From Bacteroidota bacterium (lineage in GTDB: Bacteria > Bacteroidota > Rhodothermia > Rhodothermales > UBA10348): a DNA stretch of 64,000 nt. The notes below the pieces were generated by a model. The model saw nothing but the letters and a program-made list of their open reading frames with translations, had not been told where the DNA came from and ran no database searches. Location of the stretch: positions 24,329-88,328 of the forward strand of contig JAQBZH010000001.1 of assembly GCA_027622005.1 (NCBI GenBank). The letters are read 5' to 3'. Each line of letters begins with the position of its first letter. The stretch's first letter is position 1. Below are positions 1 through 64,000 of the stretch, in pieces. The translations under genes were made by a program, and so were the position numbers.

Positions 1-1
1 A

Positions 2-328
2 GACGCTACTGGCGAAGATCTACCGTTCAGGGCCCGACACCAGTTCGTGACTTCGCTCGACTCCAAGATCTGGAGGACCATTACTGGTGGACTGGATTTC
101 AGATTTGCCAGTCAGCCCGATCGCGTCGAATCCGATTTTGCCCGATTCATCCCCGACGCTGAAATTACTGGGGACACGCGTGTGCTCGATCTACGCTTAT
201 CCGGGTCAAAAGGCCCGTTTGAAGTGGCGGTTATCGTCAACAACGCCCTTGAATATTATTACGTTGAACGCCCCGCGCTATTGGGGGCCCCCCGACGTTA
301 CACGCTTCGACTTACTTATCGTAAATAG
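2..328 (+). CDS. C-terminal fragment of a protein that starts upstream of the window (function unknown, possibly outer-membrane associated)
   Basis: Frame 2 is open from base 2 with no stop before 326-328. The listed 47..328 ORF is only its GTG-onward part. No recognisable motif. Confidence 0.4.
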   Translation, partial: DATGEDLPFRARHQFVTSLDSKIWRTITGGLDFRFASQPDRVESDFARFIPDAEITGDTRVLDLRLSGSKGPFEVAVIVNNALEYYYVERPALLGAPRRYTLRLTYRK

Positions 329-387
329 TCTTTTTTGACTGCGCTAGGCCGTTCGAAGCAGAAGGTCTTTGGCCCATCGAGTTTACT

Positions 388-921
388 CTACCAACCCATC
401 CGCTCCCGGAGCGCCGATATGTGTCGGACATGGTGCAGACCATGCCACGCATACATTTGCAAAATCAGATCCAGAGTCATGGGTCCGTTTTCCGGGTGAT
501 CCAGCGTGCGTCCATATTGATCCATGGACATGGCCTCAAGCGTAATCACCCACCTTTGATGGAGTCCGGCAAGCAATGCAACCGAAATTTCCGGTGGAGC
601 GGTTACAGAATCGGGCAGATGCGCCCAGGCGTTCTGATCGTAGGCCGTTACGCGTGGATTTTCCTCAGTCAGCGCCAAACGGACACGAATGAATGCGTTC
701 GCATGACTATCAAAGAGATGATGCACCAATTGCCTCACCGTCCAACCACCCTCTCGGTACGGCGTATCGAATTGAGCTGTAGACAGCCCGTTTACCGCTT
801 GCACCAGTTTTTCCGGACACGCAGCTATGGCCTCGATACAAGCCAAACGCTCAGCCTCAGATACGGAGAAGTGCGGTTTAAAACGACCGACCGGATACTT
901 CAGGTTTTCTAAATCAGACAT
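388..921 (-). CDS. DinB/YfiT-family putative metal-dependent hydrolase or thiol transferase
   Basis: 177 aa. Four-helix-bundle DinB pattern with conserved His residues (VHHLFDSH ... WHGLHHVRH). The length fits YfiT/BstA-like proteins. Confidence 0.75.
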   Translation of the reverse strand: MSDLENLKYPVGRFKPHFSVSEAERLACIEAIAACPEKLVQAVNGLSTAQFDTPYREGGWTVRQLVHHLFDSHANAFIRVRLALTEENPRVTAYDQNAWAHLPDSVTAPPEISVALLAGLHQRWVITLEAMSMDQYGRTLDHPENGPMTLDLILQMYAWHGLHHVRHISALRERMGW

Positions 922-939
922 CGCTTACGAGGGTACTAA

Positions 940-1290
940 TTAAACGGGCTGAAACACTCCAAAAAAGACCACCGCCAAAAACAAGCTGATGGCCACAATC
1001 CAACAAACGTTGACACTGAGCCGTTTCGAGTAACTTCCGAATCCGCCTAAGAGAAGCCAAAGTGTCAGTTTAGCCCATATCCACATCGGAAATGGCCAGC
1101 CAACTCCGAGTCGCGCCATCATCCCAAACCCAGCAACTAGCAAAAACAACAGCCCGACGCCGTGCATTAGACTAACGGGCTTCGGCGGTTTCATTTCGCC
1201 GGCTTGGCGCGAAAAAAGGACCCCGCCAATCGAAAGGGTGAGCAGAATCAGACCAATGAGATGAAGGTAGAGATAGATAGAATGCGGCAT
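940..1290 (-). CDS. small integral membrane protein (about 4 TM), function unknown
   Basis: 116 aa, almost entirely hydrophobic helices. 18-nt gap to the DinB-like gene on the same strand. Confidence 0.6.
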   Translation of the reverse strand: MPHSIYLYLHLIGLILLTLSIGGVLFSRQAGEMKPPKPVSLMHGVGLLFLLVAGFGMMARLGVGWPFPMWIWAKLTLWLLLGGFGSYSKRLSVNVCWIVAISLFLAVVFFGVFQPV

Positions 1291-1319
1291 AATACAAAGG
1301 GTTTGGGTGTGACTGTAAG

Positions 1320-2048
1320 TTAGTCTTTAATTCCGTGAATTAGGAACGCAGCTTCAAAAACCGCATCAAAAACTCCCGGGCCTGAAGAAAGCCATTTTTC
1401 AGGCATTTGACTAAGGTGCACATGCACGCTAGGAAAATCGGAAATCAGCTCTCTCGTTTTCCTTTTGGTGATTTCTGAAGTCTCAGGTTTATCGGAAGGA
1501 CTTAAAAGTAGAATAAGGTGCTGTAAATCTCCAAATTGCAGATCCGAAACGCCAACGATTCGGTCGCTCGAGGCAGGAGAATGCGTTGAATTTGCAGATA
1601 GACTCGTTCCTGACACCGATTTGGGCGACGAGTGGATGGGATCAAAAACGGCAGCCCTGTCCAAAATGTCCGGAACCCAGCGCCCAGGGGAAATCCAACT
1701 ATCTTGACGAAGTACAAGTGTCGTAGCTCGAATAAGATGTTGGGGGCTAGCTTTTCGATCAATTCCGATTCGATCCCTCAGTCTGCCAAGCTTTATCTCG
1801 TTGTCGGCCAACAGTTTCATGACCGCGTTTGGGTGGCCCGAGGCGACGCCGAGGGCCATAGCCTGCGAGCATATTTGCTTTAGCGTCTGCGGGTTCCAGT
1901 TGTAAACGGACGCTTTTTCAAAATCCTTTCGTTCCCTCGCACTGGCGTTCGGATTCTTTCCTTTTGTCAAATGATCCGCAGAGACAGATGAAGCCACCTT
2001 TTCGAGCCACAAATAAGCATCTGGGTGCATTCGGATGTCTTCGCTCAT
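1320..2048 (-). CDS. hypothetical protein, translationally coupled to the upstream amidase
   Basis: 242 aa with no signal peptide and no recognised motif. Its start overlaps the amidase stop by 4 nt (2045-2048). Confidence 0.55.
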   Translation of the reverse strand: MSEDIRMHPDAYLWLEKVASSVSADHLTKGKNPNASARERKDFEKASVYNWNPQTLKQICSQAMALGVASGHPNAVMKLLADNEIKLGRLRDRIGIDRKASPQHLIRATTLVLRQDSWISPGRWVPDILDRAAVFDPIHSSPKSVSGTSLSANSTHSPASSDRIVGVSDLQFGDLQHLILLLSPSDKPETSEITKRKTRELISDFPSVHVHLSQMPEKWLSSGPGVFDAVFEAAFLIHGIKD

Positions 2049-3778
2049 GCAATAGGCGGTCTTTGACGATGATGGTTTGTTTGATTTTGGATAAAATCGG
2101 CCACCGCTAGAACGGCCTCATCCTGATACAATTGGCCAATAATCGTGATGCTGTCTGGTTGCCTGCGAGCCGGATTTGGAGTATCAGTTACCGGTCTGAA
2201 GGCATTTGGGATTGTTATACTCGGGTGCCCCGTCAAATTAGTGATCCCAAGTCCATTTCCTCTAAAAGTGGGTGTTACGATCACATCCACGGATTCAAAC
2301 AAGGATGCCATTTGCTGCATCAACAGGGTCCTGGCTCTACTTGCGTTGATATAGTCTACCGCCGGAACGAATCGATGAGAACGGAAAGAATTAGGCCACG
2401 CCCCGGCCCCCTGACTAACCAATTCATTTACCCTCCCGGATAAGGTCAAGTCCTCAAACGCCGCCGATGCTTCAACGCTGAGCATAAACATTATCATCCC
2501 AGTATCCATATCGGGTAGCGCTACGGGTCTAAGTTTCACGCCTGAGGCTTGTAAGACGTCTAGTGTGGCTTGATCGGCTTTCTGATTGTCATATTCAGCA
2601 CTGAAACTGTCTTTTAAATATCCAACCCTCAAATCGTCGACTGATTTGGTCGACGGCCAGGAAAATGGTGTGGTTAGCGTCGTAGGGTCATTCGAGTCCG
2701 CCCCATGAATGGCCTGGAATACAAGCGCGCAGCATGCCGCACTTCGACACATTGGCCCTAATTTGTCCATCGTCCAGCTCAGCGTCATTGCTCCAACCCG
2801 ACTCACACGTCCAAAAGTCGGCCGATGTCCGGTCACTCCGTTTCTCGTGGATGGAGACACGATGGATCCTAGCGTTTCCGATCCGATGGCAAATCCGACC
2901 AAACCCGCGGCCACCGTAGATCCCGGTCCAGCGGAGGATCCACTTGAACCCTGATCGGGATTCCACGGATTTCGGGTTTTTTCGCCAAACCAAACATCGC
3001 CCTGGGCCAGGGCTCCTAGCGTCAATTTGGCTATTAAAACGGCACCTGCATCGTCGAGTCGGCGCACAACTTCGGCATCATAATCAAATGATTGATCCCT
3101 GTAGGGCATTGCACCCCAGGTAGTTACATAGCCCTTCACCGCCAAAAGGTCTTTTGCTCCCCAGGGAATTCCGTGAAGGGGACCGCGCCAATATCCAGCA
3201 TCCAATTCGGCGTCAGCGGCCCTGGCCTGCCTGAGCGCCCGCTCTTCTGTCAGGGTAACTACAGCGTGCAGCACCCCATCATATTTTTTTAGGCGAGAGA
3301 GATACAAGTGAGTCAGTTCCAGAGAAGTAACCTGCCTGTATCTTAGAAGCGAGGACAATTCCGGGACCGTCATGAATGCGAGATCCTCGTCCGACGCCGG
3401 GCGGTCGACTTTTGGAGGCTGCCATAAATTGGGCTCTTTTTGATTCAAACGATGGGCTTTTACTCCCCCGATTTGGGGATCGAAAACCATCGAAGGAATG
3501 ACCGAATTAGGCATTTTCAATTCGTGCAGCTTCCCAAAATTGGTTCGAATGCGTTCCAAATTTTGCAACATGAGCTTTCGTTCTTCGGGAGTGAACGAAA
3601 TACCTGCCAATAACTCGGCCGCTTCAATTTGTTCGACTGTAATGTCGCTTGCCCCTTTCGTTTGCGCATACAAGACGCCGGGAAACAAGGTGCTACTGGC
3701 TCCTACTAAGGCGGAAGCCTCTAAAAACGACCTTCTGGTATAATTTCCCATGGAATCTCCTTTTACATCTTTCGTCAA
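2045..3778 (-). CDS. amidase-signature family amidase with a Tat-type signal peptide
   Basis: 577 aa. N-terminal RRSFLEASALVGAS twin-arginine motif. Gly/Ser-rich amidase signature (GSSGSSAGPGSTVAAGL ... GSETLGSI). The more likely start is the internal MGNYTRRSFL at 3751. Confidence 0.85.
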   Translation of the reverse strand: MTKDVKGDSMGNYTRRSFLEASALVGASSTLFPGVLYAQTKGASDITVEQIEAAELLAGISFTPEERKLMLQNLERIRTNFGKLHELKMPNSVIPSMVFDPQIGGVKAHRLNQKEPNLWQPPKVDRPASDEDLAFMTVPELSSLLRYRQVTSLELTHLYLSRLKKYDGVLHAVVTLTEERALRQARAADAELDAGYWRGPLHGIPWGAKDLLAVKGYVTTWGAMPYRDQSFDYDAEVVRRLDDAGAVLIAKLTLGALAQGDVWFGEKTRNPWNPDQGSSGSSAGPGSTVAAGLVGFAIGSETLGSIVSPSTRNGVTGHRPTFGRVSRVGAMTLSWTMDKLGPMCRSAACCALVFQAIHGADSNDPTTLTTPFSWPSTKSVDDLRVGYLKDSFSAEYDNQKADQATLDVLQASGVKLRPVALPDMDTGMIMFMLSVEASAAFEDLTLSGRVNELVSQGAGAWPNSFRSHRFVPAVDYINASRARTLLMQQMASLFESVDVIVTPTFRGNGLGITNLTGHPSITIPNAFRPVTDTPNPARRQPDSITIIGQLYQDEAVLAVADFIQNQTNHHRQRPPIA

Positions 3779-3821
3779 TGAAGCGGGCCAAGGATCCGAA
3801 ATTTACCGGAAGCGGAGGCCT

Positions 3822-5843
3822 TTACAATTGGCTTTTTACGGCGGCTACTACCTTCTCAGGTGTCAATCCAAAATGATTGAAGAGTTCGGGAGCGGGTCCG
3901 GATGCTCCAAAGCTGTTAATTCCGATAGAGATCCCTTTCGGGCCCAAATAGCGCTCCCAGCCAAAGGTAATTCCGGCTTCGATCGAGACTCGAACGTCCA
4001 CATCTGTCGGTAGGACGGACTCCCGATAGGCTCGGTCCTGGGCTTCAAAGTTTTCCCAACATGGCATCGAAACGACCGACGCTTCCACCCCGGTTGCGAC
4101 TAACATTTCGGCAGCTTTGACAGCAATCTCTACCTCACTCCCCGTTGCCATGATCAGCGCTGCCGCTTTCCCTTTTGCCTTTCGAACCACATACGCACCC
4201 TTTTTCACCATCTCAACCACCTTGCGCACGTCAGCGTTCATGGTTGGCAAATTCTGACGAGAAAGCGCCAAAAGTGAAGGTCCCTTAGTGTTTTCTAGTG
4301 CACAGACCCAGGCAGCAGCCGTTTCCGGTCCATCGGCCGGACGGAAAAAGGAGCAATTGGGAATGGCCCGAAGCGCCATAAAGTGTTCAATTGGCTGGTG
4401 GGTTGGGCCGTCTTCTCCTAAGCCAATTGAATCATGGGTTAGTACATAAGTCACACCCAAACCCATCAACGCGCTTAACCGAATGGCTGGGCGCATATAG
4501 TCGCTAAATACTAAAAATGTGCCATTGTACGACCTTAGTCCGCCGTGTAGCTCCATCCCATTGCAAATCGACGCCATGGCATGTTCTCGAACCCCGAAAA
4601 AGAAGTAACCACCTTCCGGGGAGCTCGCCTGGTAGTCTTTTCGCCCAGGGATGTTAGTCAAATTGGAGCCGGTTAAATCGGCGGAGCCCCCGATCAAAAA
4701 AGGAACGTCTTTGGAAATAGCGGCCAAAACCTTCCCGCTGGCTGCGCGCGTGGCCACGGAAGATCCGGCCTCAAAAGCGGGCAGGATATCAACCAAATTA
4801 GCGGGAAGTTGCCTCAAAGACCACTGGTTCCAAGAGCTAGCCAGGTCTGGGTGCTTGTCTTTGTAGTCCAACATCATCCGATCCCAAGCGTTTCTCTTTT
4901 CGGCTCCCCGCGTAGCAATCGATCCCATATGACTTTTCACTTCGGCTGGGACGAGAAACGTTGGTTCTTGTGGCCAACCCAAAGCGTCTTTAGTCAACTT
5001 TATTTCGGCTTCCCCTAAAGGCGAACCATGAGAGGAGGCCGTTCCTCCTTTATTGGGGCTTCCATATCCAATAACCGTCCGCACTCGAATGATGGTCGGT
5101 TTGCCGGATTCAGCTTTCCCGGCTTCAATAGCCGCGTGAATTCCGGCAATATCGTTTCCATCTTTTACGTCTAAGACCTGCCATCCGTAGGCCCTAAAAC
5201 GCCCCGTCACATCCTCCGTAAAAGACAACTCCGTCGAGCCATCGATACTGATTTTGTTGTCGTCGTAGAGGTAGATGAGTTTTCCAAGCTTTAGATGGCC
5301 CGCGAGCGAAGCCGCTTCGTGAGAAATACCCTCCATCAAATCGCCGTCAGAGACAATGGCATAGGTGAAGTGATTCACGACGTCGAATCCGGGCCTGTTG
5401 AATGTCGCTGCCAAATGTGACTCGGCGATGGCCATTCCCACACCGTTGGCAAATCCTTGTCCAAGCGGTCCCGTAGTTGTTTCGATACCTGCTGTATGGA
5501 AATTTTCAGGGTGACCGGGCGTTTTACTTCCCAATTGCCTGAAATTTTTCAGGTCTTCGATAGATAAGTCAAACCCAGTTAAATGCAGTAGGCTATAAAT
5601 CAGCATCGATCCATGGCCAGCCGACAGTACAAATCGATCGCGATTGGACCAAGAAGGAGCACTTGGATCGATACTAAGGTGATTTTGCCACGTAACGTAG
5701 GCCATGGGAGCGGCTCCCATCGGCATACCTGGATGCCCCGAATTCGCTTTTTGAACCGCATCTACGGCTAAAAAGCGAATGGTGTTGATGGAATTTAGAG
5801 CCAGATTGGCATCAAAAACAGGCGCGTCAGGTCCGTTGGGCAT
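3822..5843 (-). CDS. tkt: transketolase
   Basis: 673 aa. Full-length transketolase pattern ([39 protein letters not shown]). Confidence 0.97.
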
Positions 5844-5972
5844 CGACTAGTACAAGTAGAAATGATTTGGTAGTTCGCCCAATCCAGTAGTCAGACTGAC
5901 CCTTTCAAATGGACTCTCGGAAACTACAAATCGGAGGACCCTAAAATCACCTATTGTGGAAAGATAGCTGAC

Positions 5973-6638
5973 TTAGCCTTGTTTTAATCTGGCCGCTTCT
6001 TTTTTGATCAATTCGTTGATGCAGGCGAGAGACTTGGATCCGCCATCAACAAACTTGCCATTAATCATTAAGGCGGGGGTACCGCGGACTCCAAGGTCGG
6101 AAATCTCCTGACGACGAGCCAAGATTCCGGCTCGGTATTGGCCCTTCTCCATCTGCGATTTAAACTTCACCGCGTCGAGTCCAATATCTTTAGCCAAATT
6201 GGTCAATTCGGTGACCGAAAGCCCCCCGGACTTTTGATGGTCATATTGAGCATCTAACATTTCAAAATACTTGCCCTCCCCGGCTGCAACGAACAATGCC
6301 TCCGCCTGAGGAACGGAATAGGGCCACAACACAAACGGAACCATGTAAAAGCGCGCGGATTTTCGATTCGCTGCAATCACATTTTTCATGATCGGGTGGA
6401 GTGTTTTACAATGCGGACAATTGGGGTCGAAGTATTCAATGACCGTTACTTTCGAGCTCATGTTTCCCTGAAACGGATCCGAAATAGTAACCAACTTCAT
6501 GAAATCCTTCACTTCAGGGATTTCCTTTGTGAAGGCGCATTCGTCCGTAGAAACGGTCGATACAGTCACATCTTGATCCGATTGAACCAACATGAGGCCA
6601 ACAAGAAGGAGCGGGAAAAGGGAAATTCGAAGATTCAT
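5973..6638 (-). CDS. DsbA/thioredoxin-fold thiol:disulfide oxidoreductase, secreted
   Basis: 221 aa. N-terminal signal peptide and a CPHC active site in a DsbA-like context. Confidence 0.8.
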   Translation of the reverse strand: MNLRISLFPLLLVGLMLVQSDQDVTVSTVSTDECAFTKEIPEVKDFMKLVTISDPFQGNMSSKVTVIEYFDPNCPHCKTLHPIMKNVIAANRKSARFYMVPFVLWPYSVPQAEALFVAAGEGKYFEMLDAQYDHQKSGGLSVTELTNLAKDIGLDAVKFKSQMEKGQYRAGILARRQEISDLGVRGTPALMINGKFVDGGSKSLACINELIKKEAARLKQG

Positions 6639-6893
6639 GATTTGGAGGGGATTTTGAGTGATAGCTTTTGTTATCGACCACTGCGGGATTCAGATTAACA
6701 ACGCAACACGTCGTTTCCAGAGAGCATTATTGAGGGGGACATACCCTTAAACACCTTTGAATGATCCGATTGGCATTTGTAGAACTTTTTAAATTCTTCC
6801 CTACTTTGCAGCTCGGGTTGAAGCCAGCTACGATACAACCCAGGAAGATCTCACGTACGAAAGCCTTTGCGACCACCTTTGCGATATCGGCCC

Positions 6894-7808
6894 ATGATGG
6901 AAGAGTTTTTTAAAAATGAGTTTTCGACCCACATTCTCGTCACGGCTGGGATTGTGGTCTCGGCATTCATTTTAGTCAAACTGAGCAAGCGTTTTGCCCG
7001 AAGCTATTTTGACGACCCCGAAAAGGTTTATCGCTCTTCCAAATCTGCACGAAGGCTGGCCATTTTCCTTACGGTTGTTGCATCGGTAATCGTATGGTCA
7101 CCGGGTTTTGGCGATTTTGTTACGCTGCTTACAGTGATCGGTGCGGGGATGGCCATCGCTCTGAGAGAAGTGCTCCTTTCGGTGGCCGGTTGGGCGCGAA
7201 TAACCGTCTATTCCGCTCTCAAAGAAGGGGATCGGGTCGAAATTAACGGAATTCGAGGGGACGTTGTTGATGTTCGAATGCTACGCACGTCGCTTATGGA
7301 AGTCGGAGGATGGGTGGACGCCGATCAAAGCACCGGACGATTGGTGCATTTCCCTAACAGTTGGCTTTTCGAATTCGCCCTCTTCAATTACACCCGGGCC
7401 TTCAAGTTTATTTGGAACGAACTGCCGGTCGTGGTAACGTTTCGTTCGGATTGGCGTGCTGCCCGGGATATCATGCAAAAGTACGCCCAAGAATCGGCAC
7501 AGATTATTGAACAGCAGGCTCGACAAGAAATACACGAGGTTTCGAAGGAATTCCTGGTACACTATTCCATTTTGACGCCCTTTGTCTACGTAAAAATTGA
7601 TCGAGATGGCGTAGAACTGACGCTTCGATACCTTTGCGAGGCCCGCAAACGACGCGGAACCGAGCATGCGTTGACCGAAATGATCCTAGACGAATTCAAA
7701 AATCACCCCAATATCGAGTTGGCTTACCGCTCGATTTCGGTCGTCTCTCGAAGTGATCTTCAATTTGAAGGAATGCCTTCAAAATCAACATCTTCCTCGG
7801 CTGAATGA
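6894..7808 (+). CDS. small-conductance mechanosensitive channel (MscS family)
   Basis: N-terminal TM helices followed by an MscS beta-domain pattern (GDRVEINGIRGDVVDVRMLRTSLME ... VHFPNS). The ORF is open from 6867. ATG 6894 was chosen as the start. Confidence 0.8.
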   Translation: MMEEFFKNEFSTHILVTAGIVVSAFILVKLSKRFARSYFDDPEKVYRSSKSARRLAIFLTVVASVIVWSPGFGDFVTLLTVIGAGMAIALREVLLSVAGWARITVYSALKEGDRVEINGIRGDVVDVRMLRTSLMEVGGWVDADQSTGRLVHFPNSWLFEFALFNYTRAFKFIWNELPVVVTFRSDWRAARDIMQKYAQESAQIIEQQARQEIHEVSKEFLVHYSILTPFVYVKIDRDGVELTLRYLCEARKRRGTEHALTEMILDEFKNHPNIELAYRSISVVSRSDLQFEGMPSKSTSSSAE

Positions 7809-7852
7809 AAGGGCGCATTTAGACGTAAATTTACTTGAATCAGCTCTACCAT

Positions 7853-7881
7853 TTGACCCTTCTATAATCAAGATTTATATT
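7853..7881 (+). promoter_or_regulatory. sigma70-like promoter of the trp operon (TTGACC-N17-TATATT)
   Basis: -35 TTGACC at 7853-7858 and -10 TATATT at 7876-7881 with an exact 17-nt spacer. It lies just upstream of the leader ORF. Confidence 0.5.
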
Positions 7882-7908
7882 CTCAGGATGAAAATCGGCA
7901 TCGGACAT

Positions 7909-7971
7909 ATGAGCGCTCAGAACAGTTGGTGGTGGCACGTCAGAAACCGCTGTAACGGGTATATGCTGTAA
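7909..7971 (+). CDS. trpL: trp operon leader peptide (MSAQNSWWWHVRNRCNGYML), three consecutive Trp codons
   Basis: TGG TGG TGG at 7927-7935. The stop is at 7969-7971, which is 35 nt upstream of the terminator hairpin. An in-frame upstream ATG at 7888 would give a 27-aa version. Confidence 0.75.
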   Translation: MSAQNSWWWHVRNRCNGYML

Positions 7972-8014
7972 TTCGAATCGACTCCTCGTACAATGAATTT
8001 GCGCCGCCCGTTAC
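7952..8014 (+). promoter_or_regulatory. trp attenuator antiterminator pairing
   Basis: GTAACGGG (7952-7959) is the perfect complement of CCCGTTAC (8007-8014), the 5' arm of the terminator. Segment 7952-7959 lies inside the leader ORF, downstream of the Trp codons. Confidence 0.65.
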
Positions 8015-8040
8015 CTCACCGTGACGGGCTTTTTTTGTTT
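8006..8040 (+). terminator. Rho-independent terminator (trp attenuator)
   Basis: 9-bp stem 8006-8014 / 8021-8029 (GCCCGTTAC / GTGACGGGC, one G-U pair), 6-nt loop, then TTTTTTTGTTTT. It lies 27 nt upstream of the trpE start. Confidence 0.8.
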
Positions 8041-8066
8041 TCACCCTATTTCTACTAGAAATCGCC

Positions 8067-9563
8067 TTGCAAACTTTTTCTGACTTCCAAACACAAGTTG
8101 ATAAGGCCAGGGCAAGTGGTGCACAACACTTGGTTTTACCGATTCATAGAAGGCTCGGCGCCGATTTGCTAACTCCTGTGAGTGCCTTTTTTCAGCTTCG
8201 CCAAGACGCTCGTTCGCCCTTTCTGTTGGAATCGGTCGAGGGGGGCGAAAAGCTTGCGCGTTACTCCTTCCTTGGCAGGAATCCGTACTTGACGGTGACG
8301 GCCACCGGATCGGTCACCACCCTTCGGTATTCGGATCCATCCAAAGAGCCTGAAATCCACCATTTGGATGTTTTTGCTGTTTTGTCGGAATTGATGAGCC
8401 GATATACGGAAATCGCTTCTCCCCAGCTACCTCGCCTAACGGGAGGGGCAGTGGGATATTTTTCGTACGATTGTGTTCGGTTGATTGAACGCCTCCCAAC
8501 CCGTCATTCGAATGAACTAAACGTTCCTGACGCCATTTGGTGTTTTTATGATACAGTCGCGGCATTCGATCACGTCAAACACCAACTCATATTGATGGCA
8601 AGTGCCTTCGTCAATCCTGGAGATGACCTTCAAAGTCTTTATCTGGCGGCTGTTCAAAAATTGGATGATCTTGAATCCACGTTTTCCAAGCCCGTCGTAC
8701 CGGGATCGGATCGTGTTGTATTACATGGTGACATCACTTCAAACTTCGAACGATCTGAATTCGAAGAAGCGGTTCGAACGGCTAAAGGTCGGATATACGA
8801 GGGGGATATCTTTCAGGTAGTTCTCAGCCAACGATTTGGTTCAAAGTTTTCCGGCGATCCATTCAACTTGTACCGGGCTCTGCGTCAAGTAAACCCCTCC
8901 CCCTACCTGTTTTATCTCGATTTTGATGATTTTAAGCTGGTCGGATCTTCACCGGAAGTGTTGGTTCGGGTAGAAAATGGACGTGCCGAACTCCTTCCGA
9001 TAGCCGGTACGAGGCCAAGATCGGAGGTCGACGAAGAGGATTTACAACTTGAAAAGGACTTATTGGCCGACGCTAAGGAGCGAGCGGAGCATCTCATGCT
9101 GGTTGATTTAGGCAGAAACGATCTGGGAAGGATTAGCCAGTATGGATCAGTTCAAGTCGATAAATATGCCTATGTGGAGCGATTCTCGCATGTTATGCAC
9201 ATTGTGTCGGCGGTTTCGGGAGAAATACGCGAAGGTGCAAACGTCATGGACGTTTTAAAAGCCTGTTTTCCTGCGGGTACGGTCAGCGGTGCACCTAAAG
9301 TGCGTGCCATGGAAATCATTGACGAACTAGAGCCAACCCGAAGAGGTGTTTACGCGGGGGCTGTCGGATATTTGGATTTTCGCGGCAATCTTGACACCTG
9401 TATTACCATCCGGACCATGCTGGTGCAAGGCGACTCCGTCTTCATCCAAGCCGGTGCCGGCATTGTGGCTGATAGCGATCCATCAACCGAATATGAAGAA
9501 ACCCGATCGAAAGCTATGGCACTTCACAAAGCCATGAATGTGGCCGCCGGAGAACTGTTATAA
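8067..9563 (+). CDS. trpE: anthranilate synthase component I
   Basis: 498 aa. TrpE/chorismate-binding motifs (LLESVEGGE, GDIFQVVLSQRF, GTVSGAPKVRAMEII, GAGIVADS). Confidence 0.95.
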   Translation: MQTFSDFQTQVDKARASGAQHLVLPIHRRLGADLLTPVSAFFQLRQDARSPFLLESVEGGEKLARYSFLGRNPYLTVTATGSVTTLRYSDPSKEPEIHHLDVFAVLSELMSRYTEIASPQLPRLTGGAVGYFSYDCVRLIERLPTRHSNELNVPDAIWCFYDTVAAFDHVKHQLILMASAFVNPGDDLQSLYLAAVQKLDDLESTFSKPVVPGSDRVVLHGDITSNFERSEFEEAVRTAKGRIYEGDIFQVVLSQRFGSKFSGDPFNLYRALRQVNPSPYLFYLDFDDFKLVGSSPEVLVRVENGRAELLPIAGTRPRSEVDEEDLQLEKDLLADAKERAEHLMLVDLGRNDLGRISQYGSVQVDKYAYVERFSHVMHIVSAVSGEIREGANVMDVLKACFPAGTVSGAPKVRAMEIIDELEPTRRGVYAGAVGYLDFRGNLDTCITIRTMLVQGDSVFIQAGAGIVADSDPSTEYEETRSKAMALHKAMNVAAGELL

Positions 9564-9681
9564 TCGACAAACCTTTCACGTTAACCTCAGAATTCTATCA
9601 CCCGGAATTGACGCAAACGGCGTACCTTTCCATCAAATGATTTCTACAGGGCACTCATCCTAATTTATTCTAGGTTTTGAC

Positions 9682-10122
9682 ATGGGCTTAAAAGATTTAC
9701 TCCTGAAACAAGGTTGGGCTGGCAAGACCATCGGTCGATCTGAAACGATAGAATTGTTAAACCCCATCATTCGAACGAAGAATGAACTCATGCAGTGCCT
9801 TAATGCGCTTTCAGCGGCTTCAACCGATGCGGACCAACGCGTCCGATTGGAGGCTTCGCTTAGAACGCTCCGCATGGATATCGGTAAGTTATGTGAAACC
9901 GTATTTAGCTGCGGAGGCATTGCCTATTCAGGGACCGATCTAAGCCCGAGTGACTTCGCGGAAGCCACGGGTGCACAGGTTGTTGCATTGGAGCAGGTCT
10001 TGGCAGGCCAGTTGGCTGATCAGCAGAAAATTGAACACCAAATGAGAACCCGTGCCATTTTGGGCGTTTTGGAAGAAAACCAACGCTCAAGAAAGAACTC
10101 ACTTCGCGGTCTTGGGTCCTGA
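9682..10122 (+). CDS. hypothetical, predicted helical protein embedded in the trp operon
   Basis: 146 aa with no recognised motif. Same strand, between trpE and trpS. Confidence 0.55.
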   Translation: MGLKDLLLKQGWAGKTIGRSETIELLNPIIRTKNELMQCLNALSAASTDADQRVRLEASLRTLRMDIGKLCETVFSCGGIAYSGTDLSPSDFAEATGAQVVALEQVLAGQLADQQKIEHQMRTRAILGVLEENQRSRKNSLRGLGS

Positions 10123-10149
10123 TCTTTCGCGTTTAAAAACCTTACATCT

Positions 10150-11196
10150 GTGTCCGAATTGTCCTCTAAATCGTCCAAGAATGCGTTTCTGAAGCCCACA
10201 TCGTCCGGTTTCAAACCCATCGTCGTATCGGGCATCCAACCTTCCGGCACGTTACATCTGGGTAACTATTTTGGTGCTATCCGGCAGCACGTCGAACTCC
10301 ACGCGGCGGTCGAGTCGTATTTCTTTATAGTTAATTATCACGCCCTGACCTCCCTCAGCGACGCTGAAGCCCTCAAAAGATATTCCGTTGACGTGGCCCT
10401 GGATTACTTGGCGCTCGGATTCGATCCCGAAAAGTCACACCTCTTTTTACAAAGCGACGTGCCGCAGGTGACCGAGCTATCTTGGATTTTTTACACGCTC
10501 ACGCCGGTTTCGCAGTTGGAAAAAGGAGTTTCGTTCAAAGACAAGGTCGCGGCGGGACTTTCGGCTAATGCAGGACTTTTTAACTATCCCATTCTGCAAG
10601 CGGCCGACATTTTGGTCTACGGTGGCACTCTCGTCCCCGTCGGAGCTGACCAGAAACAAAATGTGGAAATTTGTCGGGATCTGGCGGCAAGGTTTAATGA
10701 ACGATTTAGCCCGAATAGCCCGATTTTCCCAGTTCCAGAGGCCTACATCCTCGAGGATGTCGCGGTGGTCCCAGGAGTCGACGGTCGTAAAATGTCGAAA
10801 AGTTATAACAACACGATCGGGATTTTTGACGAGGGGAAAGAATTAAAGCAAAAAGTGATGAGCATCATCACGGATTCCACTCCCCTTGAGGACCCGAAGG
10901 ATCCGGATACCTGCAACGTTTTTGCCCTGATTCGTCTATTTGCTTCGGACTCAAAACGAAATGAAATAGCCGCAGCCTATCGGGCCGGCGGATACGGTTA
11001 TGGCCACGCTAAAAAGGAATTATTGGCGCTGGTAACTGAACATTTCGCTGAGGCCCGGGAAAAACGTCACGAACTATCCAAAAATAAGGACTTCGTGATG
11101 GATGTTCTTCGTGAGGGCGGTCGTAAAGGACGAACTCAAGCTGAGATTTTTATGGAAAAGGTGCGCGCTGCGAGCGGCTTGATAACAACTTATTGA
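10150..11196 (+). CDS. trpS: tryptophan--tRNA ligase
   Basis: 348 aa. Class I signature (SGIQPSGTLHLGNYFGA as the HIGH region, KMSKS present). GTG start. Confidence 0.93.
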   Translation: MSELSSKSSKNAFLKPTSSGFKPIVVSGIQPSGTLHLGNYFGAIRQHVELHAAVESYFFIVNYHALTSLSDAEALKRYSVDVALDYLALGFDPEKSHLFLQSDVPQVTELSWIFYTLTPVSQLEKGVSFKDKVAAGLSANAGLFNYPILQAADILVYGGTLVPVGADQKQNVEICRDLAARFNERFSPNSPIFPVPEAYILEDVAVVPGVDGRKMSKSYNNTIGIFDEGKELKQKVMSIITDSTPLEDPKDPDTCNVFALIRLFASDSKRNEIAAAYRAGGYGYGHAKKELLALVTEHFAEAREKRHELSKNKDFVMDVLREGGRKGRTQAEIFMEKVRAASGLITTY

Positions 11197-11205
11197 AAGC
11201 CGGTC

Positions 11206-11793
11206 ATGATTTTAATTATCGATAATTACGACAGCTTCACGTACAATTTGGTCCACTTGGTGGCTCGAAGCCAAAAAGATATAGTGGTTCGGCGAAATGA
11301 CGAGATTACGGTCGATGAAATTGAATTATTAGATCCGGAGGGAATTCTGATATCTCCGGGCCCGGGCCGGCCAGCAGATGCGGGTGTTACTTGTGAAGTC
11401 ATCCGCACGTTCGGTGGCCGTATCCCCATTTTGGGAGTATGCCTCGGGCATCAAGCTATTGGTGAGGTATATGGGGGGACTGTCACCTACGCTTCAACCT
11501 TAATGCACGGCAAGACGAGCGAAATCCGCCACGATGGACGGGGTCTCTTTGCAGGAGTTTCTGAACCTTGTACAGCCACCAGGTATCACTCATTGGTGGT
11601 GGACCAAGCTACTCTACCGGCTCATCTGTTGGTTACTGCCCGATCAGAAGACGGAACTATTATGGGTCTTCGTCACGCTTCAGATCCGGTTGTAGGAATT
11701 CAATTTCATCCGGAAAGCCTGTTAACCGTAGAGGGGCCCAAGATGATTGAAAACTGGATACGATCCATCCAGGATCCAACCAGAACAACCTAG
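11206..11793 (+). CDS. trpG: anthranilate synthase component II (glutamine amidotransferase)
   Basis: 195 aa. IDNYDSFTYNL, GVCLGHQ catalytic Cys, FHPES. Confidence 0.93.
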   Translation: MILIIDNYDSFTYNLVHLVARSQKDIVVRRNDEITVDEIELLDPEGILISPGPGRPADAGVTCEVIRTFGGRIPILGVCLGHQAIGEVYGGTVTYASTLMHGKTSEIRHDGRGLFAGVSEPCTATRYHSLVVDQATLPAHLLVTARSEDGTIMGLRHASDPVVGIQFHPESLLTVEGPKMIENWIRSIQDPTRTT

Positions 11794-11800
11794 GGCCATT

Positions 11801-12832
11801 ATGTTTGAGATTCTTACCAAACTTGCCGAACATCAACCCTTGAATCGGAGCGATGCAAGCCATGCCATGGAGGTCATGCTCCGCGGCGAAGCTTCACCCG
11901 AACAAATTGCAGCGTTCTTGGTGGGTCTACGGGTAAAGGGCGAATCTGTCGATGTTTTGACTGGCCTTACCGAAACCATGCGGGCCTTTGCAGTACCGAT
12001 TTCCGCGCCAAAACATGCTTTGGATATTGTCGGAACCGGCGGAGATCGGTCGGGCTCATTTAATATCTCGACCACGACCGCGATTGTTTGTGCAGGACTA
12101 GGCGTACCCGTCGCGAAACATGGAAATCGCTCGGTATCGTCGAAATGCGGCTCTTCTGACGTATTGGAGGAATTGGGAATCCACACAGCCTTGGGTCAAA
12201 AAGGTGTCGAACATTGTCTGGAGCACGCCGGAATGGCATTCATTTTTGCTCCCTACTTCCACCCGGCGTTAAAACACGTGATGCCAGTTCGAAAACAGCT
12301 CGGCGTTCGGACTTGCTTTAATATTTTGGGCCCATTGTGCAATCCAGCTGCGGTTAGACGGCACTTAATTGGGGCTTTTTCAGCCGAAATAGCCGAGAGT
12401 ATGGCTCATATTCTGGTGAATCTAGGATCCGATCGCGTCTTTTGTGTCCATGCTCACGACGGCCTCGACGAAATTTCCCTATCGGGCCCGACCACGGTGT
12501 TTTCTTGCCTCGACAAAGGCACAGGGGTTAAGAAATCGACCTTTTCACCGGAAGATGTGGGTTTTAAAACCGCCCCATTGTCCGCCATTCTCGGGGGCGA
12601 TGCAAAAGAAAACGCCGACATTCTGCGCCGCGTATTACAAAATGAACCTGGCCCCAAAACGGACATTGTCGTTTTGAATGCAGCTTTTGCGCTTTTGGCA
12701 GCCGGTCACTCCAATTCACTTGAGGATGGCATCCTCTGGGCACGTGAATCGCTTTCATCGGGAAAAGCAGCCGCTGTGCTTGGCAAGCTTATTGAAGTTA
12801 GCCAACAGGCTGCTCGTTTGGAGGCCAATTAG
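11801..12832 (+). CDS. trpD: anthranilate phosphoribosyltransferase
   Basis: GTGGDRSGSFNISTT and KHGNRS motifs. ATG 11801 (MFEILTKL) was chosen because the longer 11747 start overlaps trpG by 47 nt. Confidence 0.93.
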   Translation: MFEILTKLAEHQPLNRSDASHAMEVMLRGEASPEQIAAFLVGLRVKGESVDVLTGLTETMRAFAVPISAPKHALDIVGTGGDRSGSFNISTTTAIVCAGLGVPVAKHGNRSVSSKCGSSDVLEELGIHTALGQKGVEHCLEHAGMAFIFAPYFHPALKHVMPVRKQLGVRTCFNILGPLCNPAAVRRHLIGAFSAEIAESMAHILVNLGSDRVFCVHAHDGLDEISLSGPTTVFSCLDKGTGVKKSTFSPEDVGFKTAPLSAILGGDAKENADILRRVLQNEPGPKTDIVVLNAAFALLAAGHSNSLEDGILWARESLSSGKAAAVLGKLIEVSQQAARLEAN

Positions 12833-12834
12833 CG

Positions 12835-13620
12835 ATGGCGACCATTTTAGACCAAATTGTAGAGGACACGAAAGGGGTAGTTGCAACTCGAAAACTACAG
12901 ACTTCGATTCGGCACCTCGAACAGTTCGACCACTTTGGCCGGAAATGCCTTTCGCTTGAAGATGCTTTGAGGGCAAACGCTTTCTCCATCATTGCAGAAG
13001 CCAAAAAAGCCTCGCCCTCCAAAGGTATTCTCCGGGACCCATTTGATCCGGTTGAGATAGCTCAATCTTATCAAAAGGCCGGGGCGACCGCCGTATCCGT
13101 TTTGACCGAACCCATCCATTTTATGGGTGATATTGCGTATTTGGCTAGTTGTCGGGCTTTAGTGGACATTCCGCTGCTCCGAAAAGACTTTATCTTTGAC
13201 CCGTACCAAATTGTCGAAGCGAAAGCCTTTGGGGCGGACGCGATCCTACTCATCGCTGCCATATTGTCGAAGAATCAACTGCTGGAATTGCAAGCCGTGG
13301 CTCGTGAACTAGGACTTTCGGTTTTATTAGAGATTTACGAGGAGGAAGAATTGGAACGGATAGATCTTCCTAATACGCCCATCATCGGCGCAAACAGCCG
13401 AAATCTGCACACTTTTGAAGTGGATTTGCATGAAGCCATTCGCATTTTGTCATTGGTACCCGTTGGGTGCCAACGAATTGCAGAAAGCGGGATTCGCTCA
13501 AAAGAGGACGTATTGCTGCTTCAAGACGAGGGTATAAACGGAGCGTTAATAGGCGAATCGTTTATGAGACACCCCAATCCAGGAGATGCATTAGCCTCCT
13601 TTATTTCAGCGATTTCATGA
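12835..13620 (+). CDS. trpC: indole-3-glycerol phosphate synthase
   Basis: 261 aa. IAEAKKASPSKG, LRKDFI and SGI motifs. Confidence 0.93.
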   Translation: MATILDQIVEDTKGVVATRKLQTSIRHLEQFDHFGRKCLSLEDALRANAFSIIAEAKKASPSKGILRDPFDPVEIAQSYQKAGATAVSVLTEPIHFMGDIAYLASCRALVDIPLLRKDFIFDPYQIVEAKAFGADAILLIAAILSKNQLLELQAVARELGLSVLLEIYEEEELERIDLPNTPIIGANSRNLHTFEVDLHEAIRILSLVPVGCQRIAESGIRSKEDVLLLQDEGINGALIGESFMRHPNPGDALASFISAIS

Positions 13621-14270
13621 CGAAAGTAAAAATTTGTGGGATTACGACCCTGGCCGATGCTCGATTCGCATCCGGCGCAGGGGCCGATTTTTTAGGTTTT
13701 ATTCAGGTTCCAAACAGTCCCCGATACATCGCCCCAGACTTAGCTCGGGACATTATCAATTGGGTTTATGGTTCGCAGGCCGTAGGCGTCTTTGCGGGCG
13801 AAGATGCCGAAAGGGTCAATGAGATTTGCGACCAGGCGGGATTTACCTATGCTCAATTGCACGGCAACGAGACGGCTGCGTATTGCGAGTGGATCGACCG
13901 ACCGATCATTAAAGCCATTCGAATCGCGCCCACGGATTCTGCGGCAGCTATTCAACAACAAATAGATTCCTTCGAGGCAGTCGTCGAGTATTTTTTGTTT
14001 GATTCTATGGGGAATACATCAACAAATCCGGCTGATTTTGGGGGAACGGGTAGGACGTTTGATTGGTCGCTCCTAAATCAGCTCGTAATCCCACGACCAT
14101 TCTTTCTTGCTGGCGGACTGAGCGTCGAAAATGCGAAGCAAGCCATTCTCGAAACCGCGCCATTTGCACTTGATGTCTCGTCGGGGGTAGAGGAATCGAA
14201 AGGGGTCAAAGATTTTGCAAAGATAGATGCCTTCATGAAACAGGTTCGAGGCGGGGTTCAACATGGATAA
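13617..14270 (+). CDS. trpF: phosphoribosylanthranilate isomerase
   Basis: [11 protein letters not shown]-terminus. ATG 13617 overlaps the trpC stop (ATGA). The listed 13467 start lies inside trpC. Confidence 0.9.
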
Positions 14271-15483
14271 TTCTCTGAGCTCGACATCGCTCGGCGCTAG
14301 CTCATATTCCCTACCGGACGAAAGAGGCCGTTTTGGCCCGTACGGGGGCGCATATGTGCCTGAAATTCTGGTCCCAGCCTTAAAGGAATTGATTCGGGGC
14401 TTTTCTGAGGCCTGGCAAGACCCTTCTTTCCAGCTGGATTACCACGATTTGCTTGGGACCTATGTAGGCCGACCGACCGCACTTACGTTTGCAAATCGTC
14501 TGACGGCTAAGCTCGGAGGAGCAAAAATCTATCTCAAACGGGAAGATTTGTGTCATACCGGCGCCCACAAGATTAACAACACGATTGGTCAAATTCTGTT
14601 GGCACGACGGATGGGTAAAACCCGCATTATCGCGGAAACCGGTGCCGGACAGCACGGCGTCGCGACCGCTACCGTGTGCGCGAAGTTCGGGATGCCGTGC
14701 ATAGTGTACATGGGTAGCGAGGACATGGAGCGCCAACAACTCAACGTCATGCGCATGCGACTATTGGGCGCCGAAGTCAGACCCGCTACCAGTGGCAGCA
14801 AAACGTTAAAAGACGCAACCAACGAGGCGATTCGGGATTGGGTGACTAATGTCCGCGACACTTTTTACATTATTGGCTCGGTCGTGGGACCACACCCTTA
14901 TCCGCAGATGGTCCGCACTTTTCACGAGGTAATCGGCTCTGAAGTCAAAAATCAGCTGAAAAAGGCTGAAAACCGACATGCCCCAGACCTTCTCGTGGCC
15001 TGTGTCGGTGGTGGCTCGAATGCGATGGGGCTCTTTGGTCCATTCCTAAACGACCCCAGCGTATCGATGATAGGTGTTGAAGCTGCGGGAGAAGGTCTCG
15101 ATGGTCTCCACGCGGCAACCTTAACGCTGGGGGAACCGGGTGTGCTCCACGGAGCGATGAGCTACCTACTGCAAGATGAGGAGGGGCAAGTGGCCCTAGC
15201 CCACTCCATTTCAGCCGGATTGGACTACCCTGGGGTCGGGCCGGAACACGCCTATCTCAAGGATTCGGGCCGAGTGACTTATGTCACCGCGACGGATACA
15301 GAAGCTATCGAAGGTGTCCGCTTATTGGCCCAAACCGAGGGTATTATTCCTGCGCTCGAGACGGCTCACGCCATCGCGGCCCTCCGTACGCTGGCTCCCA
15401 CCCTGGACCGGAATCAAATCATCGTGGTAAATTGCTCGGGCCGTGGCGATAAGGACATGGGCACCATTTCAGCACATTTGTAG
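14263..15483 (+). CDS. trpB: tryptophan synthase beta chain
   Basis: 406 aa. [12 protein letters not shown]-lysine motif and GGGSNAMG. Confidence 0.96.
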
Positions 15484-15491
15484 ACGACCAT

Positions 15492-16313
15492 ATGTCCTCA
15501 AGACTCGCGAACCATATTCGATTGATATCCGCCCGGGGTGATAAAGCGCTCGGAGTATTTGTTACAAGCGGATTTCCTACACCGCCCGATACTCCGGATA
15601 TATTGCGGGCCATTGACGACGGTGGAGCTGATTTCATTGAGTTGGGAATGCCATTTAGCGATCCTCTCGCTGAGGGATTGCCCATTCAACACTCGAGCGG
15701 GGTGGCCATTGAAGCGGGCATCACCATGAAGCAAACGCTCTTGTTTGCAGCCAATTTCCGTAAGCATTCGGACACCCCTTTGGTCCTTATGGGATACGCC
15801 AATCCCATTGTGAAATACGGCATTAGCAACTTTTTCCGTGATGCCCGATCTAGTGGAGTAGACGGAGTAATTCTCCCTGACGTACCTCCTGAATCTGATT
15901 CGCCATTTTTGTTGGCAGCTGAATTAAATAATGTTGATTTGATTTCACTCATAGCACCCACCACGCCAGAAGATCGAATGGCTTTCATCGATAAACTCTC
16001 GACGGGCTTCGTGTATGCGGTGTCTGTAACCGGAGTGACAGGATCTGACTTAGGATCGAAAGCCCCTATTCAGGCGTATTTAAAAAGAGCTTCGACCGTT
16101 CTTAAGCATAACCCGCTGTTGGTTGGTTTTGGCATTCGAACGAGACAAGATTTCCTTGAAATGGCCGAGTTTACGGATGGAGCCATCATTGGATCAGCGT
16201 TAGTGGGAAAAATCGACGAGCTTTGGGGGCAACCGAAACTCAGTCAACACGACAAATTGAAAGGTGTGAAGGCCTTTATCCACGAATTGAAAACGGGTTC
16301 TCTGAATGCATAG
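15492..16313 (+). CDS. trpA: tryptophan synthase alpha chain
   Basis: 273 aa. ELGMPFSDPLAEG and GFGI motifs. Confidence 0.95.
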   Translation: MSSRLANHIRLISARGDKALGVFVTSGFPTPPDTPDILRAIDDGGADFIELGMPFSDPLAEGLPIQHSSGVAIEAGITMKQTLLFAANFRKHSDTPLVLMGYANPIVKYGISNFFRDARSSGVDGVILPDVPPESDSPFLLAAELNNVDLISLIAPTTPEDRMAFIDKLSTGFVYAVSVTGVTGSDLGSKAPIQAYLKRASTVLKHNPLLVGFGIRTRQDFLEMAEFTDGAIIGSALVGKIDELWGQPKLSQHDKLKGVKAFIHELKTGSLNA

Positions 16314-17457
16314 ATTGTTTATTAGCGCTTCCGGTAGGCAAACCGGTTTGACCTTGCTTACCGTATTGTTATCCGCCTTGGTGTTTTTGAATTTGACTGG
16401 TTGTGAGGCTCTCGAAAACAAGCCTTTTGCAGTGGGTCCAGAGGGCGAAATCATCATCGTAATCGACTCAACCAATTGGAATGGTCCTCTTGGCGAAGCG
16501 ATTCGGACGTATGTTTCTCCTTATTTGGGAACGCTTCCGGCGCCTGAGAAGGAATTCACCCTCCGGCAAGTGTCTATAGTGTCTAAAAAGGTCCTCGATG
16601 GCCTTCAAAAGCAAAAAAATGTCATCTTCGTCGCGCCTCTAATGGACGATACGCCGGAGGCTTCATTCCTAAAATCCCGTTTGGCTGAGGAGGCAGCACT
16701 CGAAATCCAGAATGGTGGAACCACGGTCATTTCTAGACGCGATTTATGGCGGAGTAGTCAGCAAATCGTCTATTTGTTGGGCCAAACACCAGAGTCCCTT
16801 ATTAAACTTTTGACCGAGCGAAGCGAAGATATTCGGTACGCCTTCAATGTGATCACACGCGAGCGGGTCACCCTGGAAATGTTTAAAAAAGGCCGTCAGC
16901 CCAAAATTGAGGCGGCTTTAATGAAGAAACACACTTTTGCAGTCGCCGCTCAACACGACTATTTCGTGGCCATCGATACAACCGATTTTGTCTGGCTTCG
17001 ACGAACGGTCAATTCGGAGTCCTGGAGGAGCATGTTTATTTATTACGTCGACGGCTTTAATCCTGCCAATTTGACTCCTGAATGGATATATGAAGCCCGA
17101 GAGCGATTGACGGAAACCTATATCCGGGGGAATCTTGACGGTTATGTATCGATCGATTTTCGTCGGGAATTGAATACTGAAAACATCGATTTTTTGAGCC
17201 ATTTTGCGTTCGAGACCCGAGGATTGTGGCAAATGGTTGGAAAGGAATCGGACGGCAAGGTGGTCGAATACGGGATGGGCGGACCATTCTTGAACTACAC
17301 GTTTTACGACGAATCTTCGGGTCGTTTGTATATGATTGATGGAATGGTTTTCGCGCCGGGATACGATAAACGTGAGTTTTTACGCCAAATGGAAGTGATT
17401 GCGCACACTTTTCGAACGACCCTACTAGAAAGCGAACTGGAAGTCCCTTCTTCTTAA
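16306..17457 (+). CDS. lipoprotein of unknown function (resembles the Bacteroidota DUF4837-type family)
   Basis: 383 aa. Signal peptide with an LTGC lipobox. The start overlaps the trpA stop by 8 nt. The family assignment is from memory only. Confidence 0.65.
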   Translation: MHRLFISASGRQTGLTLLTVLLSALVFLNLTGCEALENKPFAVGPEGEIIIVIDSTNWNGPLGEAIRTYVSPYLGTLPAPEKEFTLRQVSIVSKKVLDGLQKQKNVIFVAPLMDDTPEASFLKSRLAEEAALEIQNGGTTVISRRDLWRSSQQIVYLLGQTPESLIKLLTERSEDIRYAFNVITRERVTLEMFKKGRQPKIEAALMKKHTFAVAAQHDYFVAIDTTDFVWLRRTVNSESWRSMFIYYVDGFNPANLTPEWIYEARERLTETYIRGNLDGYVSIDFRRELNTENIDFLSHFAFETRGLWQMVGKESDGKVVEYGMGGPFLNYTFYDESSGRLYMIDGMVFAPGYDKREFLRQMEVIAHTFRTTLLESELEVPSS

Positions 17458-17517
17458 CTCGCATCCGTCTAAAGGAACTTGCCTTTGAGGTAATTTACCT
17501 CTTAACCATTTGATGCT

Positions 17518-17883
17518 ATGATCAAGTTATCGGGAGTCAATCTTATTTTTCTGATGATGGTTTTTTGGACGGCGGCATGCTCCCCTCCACCGGAAGAAAT
17601 GTCCTTGGTTTTGGACGCGTCTGACTCGCTTTTAGTAAACGTCCTCATCGATTTGCACGAAGTGGACGCAGGCCTTTTTACCTCGGCCAAAAATAACGCA
17701 GTGACCACCGGGCAGCCTTTATCTCTTTCGTTTACCGATACAAGTTTACGGGATTCGGTTCTGCGGAGCCATGACATGAGCAATGACGAGTTCAACGAGC
17801 TGATTGAAGCTCGTCTGGCCGCTCCGGAACGATTTCTCCTCGTGTACAATCAAGTTTTAGATCAGTCTGCCGCTAATCAGTAG
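17518..17883 (+). CDS. small lipoprotein of unknown function (DUF4296-like)
   Basis: 121 aa. Signal peptide plus AAC lipobox. Confidence 0.55.
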   Translation: MIKLSGVNLIFLMMVFWTAACSPPPEEMSLVLDASDSLLVNVLIDLHEVDAGLFTSAKNNAVTTGQPLSLSFTDTSLRDSVLRSHDMSNDEFNELIEARLAAPERFLLVYNQVLDQSAANQ

Positions 17884-19148
17884 GCGGCCGGCAGATATCG
17901 CAGTTTCCGCATCTAGGCGGAGCAGATTCTCCAAAATAGCCCAATATTGCCCATCTACGGCACATTTCTCGATCTGTATAGCGCTTTAGAAACGCAAAGA
18001 GTTTTTTGTCCCTGCGCCTGGCCGCCCATGTTCGCCATCCTTTTTTGTTTTCAATAAGGGACATCCTGGAATTCACGGCGTCGGGTGTTACAATTAAATG
18101 GGCCGTCCCGGCCGGCCCGACCAGCTTCCTGATAATAAGCTTCCATCGCAGAAGGCACTCCGACATGTATAACCGATCGAACGTCCGGACGATCAATCCC
18201 CATTCCAAAAGCATTGGTTGCCACGATAACTCTAACTTTTTTGCGCATCCATGCATTCTGCGCCGTTTGGCGGTCCTCTTCTGACATCCCGGCATGATAC
18301 CCCACCGCCGAAATCCCTGCTAACCGCAGTTTTTCCGACCACACTTCGACCCCCTCTCTGGTGGAGTCGTAAATGACCACGGCGCCCTTCTCGCGGCCCA
18401 AATGGAAGAGGACCTCCCTCCTGGCATCGACCTGCCGAAGAACACTAAATCGAAGGTTGGGGCGATCAAAGGATCCTTTTATAATGGATGGATTCCGAAG
18501 ATGTAGATTTTTGACAATGTCACGTGAGGTTCGAGGCGTTGCCGTAGCGGTCACCGCGCAAACGCGTACATCCGGAAGAAGGAGTCGTACATCAGCAATT
18601 CTTCTATATTCGGGCCTGAAATCGTGCCCCCACGAACTGATACAATGGGCTTCGTCGACCGCCAAGAGGCGAATCAAACCGGTCTCCATCAATTTTCGAA
18701 TTTGTTGACCCTTTAGTCGTTCGGGAGCCGCATAAATAAAAAAGAATTCGGATTGGCGAATTCGGTTAAGCACGTGAGCGAAAACGGCGGGTTCGACATA
18801 ACCAGTCATGGAAAATGCTCCGATGCCACGACTCATTAAGGCACTGACCTGGTCATGCATGAGCGAAATCAGAGGTGACACGACTAGCGTAACGCCTCCC
18901 AATATGATTCCCGGCACCTGATAACAAATCGATTTCCCACCACCCGTTGGCAGCAGTGCCAACGTATCTTTGCCCTGGAGAATCGATTCAATTACTTCCA
19001 ATTGATTAGCCCTGAAGGCATCGTAGCCCCAAAAACGGGACAAAACGAGCAGGGCTTTATCTCCAAGCTCTAACTCGGTCGAGGATTTGCCGGGCGATTT
19101 GGGTCGTTGAGAACTCATCGACATGTACTGTGATATGCGCTTGCTCAT
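17873..19148 (-). pseudogene. recQ: RecQ-family DNA helicase interrupted by a frameshift and lacking WH/HRDC domains
   Basis: ORF 18051..19148 carries helicase motifs (LPTGGGKS, DEAHCISSWGHDFRPEY, QEAGRAGRDG). The RecQ zinc-binding region (CRRWAILGYFGE...CGNCDIC) continues in another frame, in ORF 17873..18295. The frames switch at about 18095-18112. Confidence 0.75.
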
Positions 19149-19602
19149 AAAACGCCTTCCTCTCTGCCATCATCGTCGCGACTCGATTTTCAAGCTCCGC
19201 GCCGAGAAGCATTTTTCCTTCGTTATCGAACAGCTTCGGCCGAACCCCCCGAGAACGACTTAACCTTTGGGCCAAAAATGAAGGAGAAGACTTGAGATAT
19301 ATCACCAGACCCGTATCGAGGCATAAATCCAACAACTTTTGATTGCAAATAGCCCCCCCGCCGAGCGACACCACCAAGGAACGCGTTTCAGATGCTTTTA
19401 TCAGCAACCGCGCCTCGGTTTCTCGAAAAGCGGGTTCACCCAAAAGTTCAAAAATAGCTGGAATCGAGAGCCCGAGATGGGCACTGATTTCCTTATCTAA
19501 ATCCATAGAGGCGAATCCCGCGAATTTTGCAACGCGCGGTGCAATCGTAGATTTCCCTACTCCCATGAAACCCGCGATATAAATTCGATGTACGGGAGGC
19601 AT
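19057..19602 (-). CDS. aroK: shikimate kinase
   Basis: 181 aa. GFMGVGKST P-loop, DLD and GGG motifs. Confidence 0.9.
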   Translation of the reverse strand: MPPVHRIYIAGFMGVGKSTIAPRVAKFAGFASMDLDKEISAHLGLSIPAIFELLGEPAFRETEARLLIKASETRSLVVSLGGGAICNQKLLDLCLDTGLVIYLKSSPSFLAQRLSRSRGVRPKLFDNEGKMLLGAELENRVATMMAERKAFYEQAHITVHVDEFSTTQIARQILDRVRAWR

Positions 19603-19651
19603 TGATTCCCCATGAATTGATTTTTCGATTCTAAAGTTAAGAAGATGTTGT

Positions 19652-20389
19652 TTGGCGACCTACCGCTTAGATATTGAATATGATGGCACCGAGTGGCACG
19701 GTTGGCAGTTTCAGCCTGACCTGCCGACGGTTCAAGGCGCTTTGGAATCAGCGTTTGAGGTGGCCATGCGTAGAAGCACTACGATTATTGGCTCCGGAAG
19801 AACCGATGCCGGGGTTCATGCAACCGGCCAAGTGGCCCATTTTTGTGATGATGAACCGATCGATACCGATAGGTTATTGAGTGCCCTTAACGGAATAATT
19901 CCGCCTTCGATTGCCGTTCGATCGATCTCGCAGACTCACGATTCATTCCATGCTCGTTACGACGCAAAAAAGCGACAATATCGATATCGGATCTCAACGC
20001 AGTCCATTGCGCTTGATCGCCATATTCGGTGGTTTGTGCGTCCTGAACCCGACTTTGACGCCATGAATCGGGCAGCTGGCCTATTGTTGGGCTCCCATAA
20101 TTATTCCGCCTTTTGCCGAGTGTTGTCTGAAACGGAAAATCGAGTTTGTGCAGTTTCCGAGGCCGCGTGGATTCCGGTACCCGAAAAAGAAGGTAGCTTT
20201 GATTTTGTAATCTGCGCCGACCGCTTCCTGCACGGCATGGTTAGATCGATTGTAGGAACTCTAGTGGAAGTGGGGAAAGGAAAACGTGCTTCGGATACTA
20301 TTCCCGCCCTGCTGTTGTCAGAAGACCGAACCCAGGCTGGATTCGCTGCGCCTGCACACGGATTGACGTTGGAACAGGTTTGGTACTAA
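19652..20389 (+). CDS. truA: tRNA pseudouridine(38-40) synthase
   Basis: 245 aa. YDGT.WHGWQ and GSGRTDAGVHA catalytic-Asp motif. Confidence 0.93.
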   Translation: MATYRLDIEYDGTEWHGWQFQPDLPTVQGALESAFEVAMRRSTTIIGSGRTDAGVHATGQVAHFCDDEPIDTDRLLSALNGIIPPSIAVRSISQTHDSFHARYDAKKRQYRYRISTQSIALDRHIRWFVRPEPDFDAMNRAAGLLLGSHNYSAFCRVLSETENRVCAVSEAAWIPVPEKEGSFDFVICADRFLHGMVRSIVGTLVEVGKGKRASDTIPALLLSEDRTQAGFAAPAHGLTLEQVWY

Positions 20390-20523
20390 TTGAAAGCCGT
20401 GCCGCCTTTCCCATCATGCCATTGTCGGGCTTAAATCCCCACAGCGCGCAACCGGAACGTGTGCCGCGAGGCAATAATTTAACCCCTCGGAGCCAAGCTC
20501 TCGTTCCTTCGTTTCAAACCGAT

Positions 20524-21855
20524 ATGAAGCGAACACTAGTGCCAACCCTTTTTACCATTTTAGCCCTCTTTTGGAGCGGTTGCGACCGAGCCTTTACCGA
20601 TGTGGGAGAAGCTACTATTGAAGTTGTTTCCCCCGATGTCCGTGTTGCCATAACCGAACCTTCGATTGCCCTAGAACTAAAAGTGGAATCCGTCCGCGAC
20701 GTAACCCGTGTCCGCACCCAAGGGAGGGAGTTTTCTTTCGATGCGTCGAGTCAAAGATGGATTACCCAGTTAGATCTGCATAAGGGCCTCAATCAATTTG
20801 TTGTCGAAGCTTTTGTCGATGACGGACCGACCCGTACGGATACGATATCAATCTTTCATTTGACGTATACGCACTCCGTTCCAACGGTCGAAATCTCCGC
20901 TTTTGGGACGGGTAGCCACACGCTTACACCTAGCTTAGGCGGTAATAGTTTGTTGGTTGGTGGTTCCTTCAATGCTGGATCAGGCGCTGCCCAAGATGCC
21001 CATCTATTGCGACCGGGAGGCCCCTTTCTGGTACCAGTTGTTGACCCGACCAAATTCCCCAGATCAGGACACACCGCATCAGAGCTTCCGGACGGTCGCG
21101 TTTTGATTGTTGGGGGGGCGGTGTCGGGTGATATTCAGTCAGTCGATGAGCTGGTTTCTCCAGCCGAAGTATTTGAGCCCTCGAACAACACCTTTAAGTT
21201 GATTCCCGTTAAAGGAGATCCCATTCGCCGGATGTACCATACCACCATTGTAAGGGAAGTCGACGGCCAATTTTTTGTTATCCTTTTGGGCGGCCGCGGA
21301 GACATCCGCTACACTCCGAGCCCGCTTCTCGGGATCCGCGAAGATATGCGCTCATTTTTGCTCCGAAATGACTCCCTTATTTCCGTTTCGCCCACTATTG
21401 GTCCTTTTGTTGAGCCGGTTGCTGGCCACACGCAGACTACTCTGACGTCGAGCCTCCCATGGAGAGGGTCTCGATATCTCGTAAATGGACTCCGATGGGG
21501 CGCTACGACAGAGCCCACATCGTTCATCATGGACTTTAATAGTCCATTCGGGATAGACATTTCGAAGACCAAGCCAATGCAGCAGCCTCGTATTCGTCAT
21601 GCCTCCATTCCCATTGCTCCCGGAATAGTAGCTCTGTTTGGAGGTCGTGCTGAAGACCCTACGGTCGTATATGGTACGGGAGAATTGTTCGTCGAGGAAG
21701 CAAATATGTACTTTACACTGCCATTTTCAATCGTTCCCCGATTTGGACTGACAGCGACTCGGTTAAATAATAACAGTATTTTACTGTTTGGTGGATTTGA
21801 CGCCACTGCCGATGCACTAACAGACGCAGATTTCGTATCTTTAGACGTCCAATAA
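20524..21855 (+). CDS. lipoprotein with Kelch-like beta-propeller repeats
   Basis: Start chosen at MKRTLVPTLFTILALFWSGC (lipobox). Recurrent blade motifs (LVGGSF, IVGGAVSG, LLGGRGD, LFGGRAED, LLFGGFDA). Confidence 0.6.
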   Translation: MKRTLVPTLFTILALFWSGCDRAFTDVGEATIEVVSPDVRVAITEPSIALELKVESVRDVTRVRTQGREFSFDASSQRWITQLDLHKGLNQFVVEAFVDDGPTRTDTISIFHLTYTHSVPTVEISAFGTGSHTLTPSLGGNSLLVGGSFNAGSGAAQDAHLLRPGGPFLVPVVDPTKFPRSGHTASELPDGRVLIVGGAVSGDIQSVDELVSPAEVFEPSNNTFKLIPVKGDPIRRMYHTTIVREVDGQFFVILLGGRGDIRYTPSPLLGIREDMRSFLLRNDSLISVSPTIGPFVEPVAGHTQTTLTSSLPWRGSRYLVNGLRWGATTEPTSFIMDFNSPFGIDISKTKPMQQPRIRHASIPIAPGIVALFGGRAEDPTVVYGTGELFVEEANMYFTLPFSIVPRFGLTATRLNNNSILLFGGFDATADALTDADFVSLDVQ

Positions 21856-21867
21856 TCATCAACACTT

Positions 21868-22062
21868 TTGCCTTCGTCCATGGACGTTCAGCTCATACTT
21901 CGTTGGCTCGTAACCGCAATTGTAATTATAATTGCCATTGTCCTTCTTGGCTTCGTGCTTCAGTTGGCAGGTATTCTGTTGAAGCTGGCCATTAAGTTTT
22001 TAGTCGTGCTTCTGATTATTGCCCTCTTTGTTCGACTCTTCGACGCCTTACGATCGAACTAA
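21868..22062 (+). CDS. small two-TM membrane protein, unknown function
   Basis: 64 aa and extremely hydrophobic. Followed by a weak hairpin plus T-run at 22062-22097. Confidence 0.45.
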   Translation: MPSSMDVQLILRWLVTAIVIIIAIVLLGFVLQLAGILLKLAIKFLVVLLIIALFVRLFDALRSN

Positions 22063-22131
22063 AGCCCTTTATTAATCGATTCTTGGGCTTTTTCTCCAAC
22101 GATTTGACCCTAGAATCGACCTTGATTTTTT

Positions 22132-23370
22132 ATGAGTCTAGTAGACTTTAGCGTTTTCTCAGAAACGGATCGCCTTCGTCAAGTCATTGTCCACACGCCC
22201 GGCGCCGAAATGGACCTGGTGTCCCCCCTTGATCGAGAAGCGTTGCTGTTTGAAGACATCTTGTTTCTCAGCCATGCCCGAAAAGAGCACGCCTTGATGT
22301 GTTCTATTTTTCAGAAAATGGTTGGGGAATCCGGGACCGTATTTCAAATTACTTCGCTCCTTCAAGAGGCTTTTCGGCAGGAAGACGCAAGATTTAGTTT
22401 TGTCGAACAAATTGTCGAAGCGTCCCCCGAAGCCAACCTCAAGGCGTTTGAGAAAGATTTAAAGCAGTTGTCCCCCAATGAGTTATACGATTTTGCCCTG
22501 ACCGGACGGTCTCCGTTAGCTTTGGAAGCCAAACCGCTACCAAATCTTATGTTTATGCGGGATCTGGCGGCAGTGGTGGGTAATCACATGGTGTTGAGCC
22601 ACGCCGCAACCTCGGCGCGCTCCAGAGAAAGCGTCATTATTAACGTTGTGGCCTCGTATCACCCCGCTTTTGAGGCTCATCGGGACCATATTATTAAACT
22701 CCCGCCCGGAGTCACGTTTGAGGGTGGCGATCTCTTGGTTGCGTCTAGCGACACCATTTTGATTGGTCAATCCGAAAGAACATCGTTTGGGGGGGTGATT
22801 TCCGTCGCAAGGAGATTACTGGCCGATACCTCTATTAAAAACGTGATTATGGTCAATTTGCCACAGGAACGTTCCTGTATGCATTTGGACACTGTTTTTA
22901 CCTTTGCGTCGCCAAATGAGTGTGTGGTATTCCCTCCCCTTATCGATCCGAGCGGGATGAATAACGTGATGACGTTTAGCGCCGGGAACGGAACGGAGTC
23001 CCTTCATGGCCGAATAGAACAAAATTTGCAAAGCGCACTCGAATCGTGTTTGGGTCGGTCTATGACTTTTGTGCCCTGTGGAGGATCAAACCGTTTGAGT
23101 CAACAGCGTGAGCAGTGGACCGACGGAGCTAATTTATTTGCCATTGCGCCCGGAGTCGTGCTGGGATACGAAAGAAATCAAAAAACATTCGATGAGATGG
23201 CTCTCTTGGGCTATCGAGTCGTTACAGCAGATGGCTTTCTCTCCTATTATCAGGAAAGTACCTGGGAGCCCGGTGAGCGGATTGCGATCAAACTCGACGG
23301 CTACGAACTCTCCCGGGGAAGAGGCGGACCCCGCTGCATGACCATGCCTATAGCTCGCGTGCCCTTATGA
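22132..23370 (+). CDS. arginine deiminase family protein
   Basis: 412 aa. N-terminal ETDRLRQVIVHTPGAEM...LLFEDILF pattern and a C-terminal catalytic Cys context (GGPRCMTMPI). Confidence 0.8.
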   Translation: MSLVDFSVFSETDRLRQVIVHTPGAEMDLVSPLDREALLFEDILFLSHARKEHALMCSIFQKMVGESGTVFQITSLLQEAFRQEDARFSFVEQIVEASPEANLKAFEKDLKQLSPNELYDFALTGRSPLALEAKPLPNLMFMRDLAAVVGNHMVLSHAATSARSRESVIINVVASYHPAFEAHRDHIIKLPPGVTFEGGDLLVASSDTILIGQSERTSFGGVISVARRLLADTSIKNVIMVNLPQERSCMHLDTVFTFASPNECVVFPPLIDPSGMNNVMTFSAGNGTESLHGRIEQNLQSALESCLGRSMTFVPCGGSNRLSQQREQWTDGANLFAIAPGVVLGYERNQKTFDEMALLGYRVVTADGFLSYYQESTWEPGERIAIKLDGYELSRGRGGPRCMTMPIARVPL

Positions 23371-23849
23371 GCCTCGATGATTTAATGACAGATCACAAGC
23401 GATGGATGAAAATGGCCATTCGCGAGGCAGAGAAAGCAGCCGAATCAGGCGAGGTTCCGGTTGGTGCGATCGTCGTTAAGGATAATCAAATTATTGGGCG
23501 CGGGCACAATCAGGTTGAACGATTAACCGACGCCACAGCTCACGCCGAAATTATAGCGATTACAGCAGCGTGCCACACCATCGAATCGAAGTGGTTGGAG
23601 GGCTGCACCCTCTACGTTACGCTCGAACCATGCCCGATGTGCGCTGGCGCAATTTGGCTATCCCGGCTGAAGTGCGTGGTTTATGGCGCATTTGATGAAA
23701 AAGCTGGAGCCGCGTCCACTCTGTACAATATTCCGCAGGATCCGAGACTCAACCATTATGTGGATCTGATTTCCGGAGTTGAGGAAGAAAGATGCGCATT
23801 GTTGTTAACGCAGTTTTTTGCAAACAAACGGCAAAAAGATGAACGTTGA
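23367..23849 (+). CDS. tadA: tRNA adenosine(34) deaminase
   Basis: 160 aa. HAE and PCPMCAGA zinc motifs. Confidence 0.92.
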   Translation: MSLDDLMTDHKRWMKMAIREAEKAAESGEVPVGAIVVKDNQIIGRGHNQVERLTDATAHAEIIAITAACHTIESKWLEGCTLYVTLEPCPMCAGAIWLSRLKCVVYGAFDEKAGAASTLYNIPQDPRLNHYVDLISGVEEERCALLLTQFFANKRQKDER

Positions 23850-24804
23850 TGTCGTCGTCATTGGAGCTGGACCCGTGGGACTTGCCTGCGCGATTGAAGT
23901 GTCTAGACGGGGAATGTCCTCTGTTGTGGTCGAAAAGGGTTCTCTCGTAAATTCATTAGTCGGATACCCAACCAATATGGAGTTTTTTTCAACTCCAGAG
24001 CTATTGGAAATCGGTGGATATCCTTTGATAACTTCCCACTACAAGCCTCTTCGGGAAGAAGTCATCGACTATTATCGACGGGTGGCTTCGCTTGAAAACC
24101 TTACAATAAACCTGTTTGAAACCGTGGTATCTGTTGATGGAAAGGTTGGCCATTTTCAGGTAACAACGTCTAAAAACCAGATTTCCTGTCGATATGTAGT
24201 GGTTGCAACCGGTTTTTTTGACCATCCGAACACCTTAGATATTCCTGGGGGCTCCCTTCCTAAGGTTACTCACTACTTTAAAGAGCCCTTTGCGTACGTC
24301 AGGCGCAATGTTGCCATTATTGGAGCCAAGAACTCAGCCGCGAAAGCAGCCCTTCAATGTCACCGATACGGTGCAAAAGTGACGATGATCGTGCGGGGTC
24401 CCGAAATAGGACCCAATGTTAAATACTGGATTCGTCCGGATTTAATTAATCGCATATCCGAAGGCTCGATTGTGGCCCATTTTAATTCGAATGTGACTTC
24501 GATCGAGCAAAACACACTCCGTTTTACATCTATCGACGGAGAATATGAAATTGAAAACGATATTGTATTGGCGCTGACTGGATATCACCCGGACTATGCA
24601 TTCCTGCGGCAGATTGGCATTGGCACCGAAGCAGATGTTTCCGAAACGCCCATTCACAACCAGGAAACGTTTGAATCGAATCGGGCGGGTGTCTTTTTGG
24701 CTGGCACCGTCTGCGGTGGGCGCCATACAAGCCGGTGGTTCATTGAAAATGGAAGACACCACGCGACTGTTATTGCCGATCAATTGTCAAATTATACCGC
24801 CTGA
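23839..24804 (+). CDS. ypdA: YpdA-family FAD-dependent disulfide reductase (putative bacillithiol disulfide reductase)
   Basis: MNVDVVVIGAGPVGLACA Rossmann motif, then the typical YpdA N-terminal stretch (VNSLVGYPTNMEFFSTPELLEIGGYP). The ORF is open from 23818. Confidence 0.78.
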   Translation: MNVDVVVIGAGPVGLACAIEVSRRGMSSVVVEKGSLVNSLVGYPTNMEFFSTPELLEIGGYPLITSHYKPLREEVIDYYRRVASLENLTINLFETVVSVDGKVGHFQVTTSKNQISCRYVVVATGFFDHPNTLDIPGGSLPKVTHYFKEPFAYVRRNVAIIGAKNSAAKAALQCHRYGAKVTMIVRGPEIGPNVKYWIRPDLINRISEGSIVAHFNSNVTSIEQNTLRFTSIDGEYEIENDIVLALTGYHPDYAFLRQIGIGTEADVSETPIHNQETFESNRAGVFLAGTVCGGRHTSRWFIENGRHHATVIADQLSNYTA

Positions 24805-24816
24805 TCACAAATCCTG

Positions 24817-26982
24817 CTATTCAAGGGCCGATACAATTTGAGCAGCGAGCTCATTTTTCGGGTTGATTCTTAGAGCTTTCAGTGCCGAGCTCTTAGCAGC
24901 CGCAAGCTCGTCGTTCCTGAATTGAGCTAGTGCAAGTTTTGACAGCAACCCGTCATTTTCGGGGTTAGTAGCAACAGCACGTTTAAACATGGATACCGAC
25001 TGCGGATATTTCTCATTGCTCAGATACAGCGTTCCTAAGTTGTCTAAGGACTCGGTATGAACCGGAATACGCGAAACAGACAGTTGCAAAATGGATTCAG
25101 CCTTAGAAATAAGATTCTGTTGGATGTATACGAGTCCCAAATTGCTCATCGCGCCTCCATGAAAAGGATTCAGCTCGATGGCACGCTTAAGATTGGATTC
25201 GGCCAATTTGAATTCACCTTTCCTCAAAAAGGCAGTTCCCAGATTATAAAATCCTGTATCATTCCACTTTTCATTCGTGATGGCCTTTTTGTATTCAGCA
25301 ATTGCCTCTTCGATACGATTTCTCGTTTCCAAAAACCGTCCTAGGTTAAGGCGAATGTCCGTTAGAGACGGCTGAACTCGAAGCGCCTCGCGGTAGAGCT
25401 GCTCCACTTTGTCCGGAGACTGCCGAATTCCTTCATAGGCCTGGGCCAAAGCGTTAAGCCTTTCCGCCTTGGTGGGATCCATGCGAATTGATTGCTCCAA
25501 CGAAGGGATTGCTTCGGTGTATCGTCCGAGTAAGATGTGTGCAAAACCGTGCAAATAAAAGGCTTCGCTAACGGTTTGGTCTTTCTCAAGCGCTACTCCA
25601 AGCAGTTCTATAGCACTCTCAAGGACTTCAGCTTGTCTTGTCCGTTGCCCCTCAGTAACAAGCGCCATACCCCGATAGAGATTGGTATTAGGACTTTCGT
25701 TTTGATCCTTTTTAAAAACGGCCGTCAATATCGGTTGCTGATGAACCGCCACAGGCGCCGTTTCCGGATCTTTCACGACCCTAATCCAATGATCCGTAAA
25801 GGCCGAATGCGGAGCCTCAATGAGATCCGTTTTAGGCATATGGCAGGTTATGCAATTTGCACCCGTGCCGTGATCCTTTCTCGCCATCTCGGTTGAAAAC
25901 GAAGCTACCAAGGATGCTGAAGCGTGGCAACTCGTACAGGTACTGTTAAAGTACTCCGGGCCTTTTGTTCTAAATCCGGCATGAGGATCATGACAAGTGG
26001 TACACTGAAGGGGTTCGCTTAAATTTTGCGTTTCAAGAAAACAGGCACTGAGTTTCATCCGGTCAGCGTGAGAAATCACCCCGATACCTTGTGTAGCCGA
26101 TTCATGCGCTGCAAAAAGGGCGATATAATCATCGAGCTTCTGAGATGGCCGGAAATCGAAAGGAGTCTTTCCATCTCGTAAAAGCGAAACGGAGGCGTTT
26201 AAGTGACATTGTTGACATACATCCAATCGGGCATCCAACCGTAAATGAGCCGGATTAACAATGGAAAGGTCAATTTCGCCTCCACTAGATGGAGATGCCA
26301 AACGTTCTGCGACGTGAATACTTCCTGGCCCATGGCACCGCTCACAACCTATCCCTTCCGGCATTTCCAAATACTTGCCGTTGGTTTGCGGCACACTTTC
26401 GGGATAACTGTTGTGACATGACATACATCGATCTACAATCTTGCGATCAAAACGCTTGTTAGACACCCTGTAGCCCGGGCTAAAATCCCAACGCCTCTTT
26501 TGGGTGTACCACGAAACAGGAAGTTCGTAAAACCACCCATCTTTTTCGGATAAGTACGTTCGAGCAGACGTTCCTGAGCCCACCACCCAGTCCATTCGAC
26601 GGGATAATTGATGGGTTTGCCTACCCCTGGAGTCCAGTAAATACTCTGTCAAAAAATAGCCTGAATCGGAGGCCACTGTTTTGTAGTGAAAGCCTGAAAT
26701 GGAATCGATTACCACTTCAGATCCAAAATCTTCCACTGCCTTGTCCACGGTCATTCGAAACATGGAACGCGCCATCCCATGCTCCTGATAACCCTGATAT
26801 TCGTCTTCGTGACAGTCGAAACAAGTCACATCGCCAACAAAGGACGCGTTTTCGGTGACGTTTTTAAAAATCGGTTGTACGTAGTCGTCGTCCGATGGAT
26901 TTTCGACCGAAGAACGCCCACAACCGACAAACACGGTTAAAAGGCTAATTAATATGATGGAATAGAGATATAGGTATTTCAT
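24817..26982 (-). CDS. heptahaem c-type cytochrome lipoprotein fused to a C-terminal TPR domain
   Basis: Seven CxxCH motifs (CFDCH, CMSCH, CERCH, CQQCH, CTTCH, CTSCH, CITCH). Lipobox FVGC after MKYLYLY. About 270 aa of TPR repeats at the C-terminus. Start set at 26982 because codons 26983-27006 are the terminator hairpin. Confidence 0.85.
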   Translation of the reverse strand: MKYLYLYSIILISLLTVFVGCGRSSVENPSDDDYVQPIFKNVTENASFVGDVTCFDCHEDEYQGYQEHGMARSMFRMTVDKAVEDFGSEVVIDSISGFHYKTVASDSGYFLTEYLLDSRGRQTHQLSRRMDWVVGSGTSARTYLSEKDGWFYELPVSWYTQKRRWDFSPGYRVSNKRFDRKIVDRCMSCHNSYPESVPQTNGKYLEMPEGIGCERCHGPGSIHVAERLASPSSGGEIDLSIVNPAHLRLDARLDVCQQCHLNASVSLLRDGKTPFDFRPSQKLDDYIALFAAHESATQGIGVISHADRMKLSACFLETQNLSEPLQCTTCHDPHAGFRTKGPEYFNSTCTSCHASASLVASFSTEMARKDHGTGANCITCHMPKTDLIEAPHSAFTDHWIRVVKDPETAPVAVHQQPILTAVFKKDQNESPNTNLYRGMALVTEGQRTRQAEVLESAIELLGVALEKDQTVSEAFYLHGFAHILLGRYTEAIPSLEQSIRMDPTKAERLNALAQAYEGIRQSPDKVEQLYREALRVQPSLTDIRLNLGRFLETRNRIEEAIAEYKKAITNEKWNDTGFYNLGTAFLRKGEFKLAESNLKRAIELNPFHGGAMSNLGLVYIQQNLISKAESILQLSVSRIPVHTESLDNLGTLYLSNEKYPQSVSMFKRAVATNPENDGLLSKLALAQFRNDELAAAKSSALKALRINPKNELAAQIVSALE

Positions 26983-27026
26983 AAACAAAAAAGAGGGTCG
27001 AATCACGTTGTGATTCGACCCTCTTT
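26983..27026 (-). terminator. strong hairpin plus U-tract between the PorV-like gene and the cytochrome gene
   Basis: Perfect 15-bp stem 26992-27006 / 27010-27024 (AGAGGGTCGAATCAC / GTGATTCGACCCTCT) with a 3-nt loop. On the minus strand it is followed by TTTTTTGTTT running directly into the ATG at 26982. Confidence 0.6.
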
Positions 27027-27049
27027 CGTTTCAATCGAATGATACAGAA

Positions 27050-28096
27050 TTACAGGGTAATAGCCGCTGTAATCATGTCTACATTGTCGAAGTAGTCTGT
27101 CGTGTAACGTCGCGAATAATCTACCTGGAAGCGAGTGCCACCAAGATCTAGATCAAGGCCGGCGCCAAAGTTGGTGCCGTTAAAGAATGACAGATCGTCG
27201 TCTGAAATGACGTCTAGTCCTCCACGGAGGTATAGAACGTCAAACAGACCTAGCTCAACACCGCCTGAAAACTGATCCTGATCAAACGAATTCGACCGGA
27301 AGTTTCCAAGAACGGTAACTACAGCACCAGCACCCATTTCACGGGTGTAAGAAACGCCGAAGTTTAGTAGTGAAGGAAGTTCAACCCCTTCATTTTCCAA
27401 CTGCAATGCGTTTGCGGCCGCACCGGAGGATTGATCTCTTAACTGCACACGGCGAGTAAGACCAACACCACCGTACTCGATCTGAGTACCGACGTTTTTA
27501 AGAGCTACACCCAAACGAAGACCAGATTCACCCACTACGTAGGTCATACCGGCATCGATGGCAACTGCGGATGCAGATACGTCATCAATCGCTTCATTGA
27601 CTAATTTCAATGTAACGCCGGCTGAGATACGATCCGTGAAAACACGGGCGTAGGTTAACCCAACGGTCATAAACGTTGAGGTATACGTAACTGAGCTGAT
27701 TTCTGGAGCGCTTTCCGTTTGTACCGGAATGTCTCCAAAATCCCAAGTCGTTACTGTAAAGGCCAAGTTGTTGGAACCGAAGTTCTGGCCAATACCAAAG
27801 TAGCTGACACCAATGTCGGCTACGTAGTTCATACGGCTAAAAATAGCCGATGTACCGGTGTTCATCGCGAGTCCGGCTGGGTTTGAATAGATTGCTTCCA
27901 ATCCGTTCATTCCGGCCATGCCACCCGTTGTAGAAGCGCCTAGCGAAGCATTGCGAGCCGTTACCGGCACTAGCAACTGAGATGCACCCGCCGTACCACG
28001 GCGTTTGTCATCCCCTGCATTCGCGTCCAGCACACTCATGCCTAATAAGGCAATCACTACAAGTGCGTTCAGAATATTTCTGGACAGCTTGTTCAT
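27050..28096 (-). CDS. PorV/PorQ-family outer-membrane beta-barrel
   Basis: 348 aa. Signal peptide, then the N-terminal family pattern (GTAGASQLLVPVTARNASLGAS...AIYSNPAGLA). Alternating beta-strand sequence throughout. Confidence 0.65.
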   Translation of the reverse strand: MNKLSRNILNALVVIALLGMSVLDANAGDDKRRGTAGASQLLVPVTARNASLGASTTGGMAGMNGLEAIYSNPAGLAMNTGTSAIFSRMNYVADIGVSYFGIGQNFGSNNLAFTVTTWDFGDIPVQTESAPEISSVTYTSTFMTVGLTYARVFTDRISAGVTLKLVNEAIDDVSASAVAIDAGMTYVVGESGLRLGVALKNVGTQIEYGGVGLTRRVQLRDQSSGAAANALQLENEGVELPSLLNFGVSYTREMGAGAVVTVLGNFRSNSFDQDQFSGGVELGLFDVLYLRGGLDVISDDDLSFFNGTNFGAGLDLDLGGTRFQVDYSRRYTTDYFDNVDMITAAITL

Positions 28097-28158
28097 ATTT
28101 AAGTCCTCTTTTTGATAATCAGTTTCGTCATCGAACGTCTACTGAATCTGGGGTTTAG

Positions 28159-28180
28159 GGTTGGCCCCACGGGGCCAACC
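28159..28180 (-). other. intercistronic GC-rich stem-loop with no U-tract
   Basis: GGTTGGCCC / GGGCCAACC 9-bp stem, located between the 1154-aa gene and the PorV-like gene. Confidence 0.4.
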
Positions 28181-28198
28181 TTGACCTCCAAATTTCAA

Positions 28199-31100
28199 CT
28201 AGAAAGCGTTGAGCTGTACACGTTTCTTGATAACACCAAATTTCAGCACCTTTTCACCAACGTTTGGCACATCAATGTGAATGATATACATACCACTCGC
28301 AATTGGAAGGCCATCGGTTGTTTGAAGATCCCATGGGAACATGGCACCCGCACTATTCTTCTCAAGGGTACGAATAAGCGTACCTGAAAGAGTAAAGATG
28401 CGGATGGTTGCCTGATTTGGCATGTTTGTGAAACGAACCTGATCAACAAGCGCTGTTACTTCGTATGAAGAAGCACCTTTGTATGGGTTCGGAACGATAC
28501 CAATCTCATCCATGGCAGCTTTTGCTTCAGCTTCGTCCCGGTCGCGAGCGCCCAGGCCGTCAGTTGACATCGTAAAGCTGTCACCAGGTTGATTTGGTTT
28601 CGTCGTATTAATACGGAATACCGTTCCTGCTTCTGGCATTCTTGATGTGTAGCTCTCAAAGCCGCCCGCAACGGCTCCACCATTGAAGTTCACGAACACG
28701 ACACGCGACAGCGTTTCTCCACCGTGAGCTCCAGCAGTGCTAGGATCTGCAATTGCGCTAGCTAACCAAGCATTGTATCCTGCTCCAGCTGGTCCAGGAG
28801 TCATGTCGTTCGGAAGGTACCAGTAATTCCAATCCGTCATCGGATCGTTAGTCGCACCGGAAGCAGGGCTATCTGTTTCCGTTATATCCCATCCTCTAAC
28901 GCCGTCGGCGTCCAGTCCGGCCACAATCATTCGAACATCGTCCGATGGATTGTTAGGAGTAGCAATACCGATTCTCCAAACTTCGAATGGAATGGCGTAC
29001 ATACTGGCTCCGTCTCCGAAACGGTCGTATCCATAACATCCTCCTGCTACAGGAGTCGCATAAATTTCGTCCGCAGCTTTAGCTGCCACCCAAGCTGCGT
29101 GACAGGCTGGGGTGAAGCGCACTTCGAAATCGTAAGGAACGAGTCGGCTCCATCCATGACCACGTCCCGTGACTGCACGAGCTAGGAAGCCGTTGGTGTA
29201 ATTTCCGGTGGAGGCGCCACCGGCGTGGATACCCCAAGCGCCAGCGTCTGTGGACTGCGGACTTGGACGGTCATTATAAAACAAGGCGCCATCTCCAACA
29301 AGCGGGAAGCCGTTGAAACCGAAGGATCCTTGACGTACTGGATTCAAAGGACCAGATGCGTTAGCAACGGTCTCAAATCCAAGGAAACCATCAGGAGCCC
29401 CGGCTACGTCTAGAGACAGACCGTCAAACTGAAGCACGTCAATACCCTCTGGACCTGCAATTCCGGCATTCGCTGCAACTGCGGCACCATCAAATACTTT
29501 CGTTCCTGTCGTGAGGTCAACCACGTCGTAGGTGACGGCAGTTGCAACAGAGGACTTCGAAGCATCTAACTTGTTGTGGAATGAAGCATCATTGTCACGT
29601 TCAGTTGGATCGTTTGACTCAATGAATGTGAGAGCGCTTTTTCCAGCAAGTTCGGCTGTAAAGAACTCAACTTTGTAGCTGTGTCCTGTTATGGCAGCGG
29701 CATTAACAACTCGAAGTGAAGCACCACCGTTACCGACGTTTGTTTCAGCTCCGACTCCGACAATAGCCGTTCCGGAAGCGGCCGCAGCGACTGCTTCCGG
29801 AGCAATCACTTTGTCCGTTTTCTGCGGAATAACTGTTACGCGAGCAATCGGACCATGATACGCCTTCGGATATGAATCGAAGTTATACGCATATGCCTGT
29901 ACTCCAAACTGGTAGTTCTTGTAGTTGGTAAGACCAGAAACAAGCATTGAGTGAGCAACGCCTACGTCCGTTCCTTCAGCTGTAACAACAAGAAGGTCAC
30001 CACCATCCGTATCAATAATGCGAGTCACGCCATTTGCTCTATCAAATGTGCCGATGACTACTCCGTCCTGATCTTGGGGATTTGAGTACTGATATACCTT
30101 GTATCCTTCAAATGCGTAATCGCAATCTGTTTCTGAACAGAACGGATCTTTTACATTGTAAGAATCAAGATAGTTGTTATCTGTAGTACGGTATCCCCAC
30201 TCTAGTAGCACTGATCCATCTGCAGACGTCGTTGTAATACGAGGAGCATTTGGAGGAGAAGGCACCACGAAGTTGATGTCAAAAGCGGCCTGAGCTACTC
30301 TGTCATCAGACTTCATTTTTGTTACCGAATCAAGGTTGTCAAGACCAAAGCTGGTCACGATACCAAAAATAATGGTCTGCTCATCATTCGGCTTAACCGT
30401 AAACGGCCCAGTTGACAAAACAAAACGACGGTCAGCAGGAGCAATAGCGGAACCAGCATTGTCTGAGTTCAACTCTGACCAGAATGCTGGTGGGTGTCCT
30501 GGAAACATGAAACTCGTTACGATATTGGAAAATCCAAGTCCGTTTCCACCGAGGGTAAACGGCTGTCCATCTTTCCAACGGCCACGCATGAAGTTGTACA
30601 TGTCAGCGCCGTTACCCGGGTCACCCTGGATACCACCACCGTTGTTGTAGAAAGCAAACGAGGTCATTTTTAGGCGCTCATCGGCTTCATCAACAACGCC
30701 GTCTTTGTCGTCGTCTTTACCGTTGTCAGTCACAAGTGGACCTTGGAAGAAGTCGTAACCTGCTGCAGGCGGAGCCGCACCGTAGTTACCATCATCATCA
30801 TTGTCCGCGTTGTAAATGAAACCCATTCCCAAAACGGAGTCGGAACCGACGTAATCGTCAAATGCCGCGCCAAGGTCCGGATCCGAGAAAATACCAAAGT
30901 AGGTGTTTTCGAGTGGAACCGTGCCTTTGTAGAACATGCGGTATTTGTAGAACGTGGAATTTCCAAGCGCTCCAGCCGTGTTAAAGGCAAAAGCAGAGCT
31001 ATGAACTTCAACGCCCATTGGAGGGGTTGACGAACGGTTGTGGGTGTTACCTTTATCATTCATAATCCACCATAGCATCTGGTCGCCCAAGATGGCTGGT

Positions 31101-31663
31101 CTTTCACCAGCTGCCAGGTTGATTTTACGATCTACGCGGCTAGCAAGAGGTTGACCGAGGAGGTCAATCGCTTCGCCATTTGCGTCAAGCGTTGGGGCGC
31201 CAAGTCCTGTAGGCCAGTCCCGAAGGTCTGGTGTTGCAGTACCACCGCCATTGAAGGAGTTGACATCGTCTTTGTTTATTTTCCAAACACGATCCCAAGG
31301 AGTACAGTTGGCTGGGGAAGATCCATCATCATTCAGAGGACCTGACCAGAATTCGAAGGGGCCGTACGTGGAACCAGCAAGCCTAAGCTGTCCGGCAACC
31401 TGACCACCCATCCAAATTCCTGAAGCAAAAATGGCCTTGTGACCACTTCCTTTTGGAATTTCATATACGTCAGGAGAACCACGATAGAATAACTCTCCGT
31501 TATTCGGAATACGGGCGCGCACATTGTTTATATCGAGGTAGGCCTCGCCAATGGACGGCTCACAGTTGCCGACGCTTTGAGCTCGAGCACCTGGGGTGCT
31601 CAAGAACCCAATTGCAAGCGCGGCAATGAGGAAACTTAATTTTCTAATGTTGTGCATAGTCAT
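28199..31663 (-). CDS. large secreted protein of unknown function with a T9SS type-A C-terminal sorting domain
   Basis: 1154 aa. Signal peptide ending ARAQ. About 450-aa N-terminal domain with acidic Ca-loop-like motifs. FN3-like segment (PSPPNAPRITTTSADGSVLLEW...). The last ~95 aa match the Por secretion tail pattern (IVPNPYKG...ATIRIFTLSGTLIRTLE...WDLQTTDGLPIASGMYIIHI...KFGVIK). Confidence 0.8.
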   Translation of the reverse strand: MTMHNIRKLSFLIAALAIGFLSTPGARAQSVGNCEPSIGEAYLDINNVRARIPNNGELFYRGSPDVYEIPKGSGHKAIFASGIWMGGQVAGQLRLAGSTYGPFEFWSGPLNDDGSSPANCTPWDRVWKINKDDVNSFNGGGTATPDLRDWPTGLGAPTLDANGEAIDLLGQPLASRVDRKINLAAGERPAILGDQMLWWIMNDKGNTHNRSSTPPMGVEVHSSAFAFNTAGALGNSTFYKYRMFYKGTVPLENTYFGIFSDPDLGAAFDDYVGSDSVLGMGFIYNADNDDDGNYGAAPPAAGYDFFQGPLVTDNGKDDDKDGVVDEADERLKMTSFAFYNNGGGIQGDPGNGADMYNFMRGRWKDGQPFTLGGNGLGFSNIVTSFMFPGHPPAFWSELNSDNAGSAIAPADRRFVLSTGPFTVKPNDEQTIIFGIVTSFGLDNLDSVTKMKSDDRVAQAAFDINFVVPSPPNAPRITTTSADGSVLLEWGYRTTDNNYLDSYNVKDPFCSETDCDYAFEGYKVYQYSNPQDQDGVVIGTFDRANGVTRIIDTDGGDLLVVTAEGTDVGVAHSMLVSGLTNYKNYQFGVQAYAYNFDSYPKAYHGPIARVTVIPQKTDKVIAPEAVAAAASGTAIVGVGAETNVGNGGASLRVVNAAAITGHSYKVEFFTAELAGKSALTFIESNDPTERDNDASFHNKLDASKSSVATAVTYDVVDLTTGTKVFDGAAVAANAGIAGPEGIDVLQFDGLSLDVAGAPDGFLGFETVANASGPLNPVRQGSFGFNGFPLVGDGALFYNDRPSPQSTDAGAWGIHAGGASTGNYTNGFLARAVTGRGHGWSRLVPYDFEVRFTPACHAAWVAAKAADEIYATPVAGGCYGYDRFGDGASMYAIPFEVWRIGIATPNNPSDDVRMIVAGLDADGVRGWDITETDSPASGATNDPMTDWNYWYLPNDMTPGPAGAGYNAWLASAIADPSTAGAHGGETLSRVVFVNFNGGAVAGGFESYTSRMPEAGTVFRINTTKPNQPGDSFTMSTDGLGARDRDEAEAKAAMDEIGIVPNPYKGASSYEVTALVDQVRFTNMPNQATIRIFTLSGTLIRTLEKNSAGAMFPWDLQTTDGLPIASGMYIIHIDVPNVGEKVLKFGVIKKRVQLNAF

Positions 31664-31716
31664 CCGTGCTTTTCGGTCTATAATATCTGCTCAAAATCTA
31701 AAAAAGTACCGAGCTC

Positions 31717-31745
31717 CTTGTGCGGGCCAAAAAGGCCCGCACAAG
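31717..31745 (-). other. intercistronic 12-bp GC-rich stem-loop, a possible partial terminator or processing site
   Basis: CTTGTGCGGGCC / GGCCCGCACAAG with a 5-nt loop. On the minus strand a T6 run follows 12 nt later. Confidence 0.45.
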
Positions 31746-31762
31746 TTGCGTCAGCATTTCAC

Positions 31763-34700
31763 TTAGAAGTCAAGACGAACACCAATGCGCGTTAGGCGCG
31801 GAATACCGTAGTTACCAAGACTACGAGTACGGTGTAGATACATTGTTTCAGTTACAGGTACAGAACCTCCTAGGAACTGCTGTCCACCTGGGGTAGCAAG
31901 GAAGCCGTCATCATCAGGAAGACCCGTTGCGCGCCAAACACCAATGATGTTCTGGCCATCGAATAGGTTTTGAACCCAAACGAATGCAGAAAGCGTGGTG
32001 CGTGGTCCAACAGAGAACTTACGATCGACACGAAGGTCGATACGATTCTGCCATGGCATGCGGGCTTGGTTGATTCCACCATCCGGAATTGGAGCTTTTG
32101 ACTCAATTCGGCTAAATGCCTCAAGCTGTCCCGTGTATGGCTGGCCTGACTTTGCGACTGCCAAGATGTTGACTCCGAAGTTCTCAAATAGCTTCATACC
32201 ACCAACGGTTGGGCCTTCTCCGGCTCCAAGACGATAGTCAAGGGAGACGTTAAAGGTGTGACGCTGGTCGAATGCTAATGGGCTGATGAAGTTTGGTGGT
32301 GTTTCATCAATCCAAGCAATCGTGCTGGTCGTCGAAGAAGACGAACCTGTACCCTGAGCAAACGATAACGTGTAGTTTACGTTGGCGGAGACGTTGTTCG
32401 TTCTACGAAGATCGAAGTCGATTTCTAGACCTTTAACGGTACCGAAGTCCGTATTACGGACGGAAGTAACCCCGTTTGGATAAGCATCGCGACGGTCGTC
32501 AATCTGGATCAGGTCTTCAATCTGACGGAAGAATCCGGAGATCGAAAGAGATGAACGAGCAGAAAGAACCTGGCGGAAGCCTAATGAGTACTCCGTTGTG
32601 CGCTCTGGGTCAAGGTCGTTGTTAGATCCACCGCTTCCTGAACCTGACATACCTTCCAGCGACTGGAATGCGCGGTCAGAAGGACGCTGTGCAACGCGGC
32701 CGTAGCTGGCGAAGAACAAAGCCTGATCCGTAACAGGGAAAGAGACCCCGAGACGAGGCATAACCGTAACGCGTGGTTCGTAGTCAACGAAAGAATCTTT
32801 CGTTACACGACCATTTAGCTGATGAGGTCTGGCTCCTGAAAGCAGAATGTTTCCTGCGATCGTTGGCTGGCCAGCCGCATCAAACCATTTGCCTTCACGG
32901 CTACGGAATCCAGCGACGTCAAGTCCGTTGTAATAAACGGCAAAGTCATCGCCAATTAGACCGTTTGAAAGACCAACTTCACCAGCGCGCTCCAGAGGAA
33001 GTGCTGAGTAGCGGTCGTAGTAGGTACGAACGTTGTTGTCAAATACGTCAACACGAACTCCCATATTCAAAACGATATCGCGGAATTCGATTTTGTCTTG
33101 AATATAACCGCCGTAATAAATCGGCTGGTGAGGTGCAACGTTGTAACTAGATAGTTGATCACCCTTAGCACTAAGTGCCAAAGGATCGTCATTGGCATCT
33201 AGGTCATTTACGTATCTATTGAGATCTTCTGAGTCTACTTCTTCGTCACCAAAAACGTTGTAGCCAACGTAGCTGGTTGCGCCTTCAAGCTGTGCCCAGG
33301 TAAGGTCATAGAAGTCAGAAACTTCTTCGCCGCTACCTGCGGTAACGCCTTCAGCACCTGGGGAATAAAGAGCGCCAGCGTCATCAAAATAGCGGGCAAT
33401 GGTACGACCACTGAGGCTATATGAGCGGTTGGTTTGTTGCTCGAATTCTCCACCGAACTCAATCTGGTGCAAGCCAATCTGCGTTGCAGCCATCGCATTG
33501 AAGCGAAGTTGGGTACTGTGGAACTGGAAGTAACCAGCAGGACCGGTGCTTCCGGGAGGAGCTACGAGTTTACCAATGGTCTCGCTGTTGTTAAACTTAC
33601 CATCTTCCCAACGATAGGTGTATTGCGGCTGATTCGCCATGATAGGCGTGTCGTCAGCAGGATCGTCGGTGCCGTGATTGTCTACACCAACCTGGACAGA
33701 CGTGAACGTAACGTTTTTGTAACCACGGTTGGTCGCATATACGTCGTTGTCAAAATCTCCCCAGTTCATAACGTCCGCGCGTCTGGTCAAACCAAAGCGA
33801 GGATCGTAGTTTTTACCTGACCGATCGGTATAGTCGAACTGAAGTTGGTAAAACGTAGAGTTGGAAAGATAATGCGTCCATGTTGCGAAGAACTGACTGT
33901 CGAAACGATCATTCGCTCCATAGTTATCCGGAGAAAAAACGTTCAGCGTTGAAAGGCCTTCGCCTTCTGAACCTACGTAACGTCCACCTACGCGCATGCG
34001 TACGTTTTCCATAACGTTGAAATTCAGATTTCCGTTAACAGCGAATCTGTTGTACGAAGTGCCTCTTTTTGCCTTTTCGACAGTGAAATCGTCAGCGGTT
34101 AAGAAGTTAGCACTTTCAACGAAGTTGAAATTAACGGAAGCAGGATCGACGCCGGCAGGAACGCTAATGACCGTTCCGTCTCCAGCAGTGATCTGATCGT
34201 TAACAATAACGACGTGTCCATCAGCGTCAACAGGCAAATAGGTCTCGCCCATAGATGCTGGAACCGGAATCAAAACCCTGTTTCCATCAGCATCCAATCC
34301 CTGCATAGAAGCCGGGAATTGGCTCATTTCCTCAATCGTGGCGCTGCTAGCTTTCAACTGACCAATTGCGCGAGGATTGCTATCCCCTTGACTTAGGTAT
34401 TCAGCTGCCAAGAAGAAGTTGACGTTGTCTCCCATAACCGGACCACCAATCGCAGCAGAAGCCAGATTGTATCCGAAATCATCTAATGATTCTGAGGTAA
34501 TGCCCTCAAATGAACCAAAGAATTTCGAAGAACCTGACTTAGTTGTGATATTGATGATTCCTGACATGGCGTCGCCATACCGAGCGGAGATGTTACCAAT
34601 AATCATCTCCTGCTCTTGAATGGCGGACTGTGGAAGTGCGGTAGTACCGACCACTTTCACACCGTCAATATAATATGTAACCTCAGCACCGCGACCACCG

Positions 34701-35200
34701 CGAACGTTGAGTGCACCTGAACCTTCGTCATTAACAACACCGGCTTGGATGGCAGCAACGGCTGCGGCTCCACGCACTGGTAAGTTAACAATTTGTTCAG
34801 CGTCAACGATCTTAGGAACACCAACGGCGTCCTTCTGGATCAGCGGGCGTTCATATTCAACGACGATTTCGCCAAGGTCAACACCTTCTGTGAGAGCGAA
34901 GTTTACTTCCTGGGTATACCCAGAAGAAACTTGCACACCAGCAACGGTTGATTCTTGATAACCGACGAATCGAGCTTGAACACTGTATGAACCAACCGGA
35001 ACACCGATGACGAAATAATTTCCATCGTTGTCCGTTATGGTTCCTAGCGTTGTGCCGACTAAAATGACCTGTGCGCCTGGTAATGGATCTCCAGTACCTG
35101 CGTCGGTCACTACTCCCGTAATTTTACCCGTGTTTTGGGCAAATACGAGGGCCGGCGTAGCTAGCAGCATGAGTACAAGCATGCCCCATTTACGTAACAT
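31763..35200 (-). CDS. TonB-dependent outer-membrane receptor with an N-terminal CarboxypepD_reg-like domain
   Basis: 1145 aa. Signal peptide. GKITGVVTDAGTGDPLPGAQV...GNYFVIGVPVGSY domain. Plug motifs (NVRGGRG...YYIDGVKV, ARYGDAMSGIINITTKSG). Terminal RIGVRLDF. AGGAGG Shine-Dalgarno 7 nt upstream. Confidence 0.9.
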   Translation of the reverse strand: MLRKWGMLVLMLLATPALVFAQNTGKITGVVTDAGTGDPLPGAQVILVGTTLGTITDNDGNYFVIGVPVGSYSVQARFVGYQESTVAGVQVSSGYTQEVNFALTEGVDLGEIVVEYERPLIQKDAVGVPKIVDAEQIVNLPVRGAAAVAAIQAGVVNDEGSGALNVRGGRGAEVTYYIDGVKVVGTTALPQSAIQEQEMIIGNISARYGDAMSGIINITTKSGSSKFFGSFEGITSESLDDFGYNLASAAIGGPVMGDNVNFFLAAEYLSQGDSNPRAIGQLKASSATIEEMSQFPASMQGLDADGNRVLIPVPASMGETYLPVDADGHVVIVNDQITAGDGTVISVPAGVDPASVNFNFVESANFLTADDFTVEKAKRGTSYNRFAVNGNLNFNVMENVRMRVGGRYVGSEGEGLSTLNVFSPDNYGANDRFDSQFFATWTHYLSNSTFYQLQFDYTDRSGKNYDPRFGLTRRADVMNWGDFDNDVYATNRGYKNVTFTSVQVGVDNHGTDDPADDTPIMANQPQYTYRWEDGKFNNSETIGKLVAPPGSTGPAGYFQFHSTQLRFNAMAATQIGLHQIEFGGEFEQQTNRSYSLSGRTIARYFDDAGALYSPGAEGVTAGSGEEVSDFYDLTWAQLEGATSYVGYNVFGDEEVDSEDLNRYVNDLDANDDPLALSAKGDQLSSYNVAPHQPIYYGGYIQDKIEFRDIVLNMGVRVDVFDNNVRTYYDRYSALPLERAGEVGLSNGLIGDDFAVYYNGLDVAGFRSREGKWFDAAGQPTIAGNILLSGARPHQLNGRVTKDSFVDYEPRVTVMPRLGVSFPVTDQALFFASYGRVAQRPSDRAFQSLEGMSGSGSGGSNNDLDPERTTEYSLGFRQVLSARSSLSISGFFRQIEDLIQIDDRRDAYPNGVTSVRNTDFGTVKGLEIDFDLRRTNNVSANVNYTLSFAQGTGSSSSTTSTIAWIDETPPNFISPLAFDQRHTFNVSLDYRLGAGEGPTVGGMKLFENFGVNILAVAKSGQPYTGQLEAFSRIESKAPIPDGGINQARMPWQNRIDLRVDRKFSVGPRTTLSAFVWVQNLFDGQNIIGVWRATGLPDDDGFLATPGGQQFLGGSVPVTETMYLHRTRSLGNYGIPRLTRIGVRLDF

Positions 35201-35210
35201 AAGCTACCTC

Positions 35211-35621
35211 CTAGTGAAATGATGTGTGGCTTAAAGTGCTGCAGCTCATTCCCACATCGGAACGAGTGCAATTTCTATCGTGCAAAACACCCGCATTAAG
35301 CGCCGCATTCAAAATGAAAGCAGAACTCGATACAGGTGTCGTTTGCGATTTCCGTGCAATGCACGAATTTCTTTGATGAACGGAAACGTTCAAAGATGGG
35401 ATTGGCCCTAAACGGAATCCAAAATCCGGATCAAAACCCGTGACCTGTTTTAAAGCAAGGTCCAGTAGTATGGCGGAATCTTTCTGCAAATAGTCTTTCG
35501 ACCATTTGATCTCCAGCACAGCTCCAACAGGCGAAGTGGCGAGGGCATAGCTATCGCAACTAAATTCAGGTTTCGCTTGAAAGGTGGGGGTTGAAAAGCT
35601 GTATCGAAAATCCAACGGCAA
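35211..35621 (-). CDS. doubtful ORF within the long leader of the TonB-dependent receptor gene
   Basis: 136 codons open from a TTG. It has no signal peptide, no motif and Ser/Thr-rich low-information composition. It ends 10 nt before the receptor ATG. It may be non-coding leader RNA or a gene remnant. Confidence 0.2.
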   Translation of the reverse strand: MPLDFRYSFSTPTFQAKPEFSCDSYALATSPVGAVLEIKWSKDYLQKDSAILLDLALKQVTGFDPDFGFRLGPIPSLNVSVHQRNSCIARKSQTTPVSSSAFILNAALNAGVLHDRNCTRSDVGMSCSTLSHTSFH

Positions 35622-35664
35622 TCCTTTTTCGTTAATCGTTTCCTAACATCAGAATCGGTTTCTA

Positions 35665-35693
35665 AATATAGATGGGGTTTTCTCGTTTGTCAA
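35665..35693 (-). promoter_or_regulatory. sigma70-like promoter (TTGACA-N17-TATATT) upstream of the receptor module
   Basis: The minus strand reads TTGACA aacgagaaaaccccatc TATATT (plus 35693-35688 and 35670-35665). The spacer is exactly 17 nt. The predicted TSS near 35658 gives a ~455-nt leader. Confidence 0.5.
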
Positions 35694-35806
35694 GGGAAGA
35701 TGAATGCCCGTTTAACGGGTATTTCCTTTTGCCAAAAACGCGTCGATTATCCGCTCTTTCTTCAAATACCGTTCTACGGGAACGATAATACACATTAAAT
35801 TTGAAT

Positions 35807-37405
35807 TCAAGGCATGAATTCGAGCATGCACACCCCGTTGACCCCCGAGATGTTAGCAACTTCGTCCAGGATATTGCGGGAAATGGCCTGGTCTACCGAA
35901 ATAGCTGTGAGCGCTTCATCGCCCGGTCTCGATCTTCCTAGGGACAAAGAACCGATGTTTACATCGTTTTCAGCCAGTATTTGCCCCACTTTGGCCAACA
36001 TTCCAGGCTTATCCGTATTTCTATAAAACAGTACTTGCCCTTCGGTTTTGATTTCAACGTTAAACTTATCCACGGAAGTTATTCGCCCATCATCACCCGA
36101 AAAAATGGTGCCGGCAATCGAAAGGGTCTCTTGACGTCCCTGCAGTCGAAGTTCAATCAGGTTTGAAAATGACTGTTCTGATTGAAAGGTTTCGACATCT
36201 ACTACCAGTCCGCTTTCCGACGCGATCACTTCAGCGTTCACGAGATTGACCGGTTCTTTCCAATTGGTTGACAGGAATCCCTTCAGGGCGACCACTTTCA
36301 AAACATCTTTATACTTTCTGGGAATGTCGCCGTGACAACGGGTAAGGAGGCGCTCCACCGGTTGTTGAAAAATTTGATGGGCGGCATAGCCAAGTCGTTC
36401 GGCAAGGTGGATGAATGGCTTTACCTCCGGCTGAGCCGACATGCGGACGGCTATTGCATTCACTGCCGTTAAGACAACTTCCCCTTTCAGAGCGTTGATG
36501 ACCTGCTCCGTAACTTGCACGGCTACCTTTTCCCCAGCTTCCTCTGTTGAAGCTGCAATATGGGGCGTGGCTACAACATTTGGATGCCTGATCAGATTAA
36601 AAATGGTCTCTGTGGGCGGTTCTGATGAGTAGACGTCCAGGGCTGCCGCCCCAACTTGTCCGGACTCCAGGGCCCTCAATAGCGCCGATTCGTCCACAAT
36701 GCCGCCCCTCGCGCAATTGACAATGCCTACCCCAACTTTGCATTTAGCTATCGATTCGTCACCCAGTAGTCCTGCTGTAGCTGGAATGAGCGGCGTGTGG
36801 ACCGTTATATAGTCAGAGCGCGAAAACAAGTCGTCCAACTCGACCAATTCAATTCCCATTTTGACTGCGGCCTCTGAAGTCAGCATCGGATCGTATCCGA
36901 TGACCGTCATATTAAAAGCGAGGCAACGCTCCGCGACCGCTTTGCCAATTTTTCCGATTCCAGCAATACCAATGGTTTTGCCTGATAACTCAGAACCTGT
37001 GTAAGGCTTTCGATCCCACTTCCCAGACAATAGGGAAGCTGCAGCCGGGGAAATTTTGCGAGCCATGGCGAGAAGCATGGCAAGCGTATGCTCGGCGGTT
37101 GAAATCGTGTTGCCTTCCGGTGCATTTAGCACTAGTATTCCTTTCTTGGTGGCCAGTGGAATATCAACGTTATCGACGCCAACGCCCGCTCTCCCAATGG
37201 CAACAAGCGATTTTGCTGCATCCAAAAAGGAAGCGTCAATCGATGTTCCGCTTCGAATGATCCACCCGTGAAATTCAGAACATCGATCCAAAATGTCTTC
37301 CCGCGTCCATTTCGACCCGTCGACCACTTCAAATCCGGCATCCGACAATAGGGTAAAACACAACGGGTGAAGCGAATCGGTAATTAGAACTCTTTTTTGC
37401 ATCAT
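35807..37405 (-). CDS. serA: D-3-phosphoglycerate dehydrogenase (long form with ACT domain)
   Basis: 532 aa. GRAGVGVDNVD, GIAGIGKIG NAD motif, and a C-terminal ACT-like region. Confidence 0.92.
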   Translation of the reverse strand: MMQKRVLITDSLHPLCFTLLSDAGFEVVDGSKWTREDILDRCSEFHGWIIRSGTSIDASFLDAAKSLVAIGRAGVGVDNVDIPLATKKGILVLNAPEGNTISTAEHTLAMLLAMARKISPAAASLLSGKWDRKPYTGSELSGKTIGIAGIGKIGKAVAERCLAFNMTVIGYDPMLTSEAAVKMGIELVELDDLFSRSDYITVHTPLIPATAGLLGDESIAKCKVGVGIVNCARGGIVDESALLRALESGQVGAAALDVYSSEPPTETIFNLIRHPNVVATPHIAASTEEAGEKVAVQVTEQVINALKGEVVLTAVNAIAVRMSAQPEVKPFIHLAERLGYAAHQIFQQPVERLLTRCHGDIPRKYKDVLKVVALKGFLSTNWKEPVNLVNAEVIASESGLVVDVETFQSEQSFSNLIELRLQGRQETLSIAGTIFSGDDGRITSVDKFNVEIKTEGQVLFYRNTDKPGMLAKVGQILAENDVNIGSLSLGRSRPGDEALTAISVDQAISRNILDEVANISGVNGVCMLEFMP

Positions 37406-37441
37406 ATATAAGGTATAGTCGGAGGGCCAAGATCGAAGGGG

Positions 37442-38029
37442 CTAGGCTAAATAGGTGTCGATCCAATCCAAAATCGCATCTCTCCCGCGCCCATCGTTTG
37501 CACTAGTCAAAACTACGGGTCTTTCTTTTCCGAGCTCCAATAGTGCTTCGTGGACTCGCTGGGTGGCTTTCGAGCGTTCGTTTCCAGAAAGTTTGTCTGA
37601 TTTGGTCAATAGAACGACATGATCCGCCGGGGACTGGGCCATGAGCAGAACCACTTCTCGATCTAAATCGGTCGGTGGATGCCGAGAATCCATTAATTGG
37701 AAAACGACTTTAAGCTGTTCTCTCTCAGAAAGGTAGTTTGCGATGCTCTGTTGCCACTTGGCTCGCTGAGTCTTAGAGACTCTTGCATACCCGAATCCGG
37801 GGAGATCAACTACGTGAAAACGCTCGTTAACCAAATAAAAATTGATTTCCTGGGTTTTACCTGGAGTGCTACTAGTTCGTGCTATGCTTTTGCGTTGGAG
37901 AAGTCGGTTAATGAGCGAACTCTTTCCAACATTGGATCGACCGATGAAGGCTACCTCCGGGAGCGGTCCCTGAGGCATATTCTTCAAAGAGGTCGAACCT
38001 TGGGCAAAACTAACCTTATCAATTTTCAT
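37442..38029 (-). CDS. engB: ribosome biogenesis GTP-binding protein YsxC/EngB
   Basis: 195 aa. GRSNVGKSSLIN, DLPGFGYA and TKSDK motifs. Confidence 0.9.
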   Translation of the reverse strand: MKIDKVSFAQGSTSLKNMPQGPLPEVAFIGRSNVGKSSLINRLLQRKSIARTSSTPGKTQEINFYLVNERFHVVDLPGFGYARVSKTQRAKWQQSIANYLSEREQLKVVFQLMDSRHPPTDLDREVVLLMAQSPADHVVLLTKSDKLSGNERSKATQRVHEALLELGKERPVVLTSANDGRGRDAILDWIDTYLA

Positions 38030-38060
38030 TCGCGACCTGGCGTCAGCGGCTGAAGTTCAA

Positions 38061-38936
38061 TCACGCGATCGAAAAATGCGCTGCTACGGCGGCTCCTATG
38101 GCTGCGGGGTTTAACACAATGGTAGCCCCGGCTTCTTCCAAGGCAGCAAATTTGTCTGCAGCGGTTCCTTTACCGCCTGAAATAATGGCACCGGCGTGTC
38201 CCATTCTTCGTCCGGGAGGCGCCGTCCGTCCTGCAATGAAGACGAAAACTGGCTTATTCATATAATCGCGGATATAGGCTGCGGCTTCCTCTTCGGCTGT
38301 TCCGCCAATTTCACCGATCATGACAACGGCTTCCGTTGCGTCATCCGCCTGAAAAAGCTTTAGAATGTCTAGGAATCGGGATCCAATGATAGGGTCTCCG
38401 CCAATACCGACGGCCGTGCTTTGTCCAAGACCTTGCCGCGTCAACTGATCCACCGCCTCATACGTTAGCGTACCGCTCCGAGAAACGACGCCTACATTCC
38501 CTTCTGAAAAAATCATAGCGGGCATAATGCCGACTTTAGCCTGACCCGGAGTGAATATTCCAGGACAATTTGGGCCGATCAAAGCTGCCCCTTTCTGCTT
38601 TACATAATGGTAAACAGGGATCATATCGTTTACCGGGATTCCTTCCGTGATGCAAACGATTGTTTTGATCCCAGCGTCAGCGGCCTCTAAAATAGCATCG
38701 GCTGCAAACGGTGGGGGAACAAAGATGACCGATGTGTTGGCTCCTTCCATCGAAACAGCGTCAGAAACCGTATTAAACACCGGTTTTCCAAGGTGGGTAT
38801 CCCCGCCCTTGCCAGGAGTTACGCCTCCAATTAAGGGGGTGCCGTACTCGAGCATTTGCTCCGAATGAAAACTCCCTTCTTTCCCGGTGAAGCCTTGAAC
38901 GACGAGTCGGGTATTTTTGTCAACCAGGATGGCCAT
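38061..38936 (-). CDS. sucD: succinate--CoA ligase subunit alpha
   Basis: 291 aa. [18 protein letters not shown] and GHAGAII phospho-His motifs. Confidence 0.95.
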
Positions 38937-39093
38937 GGTTTGTATTCTTTCTGATTAAAGTGTCCGCAAACGGGTTCCCGTCGGCACGGGAAAATTGCCA
39001 GAGTAGTTTAGCGCCTAAGTACCGCAACCTCAATCTTTTAATGTAAACCTCTAACGAAATCGACCGGCCTTCTCCGAATAAACTAGATCGGGC

Positions 39094-39129
39094 ACACAAA
39101 AAAGGGGCCGTTCGCGAAGCGAACGGCCC
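39094..39129 (-). terminator. Rho-independent terminator downstream of tatA
   Basis: 11-bp stem GGGCCGTTCGC / GCGAACGGCCC (39105-39115 / 39119-39129) with a 3-nt loop. The minus strand continues with CTTTTTTGTGTG. Confidence 0.75.
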
Positions 39130-39155
39130 AAAAAGAAAGTAAGCTATAATCGGTT

Positions 39156-39467
39156 CTAAGAGGGATTATTTGACTGCCCCGGTCCGCCTTGCGGAATTTG
39201 TCCCTCTTGCTGAATTTGTCCTTCGGCGCGGTAAGCTTCCGAAGAATCCATCCGGGGTGCCGACATTCCCTGCGTTGGTGGTGCTGTGTGAATGCGATGG
39301 GCCGGTTCATTCACGTTTATCTCTCTTGAAATTTCGCTTGTAGCAGCTTTGAACTCTTTAATTCCTTTTCCTAGTCCTCGTGCAATTTCAGGAATCCGTT
39401 TGGCGCCAAAAATGAGTAGGATGGCTAGAAAAATTAAAACGAGTTCGAAGGGTCCGAGGCTTCCCAT
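39156..39467 (-). CDS. tatA: twin-arginine translocase TatA/TatE family subunit
   Basis: 103 aa. N-terminal TM helix followed by the FGAKRIPEIARGLGKGIKEFK amphipathic motif. Confidence 0.88.
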   Translation of the reverse strand: MGSLGPFELVLIFLAILLIFGAKRIPEIARGLGKGIKEFKAATSEISREINVNEPAHRIHTAPPTQGMSAPRMDSSEAYRAEGQIQQEGQIPQGGPGQSNNPS

Positions 39468-39651
39468 AATTCCTCAATCGATAGATGTGGGTGAGTGCGT
39501 AAAGAGGTGGAACATGAAATTCCATCATTTACACAAGAAACGGTAAAATAAGCAGAAATCCCTTGAAAAGTGCAGGAGTACCACCATTTTTATTGTACTA
39601 CGAATCGGTTAAAACGGTGTTCCGAATGCTTATAATAGCATTATCCGTTGA

Positions 39652-40716
39652 ATGGCCATCAAAACTATGTCAGAAGCAAAAACTGAAGCCCTCACCCTAG
39701 AGCAAATCAAAGCCTGGCCAAAGGCCGAGCTTCACTCTCATCTGGATGGGGCGATGCGCCTTACCACGATGCTGGAGTTAGCAGAAAAACAGGGCAAAAT
39801 GGATCTATTACCTGCTAAAACCCATGAAAAGCTGCTTGTTGAATTGGCCAAAGTAGATGATTCTTCCGACTTATTTGAGTATTTGGCCTGGTTCAAATAC
39901 ACAATTGGTTTGATGCAAACCGAGTACGCTCTGGAGCGAGTCGCTTTTGAAATGGCCGAAGACTTTTCTCGCGAAAATGTACGGTATGTAGAAGTTCGGT
40001 TTGGGCCCATATTGCACACGAGTGAAGGGCTGACTTTGAATCAAGTCATGGATGCCGTGATTCGCGGACTGAACCGGGCGCATGCCAAATATGGCATCGA
40101 TTGGGGTTTGATTGTCTGTGCTCTGAGAGACCGATTTGTAGAAGCATCCCTTGAGCAGGCTCAACTTGCGGTGTCCTATATGGATCGAGGCGTTGTGGCA
40201 TTCGATTTGGCGGGCGCAGAGGCAGGAAATCCAGCCAAGCAACATCTTGAAGCGTTTTATTACGCTCGTAATCACTTACTCAACCTGACCGTTCATGCGG
40301 GCGAGTCTTGGGGCCCCGACTCCATTCGACAAGCCCTGTTTTTTTGCGGAGCACACCGCCTCGGACACGGAATTACGCTAGTTCAGGATGAGGCCCTACT
40401 CGAGTTTGTAAAAGACCATCAAATTCCACTTGAAATTTGCCCAACCAGCAATGTTCAGACCAACGTGGTGCCGTCGTATGAAGAACATCCCCTCAAAATG
40501 CTCGTCGAGCGCGGGGTACCGGTCACGATAAACACCGACAGTCGACTTTTTAGTCATACTAATACGTCGGGTGAACTTTATTTGGCGCATACACGCTGTG
40601 GTCTGAGCGCAGAGCAAACCCGCCAAGTTGCCCTCAATGGCTTTAAACATGCTTTTTTGCCGCTAGAAATTCGGTCTCGAATGATGGCTGATGCGCAAAC
40701 CCAGATCTGGAGTTGA
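39652..40716 (+). CDS. add: adenosine deaminase
   Basis: 354 aa. ELHSHLDGA, HAGE and INTD metal/catalytic motifs. Confidence 0.9.
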   Translation: MAIKTMSEAKTEALTLEQIKAWPKAELHSHLDGAMRLTTMLELAEKQGKMDLLPAKTHEKLLVELAKVDDSSDLFEYLAWFKYTIGLMQTEYALERVAFEMAEDFSRENVRYVEVRFGPILHTSEGLTLNQVMDAVIRGLNRAHAKYGIDWGLIVCALRDRFVEASLEQAQLAVSYMDRGVVAFDLAGAEAGNPAKQHLEAFYYARNHLLNLTVHAGESWGPDSIRQALFFCGAHRLGHGITLVQDEALLEFVKDHQIPLEICPTSNVQTNVVPSYEEHPLKMLVERGVPVTINTDSRLFSHTNTSGELYLAHTRCGLSAEQTRQVALNGFKHAFLPLEIRSRMMADAQTQIWS

Positions 40717-42039
40717 ATGGCTGATCTATTGAATTCAGATTCGACAAAGGCCGACCCGGGTTTAAACGAACGCGTAATTTCTCAAAGCCGGGGTTTGGTC
40801 GGTACGGTCCATTTGCCGGCCGATAAATCAATCGCCCATCGAGCGGCCCTTTTTTCCGCGTTGAGCACCGGAACCAGCCATATTGTTGGATATCCTACTT
40901 CCGAGGATCCACAGAGCACCTTGTCCTGCCTTAGGCAGCTCGGTATTAAAATGGTGGAGGACGAGGTCGGACTTTCTATCTCAAGCAATGGTTTGAGTGG
41001 ATTTGAAGCGCCGACTAAAGCCCTCGATTGCGGGAATTCCGGCACGACCATGCGGCTACTTTCGGGAATGTTGGCAGGCCAATCATTTTCAAGCGTTTTA
41101 ACAGGAGATGCTTCCCTTTCAGCCCGGCCTATGGGCCGAATTCTTGACCCGTTGCAAAAAATGGGGGCCGTGATTTATTCCAACAGTGGGAGAGCACCGC
41201 TTAGAATTGACCCTTCTAAGGGACTTCAGGGTATGGAGTATCTGTTGCCGGTAGCCTCTGCCCAGGTGAAATCGTGCGTTTTACTGGCCGGATTGTGGGC
41301 GAAGGGCGAAACAACGGTGATTGAAGAAGTGCCAACCAGAGATCACACGGAACGCATGTTGGGGCTTCCTAGCGTGACCATTGGCTCGAAACGATACATC
41401 TCGGTTCAAGGAGGAAAGCCGTTAAAGGCTCAAACTTGGTCCATCCCTTGCGATTTCTCCGCTGCGGCATTTTTCCTTGTTGCCGGGTCCGTGGTTCCCA
41501 ATTCTGCCCTTCATCTACCCCGGGTCGGATTAAATCCAACTCGAACAGGATTGATAGACATATTAAGGGCCATGGGGGCCGATATTACTATCCGAAGCGA
41601 ACGAATTGTGGCGGGTGAGCCTATCGGGGATATTTGGGTTCGGTCCTCTCAGCTCACCGGCATTGAGATTGGAGGTGCTGTGATTCCCAATATTATCGAT
41701 GAGATCCCCATTTTGGCCGTTGCAGGAGCTCTGGCTGAAGGGAAAACCATCATTCGCGACGCAGAGGAGCTTAGATTCAAGGAAACTGATCGGATTTCCG
41801 CGATGGTAAAAGGTCTATCTACCCTTGGCGTTCAGATAAAAGAGAACAAAGACGGTATGACCATCACTGGCGGAAAGGCTCTGGGGAGCGGGACGGTCGA
41901 AAGTTATACCGACCACCGAATCGCGATGGCCATGGGCGTTGCCGGTCTAGTGAGTACCGGACGAGTTCGTATTCAAGGAGCCAATGCCGCTTCCGTCTCC
42001 TTTCCAACGTTTTGGGACATTCTGGCTGACCTTGGTTAA
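40717..42039 (+). CDS. aroA: 3-phosphoshikimate 1-carboxyvinyltransferase (EPSP synthase)
   Basis: 440 aa. LPADKSIAHRA, GNSGTTMRLL and DHRIAMA motifs. The ATG immediately follows the add stop (TGAATG). Confidence 0.95.
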   Translation: MADLLNSDSTKADPGLNERVISQSRGLVGTVHLPADKSIAHRAALFSALSTGTSHIVGYPTSEDPQSTLSCLRQLGIKMVEDEVGLSISSNGLSGFEAPTKALDCGNSGTTMRLLSGMLAGQSFSSVLTGDASLSARPMGRILDPLQKMGAVIYSNSGRAPLRIDPSKGLQGMEYLLPVASAQVKSCVLLAGLWAKGETTVIEEVPTRDHTERMLGLPSVTIGSKRYISVQGGKPLKAQTWSIPCDFSAAAFFLVAGSVVPNSALHLPRVGLNPTRTGLIDILRAMGADITIRSERIVAGEPIGDIWVRSSQLTGIEIGGAVIPNIIDEIPILAVAGALAEGKTIIRDAEELRFKETDRISAMVKGLSTLGVQIKENKDGMTITGGKALGSGTVESYTDHRIAMAMGVAGLVSTGRVRIQGANAASVSFPTFWDILADLG

Positions 42040-42446
42040 GAACTCGAAGTAGGAATCCAGAGGTGTTTTTCGATGTCGATTATACCGTCGTCGACAAATT
42101 CGATGCCCTCACTTCGAAGCATATCTTCCATAACAAAGGGTCCGCCAAAACCAGATCGACCGCTCAGCCCACCATAGCGATTAACGACGCGATGGCACGG
42201 TAAACCGGCGCCTTTCGCAGCTCTCAAAGCCCATCCAACCGTCCTGGCGGCACTTTTTGATCCTAAATACTCGGCAATGTGTCCATAGGTGGTCACTTTT
42301 CCGAATGGAATTTCAGCGACCACTTTCCAAACCCGATCAAAAAAATCCGGAGCCGCCGCTGCTTCGTCTGTTGATTGGTGGTTGGACCGTTTCTTGGGCG
42401 GGGCTAAAGCCCCGCCCAAGAAATCCAATTTATTACGCGCGGCCAT
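42036..42446 (-). CDS. MGMT-family DNA-binding/alkyltransferase domain protein
   Basis: 136 aa. IPFGKVTTYG ... PCHRVV active-site motif. Lacks the N-terminal Ada/Ogt domain. Confidence 0.8.
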   Translation of the reverse strand: MAARNKLDFLGGALAPPKKRSNHQSTDEAAAAPDFFDRVWKVVAEIPFGKVTTYGHIAEYLGSKSAARTVGWALRAAKGAGLPCHRVVNRYGGLSGRSGFGGPFVMEDMLRSEGIEFVDDGIIDIEKHLWIPTSSS

Positions 42447-42449
42447 TCG

Positions 42450-43337
42450 TTACTGGTTGCCTAAAATGATAGGAAGTCCATCTTTTCCACCCACAATGAC
42501 GGTCTTCGCATTGGGTGAATTGGCTAGCGCCTGCGTTGCTTCGATACCCTTGTATCTCAAAAACTGGTCTGAAAGACTTTGGGTGATAATCCGCTGGTAT
42601 TCGGCCTGCCCACGGGCCTCGATTTCCTTTCGTTGGGCCTCCAATCCTTCTTTCCGAAGCGTAAACTCATATCGTTCGGCTTCCTGCTCTTCTTTCAGTT
42701 TATTCTCGATAGCCGTCCGAATTTGGTCGGGCAATGAAATATTTCTGATCAAAACAGCGTCAACCGTTATGTTTTGGCTCGAAACCGCATCCCGCACGCG
42801 CGTGAAAATGGCCTCTTGAAGTTCTTGCCGGCGGGAAGAATAGAGTTCCTCCGGCGTGTACTGACCGACTATTTGGCGCACGGCGCTTCGAAGTTCAGGC
42901 TGAACCAGCTTCCTGTAGTAGTCTTCACCGTACGTCACGTGGATGTTTGCAAGCTCCGTTGAAACCGGACGCCAGCGAATGGAGGCGTCCATTCCTATGG
43001 ATAAACCGTTGGACGACAAGGCATCGATATCTTCCAATTGCTCTTGAACGCGGACGTCGTATCTAACTAAATTTACCCAGGGAGCGTGAACCTGGAGGCC
43101 TTCCCCATACAATTTGGAGAGGTCAGTTCCCCCAAAAACGCTGAATTTAACAGCACTTTCGCCGGAACCGATGCTCGTGGTCATACAACCACTGGCAATG
43201 ATTACCAGGAGTAAAAATGAAAACGCGAAAATCCCGCCGCGAAGTGCGAGGCGGGAAACGTTGGGAAATTGGTTGATAGGCATAATTAATTCTGATTGTC
43301 TTCGATGAAGGAAAATATTATTCCATAATTTGTGCAA
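42450..43337 (-). CDS. SPFH/band-7 (prohibitin-like) membrane lipoprotein
   Basis: 295 aa. TM/lipobox (IIASGC), SPFH core, and a C-terminal coiled-coil region (KLKEEQEAERYEF...). Confidence 0.85.
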   Translation of the reverse strand: MHKLWNNIFLHRRQSELIMPINQFPNVSRLALRGGIFAFSFLLLVIIASGCMTTSIGSGESAVKFSVFGGTDLSKLYGEGLQVHAPWVNLVRYDVRVQEQLEDIDALSSNGLSIGMDASIRWRPVSTELANIHVTYGEDYYRKLVQPELRSAVRQIVGQYTPEELYSSRRQELQEAIFTRVRDAVSSQNITVDAVLIRNISLPDQIRTAIENKLKEEQEAERYEFTLRKEGLEAQRKEIEARGQAEYQRIITQSLSDQFLRYKGIEATQALANSPNAKTVIVGGKDGLPIILGNQ

Positions 43338-43387
43338 CGGACTGCCTGTTCGATAGTTGCGTAGGTCCTTGAATCACCAGAAGAATT

Positions 43388-44359
43388 TTGACCGTCATCT
43401 TGATGCCTTTGGGAATCGTATCCTCACATATGATTGATGAACTGAACCAACATCTGGGTCAGGATAGAGTATTGGAAGACCATGTTTTGGCTCCCTATAC
43501 GACCTTCAAGATTGGAGGACCAGCGGACGCGTTTTTTGAGGCGAAAACGGCCAATGAACTGGCATCAGCGATAAAAATCGCCCGACGGTTAGAAGTGCCG
43601 TTCTTTGTTTTGGGGCTCGGCGCCAATATTTTAGTTGGCGATAAGGGCTTTAGAGGTCTCGTGATTCGTAATGCAGCCGCCGGTATCTCGATCTCAGAGA
43701 GTGGGATATTAACGGTTGAAAGCGGCGCAATTGTCTGGCCGGACGTCATCCGATTTACTACGCAAAGTGGCTATTCTGGACTGGAGCATTATGCCGGCAT
43801 CCCATCAACCATTGGGGGTGCGCTGTGGCAAAATCTACACTTTTTGTCCCCAGCTCCGGAGCGCGAAAGAACGATGTTTATTGATGAAGTCTTTTTGGAC
43901 GCCGTCATTTTAAGTCCGGAAAACGCCCGAAAGGAGGTCTCACACGACTATTTTGATTTTGGATACGACGAGTCGATTCTCCATTATTCGGGTGATATCG
44001 TATTAATTGCTCGATTCCAGCTAGCTAAAGATGACCCGGCTAGATTGGAACAGGTTATCACCGAAAATCTAGCATGGCGTGCCGAAAGACACCCTCCGCT
44101 CGATTTGGAGCCCAGCGCTGGATCCATTTTCAAAAAAATTGACGGGATTGGAGCGGGAAGACTGATTGATGAGGCAGGACTGAAAGGAGAACGTATTGGT
44201 GATATTGAAATCACCCGGAGGCATGCCAACATTATGATAAATCGGGGAGCTGGCCGAGCGGCGGACGTTATGGCCATGATTGAGAAAGTGCAGCGGGTTG
44301 TTAAAGAGCGAACAGGGTACCTTTTGGAACCGGAAATAGCTTTTGTCGGCGATTTTTAG
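43388..44359 (+). CDS. murB: UDP-N-acetylenolpyruvoylglucosamine reductase
   Basis: APYTTFKIGGPADAFF, GLGANIL and SAGSIFK motifs. The start could instead be the internal ATG at 43430. Confidence 0.92.
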   Translation: MTVILMPLGIVSSHMIDELNQHLGQDRVLEDHVLAPYTTFKIGGPADAFFEAKTANELASAIKIARRLEVPFFVLGLGANILVGDKGFRGLVIRNAAAGISISESGILTVESGAIVWPDVIRFTTQSGYSGLEHYAGIPSTIGGALWQNLHFLSPAPERERTMFIDEVFLDAVILSPENARKEVSHDYFDFGYDESILHYSGDIVLIARFQLAKDDPARLEQVITENLAWRAERHPPLDLEPSAGSIFKKIDGIGAGRLIDEAGLKGERIGDIEITRRHANIMINRGAGRAADVMAMIEKVQRVVKERTGYLLEPEIAFVGDF

Positions 44360-44362
44360 CAA

Positions 44363-45097
44363 TTGACCCCATTTAGGGGCTGTTTATTCGGATATTGGGG
44401 CAAAAACGATAATGAGAGAATCGATTTGAACTGGTTTTGGGGTAGCTGGGCCGTTTTAGAAAAGGACATTCGATTGGAATGGCGGAATCGGTATGCGCTA
44501 AACATGCTGTTGATGTTTGTCCTTTCGTCGTTGTTTTTAATTGCTCTCGCTGTCGGACAAGAACCCATCAGTGAACCGCTAAAATCGGCGTTGTTATGGG
44601 TTGTGATCATGTTTTCAGCGGCCATTGGTTTAGGGCGATCGTTTATCGCCGAGCAGGAACGGGGAACGGTGCTTTTACTCCAGTTGAATGTGCGTGGGAG
44701 CCAGGTCTTGGCTGGAAAATTGATATTTAACTTCATTTTGCTGACGGCCGTCGATCTGGTTGGACTTGGAATGTTCAGTTTTTTACTGGACCTCCAGATT
44801 GAACATCTTTCGCTCATGCTTGTGGTGTTGACGCTGGGGTCGATCGGACTCGCTGGCGCGACGACTTTGTTGTCTGCCATCATTGCCCGGGCGTCAAACA
44901 AAGGCCCACTGCTTCCTGTCTTGTTATTTCCAATGCTCATTCCTCTGCTTCTTTCCGTTGTACGCGCCGCTTCTGAGGCTCTGGAAGGCGGAATGGGGTG
45001 GAGTGGAGTCCAAACAGAGCTTGCGACCATAACCGCTTTTGGAGGCGTTGTTTTGACTGCTTCGTTTTTGCTATTCGAATATGTTTGGACAGAATAA
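44363..45097 (+). CDS. ccmB: haem exporter protein CcmB
   Basis: 244 aa and polytopic. The N-terminal LEKDIRLEWRNRYALNMLLMF pattern is typical of CcmB. The TTG start is uncertain. Confidence 0.8.
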   Translation: MTPFRGCLFGYWGKNDNERIDLNWFWGSWAVLEKDIRLEWRNRYALNMLLMFVLSSLFLIALAVGQEPISEPLKSALLWVVIMFSAAIGLGRSFIAEQERGTVLLLQLNVRGSQVLAGKLIFNFILLTAVDLVGLGMFSFLLDLQIEHLSLMLVVLTLGSIGLAGATTLLSAIIARASNKGPLLPVLLFPMLIPLLLSVVRAASEALEGGMGWSGVQTELATITAFGGVVLTASFLLFEYVWTE

Positions 45098-45196
45098 GCG
45101 TTTTCCTTCTCGAACAATTGACTTGCGGAGTGTGAACCTTCTCCGTAAGATTCGTCGATTATTCCTTTCGATTTGAATCTGGCCTGGTTACGATAA

Positions 45197-45889
45197 ATGG
45201 TAAACGTCAAACGATACACGGTGGTTAGAAACCTTGTTTTTGGATGGTTGACCGTGATTCTTTTAGCCGGATTCCTGCTCAACTTCCCAAAGATCAATAT
45301 CCTCGAGCACACGGCCAGAAACCTCTATTTTCACGTCCCGATGTGGTTTACGATGATGGCTGCGGCCTTCGTTTCCGGGTACCATTCCTGGAAAGTACTG
45401 CAAACTGGAGATCCACTTCGGGATATTCGGGCCCTTCAAGCGGCTCGCGTGGGTACGTTTTTTGGCATTCTGGGTATAACGACGGGAATTATATGGTCTC
45501 GGTTTACGTGGTATGTGGGAACGGATGTGTGGTGGAATTTTGACCCCCGCCAGATCATGGTTTCGATTCAATTGCTGATTTATGGCGGGTATTTCGTTTT
45601 GCGTTCCGCCCTTGACGAACCGGGTAAACGGGCTAAAATCAGCGCGGTGTTCAACCTTTTTGCGATGACGGCACTGCCCTTTTTACTCTATGTGATACCC
45701 CGGCAAATGGAAAGCCTTCATCCTGGGGCCGAAGGAAACCCAGCCTTTAGTCAAATTACGCACCCGGTCATGCGGTTGGTGTTTTATCCGGCCATTATTG
45801 GCTTTGTTGGTCTTTTTTGGGTGTTGTACACCCAACGCGTTCGGGTTGCATGGCTCAAATATCGAGTAACTCAAGATTCTGAAATGTGA
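45197..45889 (+). CDS. ccmC: haem exporter / cytochrome c biogenesis protein CcmC
   Basis: 230 aa. Trp-rich WWD-type motif (WSRFTWYVGTDVWWNFDPRQ) with flanking conserved His residues. Confidence 0.88.
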   Translation: MVNVKRYTVVRNLVFGWLTVILLAGFLLNFPKINILEHTARNLYFHVPMWFTMMAAAFVSGYHSWKVLQTGDPLRDIRALQAARVGTFFGILGITTGIIWSRFTWYVGTDVWWNFDPRQIMVSIQLLIYGGYFVLRSALDEPGKRAKISAVFNLFAMTALPFLLYVIPRQMESLHPGAEGNPAFSQITHPVMRLVFYPAIIGFVGLFWVLYTQRVRVAWLKYRVTQDSEM

Positions 45890-46191
45890 TGACGAAATCT
45901 ATTGTAGCTCTCTTCCAGAATGCGTCGCAAGTAGCTGTCACGGATTCGGCGGCAACAGGCACCGTTTCCACGGCTTACGACAGTTTATGGACGGGTGCTG
46001 ACATCCCCACACAGGCGCCAAGTGCACTGGAACAAGTCATGCTTTCGGACGAAAAAATATTCGTGGTTTTGGCCGTGGTTCTGATCATCTGGATTGGAGT
46101 GATCCTCCTGATTTTAAGGACAGATCGACACCTTACGCGTGTGGAACGATCGGTGGCTGAAAACATTCCAGATGCAGACGATGGTCTGTAA
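45886..46191 (+). CDS. CcmD-like small membrane protein
   Basis: 101 aa. Single TM helix followed by a basic segment (LILRTDRHLTRVER). The start overlaps the ccmC stop. It sits in the ccmD position. Confidence 0.5.
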   Translation: MMTKSIVALFQNASQVAVTDSAATGTVSTAYDSLWTGADIPTQAPSALEQVMLSDEKIFVVLAVVLIIWIGVILLILRTDRHLTRVERSVAENIPDADDGL

Positions 46192-46226
46192 CTTTTACTC
46201 TTAATAGATCTTTTCTGGTTGCCCCT

Positions 46227-46628
46227 ATGAAGCCGAAAACAATTGTCGGACTCATTTTAATAGTCGGATTTTCTTCCATGCTGTTCCTAAACTTTGGGCA
46301 GCAAGTGGGGGGTTACATGAACTTTGAAGAGGCCGAGGATACCGGGGACAAGGCTCATGTGGTTGGCATGTGGGTCGATGAAGCAGCGTTCAGATACGAC
46401 GCTTCAACCAATATTTTCACGTTCCATATGCAGGATGATGCTGGCAATGTCCGCGAAATTCGTTACAAAAATCCGAAACCGGCCAACTTTGAAGACGCGG
46501 AAAAATTGGTGATTGAAGGCGTTGCCGAAGGCGATCACTTTGTGGCGCATAATATTCTGGTCAAATGCCCTTCCAAATACAATGATGCGCGTGGTCTTCA
46601 GGAGTACGAAGAGCCGGTCGAAAGCTAG
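46227..46628 (+). CDS. ccmE: cytochrome c maturation haem chaperone CcmE, CxxxY variant
   Basis: 133 aa. N-terminal TM anchor and OB-fold-length body. The haem-attachment motif reads VKCPSKY (Cys114, codon 46566-46568) where canonical CcmE has HxxxY. Confidence 0.85.
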   Translation: MKPKTIVGLILIVGFSSMLFLNFGQQVGGYMNFEEAEDTGDKAHVVGMWVDEAAFRYDASTNIFTFHMQDDAGNVREIRYKNPKPANFEDAEKLVIEGVAEGDHFVAHNILVKCPSKYNDARGLQEYEEPVES

Positions 46629-46669
46629 AACAGGCTACGGGAGCCAAGTTGAGGGTTAAACGCGTCCAG

Positions 46670-48076
46670 CTACAGGTACAGCCAGTTCGCCAGCAGAAAA
46701 AAGATCAGAATTCCCAGGATGTCGTTGCTGGTGGTGATAAAAGGACCCGTAGCGAGGGCTGGATCGATTCCTACTTTATCCAAAAGAAGCGGAATAGTGG
46801 CGCCGAGTGTAGTTGCAACGACGATTACGAACATTAATGCCAAAGAAGCGGTGTAGGCCAATTCTATGGGTCCACGCATGCCGGAGAAAGTTCCATAAAT
46901 GATGATCGCTATTCCCAGCATGGTTGCCGCTACGGTACCGTTGACCAAGGCAACCAACACTTCTTTGGTCAATCGCTTCCAAATGTCGGTGGCCCAAATA
47001 TCTCCAGAAGCCAAGCCCTGAACAGCAATAGCGGAGCTCTGAATCCCCGCGTTTCCCGCTGTGGCCATCACAATCGGTATAAAACTCGCCAAAATGGCCG
47101 CCGAAGCCAAAGACTCCTCGAACAGCAATATGACGATTGCGGCCATTGTAGCTCCTGCTAGACCCACCATAAGCCACGGCAGCCTACCGCGTACAATTTG
47201 TAGCACCGAGTCGGTGTGTTCTTCGCCACCGGCCACCCCGGACATGCGTTGATAGTCTTCTTCCGCTTCTTCGCGGATAACGTCCACGACGTCGTCAATG
47301 GTAATCCGGCCCACTAAACATCCTTCGGCATCGGTTACAGCCAGTGTGACCAGGTCGTAGCGCTCCATAAGTCGGGCAACGTCCTCCTGATCGACATCGG
47401 TAGTCACGGATTTGACATCGCTGGTCATGATGTCCCGAATCAGCTTCTTTGATGGCGATAGCAACAAACTTTTCATGTCGACGATTCCGACCAATCGATC
47501 CAGTTCATCCACTACGAAAAGGACGAATAGGTCTTCCATCTGGTCAGCATTGCGCCTGACTTCCTCTGTGGCATCCGCCACGGTGAAATCGACTCCCACG
47601 GCAATGTATTCCGTGGCCATAAGGCCACCGGCCGTATCCTCGTCGTGAGAAAGCAACTCCTTGACGTCAATATGATCCTCTAGTTCGGGAAGGATCTGTT
47701 GGGCTACATCGTCGGGCAAGTCGGCTAGAACGTCGGCGGCATCGTCGGTGTACAGCTCATCGATCATGGCCGCTAGGCGCACCGGCGATATCGTGTCGAG
47801 GAGGTTGGCGCGGTAGTCATCGTCGAGCTCAGCCAAAATGTCTGCGGCCGTCTCAACCGGCAGCCATAGCAACACTTTTTGGGCTTCCTCTTTGGAAAGG
47901 TGAGTCACGATACTCGCCAAATCCGCCGGGTGAAGGTCCGTCAAAATATTCAACACCATTCCTACCTGATCCGTATCGATCAGGTCAGAAATATCCTCGA
48001 CCAGCTGGGCATCTACTTCAAGAACCCCGCCGAGGCGATCTCTTTCTTCGGGTGGTATGTTGGACAATACTTCCAT
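46670..48076 (-). CDS. mgtE: magnesium transporter MgtE
   Basis: 468 aa. N domain, tandem CBS region, and a C-terminal TM domain with ATAGNAGIQSSAI and PFITTSNDILG motifs. Confidence 0.93.
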   Translation of the reverse strand: MEVLSNIPPEERDRLGGVLEVDAQLVEDISDLIDTDQVGMVLNILTDLHPADLASIVTHLSKEEAQKVLLWLPVETAADILAELDDDYRANLLDTISPVRLAAMIDELYTDDAADVLADLPDDVAQQILPELEDHIDVKELLSHDEDTAGGLMATEYIAVGVDFTVADATEEVRRNADQMEDLFVLFVVDELDRLVGIVDMKSLLLSPSKKLIRDIMTSDVKSVTTDVDQEDVARLMERYDLVTLAVTDAEGCLVGRITIDDVVDVIREEAEEDYQRMSGVAGGEEHTDSVLQIVRGRLPWLMVGLAGATMAAIVILLFEESLASAAILASFIPIVMATAGNAGIQSSAIAVQGLASGDIWATDIWKRLTKEVLVALVNGTVAATMLGIAIIIYGTFSGMRGPIELAYTASLALMFVIVVATTLGATIPLLLDKVGIDPALATGPFITTSNDILGILIFFLLANWLYL

Positions 48077-48085
48077 TCAGGGGGT

Positions 48086-48865
48086 TTAGTCGGTCCCGGT
48101 AAGATAGATGGTTAGTTCGACAAAATCGTGGGGAGTAAGCTCTTCCGCCCGCTTGGACTCCAGGTGACTCGGTAATTGTTTGCCAAATTCGCCCAGTACG
48201 ACCGACAAACTATTCCGAAGTGTCTTACGTCTTTGGTTGAAAGCGGTGCGAATAATACGCCGGAGCGCTTTAGGATCAACCAGACTTTTAGGAGCATCAG
48301 GAGGAAATTCCAGCCTTACAATAGCACTCTTAACGTCGGGTTTCGGGTAAAAAACGTTTCGCGAGACCGGAAACATCAGCCGCGGAACGCACTCCAATTG
48401 GACCGCGACGGAAAGAATGCCGTACTCTTTGGTTCTGGGCTGTGCAACCAGCCGCGCTGCGACCTCGTGTTGCATCATTATTACGGCTTCGGAAATATGG
48501 GGGGCGGCATCCAAAAGCCCAAACAGAATCTGGGACGTGATGTAATACGGCAAATTTCCAATTACCGAAACGCGGCCTCCGGGAGCGCCCGAGGCTTTCT
48601 CACGCCAATCCATATCAAGTACATCACCTTGGATGACTTGAACTCCAGGCAAATGCCCCGAGAGGTATTCAACGGCGCGAGGATCGAGTTCAATGGCGCT
48701 GAAATCGGCGTACTTTGAGGCTAAGAGGCCGGTCAAAGCCCCGGTTCCAGGACCTATTTCGATGACTCGAGCTGAAGGCGGGGCCTCAAGGGAATCAACT
48801 ATTTTCCGAATGGTGTTCGGGTCTTGCAGGAAGTTCTGCCCAAGCCGCTTGATGGGTTGAATCAC
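48086..48865 (-). CDS. rsmA: 16S rRNA (adenine1518/1519-N6)-dimethyltransferase
   Basis: 259 aa. LGQNFL, EIGPGTGALT and GNLPYYI motifs. Confidence 0.93.
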   Translation of the reverse strand: MIQPIKRLGQNFLQDPNTIRKIVDSLEAPPSARVIEIGPGTGALTGLLASKYADFSAIELDPRAVEYLSGHLPGVQVIQGDVLDMDWREKASGAPGGRVSVIGNLPYYITSQILFGLLDAAPHISEAVIMMQHEVAARLVAQPRTKEYGILSVAVQLECVPRLMFPVSRNVFYPKPDVKSAIVRLEFPPDAPKSLVDPKALRRIIRTAFNQRRKTLRNSLSVVLGEFGKQLPSHLESKRAEELTPHDFVELTIYLTGTD

Positions 48866-50256
48866 GGAGTATCGCTCCCATACGGCGTTTTAATATATTT
48901 CCTGGCTCGATCTTTGGAATTCGAGTGGTCTTCCATCTTTAACACTTTTCGATAAAACTCAACCGCCTGGGTCCTCTTTCCCATGCGGTCGCTTGCCATT
49001 CCAGCTCGCAGCGTGGCATTCGTCCTGAAAAAGGAATCGAATTTGTAAGCGCCTTCCAATTTAATGGCTTCCAAAAAGTGAGCTGCAGCCGAAGGGTCGT
49101 TTCCACTTAGCATGTCTTGACGCCCTAAATAATAGTGGGCCTGTGACACCAACGGATTTGCGTAGCCAGTGTGCTTGTTCGAATGATTAGAAACGACGTC
49201 CGTGAATATGGCTTTCGCTTTGTCCCATTGCCCCCATCTAAAGTAAACGCGGCCCTCCATTACATGAAATAGGGCGTTTTGAGGATATTTCTCTCTAAGT
49301 AGCGTCACAAATTCGACGCTTTTGTCATACTCGGGCTCGAATGACGTATAAATTTGAAGGAGAAAGTAGGCTGCCTCCGCCGACACCAACCGACCATGTC
49401 GGGCCGCTAACTCGAGCTGCTTAAGCCCTCTGGCTTTGTCTCCGTCGGGAAAAAAGAACATGAGTGGCCTGACCACTGGATACCGTTCGGGAATGGCCTC
49501 AGCAAAGTATTCGTAGACCCCTATCCCAAACAATAAATCAGCATTTTGCGGGTCTTTTTCAGCAATGGTAAAAATATGTTTCATCGCCGATTTACCCTCT
49601 TGAGCCGCCCGAAACCAGTTTTCGCGATCAGACTGGAGCCTTCCCCGAAACCCGTGTGCTGCTGTTTTGAAAAAGATGGCGTCGAATGGGTAATCCTTCC
49701 GCTTGAGTAATCTATCGCTCCGTTTTATCACCTCTTCCATCTGCGAATGAAACGCTTTGTCGAGCGACGTATCGTGCACTGAAAGGGTTGGTAAAATCTT
49801 CCACCACAAGGTCAAGCTCTTTAGAAACGGCCCTATTGGATGATTCGGGTACCGCTCTTCTATACGATCAAAAACGGAATCCGCCCTGCTAAATTGCATA
49901 TTGTACAGGAGCGAAAGCGCTTCGTCGGACTGGGCTAATAGCTGAGCATCACCCAGGATGGAGCCTTCAATGGGCCGAGTCCAAGCCTTAGGGAACGACC
50001 CGGTGGTCGATGAGGAATTCCCGGGACGAGGGGCCGTCTGAGCATAACTGGGTGCCAGTCCTGAACTTCCGACTAGAATGGTATAAGTAATTACCCAAAA
50101 CCAATCTTTGGGGCCAAAAAAACCAACTTTTCTGTTTCCACGGAGAGCTATTGCGGGCGGCGATCCGACAATGGTAGTAGCTGGAATTCCGAAGGAGTCC
50201 GATAGGTTAATTCGTGTACGGCATGGCTGGTTCATCCTCAATGAACAGGCAGCCAA
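48862..50256 (-). CDS. secreted or membrane-anchored TPR-like helical-repeat protein, function unknown
   Basis: 464 aa. A hydrophobic segment (WFWVITYTILVGSSGLAPSYAQ) then helical repeats. Its stop overlaps the rsmA start by 4 nt. The start codon is uncertain. Confidence 0.6.
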   Translation of the reverse strand: MAACSLRMNQPCRTRINLSDSFGIPATTIVGSPPAIALRGNRKVGFFGPKDWFWVITYTILVGSSGLAPSYAQTAPRPGNSSSTTGSFPKAWTRPIEGSILGDAQLLAQSDEALSLLYNMQFSRADSVFDRIEERYPNHPIGPFLKSLTLWWKILPTLSVHDTSLDKAFHSQMEEVIKRSDRLLKRKDYPFDAIFFKTAAHGFRGRLQSDRENWFRAAQEGKSAMKHIFTIAEKDPQNADLLFGIGVYEYFAEAIPERYPVVRPLMFFFPDGDKARGLKQLELAARHGRLVSAEAAYFLLQIYTSFEPEYDKSVEFVTLLREKYPQNALFHVMEGRVYFRWGQWDKAKAIFTDVVSNHSNKHTGYANPLVSQAHYYLGRQDMLSGNDPSAAAHFLEAIKLEGAYKFDSFFRTNATLRAGMASDRMGKRTQAVEFYRKVLKMEDHSNSKDRARKYIKTPYGSDTP

Positions 50257-50268
50257 CCCGCTCAGTTC

Positions 50269-50859
50269 CTATCCCTTTTGGGTCAGACTACGAGTTCCCT
50301 GGTAAATCAAGGTTACCAACAGGATTTTGGCCATATCGACGGGAATAAAACGAAGCCAGCCTTTGTCAAATGACTCAAACCAGGTGGCGTGTCCGCCCGC
50401 ATAGTGCAGCCATACGATACCGATCGAAAACAGGATGGCCGATCCGGCCAGGATGGACAAAAGGCTACCGGTAGCTCCATTAAATCGTTTAGATACCAAC
50501 CCAATCGCGGCAGAGGAAAGGGGGTAAGCCAGCAAATAGCCTGCTGTTACAGCGCCAAACAAATAGGCGGGCCCAAACCCATCACCTGCGTAAACAGGCA
50601 TAAAAAGTCCTAAAACAAGGTAGAGCAGCTGAGAAAGAAGACCGTTTCTCCAACCCAAATACAGCCCACTGCCATAAACGCTTAACGTCTGCAACGTGAA
50701 GGGCACTTCCCATATGTACAGCCGAAACTGCGCAAAAAACGCGGTTAAGAGTGCAAACCCGACGATTGCACCGACTTGAGTGACCACCGAGGCGGACTCA
50801 CTTCGGAGCAAATCGATGCTGGAAACCTGGGAAGAGCGAAGGGTTAATGTCAGACTCAT
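50269..50859 (-). CDS. bioY: biotin transporter BioY (ECF S-component)
   Basis: 196 aa. VPFTLQTLSVYGSGLYLG and GYLLAYP BioY-type motifs. Confidence 0.85.
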   Translation of the reverse strand: MSLTLTLRSSQVSSIDLLRSESASVVTQVGAIVGFALLTAFFAQFRLYIWEVPFTLQTLSVYGSGLYLGWRNGLLSQLLYLVLGLFMPVYAGDGFGPAYLFGAVTAGYLLAYPLSSAAIGLVSKRFNGATGSLLSILAGSAILFSIGIVWLHYAGGHATWFESFDKGWLRFIPVDMAKILLVTLIYQGTRSLTQKG

Positions 50860-50981
50860 GGCAATCCGGTTCGGAATGGGGTTGAAAGCTGGAAATTGGA
50901 CGAAAGAAAGATATTAAGATAAATTCGGAAAACCGCTTCCGCCCTTTGCGAATTTGTTATCCGATTTACGGTAGCAAAGCG

Positions 50982-53900
50982 CTATTGGTCGTACGCAAGT
51001 CTCGAACCCATCCACCGTTCCACTTCCGCGACAGACATCTTTTTGCGGGCGGCATAGGACTCGATTTGGTCTCGCGACACGAGGCCGAGGTTGAAATAAT
51101 CGGATTCTGGGTGAGCGAAGATCAAGCCACACACCGAAGAGGCTGGAGTCATGGCTAGGTGCTCGGTCAATTCGATTCCCGTTTTTTCCACCACCTGTAG
51201 GGTCTTCCAGATGGTGCGCTTCTCGGTGTGGTCAGGTTGAGCGGGATAACCCGGAGCGGGTCGAATACCGGTGTATTTCTCTGAAATGAGGTCTTCACTG
51301 GTATACTTGGGACCGTTTTCGAAACCCCAGATATCGCGCCGCACCACTTCATGCACATATTCAGTAAACGCTTCGGCCAACCGATCGGCCAACGATTTAA
51401 CCAAGATGGCTTTGTAATCGTCGAGATCGGCTTCAAACGTTTTTACTAGTTCGTCTACGCCGTGACCCGCTGTGACGGCAAACATGCCGATGTGATCTTT
51501 AACGGGGGGGCGAGAAGAGGAGCCAGGCAGAGTTCCAGAAGAGGCGCCAGACAGGGCGCTAGACGGAGCTCCAGACAGAGCTCCAGAAGGCGCAATAAAG
51601 TCTGATAATGCCCGATTGGGTTTGCCTTCGGCTTTTTGGCTTTGTTGGCGAAGCGTGTGCAATCGGCTTTGGATTCCACTCGGGTCCTCGAAAACGATAT
51701 CGTCGCCGTCGGAATGGGCAGGAAACAGGCCAACCACTCCCTTCAGGGTGACGGATCGGTTGACCTCGAGTTCGTCGAGCATTTTTTGAGCATCGTCAAA
51801 CAATTTGGAAGCCGTTTCGCCTTTGACTGAATCGGTCAAAATAGCGGGGTACTTGCCCTTCATCTCCCATGCTTGAAAAAAGGGCGTCCAATCGATGTAA
51901 GGCCGGACTTGGGCGATGGATACCTCATCAAAATCGAATACGCCGGTCCGCTTGGCGGCGGGAACAGTCGAAGCGTCAAAGGTGAGTTTTAAAGCGTTAT
52001 CCCGGGCCTGATCTAGGGTAAAGAAGACTTCTTTTTGGTGCCGATTCGCGTGGCGCTCTCGCAAGGCTTCGTATTTCTCTTCTGTAGACCGAATAAATTC
52101 GGCTCGATCGGTTTCCGACAACAAACTGTTCATTACCGTCACGCTCCTGGATGCGTCTAAAACGTGTACGACGGGGCTTTTTCTGGCGGGATCTATTTTG
52201 ACGGCGGTGTGCATCTCAGAAGTCGTGGCGCCTCCAATTAAGAGAGGAAGCTTCATGCCCCTTCTCTCCATTTCAGAGGCGACATAAACCATCTCGTCGA
52301 GGGATGGCGTGATTAGTCCGCTCAACCCAATTACGTCAACTTCGTGTTTGATGGCCTCGTCCAGAATTCGGTCGGCCGTAACCATCACTCCCAGATCAAT
52401 GATTTCGTAATTATTACATCCCAGAACGACCCCTACGATGTTTTTACCAATATCGTGGACGTCTCCTTTTACGGTGGCGAGCAGAATGCGGGGGGCTCGT
52501 TTAGTATCCTCCCCTTCCACTTTCTCGGCTTCAATGTGCGGGATGAGCCACGCAACGGCCTTTTTCATGACCCGGGCACTCTTTACGACCTGAGGTAGAA
52601 ACATTTTACCCGCCCCAAACAGGTCTCCAACGCGGTCCATCCCATCCATTAGCGGGCCTTCGATCACTTCTATGGCCCGGTTACATCTGAGACGGGCTTC
52701 CTCCGTGTCGACATCGATAAACTCGACGATCCCCTTTACCAGAGCATAACTCAATCTTTCTTCAACCGGTGCGTTTCGCCACTCGTCCACAACGACTTCG
52801 GCGCCGGATGCCTTTTGAATGACCCGCTCTGCAAGATCCACCAATCGCTCGGTGGCGTCTGGCCGTCGGTCAAACAGGACATCCTCGACCGCCGTTAGCA
52901 ATTCGGGCTCGATGTCGTCATAAACATCAATCTGACCAGCGTTAACAATTCCCATGTCCATTCCCGCGCGGATCGCATGGTATAGAAACGCGGTGTTCAT
53001 GGCGCCACGAACCGTTTCGTTGCCCCTAAACGAGAACGACAAATTGGAAACGCCCCCCGAAACCCTTGTCCCGGGAAGTTCTTTCTTGATCCATTTTACG
53101 ACCTCAATAAAATCGATTGCGTACCGATTATGCGCTGCGATACCGGTAGCAACCGCGAAAATATTGGGATCAAAGATGATGTCTTCGCTAGGAAAGCCGA
53201 CTTCTTGGGTCAAGATCCGATAAGCCCGCGAAATGATCTCTTTGCGACGCTCGAGGGTTTCGGCTTGCCCGTGCTCGTCAAACGCCATCACGATAACCGC
53301 GGCGCCGTACATCCGAGCCCTGCGGGCCTGGTGCACAAAAGGTCCCTCTCCTTCCTTCAGAGATATGGAGTTGACAATGGTCTTCCCCTGGACACACTGT
53401 AGTCCCGCCTCAATTACCTCCCATTTCGACGAATCGAGCATAAATGGCACGCGTGAGACGTCTGGCTCGCCCGCTAGCATATTCAGAAAACGGATCATGG
53501 CAGCTTTTGAGTCCAACATGCCTTCGTCCATGTTGATGTCGATAAGCTGAGCGCCGGCCTCCACTTGCTGCAAAGCGACAGAGATCGCTTCGTCGTACTG
53601 CTCGTCCTTGATGAGCTGGGCGAAACGCTTCGAGCCCGTCACATTGGTTCGCTCTCCCACATTGACAAAGTTGAGCCCCTCCCTAAACTCGAACGGCTCT
53701 AACCCACTGGTGCGCAAGGTTTTGACCGGCTTGGACGGCGTTCTAGGGGGATACTTTGCGGCGGCAGCGACCATCGCCTTAATATGGGTAGGACTCGTAC
53801 CGCAGCAACCACCCACAATATTCAGAAACCCTTTGCTCGCGTAGTCTTCGACTTGAGCCGCCATGAACGCCGGACTTTCGTCGTATTCACCAAATGCATT

Positions 53901-54761
53901 CGGAAGACCCGCATTGGGGTACAAACTCGTTAGAACCGGCGCTATCCGAGACAGAGTTTCGATGTATGGACGCATTTGGGCAGATCCAAGCGCGCAGTTC
54001 AGACCAATCGAGAGTAACTCGGGCGTATGAGCAACTGATATCCAAAATGCTTCCGTGGTTTGACCTGAAAGCGTTCTGCCGCTTTGATCTACAATGGTCC
54101 CGGAGACCATGACAGGTAGTCGCGTGTTTAGCCGATCGAACTCCTGATGAATGGCAAAAATGGCCGCTTTGGCGTTGAGCGTGTCAAAAATGGTCTCGAT
54201 CAACAGAATATCTACGCCGCCTTCTATAAGGGCAGAGACTTGCTCGGCATACGCCGCAGCCAATTCAGGAAACGATACGGGGCGAAAACCGGGGTCATTT
54301 ACATCCGGCGACAGCGACAGAGCCACATTGGTGGGCCCGATGGCTCCCGCTACAAAACGCGGCTTTTCCGGCGTCAGAAGGGTGTATTTGTCGGCCGCTT
54401 TTCTGGCGACAATCGCAGACTGCAATGCGATATCGCGGGCCGTCTCCTGCAGGCCGTAATCGGCTTGCGCTATCCGGGTAGCTGTAAAGGAATTGGTTTC
54501 GACGATGTCAGATCCAGCCTCGAGATACAACTCATGCAACTGTTGAATCAAATCGGGTCTGGTAATGACCAAAAGATCATTGTTACCCTTGAGCGGGCTT
54601 GGATGATCTTTGAAAAAATCGCCCCGAAAATCATGTTCTTCCAGCTTTTGCCCCTGAATGAGCGTGCCCATAGCTCCGTCGAGCACTAAAATGCGCCGGG
54701 ATAGAGCATCTTCAAGCAATTGTCTTCTGGAGGTCATGGGTTCCATCAAATCGAATGTCAT
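50982..54761 (-). CDS. metH: cobalamin-dependent methionine synthase
   Basis: 1259 aa. Hcy-binding (GGCCGT), pterin-binding, B12-binding ([11 protein letters not shown]) and AdoMet-activation ([12 protein letters not shown]) modules are all present. Confidence 0.97.
51516..51587 (-). repeat. in-frame imperfect 12-nt tandem repeat (about 6 units) inside metH
   Basis: The minus strand reads TCTGGAGCTCTG / TCTGGAGCTCCG / TCTAGCGCCCTG / TCTGGCGCCTCT / TCTGGAACTCTG / CCTGGCTCCTCT. This encodes [24 protein letters not shown]. Confidence 0.8.
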
Positions 54762-54807
54762 TAGAGAGCGACCTTATAAATACAGCAAAACCAATTCCCG
54801 ACCTGTA

Positions 54808-55569
54808 TCATCGCAAAAATTTCAAACAGATGTCGGAAAATTCGTCGGGAGCTTCCGCGTGAAGCCAATGACCCGCATTAGGGATCGTTTCAAGGGTGGA
54901 AAACGGAAAAAGAGCTTTAATGGAGGGAATGTCAGAGTCCAATACGTAATTCGAATTCTCGCCACGAACGAACAGGGTGTCTCCGTCGAACGATTCCCAG
55001 CCCTTAATCTCGGCCAACAATTTCTCGTAGTTACGTTCAATGGCCTCCAGGTTCATCCCCCACGTGAATTCTTGGCCTCGCCTGGTCAGGTTTTTGAGCA
55101 AAAATTGGAGTACGCCTGCGTTTTTAATGCTTCTGGACATGACCTCTTCCACTTCAGACCGCGCCGTGATGTTTTTGAGGTCGACCGAGTGAAAGGCTTC
55201 GAAAATGTAGTCGTGGGACCGGGGATAACCTCTGGGGGCAATGTCCGCAATGATCAGTTTGTCTACGCGTTCGGGGTAATGCAGGGCAAAATGCATGGCT
55301 AATTTGCCTCCCATGGAGTGTCCCAACATGTGCGCCCGATTTATCCCCTCATCATCCATTAATTCGAGGAGATCTTCGCTCATTTCGGCATACGAACCGC
55401 TTTCAGCGTGCGGCGATTTTCCGTGATTTCGAAGGTCTACGGAAATCGTTTTAAACAGTAATCCGAAACGGTTTTTAGCAAGTGTTTGCCAATTGCCACT
55501 GGCGCCGAGTAGACCGTGGATCACAATGAGGGGATCGCCCTCTCCGAATGTTTGCCTGAATAACTTCAT
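54808..55569 (-). CDS. alpha/beta-fold hydrolase (YbfF-like esterase/thioesterase family)
   Basis: 253 aa. HGLLGASGNW oxyanion region, GHSMGG nucleophile elbow, and a C-terminal GHWLH catalytic His. Confidence 0.85.
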   Translation of the reverse strand: MKLFRQTFGEGDPLIVIHGLLGASGNWQTLAKNRFGLLFKTISVDLRNHGKSPHAESGSYAEMSEDLLELMDDEGINRAHMLGHSMGGKLAMHFALHYPERVDKLIIADIAPRGYPRSHDYIFEAFHSVDLKNITARSEVEEVMSRSIKNAGVLQFLLKNLTRRGQEFTWGMNLEAIERNYEKLLAEIKGWESFDGDTLFVRGENSNYVLDSDIPSIKALFPFSTLETIPNAGHWLHAEAPDEFSDICLKFLR

Positions 55570-55634
55570 CCAGACAAACTACGGCACTGGAAGATAAAAC
55601 GAGGGTTTTAAAGCCGAACGAACGCCTCTTTAAC

Positions 55635-55883
55635 CTAATCTTCCGCTTCTTCGTTGCTCGCGCAGGACGCTGTACCGCAGCTTCCGCAATGGCAATTGAA
55701 CCTAGTTTTACAACATCCCTTGCCCAACCAGCACCAAAGCACCAGGCCGATGAACAACATGGAAAACCAGCTCATCGAACCGAGTCCAAAACTGAAAAAG
55801 TTAAACGCCCAGCCATTGCCCGTGAAGGAGACGAACAAAGCGACTAGGGCAATCAAGAGGAACCAGCGTGAAGAGTCTTTCAT
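55635..55883 (-). CDS. small membrane protein with a Cys-rich cytoplasmic tail
   Basis: 82 aa. Two predicted TM helices, then GKGCCKTRFNCHCGSCGTASCASNEEAED (7 Cys plus 1 His within 22 residues). Confidence 0.55.
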   Translation of the reverse strand: MKDSSRWFLLIALVALFVSFTGNGWAFNFFSFGLGSMSWFSMLFIGLVLWCWLGKGCCKTRFNCHCGSCGTASCASNEEAED

Positions 55884-55908
55884 ATCCGTAATAAAGTTTG
55901 TCCCCGCA

Positions 55909-57363
55909 TTACGGCCGTTTTAACTCTTGAGTTGCAATTTCAAGCAATTGTTTATGGGTGATTTTTAATGCTCCTGCCTTTGGGACTGGCATTGGAAGCA
56001 TAATTTTGGGGATGGCAAACGAGGGTAACCGCGCCAATAAATGCTCTTGGAGATGTTGAAATGACCGCGATTGAGGTTCGGGCTTGGGGACGCGTTTAGG
56101 CTCGCGCTTGGGGACGCGCACCTCGATAAACGCTACGGGCTGCATTCCGTACCGAGCGTGCTCGACGGCAACTACCCGACAGGCCAATACGTCGGGGTGA
56201 CTCATAATCGCGCCTTCGATAGCGACCAAGCTTACGTTTTCGCCGCCGGTAATGATCACATCGTCAACCCGTGAGAGAATTTGGATTTCTCCGGTCGGCA
56301 GAAAGGTGGCGCGATCCTGCGAATCGAAAGTCGCTTCGAGGCGCTCTTCGTACATACCACCGCGAAACTCGCCGACATAGAGGGCCTTCGATTCAATCCG
56401 CAACCGGCCGTCAGTTCCGATGGTCAACGCGTGGCCCGGTAATGGCTTGCCGGCGTGAACAACGTCCGCGGATCTCTTCCATCGTTCGGATAGTGTTACC
56501 ATCGAAGCCGTTTCCGTGGCGCCGTACGTGGTACGAATGGGGTAGCCCAACTTCAACGCGGCATCCAAAAGTTGGCGTGAAATGGGGGCCCCGCCTACAA
56601 TCACATCTGAAATTTGCTCTGGACAAGGCCCGGTCGTCGTTATCAGGTCGCCGAGTTGGGTTGGAACCAACGAAACAACCGTTGGCGGGTCAGAGATCAA
56701 TTGGTCGCTTAGTGACGTCTGCAGGGCTTGAATACGAACGGTGGCCCCCGAAATAAAACAACGCCAGAGGATGGCGAGTCCGCCGACATGAAAACAAGGT
56801 AAACTCAATAACCAAACGGATCCAGCCCCCAGATTCAGCCTTTCAAGGCATTGGGTGGCCGAAAAGTAATGATTTTCGATAGAGTGGACGATCGTTTGGG
56901 GGGCTCCGGTGCTTCCAGATGTCAGCATGGCTGTGGCCCGTGACGTCGGACGGAAGGTGTCACCGATTTTGGAACCTGGATTGGAAGGTGTGGATCGACC
57001 GAGGTCCCGTTCAGCTTCTTCTCCACCTAGGCTCAGACGCTGAGCTCCTATCGATTCGATAGCTTGTTCTACCATTTCCTGGGGTAGCCGCGGGCTTAAG
57101 AGCAAAACCAAGCATTCGATGCGCCACAGTGCAAACAGCGAAGCCACAAGTGCCGGAGAATTCCACTCGACCAGCGCAACCGTTCGGCCGGCGTGCGCCC
57201 GAAGTCGATGCGCTTCCAATTGCACCATTTCCTCCAGATCCTGGTAGGTCCAAACACGGTCGCTGTGCCAAAGGGCCGGTGAGTCGGGAAATTGCCGCGC
57301 GCCTAAACCGATAGGGCAAGGCAATCTGTTTTCAGGCCCCTGTGGTGGCTGATTCTCTGTCAT
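55909..57363 (-). CDS. menE: o-succinylbenzoate--CoA ligase
   Basis: 484 aa. AMP-binding motifs (LTSGSTGAPQ, TYGATE, GE...RVDD). Located in the men operon. Confidence 0.85.
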   Translation of the reverse strand: MTENQPPQGPENRLPCPIGLGARQFPDSPALWHSDRVWTYQDLEEMVQLEAHRLRAHAGRTVALVEWNSPALVASLFALWRIECLVLLLSPRLPQEMVEQAIESIGAQRLSLGGEEAERDLGRSTPSNPGSKIGDTFRPTSRATAMLTSGSTGAPQTIVHSIENHYFSATQCLERLNLGAGSVWLLSLPCFHVGGLAILWRCFISGATVRIQALQTSLSDQLISDPPTVVSLVPTQLGDLITTTGPCPEQISDVIVGGAPISRQLLDAALKLGYPIRTTYGATETASMVTLSERWKRSADVVHAGKPLPGHALTIGTDGRLRIESKALYVGEFRGGMYEERLEATFDSQDRATFLPTGEIQILSRVDDVIITGGENVSLVAIEGAIMSHPDVLACRVVAVEHARYGMQPVAFIEVRVPKREPKRVPKPEPQSRSFQHLQEHLLARLPSFAIPKIMLPMPVPKAGALKITHKQLLEIATQELKRP

Positions 57364-58394
57364 TGCCGAGTTACCTCTGGCAATTGGTGAGCCTCGAGGC
57401 TGTGTCCGGGAATAGGGAGCAAGTTTTTCGAGTCAATTGGGGCAGAAAACAGCCAATTGAAAGCTGATGCTTCGGGCGGCAGGGCGACGGGGTCTGAATG
57501 ATCGTCCCGGCTCTGGGTACCCTCCTTAGGACCGAAACGCAAATACCGATAGGTTCCGAGTCCTTCCGCGCCTCCTTCAAACGAGCTAGCCAGGGCTACT
57601 AGCGCACTCATTCCCAGATGGGTCTCAAACGCGGATGCCATGACCAGCCGTTTTCCGGCTATTTCCACTTCTTTTTTGACTTCTAAAAACTCTAAAATCG
57701 CGCCAAAAAGGGCTGGTTTTATGAGAACGACATCCGCCTGGAGCCAAGATTCTGAGTTTCGATCAAAACTCTCGTCGATGCCAATTGGAATGGGATAGGT
57801 TTCCGGGTGAGATCCGTCGAAACAGCCCCGCCAAGGCTCCTCGATGAATTCGATTTGGGTCAGTGCCGAGCTTGATGCACGGAGTAAGGTGTCGGCAAAT
57901 TCCATGGCCTCCGATTTGGACCATACTCCATTCGCGTCCAATCGAAGCTTCCCATCGATCGGTAAGGTCGACAGAATTTTAGCCACTCGGTTTACGTCAT
58001 CGCGAACGCTAACTCCACCCACCTTTGTTTTTACAAAACGGGCCTGCGTGGCCTCCGACACCAGCTGGGCGCTTTCAATCACGGATCGAACGGATGGTCC
58101 AAAGGTGTCCCGAAAGGAAATGCCCTGCTTCTGAGCCTGAATCTCACGTTTTGCGCAGTCCAGGCCGAAACGAAGTGATGGGGAATAGCTGTCCACGGGT
58201 CCTGCGATCAGTTCAGACACCTCCACAAAGGTGTCTGGTCCGTACCCGTCGAGTGGTGCAACTTCACCCCAACCGAAAATCCCTTCTTCGTCCTCGAGTC
58301 GCAGATATAAGCCTTTTCGCGCCGATTGAAGGGTTTCTCCTATGCGAATCGGATGGGTGAAGGGAATACGATATTCAAAAAATCGGACGTTCAA
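57360..58394 (-). CDS. menC: o-succinylbenzoate synthase (enolase superfamily)
   Basis: 344 aa. KTKVG, LRLDANG, IEEP and IDES metal-ligand pattern. 4-nt overlaps with both neighbours. Confidence 0.85.
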   Translation of the reverse strand: MNVRFFEYRIPFTHPIRIGETLQSARKGLYLRLEDEEGIFGWGEVAPLDGYGPDTFVEVSELIAGPVDSYSPSLRFGLDCAKREIQAQKQGISFRDTFGPSVRSVIESAQLVSEATQARFVKTKVGGVSVRDDVNRVAKILSTLPIDGKLRLDANGVWSKSEAMEFADTLLRASSSALTQIEFIEEPWRGCFDGSHPETYPIPIGIDESFDRNSESWLQADVVLIKPALFGAILEFLEVKKEVEIAGKRLVMASAFETHLGMSALVALASSFEGGAEGLGTYRYLRFGPKEGTQSRDDHSDPVALPPEASAFNWLFSAPIDSKNLLPIPGHSLEAHQLPEVTRQ

Positions 58395-59290
58395 CTAGCG
58401 GTACCGAGGATCAAACCCAACGAAAGCAAAACCGAATACAGCAACAAATTTCGAGCGGTCGAGGCTAAAACCGGGTTCAAATGCTGACTTTCGGACTCGG
58501 GAACGGATCGGAGCTGGACGAACGCTTTTGCCATCATCGGAGCGGCCAAAAGCGAGAGCAAAATCCAGGCCGATGCGTCGTAAACCTGCCAGAGCACACC
58601 GGTCACGACGATCGCGGCAAGCAAGCAAGTCGCATACATTACGTGTCCAAAAGTCCTTCCTAGTCTTACGATGAGGGTCTTTTTTCCTGCGCTCGCGTCC
58701 TGGGCTCGATCCCGAATGTTGTTCACCAGCAAAATAGCCACAGCCAGAAAGCCGGGAGCTAAACCAGCAACCCAGACCACGGGCGGCCACGTCAACGTCT
58801 GAACGAAATAGGTCCCCGCAACGGCAACCGGACCAAAAAACAGAAGCACAAATCCGTCGGCTAGGCCCAAATAAGCCAGCGAATACCGTCCCCCGGTGTA
58901 GGCAAGGCCAAACCCAATCGAGCTTACACCAATGCCAACGATGGGCCAGCCTCCTCGGAGCATCAAATAGACCCCTGATAGTACGGCCAACGCGAAAACG
59001 AGGATGGTGGCTCTTTTCATTTGCGCTTGGGAAACCATTCCGGCTTGCACCATTCTCCGCGGACCTTTTCGATCCGCCCCATCGGCTCCCTTCTGAAAAT
59101 CGGCTAAATCGTTGTAGTAATTGGTGCCGATTTGAATAAATAGGGCGCCCGCGAGGGCCAAAACAGCCGAAACAAGGTGGAAATTATCGCTCTGAATGGC
59201 TAAGGCGATCCCTATAAAAACGGGGCTTGCCGCGGCCCAAAGCGTCTTTGGCCGTGCCGCCTCCCACCAAATGGCTACGCGATTTGCCAT
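58391..59290 (-). CDS. menA: 1,4-dihydroxy-2-naphthoate polyprenyltransferase
   Basis: 299 aa. UbiA-family NYYNDLADFQKGAD motif and a second Asp-rich motif (NNIRDRAQD). Confidence 0.92.
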   Translation of the reverse strand: MANRVAIWWEAARPKTLWAAASPVFIGIALAIQSDNFHLVSAVLALAGALFIQIGTNYYNDLADFQKGADGADRKGPRRMVQAGMVSQAQMKRATILVFALAVLSGVYLMLRGGWPIVGIGVSSIGFGLAYTGGRYSLAYLGLADGFVLLFFGPVAVAGTYFVQTLTWPPVVWVAGLAPGFLAVAILLVNNIRDRAQDASAGKKTLIVRLGRTFGHVMYATCLLAAIVVTGVLWQVYDASAWILLSLLAAPMMAKAFVQLRSVPESESQHLNPVLASTARNLLLYSVLLSLGLILGTAS

Positions 59291-59293
59291 GGG

Positions 59294-60118
59294 TTACGGC
59301 CGATAAGGAAACTGACCAAAATCAGGTTTACGCTTTTCGTTGTAGGCGTTTCTGCCTTCCTGGCCTTCCTCGCTCATGTAGAAAAGCAAGGTTGCGTTTC
59401 CAGCCAGTTCTTGCAATCCAGCCTGACCGTCGCAATCCGCATTTAATGCGGCCTTTAAACATCGAATGGCCATCTGCGAGTTGGCCAGCATTTCGCGGCA
59501 CCACTGAATGGTTTCAGCTTCCAATTGATCGAGTGGCACTACCGTATTGACCAACCCCATCTGCAGGGCTTGTTGGGCGTCGTAGGGACGGCATAGAAAC
59601 CATATTTCTCGCGCTTTCTTCTGTCCGACAATGCGGGCTAGATAGCTGGCTCCGAACCCGCCGTCGAACGAGCCTACTTTGGGACCCGTCTGCATGAACT
59701 TGGCGTTGTCCGCAGCAATGGTAAGGTCGCACATCACATGTAAGACATGTCCGCCACCCACGGCCCAACCGGCCACCATGGCCACAATGGGTTTGGGGCA
59801 GGTACGTATTTCACGCTGAAAATCGAGCACGTTTAAGCGCATGACGCCCGTGCCTTCCTCTTTATATCCGGCGTCGCCGCGAATGCGTTGATCGCCACCC
59901 GAGCAAAACGCATCTGGGCCCTCCCCTGTCAAAATGATGACGCCAATCTGGGAATCGTCCCTGGCGTCTTGCAGGGCAGCGCGCATTTCGGTAACGGTCA
60001 GCGGTCGAAACGCATTTCGAACTTCCGGACGGTTGATCGTTATTTTAGCAATTCCTTCGGCTTTTTCGTAGCGAATGTCTACAAATTCCCCGGCAAGCTT
60101 CCAATCTACAAGTGACAT
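59294..60118 (-). CDS. menB: 1,4-dihydroxy-2-naphthoyl-CoA synthase
   Basis: 274 aa. Crotonase fold with MenB-specific stretches ([42 protein letters not shown]). Confidence 0.96.
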
Positions 60119-60122
60119 GTAA

Positions 60123-60899
60123 TTAAGAGAGGTCCAGTTCCAAAAATCGGGCGATCGACTTAAGATAAGCCTCAGGTCGTTCTAGATGGACAATGTGACC
60201 AGCACCTTCAGCTATAAATAGTTGAACCTGAGTCGAACTATGCGCCCATTCCCGGCCGACTTGTACATACTTTTGATCTTCTTCTCCTGCAATAAACAAC
60301 GTAGGATGACGCAGGAGGAGTTGTGAATCCTGTTGGCCAAGCGAGTATCCAACCATGGCCCGAGCTAGCTTCTCGGGGTCATTTTGCCTGTTCAAGAGCT
60401 GTTTTAGAGCAAGATGACCGCGTAGCGATGTGAAGACCGATTGTTCGTACCACTCGCCCAGTACCAAAGGCCAGTTATTTTTGAATTTTTCGGCCCATTG
60501 CTCGTCGCTTTTCAACCTATCAGCTCGAGCTTGTTCATCTTGAAGGCCCGGATGGCCCGATTCCACAACCATCTTTCGCACCCGATCGGGGTATTGATGG
60601 GCAAAATGAAGGGCAACTCGGCCGCCCAACGAGTACCCAACCAAGTCGACCACAGGTATCGCCTGAGCTGTAATCACTTCCTCGATGGCCTCACTCGTCT
60701 TGTTAAACCAGGGCTCATTCCCAGAGAGAACGGCCGATTCACCGTGCCCCGGAAGGTCTATTCCGAACGATGGAGCATCCAATCGGGATGCGAGGCTCTC
60801 CCATTCAGTGGCCTTTCCCATAAAGCCGTGGATAAATAGGACGGGCGTTTTTGGCGCCCCGCCATGTGCGAACGATGTGACTTTAAGCCCGGACATCAA
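60123..60899 (-). CDS. menH: 2-succinyl-6-hydroxy-2,4-cyclohexadiene-1-carboxylate synthase
   Basis: 258 aa. Alpha/beta hydrolase with a GYSLGGR elbow and a GHIVHLE C-terminal His. Located in the men operon. Confidence 0.85.
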
Positions 60900-61306
60900 C
60901 CCTCAGGATTCATTTTCACCGGCTTACCAAACAGCGCCTTGCCTTCTTTCGTGTGCGCGCAGGGGTAATCTTTTTCGACGATAATGGTCAGCGCGTCACG
61001 GTTTGGGTGCCCCGGTTGAACCACGTCGAATTCGAACCCGACTATATTGTTAGAAAACCAATCTTCCGTCCAAAATCGTGGAAACTCGACCTTGATGTAA
61101 GAGTGGTCTAGTTCGACGGTTGGGTTGACCTTATCCGGGCCCGCATCTAGGATGCCGCCCGAGCTGCCCGTCAAATAGATAGAAAATCCCAAAATGGAGT
61201 GGCCCACCACCATTTCTGAAGATATACTCCCCGAACTGAGCAAGTCTGCGACTTCTGCCTCGGACAAGCGAAAGCGAAGATGGTTGTCGTGGATGCGAAT
61301 TTTCAT
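60896..61306 (-). CDS. uncharacterised protein encoded inside the men operon
   Basis: 136 aa with no recognised motif. Its stop TGA shares a base with the menH ATG (TGATG). It starts 13 nt after the menD stop. Confidence 0.65.
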   Translation of the reverse strand: MKIRIHDNHLRFRLSEAEVADLLSSGSISSEMVVGHSILGFSIYLTGSSGGILDAGPDKVNPTVELDHSYIKVEFPRFWTEDWFSNNIVGFEFDVVQPGHPNRDALTIIVEKDYPCAHTKEGKALFGKPVKMNPEG

Positions 61307-61319
61307 GGGGTTACCCGGC

Positions 61320-63110
61320 TCAACGGTTTGCCGGTCTAACAGCCGCCATTATTCGCTGATTCAAGGCGGAACTGAGGCGTTTGGCCTCGCTTAGATTCTC
61401 GTCCCGATCGGTAATAATCTCGACGATAGCCCCTTCAGCATTCGAAAATACCCGTTCTAATTCAGATTCCAGCGCCGAAATAGTAGCCGGATTCGAATAA
61501 TTCAAATGAAACATTTCGGCGGCCGAGCGGAATCCAAATCCGTGCGGAGTGCCAAAAAGGGGCTCAAAAAGATGTTCTGCTTGCCGAATTGGCAAGTACG
61601 AAAAAATCCCACCCCCATCGTTGTTGAGTACCACGACCACGGCCCCCGCCGATGCACACATCGCGAGTGAATTTAAATCGTGCAGCAGTGCGAGATCTCC
61701 CAAAAACACAACGGGACGTTTCTTTAAACCGATGGCAAATCCAATCGCCGACGCGACAGTACCGTCAATCCCGCTGGCCCCGCGGTTGGTCAATACCGAT
61801 ACCATCTCCCCATGAAGATCCGCAAACGAATCCATGTGACGAACGGGATTACTAGACCCAAGTGTCAATGCGCACGACGATGGAATGAGGCGGCTCAACA
61901 CCGTGGCCGAAGCTTGCTCCGTCAATGGTCCGTTTTGCACTTCTTCTCTGAGCCACGAAGCGGTTATGGGTTTTAACGCTGCCCACGCGGATTGCCACGG
62001 GGAGAAATGCTTCGATTCGCTAGATGCATTTCTGCGACCATCCTGGGCCCAATCCATCAACAGTGAAACGGGGTCCGACTCGATTCGATGGGTGGTTTGG
62101 TGAGAGGAGTCAATCCGTCGTTTTCGATGATCAATGACCACATACTTCGACGGTTGCCTTTCGGCAAGTTGCCTCGCCAGCTTTTTTGAGAGTGGAGAGG
62201 CCCCGAATTGGATAACGACATCGGGGCAAAGATCTCGGACAACTTCGCTGGCAAGCAGACTGTCTAAATGAGCAATGCCATGACCGCTTGAGCCTAAGTG
62301 CCGGGCCGTACCAAGCCGGGCTTGTGAGCTGATATCAACCGAAAAAACGGCCCCTATTTGGTTGCAAATGGTGTTTGCGGCAGCTGCAATGTCCAATCCA
62401 TCACCAGAAAGTCTTCCCAGAACAAGGAGAATGCGGGACGACGTGGCCGTGAGAGTCCCAAGCAGTGATAAGTGGTCCGCATTGGAATGGTTGCTCGAGT
62501 ACGTTGTGAACGGGGCATCTTCCAATTCCCACTGTTCAAATCGGGTTGTTCGAATGGCCGAATAGGCCTCCTGCGAGAGCGCGAGGGGCTCCCGAAACAT
62601 GCAATTGACGTGTACGGGACCCGTTTTTGATCTAAAAACAGCTTGATCAATGGTGGTTAAGACAAACGTAGGATCAATGTCATCGGTTGGAGCTGGCATA
62701 TCAAAAAACCACCGAACAGAATGTCCAAAAATGTGGTTTTGGTCGATTGCCTGATTGGCGTCCGAATCGCGAAGCTCTGGAGGCCTGTCTGCTGTCAGCA
62801 AAATCAATGGAGTAGATTCCAAATCGGCTTCGATGACGGCCGGAAGGCCATTTGCCACTGCCGTACCAGACGTGGTTATCCATGCCGCTGGTTTTCCGGT
62901 TGCTTTGCCGTATCCAAGCGCTAGAAACGCTGAACCACGCTCGTCGAAGTGCATGGTTAGATGGCACTTTGGATGATCGAAGACGGCGGTGACCAAAGGC
63001 GTCGACCTTGAACCCGGCGATGCAAAAAAGGTCGTGACCCCAGAGCGCACCAGCTCTTCGACGATCAGATCGGCCCAGAATCGATTTCTATTTGGCGCTT
63101 TTGACTGCAA
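61320..63110 (-). CDS. menD: 2-succinyl-5-enolpyruvyl-6-hydroxy-3-cyclohexene-1-carboxylate synthase
   Basis: 596 aa. ThDP enzyme (NRFWADLIVEEL..., SPGSRSTPL, GASGIDG, GDLALLHDLNSL, NNDGGGIF). Confidence 0.93.
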   Translation of the reverse strand: MQSKAPNRNRFWADLIVEELVRSGVTTFFASPGSRSTPLVTAVFDHPKCHLTMHFDERGSAFLALGYGKATGKPAAWITTSGTAVANGLPAVIEADLESTPLILLTADRPPELRDSDANQAIDQNHIFGHSVRWFFDMPAPTDDIDPTFVLTTIDQAVFRSKTGPVHVNCMFREPLALSQEAYSAIRTTRFEQWELEDAPFTTYSSNHSNADHLSLLGTLTATSSRILLVLGRLSGDGLDIAAAANTICNQIGAVFSVDISSQARLGTARHLGSSGHGIAHLDSLLASEVVRDLCPDVVIQFGASPLSKKLARQLAERQPSKYVVIDHRKRRIDSSHQTTHRIESDPVSLLMDWAQDGRRNASSESKHFSPWQSAWAALKPITASWLREEVQNGPLTEQASATVLSRLIPSSCALTLGSSNPVRHMDSFADLHGEMVSVLTNRGASGIDGTVASAIGFAIGLKKRPVVFLGDLALLHDLNSLAMCASAGAVVVVLNNDGGGIFSYLPIRQAEHLFEPLFGTPHGFGFRSAAEMFHLNYSNPATISALESELERVFSNAEGAIVEIITDRDENLSEAKRLSSALNQRIMAAVRPANR

Positions 63111-64000
63111 GTCCCAGGATTTTCGTGAAATCGGTTATTTTTTGTTCTATCTCGAGCCATTCTGACCCGGGATCTGAACCTTTAACCAGGCCAGCGCCGG
63201 AAAATAAGGAAAGCGTCTTGTCGTGCAACACTCCACAACGAAGCGCCACCGCAAATTCTGCAGAATCGCGTCCCAGCCAACCAATTGGACCCGCATACCA
63301 TCCTCGATCAAAATCCTCCAAAGAGTCAATTGCGTGAAGGGCAATGTCTGTCGGTTCGCCACCAACGGCAGGCGTGGGGTGCAAAAGTTTGAGCAACTGA
63401 AGGTCAGTAATCCCTTCATACAGCGTCCCGGAAAGCCTTGAATAAAGGTGCCGTCCTCCCGCAAGCCGCATTTCCGATGCTACTTCATCCACAGCCACCG
63501 AATGACAGAGGTCTTGGAGGACGCTACGAATACGGTCTCGTACAAACGCGTGCTCACGCTGGTCTTTTTCACTTGCCAGAAGGGATGCGCAGTAAGCTTG
63601 ATCATCGTCCGAGGTGTCTCCCCTTGGCCGCGTTCCGGCTACAGCTTCGCTAAAAACTTCCCGTCCCCGTCTAAAAAAGAGGCGTTCGGGCGAAGCCCCT
63701 ATAAAGGAGCCTTGTTCGGATTCAAACAAAAAGTGGAAACAATTGGGCGTAGCTTCTTGCAACACATTGAGCAGTTCCACCGGGTCGGTGCTCTCCGCGA
63801 ACGAAAAATCGACACGCCGCGCCAAAACCACTTTCTGAAGGACGTCTCGATCAAAAGCATCCAGCGACCAACCCACCTGAGACTTCCATCCATCGAAACT
63901 CGGATTTACGACCCGAGAAATAGGAACGGGTGCTTTGTCTGTTGAAAATTGATCGGGAAAGACAAGCTCGTCTACTTGCTCAAGGAGGACATCCTTTAAG
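63088..64000 (-). CDS. menF: isochorismate synthase, 5' end beyond the window
   Basis: Chorismate-binding C-terminal motifs (LHPTPAVGGEP, DRGWYAGPIGW, AGAGLV). I translated the frame upstream of the listed GTG at 63876 and it stays open to base 64000. Confidence 0.88.
   Translation of the reverse strand, partial: LKDVLLEQVDELVFPDQFSTDKAPVPISRVVNPSFDGWKSQVGWSLDAFDRDVLQKVVLARRVDFSFAESTDPVELLNVLQEATPNCFHFLFESEQGSFIGASPERLFFRRGREVFSEAVAGTRPRGDTSDDDQAYCASLLASEKDQREHAFVRDRIRSVLQDLCHSVAVDEVASEMRLAGGRHLYSRLSGTLYEGITDLQLLKLLHPTPAVGGEPTDIALHAIDSLEDFDRGWYAGPIGWLGRDSAEFAVALRCGVLHDKTLSLFSGAGLVKGSDPGSEWLEIEQKITDFTKILGLAVKSAK

Follow-up and report, generated by a model that had tools for sequence, protein, structure and literature searches.

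A conserved Rhodothermales operon encoding a TonB-dependent transporter, a large protein with a variant type IX sorting domain and a PorV/PorQ-family barrel

Described systems closest to the three-gene locus

PorV and PorQ are barrels that anchor surface proteins, with PorQ holding PorZ and PorV holding PorU (PMC5562754). In Flavobacterium johnsoniae, type B cargo is held by PorP/SprF barrels, and cognate shuttle barrels adjoin cargo genes, orphan cargos share one shuttle and the sorting domain bears the targeting signal (PMC9143113, PMC12618676). PorF is needed for normal type IX function, its partners being unknown (PMC12704123, PMC5445135), as is its own function (PMC12704123), and co-purification with PorV has been reported for a PorF homologue of C. 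hutchinsonii (PMC8564354). A receptor that exports a protein outward has a precedent in Myxococcus, where Oar serves PopC (PMC6434023).

The window analyzed here, a 64,000-nucleotide stretch from a Bacteroidota bacterium of the order Rhodothermales, contains three co-directional minus-strand genes coding for a TonB-dependent transporter (the receptor), a large secreted protein (the cargo) and an outer-membrane barrel, separated by 99 nt and 102 nt (Table 1); the coordinates match those of the initial annotation exactly. In the P. gingivalis type IX attachment complex, the pairs PorQ-PorZ and PorV-PorU each have a surface protein held on a PorV/PorQ-family barrel; the barrel of the locus scores above the threshold of that family and the cargo has a sorting domain that most resembles the one in PorZ, but the N-terminal region of the cargo is unrelated and without a C25-type Cys/His dyad, the cargo is multi-copy, a TonB-dependent transporter is co-encoded, and the equivalog scores lie far under their cut-offs. 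The locus shares with PorP/SprF-type B systems a barrel gene adjoining the cargo gene, and the same logic would account for the orphan paralogues and the variant form of the sorting domain, whereas the barrel here is of the PorV/PorQ family and its cargo has a type-A-like instead of a type B sorting domain. Like SusC/SusD and other TonB-dependent transporters that have a capture partner on the surface, it combines a CarboxypepD_reg-extended TonB-dependent transporter with a co-expressed large protein that is surface-exposed by prediction; unlike SusC/SusD, the transporter is not of the SusC/RagA type, and its partner is not a lipoprotein, does not resemble SusD, and would use type IX delivery and be held by a barrel. 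PorF (PG0534), a type IX component resembling TonB-dependent receptors, is likewise a receptor-like outer-membrane protein, tied to PorV, the link of the receptor here to a barrel being genetic, but has 92 kDa compared with the 1145 aa of the receptor. The combination of a transporter, a large secreted surface protein and an apparent PorV/PorQ-type anchor of its own has not been described previously.

Table 1. Features of the locus, in order of transcription (positions within the window)
Feature	Position	Strand	Details and evidence
Promoter-like site TTGACA-17-TATATT	35665..35693	(-)	11/12 consensus positions
Structured operon 5' leader RNA, ~460 nt	35201..35660	(-)	5' block 35511-35660
TonB-dependent transporter gene	31763..35200	(-)	1145 aa
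Cargo gene	28199-31663	(-)	1154 aa
Cargo signal peptide, residues 1-28, ...PGARA/QS	31580..31663	(-)	Translation; low pLDDT and N-terminal helix in model
Cargo head domain, residues 29-465, beta-rich	30269..31579	(-)	AF2 pLDDT 93.4, pTM 0.92
Cargo Fn3-like domain, residues ~470-612	29828..30256	(-)	AF2 strand pattern, Foldseek Fn3 matches
Cargo middle region, residues ~620-1050, mixed alpha/beta	28514..29806	(-)	AF2 secondary structure
Variant T9SS sorting domain, residues ~1055-1154, ending ...KFGVIKKRVQLNAF	28202..28501	(-)	PorZ C-terminus 40 bits
GC-rich hairpin GGTTGGCCCC-GTG-GGGCCAACC	28159..28180	(-)	Cargo-to-barrel spacer; read from sequence
Barrel gene	27050..28096	(-)	348 aa, signal peptide
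Intrinsic terminator	26989..27027	(-)	18-bp stem, 8 GC pairs, then T-run

Operon signals and conservation of gene order

Both promoter hexamers were unchanged across nine related loci in which the proteins were just ~60-80% identical, and the leader DNA of these loci was more conserved than the coding regions. RNAalifold predicted 77 pairs in the leader, 16 of them with compensatory changes; the last predicted helix covers GGAGG, the 3' end of the leader pairing with the Shine-Dalgarno sequence. The minimum free energy of the leader corresponded to z = -3.4, with none of 100 shuffles folding equally well, 91.5% of cells were paired compared with 30-43% in slid controls, and a covariance model recovered four additional loci. 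A search of Rfam gave no match to the leader at E <= 1, and a 136-aa ORF called within it had no conserved counterpart. The strong terminator lies directly 3' of the barrel gene, a position at which at least 35 of 57 loci have a similar hairpin and T-run of differing sequence; the hairpin in the cargo-to-barrel spacer has no T-run. From promoter, leader and terminator, receptor, cargo and barrel form a single transcription unit.

A neighbourhood census, as suggested in the initial annotation, revealed strong synteny: the order receptor, cargo, barrel was present in 43 of the 54 fully flanked Rhodothermales loci and in all four receptor-seeded contexts (including cultured Rhodocaloribacter litoris), two of which lie in different neighbourhoods, and was kept down to ~39% cargo identity. 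The arrangement, recurring in this manner, is not due to chance. Cargo-barrel pairs without a receptor were found at two loci (L005 and L021) and cargo genes alone at nine, and cargo paralogues also occur solitary or in tandem arrays, some genomes carrying six copies or more. Because the cargo occurs alone, in tandem or with the barrel minus the receptor, its link to the receptor is looser than that to the barrel. The locus sits among housekeeping genes and its chromosomal context recurs. Order-wide conservation in such surroundings marks it as core, and the earlier description of it as accessory-looking was abandoned.

Domain composition of the three proteins

The receptor consists of a signal peptide, an N-terminal CarboxypepD_reg extension (Pfam, 70 bits), a TonB-box-like EIVVEYERP, a plug that scored borderline (23.6 bits, cut-off 23.9) and a large barrel (TonB_dep_Rec_b-barrel, 79 bits) and ends in ...RLDF, which bears out the composition and terminal F read initially. 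A motif linking the extension to the plug is conserved among orthologues, the profile of which matched the N-terminal extension and plug of a SusC homologue as well as the plugs of YncD, PqqU and FepA; many orthologues also matched PF25183 and PF14905. By these profile matches the receptor is a genuine TonB-dependent transporter. Membership in the SusC/RagA type was rejected (TIGR04056, 46 bits, cut-off 368). Pfam and NCBIfam profile scores revealed no SusD-like gene within the three-gene module, as noted at the outset, but the framing of the module as "SusD-less" did not hold: since the receptor is not of the SusC/RagA type, a missing SusD is not anomalous.

The barrel can be assigned by its profile score to the PorV/PorQ family of outer-membrane proteins (NF033709, 102.7 bits, cut-off 90), in agreement with the signature recognized initially and with the name 'PorV/PorQ family protein' carried by its orthologues; scores against the PorQ (76) and PorV (33.6) models were both under the cut-offs. 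The sole PDB match of the orthologue profile was F. johnsoniae PorV (6h3i_F, E = 3.7e-8). A FadL identity was rejected, with no FadL among the profile matches and PorV the sole solved relative.

The cargo had no Pfam match at E <= 0.01, and 16 family members matched just fn3, FlgD_ig and Por_Secre_tail, with weak fn3 matches in eight of the 16 agreeing with the predicted FN3-like segment. No Pfam model covered the head in the window cargo or these 16 members, and with 6879 clusters at E <= 1e-3 the confidently modelled head belongs to a very large domain family outside Pfam. The modelled head matched N-terminal regions of GH15-, GH94-, GH116- and GH149-type enzymes (E down to 5e-6, probability ~1.0), but these best fold matches were weak (TMq <= 0.38, 8-12% identity), there was no sequence-level relation, and an (alpha/alpha)6 catalytic domain would need more helices than the cargo has. 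The modelled resemblance does not establish carbohydrate binding. No confident match of the cargo to a known enzyme or adhesin family emerged. With this, the synteny and the family of the barrel, none of the three refuting outcomes named in the initial annotation arose, and its interpretation is upheld in part. C34 and C120 were the only invariant residues among Cys and His in 86 sequences; therefore, a C25-type catalytic dyad is absent. Foldseek also gave a weak match of the cargo to PorU (6za2_B). Elsewhere the head domain is fused to Big_9, cadherin-like, LRR and beta-propeller modules, and its superfamily occurs without a receptor or barrel partner. The middle region, with a disordered loop at residues 676-704 of the AF2 model, is the most variable part of the cargo (mean pairwise identity 0.41), and its family profile found no relative in the PDB.

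The AF2 model showed a C-terminal beta-sandwich at ~1055-1145, which Foldseek matched to the C-terminal domain of PorZ (5m11; 21% identity, probability 1.0). This upholds the earlier recognition of a T9SS sorting domain, while its assignment to type A is borderline (TIGR04183, 20.1, cut-off 23). It is the most conserved domain of the cargo (0.66), and its variant motif is common to all ~1150-aa family members, orphans included; distant head-domain proteins have the canonical type A form without this motif. Among cargo paralogues within one genome, heads were 75-86% identical and stalk plus sorting domain 96-99%, the head diversifying among the orphans.

Proposed model and alternative explanations

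With the order of the genes, the signals of an operon, the conservation, the families assigned and the way the sorting domain varies established as above, we tentatively favor, as the best explanation overall, type IX export of the cargo, its tethering on a cognate barrel and ligand capture beside the transporter. In this model, a strong promoter would drive transcription of the operon through a structured leader able to sequester the ribosome-binding site. The cargo would leave via Sec and then type IX secretion by means of its variant sorting domain, which would stay uncleaved and dock on the co-encoded barrel, putatively a shuttle and anchor reserved for sorting domains of this class. The tethered cargo could project its beta-rich head, borne on the Fn3 domain and stalk, close to the co-expressed transporter, the head binding a ligand, possibly glycan-like, for TonB-powered import, and orphan paralogues with divergent heads and near-identical stalk and sorting domain might rely on this barrel in trans. 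The tethering step is moderately supported, whereas we only infer ligand capture for import and physical contact of cargo and receptor.

The same facts would fit a PorF-like receptor that, with the barrel, forms a dedicated export and attachment station for the cargo family and may import a glycan for attachment, not a nutrient captured by the cargo. Precedent exists in the literature (PMC8564354, PMC12704123), several cargo paralogues share a single receptor and a single barrel, and some receptor orthologues match PF14905, an outer-membrane barrel family; given, however, the difference in size, the plug of the receptor, which PG0534 lacks according to one source, and the location of cargo-barrel pairs and orphans away from any receptor, we regard this as unlikely. 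Cargo-barrel and cargo-only loci would suit independent functions, with cargo and barrel as a self-contained adhesin or surface-coat unit and the receptor as an ordinary nutrient importer on the same transcript, as would the adhesin-type modules fused to the head elsewhere and the tandem arrays with diverging heads, reminiscent of variable surface proteins. Such a division is similarly doubtful: the trio keeps its order down to ~39% cargo identity, relocates jointly into different neighbourhoods and shares promoter, leader and terminator, and both partners were present in every sampled receptor-seeded context.

It is very improbable that, in Rhodothermales, cargo and barrel take the place of the PorU-PorV or PorZ-PorQ core machinery. 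The best NCBIfam match of the sorting domain is PorZ and the best equivalog of the barrel PorQ, PorU (128.2 kDa) is similar in size to the cargo and weakly matched by it, the locus is core and conserved, and porU and porV are adjacent in several Bacteroidota. The equivalog scores, however, are far under the cut-offs (PorQ 76/220, PorV 33.6/250, PorZ 40/260, PorU 16/420), the catalytic dyad is absent, the modelled head resembles glycosidase N-terminal regions and not PorZ, to which the match is limited to the sorting domain, and the presence of several cargo copies in one genome and of head-domain clusters in the thousands is also at odds with such a role. Least probable is protein export by the receptor in the manner of Oar: although many receptor orthologues match the Oar-like barrel model PF25183, the window receptor does not at E <= 0.01, the sorting domain of the adjacent cargo makes a second exporter unneeded, and no PopC-like substrate is encoded nearby.

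As for the barrel in the favored model of cognate tethering, a general PorV might serve the cargo instead, given that NCBI labels cargo orthologues type A. The idea of a private PorV paralogue, put forward in the initial annotation, gained support from the family-wide, highly conserved variant sorting domain and from the similar sizes of the barrel (~540 hits) and receptor (~471) families, the cargo family having more than 1390.

Layout and conservation of the operon

The initial annotation of three co-directional minus-strand genes with spacers of 99 and 102 nt was borne out by the ORF listing (see the table below), in which a receptor (a TonB-dependent protein) is followed by a cargo (a large secreted protein) and a barrel (a PorV/PorQ-family protein); the three genes are here called the triad. 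The N-termini of all three proteins carry ordinary signal peptides. A conserved, promoter-like TTGACA-17-TATATT lies approximately 465 nt upstream of the receptor start codon, and an intrinsic terminator closes the unit at its other end. At least 35 of 57 related loci have a comparable hairpin with a T-run after the barrel gene, the sequences of these hairpins being different. The spacer between cargo and barrel contains a GC-rich hairpin of 9-10 bp that has no T-run and could set the cargo-to-barrel ratio by acting in processing, stabilisation or attenuation.

Features of the triad and its surroundings (positions in the window)
Feature	Position	Strand	Cargo residues	Remarks
Promoter and ~460-nt structured leader	35201-35693	-		upstream of receptor gene
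136-aa ORF, rejected as a gene	35211-35621	-		TTG start
Receptor gene	31763-35200	-		1145 aa; ORF listing
Cargo gene	28199-31663	-		1154 aa; ORF listing
Cargo head	30269-31579	-	29-465	AF2 model
Cargo Fn3-like block			~470-612	AF2 model
Cargo mixed alpha/beta region			~620-1050	AF2 model
Cargo C-terminal beta-sandwich			~1055-1145	AF2 model
Cargo KKRxQLNx[F/Y] tail	28202-28225	-		
Cargo-to-barrel spacer hairpin	28159-28180	-		
Barrel gene	27050-28096	-		348 aa; ORF listing
Intrinsic terminator	27027-26989	-		18-bp GC-rich hairpin and T-run, directly after barrel stop codon
Cytochrome/TPR gene	24817-27006	-		729 aa

More than 1390 full-length homologues of the cargo were found, mostly from Rhodothermales among the matches listed, and their public names go at most as far as "T9SS type A sorting domain-containing protein". 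A scan with one genome per species yielded 555 relatives, and 80 of these loci were fetched for comparison (L-numbers). Arrangements were counted by tblastn with the window proteins in the 54 loci having both flanks. The co-occurrence of the three genes in the same order, which the initial annotation had named as a point to check in related genomes, was seen in 43 of these 54 loci (including L033 and L070, whose ORF overlaps had failed the gap filter) as well as in all four contexts seeded with the receptor; two loci (L005 and L021) contained cargo and barrel only, and nine contained the cargo only, often in tandem. Two of the four receptor-seeded contexts are in different neighbourhoods, beside menaquinone genes and a DNA ligase, so that the triad moves as a unit. 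One of the four comes from the cultured Rhodocaloribacter litoris, which makes the operon testable in culture. Many triads share the wider setting of the window, with a dehydrogenase upstream and cytochrome/TPR and YpdA genes downstream, and the rest of the window codes for housekeeping functions (MetH, transketolase, MenD/E, TrpE, RecQ, MgtE); the locus is thus a core locus amid housekeeping genes and not the accessory one it had been taken for. No description of this gene combination was found in the literature on Rhodothermus, Salinibacter or the type IX system. We conclude that the triad is real, conserved and uncharacterised.

Leader RNA and flanking genes

At the DNA level, the leader of approximately 460 nt is better conserved than the coding regions. 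RNAalifold predicted 77 pairs, 16 of them with compensatory changes, and an invariant last helix that pairs with the Shine-Dalgarno sequence. The fold of the window leader was better than that of 100 out of 100 shuffled sequences (z = -3.4), and pairing was retained in 91.5% of cells, compared with 30-43% in slid controls, one helix showing compensatory changes at six of nine pairs. With a covariance model built on the 150 nt at the 5' end, 13 copies were retrieved from 1.38 Mb, four of which were outside the training set, and every copy was located just upstream of a receptor gene. The leader was seen in 13 loci of a single Rhodothermales clade, and a search of Rfam gave no match within 24000-36000 at E <= 1. 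We propose it as a candidate for a new cis-regulatory RNA.

An ORF of 136 aa between the serA-type dehydrogenase and the receptor was considered and rejected: it had no family hit in Pfam or NCBIfam, no conserved ORF was present in L003 or L023, and its apparent tblastn conservation in L001 and L002 arises because the leader RNA is conserved there. It is probably not a gene. Directly beyond the operon terminator, a multihaem cytochrome c/TPR protein with seven CxxCH motifs is encoded, whose translation probably begins at an ATG at 26982 (protein start MKYLYLY..., lipobox-like motif VFVGC). Since this ATG sits 6 nt past the T-run, there is no room for a promoter of its own. The gene was rejected as an obligate fourth member of the operon, as it lies past the terminator and only 25 of 49 loci have it next to the triad; in L086 and L088 other genes are found in its place.

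The cargo and the PorV/PorQ-family barrel

No Pfam family matched the cargo at E <= 0.01, and NCBIfam matches were confined to the last ~110 residues. Searches of Pfam, NCBIfam and PDB with the single sequence and with an 86-member profile returned only Fn3 and the sorting domain, the profile having no PDB match at E <= 1, so that the protein is still without a confident link to a known enzyme or adhesin family. The full-length AF2 model, a confident one (pLDDT 85.6, pTM 0.72), resolves into four parts (see the table above). A fold search with this model was swamped by generic Fn3 arrays, and the head was therefore modelled separately (pLDDT 93.4, pTM 0.92). Its best fold matches were dextran dextrinase, GH116, GH94, GH149 and cyclic glucan synthase, with E down to 5e-6 but TMq <= 0.38 and identity of 8-12%; these matches, reported by the search without target coordinates, may stem from beta-sandwich portions at the N-termini of the enzymes. 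A GH15/GH94/GH116-type catalytic reading (glycosidases and phosphorylases) was rejected in view of these TMq values, of the lack of any sequence relation in the searches above, and of the cargo model, which is mostly beta with helices too few and short for an (alpha/alpha)6 catalytic domain. PorU, the sortase and C25-type peptidase, is an unlikely reading of the cargo: the PorU model NF033707 scored 16.1 bits (cut-off 420) at the C-terminus only, and the family has no conserved catalytic Cys or His, C34 and C120 being its only invariant Cys/His residues. Identity with PorZ was rejected as well, the Foldseek match to PorZ 5m11 spanning 124 columns and PorZ being absent from the head fold matches; NF052228 gave 40.2 bits (cut-off 260), for residues 1027-1135 only.

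When the head alone was searched against 1.84 billion representatives, 6879 clusters (50% identity) were retrieved at E <= 1e-3 and 2286 at E <= 1e-30. No Pfam model for it was found, and the head thus represents a very large domain family of about 6900 clusters that lacks a Pfam model. A type IX sorting domain accompanies it in eight of nine architectures scanned, the minimal one being a protein of ~550 aa consisting of the head and a canonical Por_Secre_tail, and others being fusions to Big_9, cadherin-like, LRR or beta-propeller modules. The head-domain proteins whose loci were examined are tandem or solitary, with receptor and barrel absent; in L081 (8001-12985), minimal proteins of ~550 aa are encoded by three tandem genes.

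The C-terminal domain of the cargo scored 20.1 bits against the type A sorting domain TIGR04183 (cut-off 23), PF18962 gave weak matches in four of 16 family members, and Foldseek matched the domain to the PorZ C-terminal domain 5m11 with probability 1.0 at 21% identity; orthologues are labelled type A by NCBI. All Rhodothermales family members of ~1150 aa, including orphans (cargo paralogues without receptor or barrel beside them), end in the variant PNPYKGAS.YE...ASGMYLIH...KFAVVKKRxQLNx[F/Y], whereas distant head-domain proteins have the canonical type A ending ...YPNPF...GVYFYRL...VVVR. The added KKRxQLNx[F/Y] tail, conserved across the family and with an aromatic last residue, was likened to the C-terminal signal of outer-membrane barrels; residues 1149-1154 are of low confidence in the model. 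Export of the cargo by the type IX system is putative.

The barrel passed the cut-off of the PorV/PorQ family model NF033709 (102.7 bits, cut-off 90, residues 36-343) and stayed below the equivalog cut-offs of PorQ (NF033711, 76.3 against 220) and PorV (NF033710, 33.6 against 250). The only PDB match of a 26-sequence barrel profile was F. johnsoniae PorV (6h3i_F, E = 3.7e-8), in agreement with the family first assigned to it; a FadL reading was rejected, no FadL being among the PDB matches. Orthologues are publicly labelled "PorV/PorQ family protein", and their number (540 hits) is near that of the receptor family (471) and far below that of the cargo.

Mean pairwise identity among 79 cargo family members was highest for the sorting domain (0.66), followed by the head (0.60), the Fn3-like block (0.51) and the middle region (0.41). 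In the orphan copies of OZ253559.1, the middle region and sorting domain are 96-99% identical and the head 75-86%, a pattern that we interpret as the one expected if heads vary and the stalk and anchor stay constant; the contrast between stalk and head could reflect head diversification, 3' gene conversion or decay. Two of the OZ253559.1 ORFs seem to lack part of their N-terminus and may be in decay. Orphans are solitary or tandem in L039-L046, L064 and L066 (e.g. L042 9842-17266; L046 6262-18307). In L021 (9947-18194), a cargo, a barrel and a second cargo are present with no receptor upstream, showing that the cargo-barrel pair can duplicate by itself. PorU and PorZ are held at the surface by PorV and PorQ (PMC5562754), and PorP/SprF-like barrels adjoining type B cargo are cognate shuttles, one barrel serving three orphan cargos (PMC12618676, PMC9143113). 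That cargo and barrel form a cognate shuttle/anchor pair is moderately well supported. If true, the idea of a specialised shuttle, shown so far for PorP/SprF and type B signals, would reach the PorV/PorQ family and a type-A-like variant.

The receptor and the possible role of the triad

The receptor matched CarboxypepD_reg (70 bits), Plug (23.6 bits, borderline against a Pfam cut-off of 23.9) and the barrel family PF00593 (79 bits, cut-off 27, residues 527-1079), and its C-terminal residue is F. PF07715 (plug) matches many of its orthologues, the orthologue profile matches a SusC homologue across the N-terminal extension and plug as well as the plugs of YncD, PqqU and FepA, and the conserved EIVVEYERP between extension and plug is TonB-box-like by inspection alone. 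With a plug and a C-terminal barrel, the receptor has the predicted make-up of a TonB-dependent transporter. The premise that it is of the SusC type did not hold: the SusC/RagA model TIGR04056 gave 46.3 bits for residues 26-225 only, far under its cut-off of 368.25, and this reading was rejected. As noted initially, no SusD-like gene lies beside the receptor, neither among its window neighbours (Pfam, NCBIfam) nor in the receptor-seeded related loci; as the receptor is not SusC-type, the missing SusD is no anomaly.

Strong synteny is what ties the receptor to the cargo-barrel pair, and a role of the cargo in ligand capture may be envisaged. A three-part uptake machine can be imagined in which a type IX-delivered cargo, seated on its dedicated PorQ-like barrel, would act as the capture lid of a non-SusC transporter, with heads swappable via orphans that share stalk and sorting domain and with the leader as a ligand-sensing RNA switch; taken as a whole, we regard this machine as unlikely. 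The triad itself would connect two well-studied systems in a new way, joining type IX secretion and TonB-dependent transport within a conserved operon.

Rather than taking up a ligand caught by the cargo, the receptor could play a role like that of PorF (PG0534), which is TonB-dependent-receptor-like and needed for type IX function with partners unknown (PMC12704123), and a homologue of which co-purified with PorV in C. hutchinsonii (PMC8564354); PorF, however, is a protein of 92 kDa (PMC5445135), compared with 1145 aa for the receptor. The triad offers a natural genetic route to the question of why the type IX system needs PorF and why PorF associates with PorV. Oar-type protein export by the receptor, for which there is a precedent (PMC6434023), is a remote prospect. 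The window receptor matched neither PF25183 (Oar-like barrel) nor PF14905 in Pfam at E <= 0.01, and precomputed matches to both are carried by many of its orthologues.
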